A stretch of 11,836 nucleotides of DNA from Promethearchaeia archaeon. Its GTDB lineage: Archaea > Asgardarchaeota > Lokiarchaeia > Sigyniarchaeales > SOKP01. The stretch is taken from positions 1-11,836 of the forward strand of contig JAHQWJ010000004.1 of assembly GCA_029856125.1 (NCBI GenBank), given 5' to 3'. Of this stretch, positions 1 through 11,836 are shown one piece after another (position 1 is the stretch's first letter; the number at the start of each line of letters is the position of its first letter). The position numbers were made by a program, and so were the translations under genes. Under the pieces are notes generated by a model. That model worked only from the letters and a program-made list of their open reading frames with translations. It made no database searches and was not told the DNA's origin.

Positions 1-39
1 GTCAATAGGATTTACGGTTTGAATTCGAGATTTCTCCAT
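1..39 (-). CDS. Possible 5' end of a divergently transcribed gene running off the window edge (MEKSRIQTVNPID...)
   Basis: ATG at 37-39 on the minus strand opens a frame that reaches the window edge, followed by an AT-rich intergenic region up to 380. Only 13 codons are visible, so the product cannot be assigned. Confidence 0.3.
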   Translation of the reverse strand, partial: MEKSRIQTVNPID

Positions 40-380
40 CACATTCACACTTCTTTAAAATTGAAATTTTTACTAGTATCTCTATTTTGAAACCTTTCTA
101 TAAAAAGCCCATCATTCTTTTGCTAATAGAGCGGGAATAATACTCCAAATAATATAAAAATCTATTAGATTAAAATTTAGAAAAAAAAAGGATAAATAAA
201 AACAGCCCTCTATTTTTAATTCTCTCCTTTATCACCAATAACATTAAATTATACTTGACAAGACTGATATTTTTCGCGAGTATTTAAAAGTATTAGGACT
301 GAATTTTTACAGAAAAAACAAAATTATTATATTTGTAAAGCGCAAATATCTATCTACTTAAGGATAAAATTTAGTTATAA

Positions 381-1115
381 ATGTCTAATTTAAATCTAGC
401 ACTTTCGTTAACACTGAATCATCCAAGCGTACAAAGTGTAATTGAGATCGCAAAAGAAGTAATAAATAATAACAATGTGTTAGATACAGAACTACTGTAT
501 AACCTGGCCAAAAGACGATTAAAATTCCCCAGAAAAGGGCTTCTAAGCATCATACAGCTACTGATTAATAAAAAAGTGTTAGTTGAGGGTTCAAAATATA
601 CCAGAGATGATATCCTTAATAATAAATATAGATTTAATCTTTATATGTTCTTGACTTCCTATTTAGGAGCTCATTTCTCAACAATAAGAAAACAAATCAT
701 AACAGATAATAGTGGCGCCTTGGGAAGTTCTGGCCAGTTGATATGGCATTTGGAAATGCTTATGAAATTTAATTATGTTAAAAAGATTAAAATTAAAAAC
801 TACACTGTCTTTCTTCCGTATGAGATAGACGACGAAATTGGTTTACTTCATTTTGTTTTACGTGATGAGATATACCTAAAAATTATCCAATTACTAATGA
901 GCAATGAAAAATTGAAAAAAAGTGAAGTCCATAAGTTGGTAGATGAAAAAAGAGAGACTATCTACTATCGAATTAATAACCTAATTGAATTTAATATTAT
1001 TGAATTAAGTGGAGATGATAACTCTCTCATTCTTAATTCCAGTAAGAAAGATGACATAATCTCAATAATAACAGCACTTTCGAAGAACAAATCCCAAATT
1101 AAAAAATTAAATTAG
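381..1115 (+). CDS. Tandem winged-helix-turn-helix transcriptional regulator (ArsR/MarR-like repeats)
   Basis: 244 aa with two to three wHTH-like units: GAHFSTIRK...SSGQLIWHLEMLMKFNYVKKIKI, KIIQLLMSNEKLKKSEVHKLVDEKRETIYYRINNLIEFNII, and an N-terminal LYNLAKRRLKFPRKGLLSIIQLLINKKVLVEG unit. Assigned by motif recognition, with no HMM run. Confidence 0.75.
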   Translation: MSNLNLALSLTLNHPSVQSVIEIAKEVINNNNVLDTELLYNLAKRRLKFPRKGLLSIIQLLINKKVLVEGSKYTRDDILNNKYRFNLYMFLTSYLGAHFSTIRKQIITDNSGALGSSGQLIWHLEMLMKFNYVKKIKIKNYTVFLPYEIDDEIGLLHFVLRDEIYLKIIQLLMSNEKLKKSEVHKLVDEKRETIYYRINNLIEFNIIELSGDDNSLILNSSKKDDIISIITALSKNKSQIKKLN

Positions 1116-1121
1116 AATAGC

Positions 1122-1129
1122 AAGGAGGT
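1122..1129 (+). promoter_or_regulatory. Shine-Dalgarno sequence AAGGAGGT for the 1140 gene
   Basis: AAGGAGGT lies 10 nt upstream of the ATG at 1140, inside a 24-nt gap after the wHTH stop. This is consistent with a downstream gene in an operon. Confidence 0.75.
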
Positions 1130-1139
1130 AAAGAATTAA

Positions 1140-2429
1140 ATGACATTGAATTTGACAGCTGAAGTTATTACAGATTTTACCCTAACTATTATTGGAATTG
1201 TATTCATGATAATAACTTACATAAAACCAAAAACTAAAAAACTTACGTCATTAAACTATATTAGGTTAGCAATCTTCAGTTTTAGCGTCTTTATTTTTTT
1301 TGATGGACTATCTATCCTCTATGTGAGTAAGTTTTTGGGTATAATTACCGGTTTTATCCTAATCCCATTAACTCTTTCACTTGTCGTTGGTGTAACATAC
1401 ATTACTAAGGAAAGTTTTTATTCCTATGGATTTATCGTAGTAGTGGGATTGAGTGTGTTATTTCTTTACCTTGGTTTTCAACCAAATGCCATTATTATCC
1501 AGATTCAAGAAGGAAATATATGGCTACTTTGGACTGGTCTATTTAGTAGCATTGCAATGATACTTAGTGCCATAACTACAGTGTATATATTTTATTGGGG
1601 CATAAAAACTCTTAAGAATGCTCCATTTTTGATTAAAAAAGAAGCTTATTTGTTCTTCCTAGGAATTTTCTTTGGCTCGGTTGTAGCGATGATTTTTTAC
1701 ATATTATATTTAATTGAGCCTTTTTATATTCTAGGGTCTAATATTTCTCTATTGATTGGTATCCTAATTATAACTTTATCAGTAATGATTGAACCCAAAT
1801 TGCTCTACATTTTACCCTTTATAGTTTATAGGATCGTTGTGAAAGATCGCGAGGGATATCCCTTATTTGATCACGATTGGTCGAAATCAGAAATAAGTGA
1901 AAATATCTTCACGGGGTTTATAAATGCTATACAACTTATGAGCGAAGAAATTATGAATATTGGAGGTTTGCTCGACATCCAGTTAAAAGATGGTATTCTA
2001 ATTTTGCACGAATCTGAGAATATTACAGTTGGATTAATAACCTCGAAATCATCCAAGCTACTCAGCTCTTCTGTAACCAATTTTACGCGTGATTTTGAAA
2101 ATAAATTTGAAAAAATTCTTAAAGAAGGAAATAAAGATATGAAAGAATATGAAAGCGCTCAAGAATTAATTGAGAGGCATTTTTCCAACTTCCCTTCCAG
2201 AATAATTACCAATAAGAGAAAGCCTCTACTTTTAACGGAAAAATTGTTAAAACTCCCCTTGGCTTTAGATAATGCCCTTAAAACAATTTTCAAGGATGAA
2301 AAAGAGTATAATTTCATCAAATCTGAAATATATCGCACTCCAGAAAGTACCGCAGCAGGATTTATCTCGTTATATAAAGAACTAAAAAAAGAATTTGATG
2401 ATATAGAAAAAGAGCATGAAAAAAGCTAG
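1140..2429 (+). CDS. Seven-transmembrane protein with a C-terminal longin-like domain
   Basis: Seven hydrophobic segments (aa ~9-28, 38-61, 65-88, 93-113, 130-155, 169-192, 196-217). Residues ~229-348 follow the beta-beta-alpha-beta-beta-beta-alpha-alpha longin pattern: VYRIVVKDREGYPLF / ENIFTGFINAIQLMSEE / LLDIQLKDGILILHE / ITVGLIT / LLSSSVTNFTRDFENKF. A helical tail of about 80 aa follows. Confidence 0.75.
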   Translation: MTLNLTAEVITDFTLTIIGIVFMIITYIKPKTKKLTSLNYIRLAIFSFSVFIFFDGLSILYVSKFLGIITGFILIPLTLSLVVGVTYITKESFYSYGFIVVVGLSVLFLYLGFQPNAIIIQIQEGNIWLLWTGLFSSIAMILSAITTVYIFYWGIKTLKNAPFLIKKEAYLFFLGIFFGSVVAMIFYILYLIEPFYILGSNISLLIGILIITLSVMIEPKLLYILPFIVYRIVVKDREGYPLFDHDWSKSEISENIFTGFINAIQLMSEEIMNIGGLLDIQLKDGILILHESENITVGLITSKSSKLLSSSVTNFTRDFENKFEKILKEGNKDMKEYESAQELIERHFSNFPSRIITNKRKPLLLTEKLLKLPLALDNALKTIFKDEKEYNFIKSEIYRTPESTAAGFISLYKELKKEFDDIEKEHEKS

Positions 2430-2572
2430 AATATGGGAACCCGACACTATCTTGCATCTTAGGTTGTAGATATTAAAATAGCCATTGTTGGAAAAGATCA
2501 TAGAAAATCGATTATACAACCCATTAAATAACGAATAATAAAACTTTAATTTTTTATACCTTTGAATAATAT

Positions 2573-2911
2573 ATGCCAGATGAATTTGATTTTCATAAAT
2601 ACAAATCTATGGAAGAATATAGCAAAACAATGGAGGGAACTAAATATTTGCACGATTTATATTTAAAAGCGGTTAATCACCCCGTAAGGCGAGAAATCTT
2701 AGAAATTGTAAATAAAACAAAGAAAATTTCCAAGAAAGAGCTTCTCAAAAAGCTAATAGATTCTAATGTTATTAAAGACGAAAATCAGTTGATTTACAAT
2801 ATTGATTATTTACTCAAAGCGTTTTGTATTAATTCCATTAAAGAAGGTGATGACGGTGAAATTTTCTATGAAATTACTCAAAGCGGGAAAGTAGTAGAAT
2901 ATTTTGAATAA
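2573..2911 (+). CDS. ArsR-family-like helix-turn-helix protein
   Basis: 112 aa with LKAVNHPVRREILEIV (the ArsR-type 'P.R..IL..L' helix), a recognition helix QLIYNIDYLLKA and a wing IFYEITQSG. Confidence 0.75.
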   Translation: MPDEFDFHKYKSMEEYSKTMEGTKYLHDLYLKAVNHPVRREILEIVNKTKKISKKELLKKLIDSNVIKDENQLIYNIDYLLKAFCINSIKEGDDGEIFYEITQSGKVVEYFE

Positions 2912-2974
2912 TATTATGTTTAAAATCTTTACTTAATTTATTTTAGCAATTATTGCCGATCATCAAAAGAGCTT

Positions 2975-4258
2975 CTATAAAAAATTAATACTTTTTTCTT
3001 TACTAGAAAAAAGATCATTCTCAATTTGTTGCGTTAATCTTCTAATTTTCATAACTTTTGACGACGCAAAGTACTCAAAATCGAAATCTACGACATCCCC
3101 TGCGTTTCTTTCAGGGATCGGCATGAGTCGAGCCGTCAAAGGTTTATTTAAATTTAAAGAAATCGTACAAAGATCTAGTAAAATATAAAATAGCTCTTTT
3201 TCTGTTATATCGCCAGGTAACGGAACACAATCTAATCCTGTTCCGCACATTGTTGCATATAGTAGCAAAGTATCTAAATTAAAGTTGTTTTCGGATAAAC
3301 TTTTAGCAATTGTATAATCTTCAAGAACAGAAGGCATAAATCCAGAGAATCCTATGACTTTCTTCTTTTTTGGAATAGCCTTTTTTATTAAAGCTACGCC
3401 TATTAGCGATCCAGGAGCCCCAAAGTATTCAAGATTCAATTTTTCGAAGGCAGTCCCTATACTTTTTTCTACTGTAGGATAGGGTGCGGGAGAAAAATCT
3501 ATTCCACTGAATTCGATATTGTATTTATTTGCAACCTCCTCACAGATACCAACTAAATTGTCGTAAATTTCGTTAAATCTTATTGTCAATTTTTTATAAG
3601 CCTCTCCGACACTGTTTGAATCTTCGAAGACATTCACGACTTCATCGGCCATTTCCAAAGCTAGTCCAACTGATGGATTTTCTGAAATATGATAAGCTGC
3701 AGGGAAAAAGGGAGTGTCGGGGGAAACATTAGAACTGACGCAAAAGTTCAAATTTTTAAAAGGATCGGGAATGGATAATGATTTTATAATTTTGGCACTA
3801 GAACGAAGAGCAGATAAATTAATTCCGTTTTCCTTGGACGCTACGTGAACAGAAGTAAAGAACTTCTCTCTCCTCTTAATAAAATTAGGTACTTCATTTA
3901 ATAATAATTTCTCATATATTCCATATTTTTGTATCTGTTGGTCTGCTATTACAGCGCAAGAGGCAAAATAATCAAATTCATATTTTGATACGAGCCTTTC
4001 TATTAGTTCCAGCTGATCGTGGATTCTTATAAGGGTTTCATTTAAATTTTTAGAATAAAATTGCTGTTCGTAAGATAATATTGGTTGAGAGCACAATCTT
4101 TTCGTTTGCACTTCAATTTCTTTCTCGTTAAGCCTTTGAATAAGCTCATAATTGAAGGAGTAGAAATTTTGAAGATTACGTTCCATTCTTTCTTCAAGTT
4201 CTTTATCTTCAACCAAATATGGAATCTTGTTTCCAACGGTAATAGCTCGAACTTTCAT
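2975..4258 (-). CDS. DUF711 family protein (UPF0210-related, RNR/PFL-like barrel)
   Basis: 427 aa with the family motifs MKVRAIT, PFFPAAYH, GIDFSPAP, GFSGFMPSVLED, YATMCGTGLDCVPLPGD and KPLTARLMPIP. Confidence 0.85.
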   Translation of the reverse strand: MKVRAITVGNKIPYLVEDKELEERMERNLQNFYSFNYELIQRLNEKEIEVQTKRLCSQPILSYEQQFYSKNLNETLIRIHDQLELIERLVSKYEFDYFASCAVIADQQIQKYGIYEKLLLNEVPNFIKRREKFFTSVHVASKENGINLSALRSSAKIIKSLSIPDPFKNLNFCVSSNVSPDTPFFPAAYHISENPSVGLALEMADEVVNVFEDSNSVGEAYKKLTIRFNEIYDNLVGICEEVANKYNIEFSGIDFSPAPYPTVEKSIGTAFEKLNLEYFGAPGSLIGVALIKKAIPKKKKVIGFSGFMPSVLEDYTIAKSLSENNFNLDTLLLYATMCGTGLDCVPLPGDITEKELFYILLDLCTISLNLNKPLTARLMPIPERNAGDVVDFDFEYFASSKVMKIRRLTQQIENDLFSSKEKSINFL

Positions 4259-4285
4259 AATTTTTCAATTAAAATCCTTACATCT

Positions 4286-4399
4286 TTATAATTCATTTAA
4301 TTTTGCTTTTTTTTTCTCTTTTTTGTATTCTTCAACACGTGGTTTTTGAAATTCTCCCGGTTTTATTGGTCCTAATTTTCCAAGTTCAGTTTTAAAATT
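4286..4399 (-). other. In-frame continuation of hdrA-mvhD beyond the TAA at 4400-4402 (37 codons plus stop)
   Basis: Manual translation gives NFKTELGKLGPIKPGEFQKPRVEEYKKEKKKAKLNEL, then TAA at 4286-4288. F..EL.KLGP matches the usual MvhD C-terminal helix. Confidence 0.75.
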
Positions 4400-6685
4400 T
4401 TACACAACTTGTGCGAATTTTTCACCTTCTCCAGCAGAAATACTCTCTATCCTCACGCGTTTTTCATTTATCCCCGCCTCACCGAGGATTTCTTTAATAC
4501 TTTCATATCTATTGGCTGCTTTTATAAAACCCGTATCGTAATGACAATCTTGTGGGTGGCAACCTGCAATCAATACTCCATCGGCTCCATTAAAAAAAGC
4601 TTCAAATACTAATGATGGGTTTAGCATTGCAGTACACATAACCCGTATTGATCTTACATTGGTAGGATAATTTAATTTGCTTGTTCCAGCCAGATCTGCT
4701 CCCATGTAAGAACACCAATTGCAAAGGAATGCTACAATTAATGGATATTCAGATTTCTCACCCAAAATCGTAGTAATTTGAGCGTGTATCTGTTTTTTAG
4801 TAAAACCAGGAATATATAACGCATCAGTATGGCACATAGCTGCGCATGCCCCACATCCTGTACAATTCGCATTAGTGATATTTAGCTTATCGTTTTCTAT
4901 TTTTAATGCATTATATATGCATATGTTCTCACAAAGTCTGCATAAATCACATTCATCTGGATTAAAATATACAATATGAGGATCAAGTTCGACATACTCT
5001 TTGGACATTAGGGCAATTGCTTTTGCTGCCGCGCTTTCTGCGTGAGCTATACTATTGGGAATGTCTTTAGGACCTTGGATGGCTCCTGCTAAAAAGATAC
5101 CACTTACAGAAGTTTCAGAAGGCTTTATCTTAAGATGCTTTTCTAATAAAAATCCATAAGGATCTTGAGAAATGTTAAGCAATTGACTTAATTCTTCTGT
5201 GTTTTCAGCAGGCTCAATTCCAACTGCCAAAACAACGAGGTCAGCCTTATTTTCAAAGAGTCTATCATCTATTACGTCTTCACCTCGAATCAATAATTCA
5301 CCTGTCTCAGACAAGTCGTCTATAATAACGGCAGAGATATTACTTTTTATAAATCTAATACCAAAAACTTCTTGAGAACGATTATAAAACTCTTCACAGT
5401 TTTTTCCCATTGCTCGTATGTCGTTATAATAAATAGTAATTTCAGTCTCAGGATACTCCTTCTTTAACAGTACAGCTTGTTTAATTGAAACGTTGCAACA
5501 AACTTGACTACAATAATCGTGGTGAATCGCCCTATTTCGCGAACCTACACATAGAATAAATGAGACTCTTGAAGGTATCTCCCCATTAGACGGTCTCACG
5601 ATCTTTCCATGAGTCGGTCCATCGTTATTTAGCAGCCTTTCAACCTGCATAGTTGTAACTACATCCAAATATCTTTGATAATTAAATTCTCCAAGCAAAC
5701 TAGGATCAAATGTTTTCAACCCTGTTGCGGTTATTATGGTTCCAACTTCAAATTCGATATTTTCAGATGTTTGTTCGAAATCAATTGCGTCGCGATCACA
5801 AGCTTGAGCACAGGCTTTACATCCAATGCAATACTCCTCTAATATGTTAGGAATGAGAGGAATCGCCTGTGGATAAACTACATCTATTGCTTTTCTTGGA
5901 AAGAATGTGTCTTCAACGTCAATTGGACAAACATCTCTACATAAATTAAAGCAACCAACGCAAGTCTCTTCGTTAACAAAACGTGGCTTTTTCTTGACTT
6001 TTACGGTGAAGTTTCCTACATATCCTTCAACACTTTCTAAAATACTATAAGTCAATAACTCAATATTCGGATGATCCTTAACTTCTAACATTAATGGTCC
6101 AAGGATACATATGGAACAATCTAACGTAGGAAAAGTCTTGTCAAAAAGAGCCATTTTGCCTCCAATTGTTAAATCTTTTTCCACTAAGTAAACCTTGTAC
6201 CCCGCATCTGCTATAACTAGTGAGGCTTTAATCCCGGCAATCCCACCTCCGATAATTAGGGCTGAAGGATTGACTTTTGCTCGTTGAACTTCTAAGGGTT
6301 CGAGAAGTTTAACTTGTTCTAAAGCCATATTAATTTGATCGATTGCTTTCGTTGTAGCTTTCTCAGGACTATCGTTATGTACCCAAGAATTTTGTTCTCT
6401 GATGTTTGCAAAAGATATCAAGTATCGATTGATACCAGCCTTTTCTATTGTTTTTCTAAACAAAAATCCATGCAATTTAAAAGAACAAGCAGCAATTACG
6501 ACCCGGTCGATCTTATGTTCCTCTATCTCGTTAGTTATTTTATTTAAACCTAATTCTGCGCATAAATATTGATCTCCTATCACATGAACATCGGGATATT
6601 CTCCAAAATGGTCAATTAATTTGCTGTTATCAATTACTCCGCTAATATTCTTACCACAGTCGCAGATGAATAAGCCAATTTTCAA
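4400..6685 (-). CDS. hdrA: Heterodisulfide reductase subunit A fused to an MvhD [2Fe-2S] domain (HdrA-MvhD); C-terminus probably cut by a premature stop
   Basis: TTG start with GAGGGT upstream. HdrA motifs: ICDCGKNI, VVIAACS, NIREQNSWVH, FAD-binding IIGGGIAG, DKTFPTLDCSICIL, inserted ferredoxin CVGCFNLCRDVCP and CIGCKACAQAC, LCVGSR...YCSQVCC, GIFLAGAIQGPKDI, and C-terminal ferredoxin CDLCRLCENIC and CTGCGACAAMC. MvhD motifs: FLCNWCSYMGADLAG, IRVMCT, GADGVLIAGCHPQDCHY, ISAGEGEKFA. Confidence 0.93.
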   Translation of the reverse strand: MKIGLFICDCGKNISGVIDNSKLIDHFGEYPDVHVIGDQYLCAELGLNKITNEIEEHKIDRVVIAACSFKLHGFLFRKTIEKAGINRYLISFANIREQNSWVHNDSPEKATTKAIDQINMALEQVKLLEPLEVQRAKVNPSALIIGGGIAGIKASLVIADAGYKVYLVEKDLTIGGKMALFDKTFPTLDCSICILGPLMLEVKDHPNIELLTYSILESVEGYVGNFTVKVKKKPRFVNEETCVGCFNLCRDVCPIDVEDTFFPRKAIDVVYPQAIPLIPNILEEYCIGCKACAQACDRDAIDFEQTSENIEFEVGTIITATGLKTFDPSLLGEFNYQRYLDVVTTMQVERLLNNDGPTHGKIVRPSNGEIPSRVSFILCVGSRNRAIHHDYCSQVCCNVSIKQAVLLKKEYPETEITIYYNDIRAMGKNCEEFYNRSQEVFGIRFIKSNISAVIIDDLSETGELLIRGEDVIDDRLFENKADLVVLAVGIEPAENTEELSQLLNISQDPYGFLLEKHLKIKPSETSVSGIFLAGAIQGPKDIPNSIAHAESAAAKAIALMSKEYVELDPHIVYFNPDECDLCRLCENICIYNALKIENDKLNITNANCTGCGACAAMCHTDALYIPGFTKKQIHAQITTILGEKSEYPLIVAFLCNWCSYMGADLAGTSKLNYPTNVRSIRVMCTAMLNPSLVFEAFFNGADGVLIAGCHPQDCHYDTGFIKAANRYESIKEILGEAGINEKRVRIESISAGEGEKFAQVV

Positions 6686-6766
6686 TTTAAACCCTCAAAA
6701 TTGTATTCAATTTTCGTGAACCTATGAGTTACATAAAACGATGTTCATATTAATTGTTCCTAGTAT

Positions 6767-6790
6767 ATGATTAAAATTAATTTTAACCAT
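6767..6790. promoter_or_regulatory. Palindrome upstream of hdrA (candidate operator or terminator)
   Basis: ATGA-TTAAAATTAATTTTAA-CCAT: a perfect 16-bp palindrome at 6771-6786 that extends to 24 bp with one mismatched pair. It lies about 80-105 bp upstream of the hdrA start. Confidence 0.4.
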
Positions 6791-6828
6791 TGTTTAGAAT
6801 AATGATTATAATGAATTTGCTTATTTCG

Positions 6829-6930
6829 CATATCTTTTGATATAAAAGGGTACACTTTGAAGATATTAAAATCGTTTCGTCTCATTTCAAAAAAAAATTC
6901 TTTCTCCATATCGTACTCTCTAGTAGCCCA
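6829..6930 (-). pseudogene. Orphan 3' fragment of a YkgJ-family gene (direct-repeat copy 1)
   Basis: Translates without indels to WATREYDMEKEFFFEMRRNDFNIFKVYPFISKDM, versus WANEEYKMEKEYFFKMRRNDFNIFKVYPFLSKDM in the intact gene. Identity to 8475-8576 is 89/102 nt overall and 76/81 nt in the core 6829-6909. Confidence 0.9.
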
Positions 6931-6946
6931 ATCTAAAAATTAATCA

Positions 6947-8410
6947 CTAATAACCCTTTGGTGGCTGAAATTTTCCAATTACATCTGCCATCTGGCCTGC
7001 AAAATCTATTGGAGTTGCATCTTCTAAATAAGGTCCCACGATTTGAATGCTCACGGGAAGTCCCTCCTTTGTTAGTCCAATTGGAGCTGTGGTTGCTGGG
7101 AGACCAGTCAATGTTGCAAATGATATCCAAAATGATAGATCGTAATATGGTCTTGGACCTTCTTGAGTGATTAGGCGGCGTTTTTCAAAAGGTTTACTAT
7201 GGTCATGAGGAAATGCTGGAATAAATACTGTTGGGAGGAGAAATACATCGTGAGTACGGAAATAATCTTGCCATATTGCTCTGGCTGTTATCCGATAACT
7301 GCTAATCGCCTGAAAATACTTATGAGGGGCTGTCCAAGCCCAAGCAATCCTAGCTTCCTCGCTGCCATCCTTTCTTGCAGCAATTTCGCGAAATTTTTCT
7401 AAATGTTTGGTTCGTAGCTCATTGGCATATGTGGATGATAATAAGAAACGATAGGCTTCATATTGATCTGATTGATTGACACCAGAGGGCCAACCTTCTT
7501 CTAATTTTACTCCTGTCTTACGAAGTGCTTTAACAGCTTGAATTAGCACCTCTTTCACATCAGAAGTAACCGGACAAAGGATATCATCTAAGACATAACC
7601 AATTCGATAATCAGATAAACGAGTTCCTCGTGAAGGCGGTAGATTCCAGCTATACGCAATGGCATCAGCAGGATCTGGTCCTCCAATGATTTTGAGAGCT
7701 AATTTGAGATCAGCAGCACTCCGCGCGAGCGGTCCAATTACAGCTAAGTCTTCTGGTGGTATCAGGACTTCTGGGGGAGGTGGGATATGACCGCGCATCG
7801 GAACGACATTCAGGCTAGGTTTGTGACCGTATACCCCACAAAAATGTGCAGGGATCCGGATTGACCCCCCGATATCACTCCCTAATGATAGATAGCTTAA
7901 TCCGGAAGCAAGTGCGGCTGCTCCACCCCCTGTTGAGCCACCCGGGGTACGTTTATGATCCCAAGGATTATTAGTTGTACCAAAGATCTTATTGTAACTT
8001 TGCCAATCACCAGCCATTAATGGTGTGTTGGTATGACCTATGATGACCGCTCCTGCCCCAAGCAATCGTTCAACAACTACTGCATGTCTTTTTGGTATAT
8101 AAGTAGCTAATTCAGGTGATCCAGCGGTTGTAAGAACATTTGCTATTTCGAGCGTGTCTTTTACTGTGCAGGGGACGCCATGTAGAGGCCCCCATAGTTT
8201 TCCTTTTGCCAGTGCGTTATCTGCAGCGCGAGCCCGATTAAGGGCATCATCCTTGAGGATTGTAACAACTGCATTAAGAGCGGGGTTATATTTTTCTATA
8301 CGATCAAGAATATGTTTAGTAAGTTCTAAGGAAGATACTTCTCCTTTCTCGATAGCCCTTGCAGCTTCTAATGCGGAAATAAAAACAAAGTCAGATGGTT
8401 CTGTCGGCAA
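6947..8410 (-). CDS. Amidase-signature family enzyme
   Basis: 487 aa, TTG start. GPLHGVPCTVKD (Lys84), TPGGSTGG (Ser159) and GSDIGGSIRIPA (Ser183) give an intact Ser-cisSer-Lys triad. C-terminal GLPATTAP...GLPVSIQIVG is also present. Confidence 0.93.
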   Translation of the reverse strand: MPTEPSDFVFISALEAARAIEKGEVSSLELTKHILDRIEKYNPALNAVVTILKDDALNRARAADNALAKGKLWGPLHGVPCTVKDTLEIANVLTTAGSPELATYIPKRHAVVVERLLGAGAVIIGHTNTPLMAGDWQSYNKIFGTTNNPWDHKRTPGGSTGGGAAALASGLSYLSLGSDIGGSIRIPAHFCGVYGHKPSLNVVPMRGHIPPPPEVLIPPEDLAVIGPLARSAADLKLALKIIGGPDPADAIAYSWNLPPSRGTRLSDYRIGYVLDDILCPVTSDVKEVLIQAVKALRKTGVKLEEGWPSGVNQSDQYEAYRFLLSSTYANELRTKHLEKFREIAARKDGSEEARIAWAWTAPHKYFQAISSYRITARAIWQDYFRTHDVFLLPTVFIPAFPHDHSKPFEKRRLITQEGPRPYYDLSFWISFATLTGLPATTAPIGLTKEGLPVSIQIVGPYLEDATPIDFAGQMADVIGKFQPPKGY

Positions 8411-8419
8411 TGATTATTT

Positions 8420-8425
8420 CCTCCT
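8420..8425 (-). promoter_or_regulatory. Shine-Dalgarno sequence AGGAGG for the amidase
   Basis: CCTCCT on the + strand is AGGAGG on the - strand, 9 nt upstream of the TTG at 8408-8410. Confidence 0.7.
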
Positions 8426-8465
8426 GAGATTGTGCAATTTTTTTTTTACTCATTAGTAATCACGA

Positions 8466-9077
8466 TTATGAAACCATATCTTTTGATAAGAAAGGGTATA
8501 CTTTGAAGATATTAAAATCGTTTCGTCTCATTTTAAAAAAATATTCTTTCTCCATCTTGTATTCTTCGTTCGCCCATAGTATTATCTCCTCTCTGGAATA
8601 GAACTTACCTTTGTTTTCAAGCGAATTTTGGAGAGCGAGACATTTTTTTGAGTAATTTGTAAAGTTTTTAACGTTATTGATGAGCATGTTCCATCCAATA
8701 GGGAACGCGCGACATTGGAAGGGTCTGGCTTCGTGAATCGTACACTTATTATCTTTTAAGAAGTGGCAATGCTCATCCTCGCCCGTAAACCTAAACCCCA
8801 AAGATTTAAATCGGTAGGTTTTTCCTCGTTCTGCGCCGGGTTCCTTCCAAAAAAACGAATCGTTTACTATTTTAAGGTATTCCCTTACGAATTGTTTTAA
8901 TTCCGACGTGGTTTTTATCTTTAAGTGATCCGCTAGCCGTTTAATATCGTCTTCGTACAAATACACTTCTCCTTCCTTAAAACCGCGACAACAAGAACCG
9001 CACATTTCGCAGGTGAAATACACGCCATTTTCGAACTTCTTTGCCAGCTGAATTTTATGTGAAGACGAATCGGTCAC
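8466..9077 (-). CDS. YkgJ-family cysteine-cluster protein (CxxCxxCC, putative Zn/Fe-S binding)
   Basis: 203 aa, GTG start, with FTCEMCGSCC, VYLYEDDIKRL, CHFL, and CTIHEARPFQCRAFP followed by a later Cys. Confidence 0.88.
   Translation of the reverse strand: MTDSSSHKIQLAKKFENGVYFTCEMCGSCCRGFKEGEVYLYEDDIKRLADHLKIKTTSELKQFVREYLKIVNDSFFWKEPGAERGKTYRFKSLGFRFTGEDEHCHFLKDNKCTIHEARPFQCRAFPIGWNMLINNVKNFTNYSKKCLALQNSLENKGKFYSREEIILWANEEYKMEKEYFFKMRRNDFNIFKVYPFLSKDMVS
8475..8576 (-). repeat. Direct-repeat copy 2 (3' end of the intact YkgJ-family gene)
   Basis: Aligns without gaps to 6829-6930 at an offset of 1646 bp. It includes a 34-nt identical block (8500-8533 = 6854-6887). Confidence 0.92.
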
Positions 9078-9355
9078 TTACAATCAGACACAAAAATAAG
9101 TACTATTAGATAGATATTAGCTTTTAACGCATATTAATTTCTCGATATCGTCAAGGATCCTTCGAGGAGACCCCCTAGTTACCATCAGTTTGTTCTTTTT
9201 CTCTTGCCATAATTGCACAAAATCTTTAATTTCTGCCCTAATAATAAAATGAGTACAATTTAACTTGTTTTAATAGTCTTAATTCATTGATTATTCTATG
9301 AAAGAAGTAAAAACTAATCAAAAATTTGAACTGAGCTCTGGGTTCTTATGTCCTC

Positions 9356-11581
9356 ATGAAATTTGATGCATCGAAGTTTGAGGGTGAACTACATCTTATT
9401 AAAGAGTTTTTGGTAAGTATAGACATTCAAGAATCTGAAAACTATAAAGAATGGTATGCTTACTATGTGAAAATCTATGGAAAAAAATATACAAATTTTG
9501 ATTTATTTATTATTTATTCGTTAGTATACTTAATCTCTCAACTATTTATCGTTAAATTCGTGTTAAATCAAGATATAAATTCAAATCAAGTTAAGATTAC
9601 CCCTGGTTTTCTTAATTCAATCCCACAAAAAGTTAAAGAAAGGTTTAACTTTAATGGCGATATCGAAGTGCTATTTTTTTCTCCTATTATAAATGCACTT
9701 AAAGATTTAGGAACAAAAAAATTCGATCAACTTATTCTTTATGTTGTAGAGAGAGTGAACTTAATTAATACCCAACCGGAATACTTTTTTGATTACACTG
9801 TTCAAAATATTATACACGCTCATGTCAGGCATAAAGCTGGAGAGTTTTATACACCTCCTTTTATCGTGAAAAAAATGGTGGAAGACTCATACGATTTAGG
9901 TGAAAAAGTCATTGATCCGTGCTGTGGCTCAGGCAATTTTATTATTGAAATAATTAAAACAATTTTAAATGCGAATTACACCAAAAGAGAAAGAATCGAA
10001 GCGCTCAAAAAATTACATGGTATTGATATAAACCCAATATCGATCTATTTAACAAAATTAAACCTATTATATTTATTAAAAGAAGATTTTCGTCATCTTA
10101 ATTCCAATTTTATAACTACTGACTTTTTGTTTCAGAATAAGGCAGAAATAAAAGAAAACTTTGATTTAGTAATAGGTAATCCTCCTTGGTTTACTTTAAG
10201 GGATATAGAAAGCCGGAATTATCAAGAAAAAATCAAAAATTTAGCTGAAGAGCTTGAAATAAAACCACTTCCAAAAAATGTCTTGAATATTGAAATTGCC
10301 TCGCTCTTTTTCTATAAAGCCAAAATATCACTTATGAAAGACAACGCAAAAATGTTCTTTGTTATTACTAAGGGAGTTATAAACGGATCTCACGCAGCCC
10401 GATTTCGCAATTTTCAGGGATTTCATAATATAAAACTGTGGAAATTTACAAAACAGATTACTGATATATTCAATATAGATTTTATATGCATTTACGCTCA
10501 GAAGTCAGAAGAAGATCAAGTAATATATAATTTAGAAGTACCTTCCTTCCTCTTTTCAGTAAATTTAAACAGTAAAAAATTAAATTACTACGATTCAATA
10601 GATCTTTCCTTGGAAAAAACTGAAGAACTAGTTCCCTATAATACCGAAATGAAAGGAAATAAATATTATACAAATAAACTTGTTACTAAAGAAAAACAAC
10701 AACAGCTTATCCCTATTAAAACGAGTGAATACAAAAAGCTATTCCATAAAGGAGCAGATTTAAATCCAAGAAATTTAATTTTCTTTAAAAAGAGAATTCG
10801 AAATGATTCTCTCATAATAATAAATCCCGATCCGAGAATCTTCAAGAGAGCTAAAGAACCTTGGGTTAAAATTGAATTCTCTAACGAGATTATTGAAAAA
10901 GATTATATGTTTAAAGTGATAAAGAGTACAGAATTGGTTAAGTTTTATGTGTATGACTTCTATAACGTCTTCTTACCTTTAAAAAAGGAAGATTTAAGCT
11001 TTGACTATCATTCTTTGAAAGCACATGCTAAAAAGTTTTACGATAAAATTAATAAGGTTTATTTAAATAACAAAAAAGATTCGACAATGAACGAATCTTT
11101 AATGGATAACCTAAATCGGTGGTCTAAATTAATAAATGCTCGTCAAATATCTAAAATAAAAGTCGTGTATAATAATTCTGGATCAGTTGTTAACTCCGCA
11201 GTCGTTCAAGGAGATTTTCTTATTACCGGAGATTTAAGCTTTTATTCAACCAATAATATGAACGAAGCGTATTACTTATCTGCAATTCTAAATTCACCTT
11301 TAATGACAAAACAAGTTCAGATAAAGAAGAGTTCAAGGCATATTTTTAAAATCCCGTTTGAGATACCTATAAAAATTTACGATGAGAATAATGAAAATCA
11401 TAGAAAACTTGCTGAATTAGCAAAGAAGGCTCATAAAATATCTGAAACCACTACACTCGAATTAAAAAAGAAAAACACTCAAACTATATCAAAAAATAAA
11501 ATCCAATCAATTCTTAGTAAGGATTTAGCACTAATTTTGAATGAAATCGATGAAATTGTAACTAATGAATTGAAGACTTAG
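9356..11581 (+). CDS. N6-adenine DNA methyltransferase, gamma class (N-6 DNA methylase / Eco57I-TaqI-like) with a C-terminal target-recognition region
   Basis: 741 aa with GEFYTP (motif X), VIDPCCGSGNF (motif I), GIDINP (motif II) and FDLVIGNPPW (motif IV) in gamma order. The C-terminal KVVY...EAYYLSAILNS pattern is typical of TaqI-like TRDs. Confidence 0.88.
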   Translation: MKFDASKFEGELHLIKEFLVSIDIQESENYKEWYAYYVKIYGKKYTNFDLFIIYSLVYLISQLFIVKFVLNQDINSNQVKITPGFLNSIPQKVKERFNFNGDIEVLFFSPIINALKDLGTKKFDQLILYVVERVNLINTQPEYFFDYTVQNIIHAHVRHKAGEFYTPPFIVKKMVEDSYDLGEKVIDPCCGSGNFIIEIIKTILNANYTKRERIEALKKLHGIDINPISIYLTKLNLLYLLKEDFRHLNSNFITTDFLFQNKAEIKENFDLVIGNPPWFTLRDIESRNYQEKIKNLAEELEIKPLPKNVLNIEIASLFFYKAKISLMKDNAKMFFVITKGVINGSHAARFRNFQGFHNIKLWKFTKQITDIFNIDFICIYAQKSEEDQVIYNLEVPSFLFSVNLNSKKLNYYDSIDLSLEKTEELVPYNTEMKGNKYYTNKLVTKEKQQQLIPIKTSEYKKLFHKGADLNPRNLIFFKKRIRNDSLIIINPDPRIFKRAKEPWVKIEFSNEIIEKDYMFKVIKSTELVKFYVYDFYNVFLPLKKEDLSFDYHSLKAHAKKFYDKINKVYLNNKKDSTMNESLMDNLNRWSKLINARQISKIKVVYNNSGSVVNSAVVQGDFLITGDLSFYSTNNMNEAYYLSAILNSPLMTKQVQIKKSSRHIFKIPFEIPIKIYDENNENHRKLAELAKKAHKISETTTLELKKKNTQTISKNKIQSILSKDLALILNEIDEIVTNELKT

Positions 11582-11673
11582 CTAAATTTAGATATAATAA
11601 AATAAAAGGGCAAATTTGTATTATTAATAATAAATTGGTTATTAGGATTAATTTTTAAAATACACGATACATA

Positions 11674-11836
11674 ATGAGGAACTTCGTTTTTAAAATACTC
11701 GTAGGCGGTGACGGCGCAGCAGGTAAAACCACGCTACTCAGAAAATTCGTAGATGGTACCTTCGACGCGTCTAGCATTGCAACAGTGGGAGTCGATTTCT
11801 TCATTAAACAAGTAATATATGAAAATGTCGGAACTT
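11674..11836 (+). CDS. Ras-superfamily, Rab-like small GTPase (5' part, truncated by the window edge)
   Basis: Manual translation: MRNFVFKILVGGDGAAGKTTLLRKFVDGTFDASSIATVGVDFFIKQVIYENVGT. It has the G1 motif GDGAAGKT, the G2 Thr and a RabF1-like VGVDF. It is absent from the supplied ORF track. Confidence 0.92.
   Translation, partial: MRNFVFKILVGGDGAAGKTTLLRKFVDGTFDASSIATVGVDFFIKQVIYENVGT

Follow-up and report, generated by a model that had tools for sequence, protein, structure and literature searches.

A displaced YkgJ gene end beside a single-gene slot in a Thorarchaeia-type Asgard genome: a probable case of serial displacement by recombination

The locus and its genes

The DNA analysed (the window) is one entire contig of 11.8 kb from a Thorarchaeia-type Asgard MAG. 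This genome, G000, comprises 3.69 Mb in 153 contigs with 6% contamination, and every genome compared with it is also a MAG. Its closest relative, at 91% nucleotide identity, is G007. Open reading frame calls and Pfam give the order on the minus strand as intact YkgJ, amidase, orphan YkgJ tail and HdrA–MvhD fusion, just as the original prediction had read it. The features, from low to high coordinates, are as follows.

4400–6685, minus strand: HdrA2-type heterodisulfide reductase subunit A fused to MvhD/FlpD (Pfam, NCBIfam)
6686–6816, minus strand: conserved upstream region of hdrA (11-genome alignment)
6817–6936, minus strand: orphan, decaying 3' remnant of the resident YkgJ gene, lineage 'B', from codon ~160 to the end (homology to G007)
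6829–6930, minus strand: repeat copy A, inside the orphan YkgJ tail (repeat search and alignment)
6937–6946, minus strand: right junction, from the amidase stop to the orphan (homology breakpoints)
6947–8410, minus strand: intact amidase of the amidase-signature family, current occupant of the slot (Pfam Amidase, E 5e-99)
8411–8436, minus strand: the amidase's own leader, with GGAGG at 8420–8424, before a TTG start codon (sequence)
8437–8463, minus strand: relic of a GH4 glycosidase gene, leader and first codons, 27 nt (match to G056)
8466–9077, minus strand: intact YkgJ (CxxCxxCC), lineage 'A', a mosaic of A-type body and local B-type tail (Pfam PF03692)
8475–8576, minus strand: repeat copy B, covering the 34 codons that precede the terminal codons of the intact YkgJ (alignment)
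9120–9245, minus strand: relic of gene X, last 42 codons (tblastn, residues 743–784 of X in G056)
9242–9355, no strand: intergenic DNA between methyltransferase and YkgJ, collinear with G007 (blastn, 89.5% over 9239–11836)
9356–11581, plus strand: type IIG-like DNA N6-adenine methyltransferase lacking a nuclease domain (Pfam N6_Mtase, Eco57I)

The locus is framed by conserved genes. On the left, the methyltransferase is syntenic in all congeners examined, with 41–87% aa identity; its match to the PADLOC profile REase_MTase_IIG is limited to profile positions 602–1091. On the right, the hdrA fusion shows 74–93% aa identity across the genus, and in the 11-genome alignment the DNA upstream of it is conserved in every congener and invariably has a B-gene tail relic, if only a short one, ahead of it. 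By blastn the window and G007 are collinear over 2500–6936 (91%) and over 9239–11836 (89.5%), and between these flanks lie 2.3 kb in the window versus 511 bp in G007. The tract replaced relative to G007 is therefore 6937–9238 (2.3 kb), with the whole of YkgJ and the gene X relic inside it, and the single-gene cassette of 1646 bp originally proposed finds no support.

The amidase matches its family over its full length and above curated cutoffs (Pfam PF01425, 332.8 bits against a cutoff of 27, residues 29–465; NCBIfam NF004816, 526.5 bits against 503). To judge from the translation, which reads TVKD (Lys), GGSTGG and GGSIRIP, the catalytic residues appear to be in place; the Lys of VKD, the Ser of GGS.GG and the Ser of GGSIR presumably take the Ser-cisSer-Lys roles predicted from the family. 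Overall GC is 44% and GC3 is 0.285, like the neighbouring genes and like the Thorarchaeia orthologues. Recent import from a high-GC bacterium was considered and rejected, the bacterial and Bathyarchaeota relatives having a GC3 of 0.73–0.88. Orthologues with 73–95% identity occur in at least four other, unrelated contexts, where nucleotide homology is restricted to the coding sequence and ~15 nt, beginning at ~8425–8429. No flanking repeats were found around the amidase in these other contexts.

Two YkgJ lineages side by side

The direct repeat at 6829–6930 and 8475–8576 is 102 nt long and gap-free, with 89/102 positions (87%) identical, and its copies lie 1646 nt apart from start to start on either side of the intact amidase gene. 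One block of 34 nt is identical in both copies, and alignment of the flanks shows the likeness stopping at both ends of the 102 nt. The gap-free repeat, its 34-nt block and its place on either side of the amidase had been predicted and were recovered by repeat search and alignment. The window holds no other long repeat, and matches to the repeat in the whole 3.69-Mb genome are confined to these two places.

Each repeat copy is the tail of a different YkgJ gene, of which one is alive and the other has been displaced and is decaying. An intact YkgJ gene directly adjoins hdrA in G007. Homology between the window and G007 continues unbroken (91%) from hdrA across the orphan and breaks off at 6936, which marks the orphan as a decaying 3' remnant of the resident B gene. 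The orphan shows 92% identity with the G007 tail, against 87% with the neighbouring copy and 65–77% with other A tails, and its terminal codons are of G007 type, unlike those of the intact gene. Six of the seven codons differing from G007 are non-synonymous and one is synonymous, and the stop codon is lost. What is left of the resident gene, whose G007 orthologue is intact, is thus a truncated piece collinear with the G007 DNA downstream, as in displacement or homology-facilitated illegitimate recombination (HFIR). It probably survives as the neighbour of the conserved hdrA upstream region. Which of the two copies is resident, a question the original prediction had posed, is settled for the orphan, G007-type over its whole length; the identities also uphold the suggestion of two once-functional genes as opposed to a local duplication.

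Similar B-tail relics of varied length precede hdrA in 10 genomes. They begin at codon ~122 in G013, at 155–161 in the window and in fragment 1 of L146 (a metagenome contig from an independent assembly, 91% identical to the window), at 183 in fragment 2 of L146, G056 and G049, and at 195 in G016. At the right junction of the window, homology to other amidase genes ends at 6950/6951 and homology to G007 starts at 6936.

The intact gene belongs to the YkgJ family, matching PF03692 (E 5.2e-13, residues 23–146) with the CxxCxxCC motif visible in translation as CEMCGSCC. Its GC3 is 0.44, versus ~0.27 for its neighbours. In the tree, A-type YkgJ genes form one clade (support 97/99), and the N-terminal fragments of split genes fall beside the B genes of the species group from which each comes (99/98 and 93/95). 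Measured against the B gene of G007, the window YkgJ-A is 66% identical in its 5' 438 nt and 88% identical in its last 101 nt (Fisher p 4e-6). The A genes of G000, G003, G049 and G056 share this pattern (64–67% in the 5' part, 88–91% in the 3' part; p 1e-6 to 1e-7), and that of G013 is 67% identical in both parts. Recombination to the local B type over the final ~100 nt of the A gene thus explains the likeness of the two tails in the window.

Gene X, which lies upstream of YkgJ-A, encodes a protein of 784 aa. It is intact in G056 and was also found in G049, and in the window the last 42 codons are left (83% identity to residues 743–784 in G056, tblastn E 3e-17). Weak Pfam and PADLOC hits point to a Cas4-like, nuclease-like PD-(D/E)XK domain. 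The truncation point of gene X is the left junction of the foreign tract, where G007-like DNA meets it at 9238/9239. In relatives there is a larger A-module consisting of gene X, unknown ORFs of 181 and 195 aa and YkgJ-A, with a 25-nt motif at its left end that recurs at other loci. The extra 1.3 kb of G003 was considered as gene X and rejected: this DNA is a TnpB element of the IS200/IS605 type, located at the position equivalent to 9241/9242.

A slot with changing occupants

Empty sites, in which YkgJ is followed directly by hdrA with gaps of 140–206 nt, are present in at least nine congeners. Elsewhere the B gene is split, and its N-terminal half remains beside the methyltransferase in G013, G014, G049, G056 and G044, with an identical junction of the fragment in the first four. 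In five genomes these N-terminal fragments still read as open frames of 117–128 codons. The slot after YkgJ-A holds, in sister genomes, a GH4 gene, an isochorismatase-like hydrolase gene, other ORFs or nothing. The GH4 glycosidase is in G056, the isochorismatase-like hydrolase in G049 and G044, an ORF without known identity in G013, and the amidase in the window and in L146; at least five different cargos occupy the YkgJ–hdrA slot across genomes. Empty sites or other cargo in relatives were what the original prediction had led one to expect.

L146 has the order of the window, with YkgJ tail, the same leader, amidase, YkgJ remnant and hdrA, and since it is an independent assembly the position of the amidase is not a mis-join. 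The exact amidase/orphan junction of the window has so far been seen in this contig alone, and that of L146 differs. Between the YkgJ-A stop and the amidase leader are 27 nt that match the start of the GH4 gene of G056 with 2 mismatches (no match in 200 shuffles), and they are also present in L146. The heptamer GTGATTA occurs at both amidase junctions, 6937–6946 and 8457–8463. Relics of former occupants (27 nt of GH4, 42 codons of X) and microhomology at the junctions are features of displacement and HFIR. Some tail-plus-cargo units are common to distant genomes, one tail type occurring with the isochorismatase gene and another with the spacer and GH4.

Probable serial displacement at a hotspot

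The locus is best explained by serial displacement through homologous and illegitimate recombination at a hotspot, in several steps and with the repeat as a by-product, a reading to which we assign a probability of roughly 0.68. On this view genes were replaced by ordinary recombination, and no self-moving cassette was involved. Plain in the data are the points at which homology breaks off, the two lineages of the gene and its mosaic member, the relics and the alternative cargos. From these we infer the order of events, each of which would have had homologous recombination at one end and, at the other, an illegitimate join or one at a microhomology.

The ancestral arrangement, still seen in G007 and in most of the genus, would have been a methyltransferase and a divergently oriented YkgJ-B followed by hdrA. 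Foreign DNA that brought gene X together with a YkgJ-A of its own would then have landed inside YkgJ-B, and the stretch from the YkgJ-A stop to the B remnant would have become a slot whose content was swapped among related Thorarchaeia. In the ancestor of G000, G003, G049 and G056 YkgJ-A would have acquired the local B-type tail over its last ~100 nt, through gene conversion or a crossover, which would be why the tails are 87% alike and the gene bodies ~65%. In the window lineage the amidase would have displaced GH4, leaving 27 nt of it, and most of gene X, along with the N-terminal half of B, would have been lost in a separate deletion. None of these steps would need a dedicated recombinase. 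The repeat would have arisen as a side effect and would not serve as a recombination site, though the amidase could still be lost through it.

The HFIR suggested by the original prediction is thus upheld as the kind of mechanism but not as the whole history, which has several steps and in which the likeness of the tails derives from an older exchange recorded in four genomes. Three observations sit less easily with serial displacement. The B gene is intact in G007, yet the split state is found in the more distant G013, G014 and G044, and this calls for a polymorphism of long standing, for restoration of the gene by recombination or for separate insertions at a single site. The difference between the amidase/orphan junctions of the window and L146 calls for at least one event beyond those listed. 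Moreover, the sharing of tail-plus-cargo units by distant genomes would also fit a route by circle or cassette.

Alternative explanations

It is conceivable, if unlikely, that the YkgJ tail is a portable homology arm, such that a tail with one cargo loops out between two tails and re-enters other Thorarchaeia by a single crossover. If true, this would be an Asgard cassette-exchange system without a dedicated recombinase. In a related and equally unlikely reading, the larger module of gene X, YkgJ-A and the slot may be an insertion element that enters YkgJ at codon ~120 and supplies a new copy in place of the one it disrupts; G007, with its intact B gene, would then represent an empty site.

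Decidedly unlikely is Campbell integration of a small circle, also part of the original prediction, in which a circle with a YkgJ tail and the amidase entered by a single homologous crossover in the resident tail and could be released again through the repeats. The direct repeats have the right orientation and bracket a single gene, the crossover might have fallen in the 34-nt block, both tails match the local type (87–92% identical to G007), and tail-plus-cargo units recur in different genomes. The orphan is not a hybrid, however, being G007-like throughout, including the part 5' of the block. The remnants begin at different codons in other genomes, and the GH4 relic between tail and amidase indicates that an earlier occupant was replaced, not that a tail and amidase were inserted. 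The local-type A tail is also found in G003, G049 and G056, all without the amidase, and the deletion product (A body, B end, hdrA) did not turn up in the 42 genus genomes searched, insofar as a matching contig had been assembled.

Integrons have been reported in Archaea, Asgard MAGs included (PMC9668308). A site-specific mobile element or integron-like cassette would have its attachment site in the YkgJ tail and capture single genes through an integrase encoded elsewhere; several different single genes do fill one slot, and the left end of the larger A-module has the 25-nt motif seen at other loci. Even so, this is very unlikely. The window ORFs include no integrase or transposase gene and no recombinase domain of IntI type, and the amidase is the sole gene between the repeats. 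The cassette ends lack an attC-like fold: single-strand folds of 6880–6990 gave z-scores of -0.3 and -1.2 for the two strands, and 8400–8500 gave 0.2. The repeat search found no inverted repeats near either junction, and Rfam had no match in the window or in the left end of the module of G013. The junctions share no fixed core, as the varied remnant starts show, and the amidase occurs in other contexts without flanking repeats.

Local tandem duplication of the YkgJ tail, with the amidase inserted later between the copies, would account for adjacent copies in the same orientation, but it is highly improbable given that the orphan is nearer to the G007 gene than to its neighbour, ends in G007-type codons and is collinear with the G007 YkgJ–hdrA spacer, and that the matching N-terminal half of the displaced gene is kept in related genomes. 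Scarcely credible is a strain-chimeric assembly artefact, which the fragmented and slightly contaminated MAG, a window that is a whole short contig and the identical 34-nt block might suggest: collapse through the block would leave one repeat copy, not two, the 6937–6946 junction shares no long k-mer with alternative arrangements, and the independently assembled L146 has the same order, so that mis-assembly, named beforehand as a possible refutation, finds no support.

Relation to known systems

Single events of gene gain and loss are very little known in Asgard archaea. Read as serial displacement, the locus documents, cleanly and across multiple genomes, how genes turn over in Thorarchaeia, with empty sites, at least five cargos, nested relics, a mosaic gene and two lineages of one gene side by side. 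It then shows that related Thorarchaeia exchange small metabolic genes through recombination, with no mobile-element apparatus visible, and the codon usage of the exchanged genes is already host-like, as in the amidase.

The mechanism of recombination is itself not new. Sequential displacement with orphaned 3' ends is described for Rhs, CDI and T6SS effector–immunity loci (Kirchberger et al. 2017, PMC5361080, with the Rhs/CDI orphan papers it cites). There too the module that comes in brings a copy of the gene, and the resident 3' end is shifted downstream, where it stays as a truncated orphan of unchanged orientation; repeated events at one locus leave nested relics, and one side is homologous and the other illegitimate. 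Unlike these loci, the YkgJ locus has no toxin/immunity logic; the displaced gene encodes a small Cys-rich metal-binding protein and the cargos are ordinary hydrolases. The host, moreover, is an Asgard archaeon, and the orphan has no partner gene to explain its retention.

In HFIR one homologous flank anchors foreign DNA and a microhomology join replaces resident DNA, to which GTGATTA at both amidase junctions would correspond. We know of no experimental demonstration of HFIR in Asgard archaea. Passages in PMC5361080 and PMC3240628 report its experimental demonstration in bacteria, citing de Vries & Wackernagel 2002, Prudhomme et al. 2002 and Meier & Wackernagel 2003; here, unlike there, the mechanism is one read from comparative anatomy.

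The locus also resembles two kinds of integration site. Like the integration hotspots between conserved core genes, a concept reportedly set out by Oliveira et al. in 2017, it is an interval between syntenic core genes that holds different accessory genes among relatives and is empty in others; unlike them it is very small, takes one gene at a time and contains a second copy of a flanking gene. With islands targeting tRNA or tmRNA genes and with integron cassettes it shares a direct repeat of a gene 3' end that brackets acquired DNA, and single-gene cargo; it differs in lacking an integrase, a fixed core and an attC fold, and in its varying remnant starts. For annotation, a repeat bracketing a single gene can look like an att duplication and yet, as appears to be the case here, be a by-product of gene displacement.

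Anatomy of the locus

The window is the whole of contig C4 (11,836 bp) of a metagenome-assembled genome (MAG; 3.69 Mb, 153 contigs, 99% complete, 6% contamination) from an AT-rich Asgard archaeon (32.7% GC). Every genome compared with it is a MAG. The genes concerned are:

4400-6685, minus strand: HdrA-MvhD fusion gene (hdrA)
6947-8410, minus strand: amidase gene
8466-9077, minus strand: CxxCxxCC/YkgJ gene
9356-11581, plus strand: type IIG-like N6-adenine methyltransferase gene
elsewhere in the window, minus strand: DUF711 gene

A repeat search found one long repeat in the window, 102 nt in two gapless copies (6829-6930 and 8475-8576) that are 87% identical and 1646 nt apart. It brackets the amidase gene as the original prediction described, and alignment with the flanks revealed a 34-nt identical block inside it and a loss of likeness at both edges. 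No further match was found in the whole 3.69-Mb MAG. The observation thus stands, and the interpretation placed on it is supported in part.

The anatomy of the locus probably reflects serial displacement, to which we give a probability of about two in three. A module with one YkgJ lineage (YkgJ-A) would have pushed aside the resident lineage (YkgJ-B), in an order of events that we infer. The locus carries nested relics of former occupants, junctions at varied positions and microhomology at the joins. Serial displacement is known at Rhs, CDI and T6SS effector loci and is ascribed there to ordinary homologous exchange combined with homology-facilitated illegitimate recombination (PMC5361080, PMC3240628). 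Here too genes would have been displaced at a hotspot and a 3' end orphaned; the kind is already known, and this instance is in an Asgard archaeon. A site-specific or integron-like system is improbable as the agent: there is no recombinase gene at the locus, a fold test gave no attC-like fold and no RNA family matched.

A slot with changing contents

The original prediction expected empty sites or other cargo at the same position in relatives, and nine empty congeners and several alternative contents were found.

Contents of the interval between YkgJ and hdrA in the window, congener MAGs (G numbers) and a related metagenome contig (L146)
Empty (140-206 nt): G007, G008, G016, G020, G021, G012, G017, G006, G009
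Amidase: window, L146
GH4 glycosidase: G056
Isochorismatase-like hydrolase: G049, G044 (G044 adds amylase and CAAX-protease-like genes)
Alpha-amylase-like gene: G011, G013
127-aa ORF: G004
224-aa membrane ORF: G019
672-678-aa ORF, 48-84% aa identity among the four: G015, G022, G023, G002

The G003 assembly, 83% complete, yielded no copy of the hdrA cluster; a reading by eye places an ArsR-like regulator gene and further ORFs after its YkgJ.

The amidase appears to have replaced a GH4 gene, because window positions 8437-8463 differ at just 2 of 27 nt from the G056 GH4 gene over its leader and opening codons (no such match is expected by chance) and the same 27-nt relic is present in L146. The sequence GTGATTA is found at both amidase junctions. 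About 30 nt between the cargo and a short B remnant are common to G056 (L241:5990-6060) and L146 (3160-3190); their in-frame translation is that of a Rossmann-type N-terminus (KIAVIGSGS...), and they look like the relic of yet another former occupant.

On the other side, a relic of the B tail, ~20 to ~230 nt long, lies immediately 5' of the conserved region upstream of hdrA in every genome aligned, an arrangement suggesting that the control region of hdrA extends into the end of the former YkgJ-B gene. Some 130 nt upstream of hdrA (window 6686-6816) are strongly conserved genus-wide, always after at least ~20 nt of old B tail.

The independently assembled L146 (3.8 kb, 91% nt identity to the window, amidase 95% at the aa level) has the same order of elements: a YkgJ tail end, GH4 relic and leader that are the same as in the window, then amidase, B-tail remnant and hdrA. 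An assembly artefact, the least credible of the explanations considered, is disfavoured because this contig repeats the placement of the amidase. Its arrangement also points to further turnover. The B-tail remnant is shorter than the window's and keeps its TAA stop, and the exact junction of amidase and remnant is not the same in the two, so at least one additional event would have occurred in one lineage. Upstream, L146 has another YkgJ 3' fragment and, where YkgJ would be, an AsnC-like ORF whose C-terminus is Cys-rich; no intact YkgJ was found on the stretch recovered. In all, L146 has three separate YkgJ 3' fragments in a stretch of under 2 kb (1328-1453, 1589-1640, 3175-3235).

The orphan and the mosaic tail

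The closest relative at the locus is G007, which aligns collinearly with the window at 91% nt identity over 2500-6936 and 89.5% over 9239-11836; its intact YkgJ directly abuts the hdrA upstream region. Homology running from hdrA covers the entire orphan YkgJ tail (window 6817-6936, minus strand) and ends at 6936. As to which copy fits the resident orthologue, it is the orphan, 92% identical to the G007 tail versus 87% to the neighbouring copy; a local duplication of the YkgJ tail is accordingly a poor candidate. The orphan's last codons are of the G007 type save TAA to CAA, and its eight substitutions against G007 are non-synonymous in six of the seven differing codons, unlike functional gene pairs, in which synonymous changes equal or outnumber the others. 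For these reasons the orphan is a decaying 3' remnant of resident YkgJ-B, from codon ~160 to the end.

The likeness of the two copies has another source. Alignment with the G007 B gene shows that the A genes of G000 (the window's genome), G003, G049 and G056 are mosaic: identity is 64-67% across the initial 438 aligned nt and rises to 88-91% in the final 101 (Fisher p 1e-6 to 1e-7), whereas the A gene of G013 is at 67% in both parts. The switch falls within ~20 nt of the orphan start, and local-type tails diverge by roughly 10%, as do the flanks. An old exchange of the stranded B tail into the A gene, by gene conversion or crossover, would account for where the switch lies, for the sharing of a local tail by four genomes of which three lack the amidase, and for the equal divergence of tail and flanks. 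On the same grounds the repeat seems to be older than the amidase and independent of it.

Campbell-type integration of a small circle, also part of the original prediction, is weakened by all this and is now unlikely: the orphan is resident-like throughout, a GH4 relic is present, YkgJ remnants start at varying points among genomes, and the A genes had their local tail before the amidase arrived.

Two YkgJ lineages and a split gene

A maximum-likelihood tree built on the N-terminal 300 nt places the A genes of G000, G003, G049, G056, G044, G013, G016, G004 and G008 in a single clade (support 97/99) and B genes in other groups; the intact YkgJ of the window thus belongs to lineage A, not B. Five genomes (G013, G014, G049, G056, G044) hold an A gene and, beside the methyltransferase gene, an N-terminal B fragment (codons 5 to ~120). 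In the tree each fragment falls with B genes from its own species group: those of G049 and G056 join G007 (99/98), and the other three join G011 (93/95). G013 also retains the matching C-terminal fragment (codons 122-202) ahead of hdrA. Four genomes share one junction 3' of the N-terminal fragment, from which it appears that the insertion which split YkgJ-B carried a YkgJ-A of its own. GC3 is 0.42-0.53 in A genes of the G000-type clade versus 0.25-0.34 in B genes and ~0.27 in neighbours, which hints at an outside origin. In the window YkgJ-A has 0.44 and all other genes, the amidase included, 0.25-0.29; the bias is common to all A-lineage genes.

Serial displacement apart, the larger module may be a mobile element bearing a spare copy of its own target gene, YkgJ. 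The B gene of G007 is intact while more distant genomes have the split state in common, the N-terminal fragments are open over 117-128 codons, and a 25-nt motif at the module's left end recurs at other G007 and G049 loci. The fragments (L025:11917-12270, L031:1269-1622, L242:7193-7555, L244:1266-1652, L245:8497-8774, all on stretches from relatives) include the CxxCxxCC motif in all five genomes and have diverged to 70-91% nt identity; expression and selection may persist. The motif, ACTTTCGTATAATATATCAAGATAC, is perfectly conserved and followed by ~90 nt of conserved, repeat-rich sequence (L025:11785-11905, L242:7560-7640, L244:1200-1270, L247:8200-8305, L248:5206-5327). It does not recur in G000 and has no Rfam match; its region could be the end of an element, or else a promoter together with a small RNA.

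Upstream of YkgJ-A in G056 lies gene X (L241:8193-10547), which encodes 784 aa and has a weak Cas4-like PD-(D/E)XK match at its C-terminal end; its last 42 codons survive at window 9120-9245, minus strand (83% identity, E 3e-17). The tract replaced relative to G007 is not 1646 bp, as first proposed, but 2.3 kb (6937-9238), deletion having removed most of X together with the N-terminal fragment of B. The deletion junction in G003 is nearly the same, and a TnpB element sits exactly there and may have had a part in the deletion. This TnpB (409 aa, RNA-guided endonuclease family, NCBIfam E 3.5e-51; L024:7071-8300) lies where the X relic meets the methyltransferase-proximal spacer, equivalent to window 9241/9242; the window has no TnpB element there and ~14 nt less of X. 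A 30% identical paralogue of X is on contig C84 of the window's genome. X adjoins the type IIG-like methyltransferase, which has no nuclease domain, and the two may be a split restriction-modification or defence pair.

The amidase

The amidase gene is intact and encodes an amidase-signature enzyme that exceeds the cutoff of NCBIfam NF004816 and has the Lys, GGS and GGSIR motifs. Orthologues occur in two of 41 other genus genomes searched, G013 (77%) and G014 (83% along 209 residues at the edge of a contig), on the assembled stretches not next to YkgJ or hdrA. The gene is also present, at 73-82% identity, on further Thorarchaeia contigs, where it has at least four unrelated neighbourhoods; one of the closest amidase-bearing contigs is the same record as G013. 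Nucleotide homology to these contexts is restricted to 6951-8428, the coding sequence plus ~15 nt, and no flanking repeats surround the gene in them. The next relatives (~64%) are from Rokubacteria/Methylomirabilota, Acidobacteriota and Bathyarchaeota. Because its GC3 (0.285) is host-like, the amidase has probably long been resident in AT-rich Thorarchaeia.
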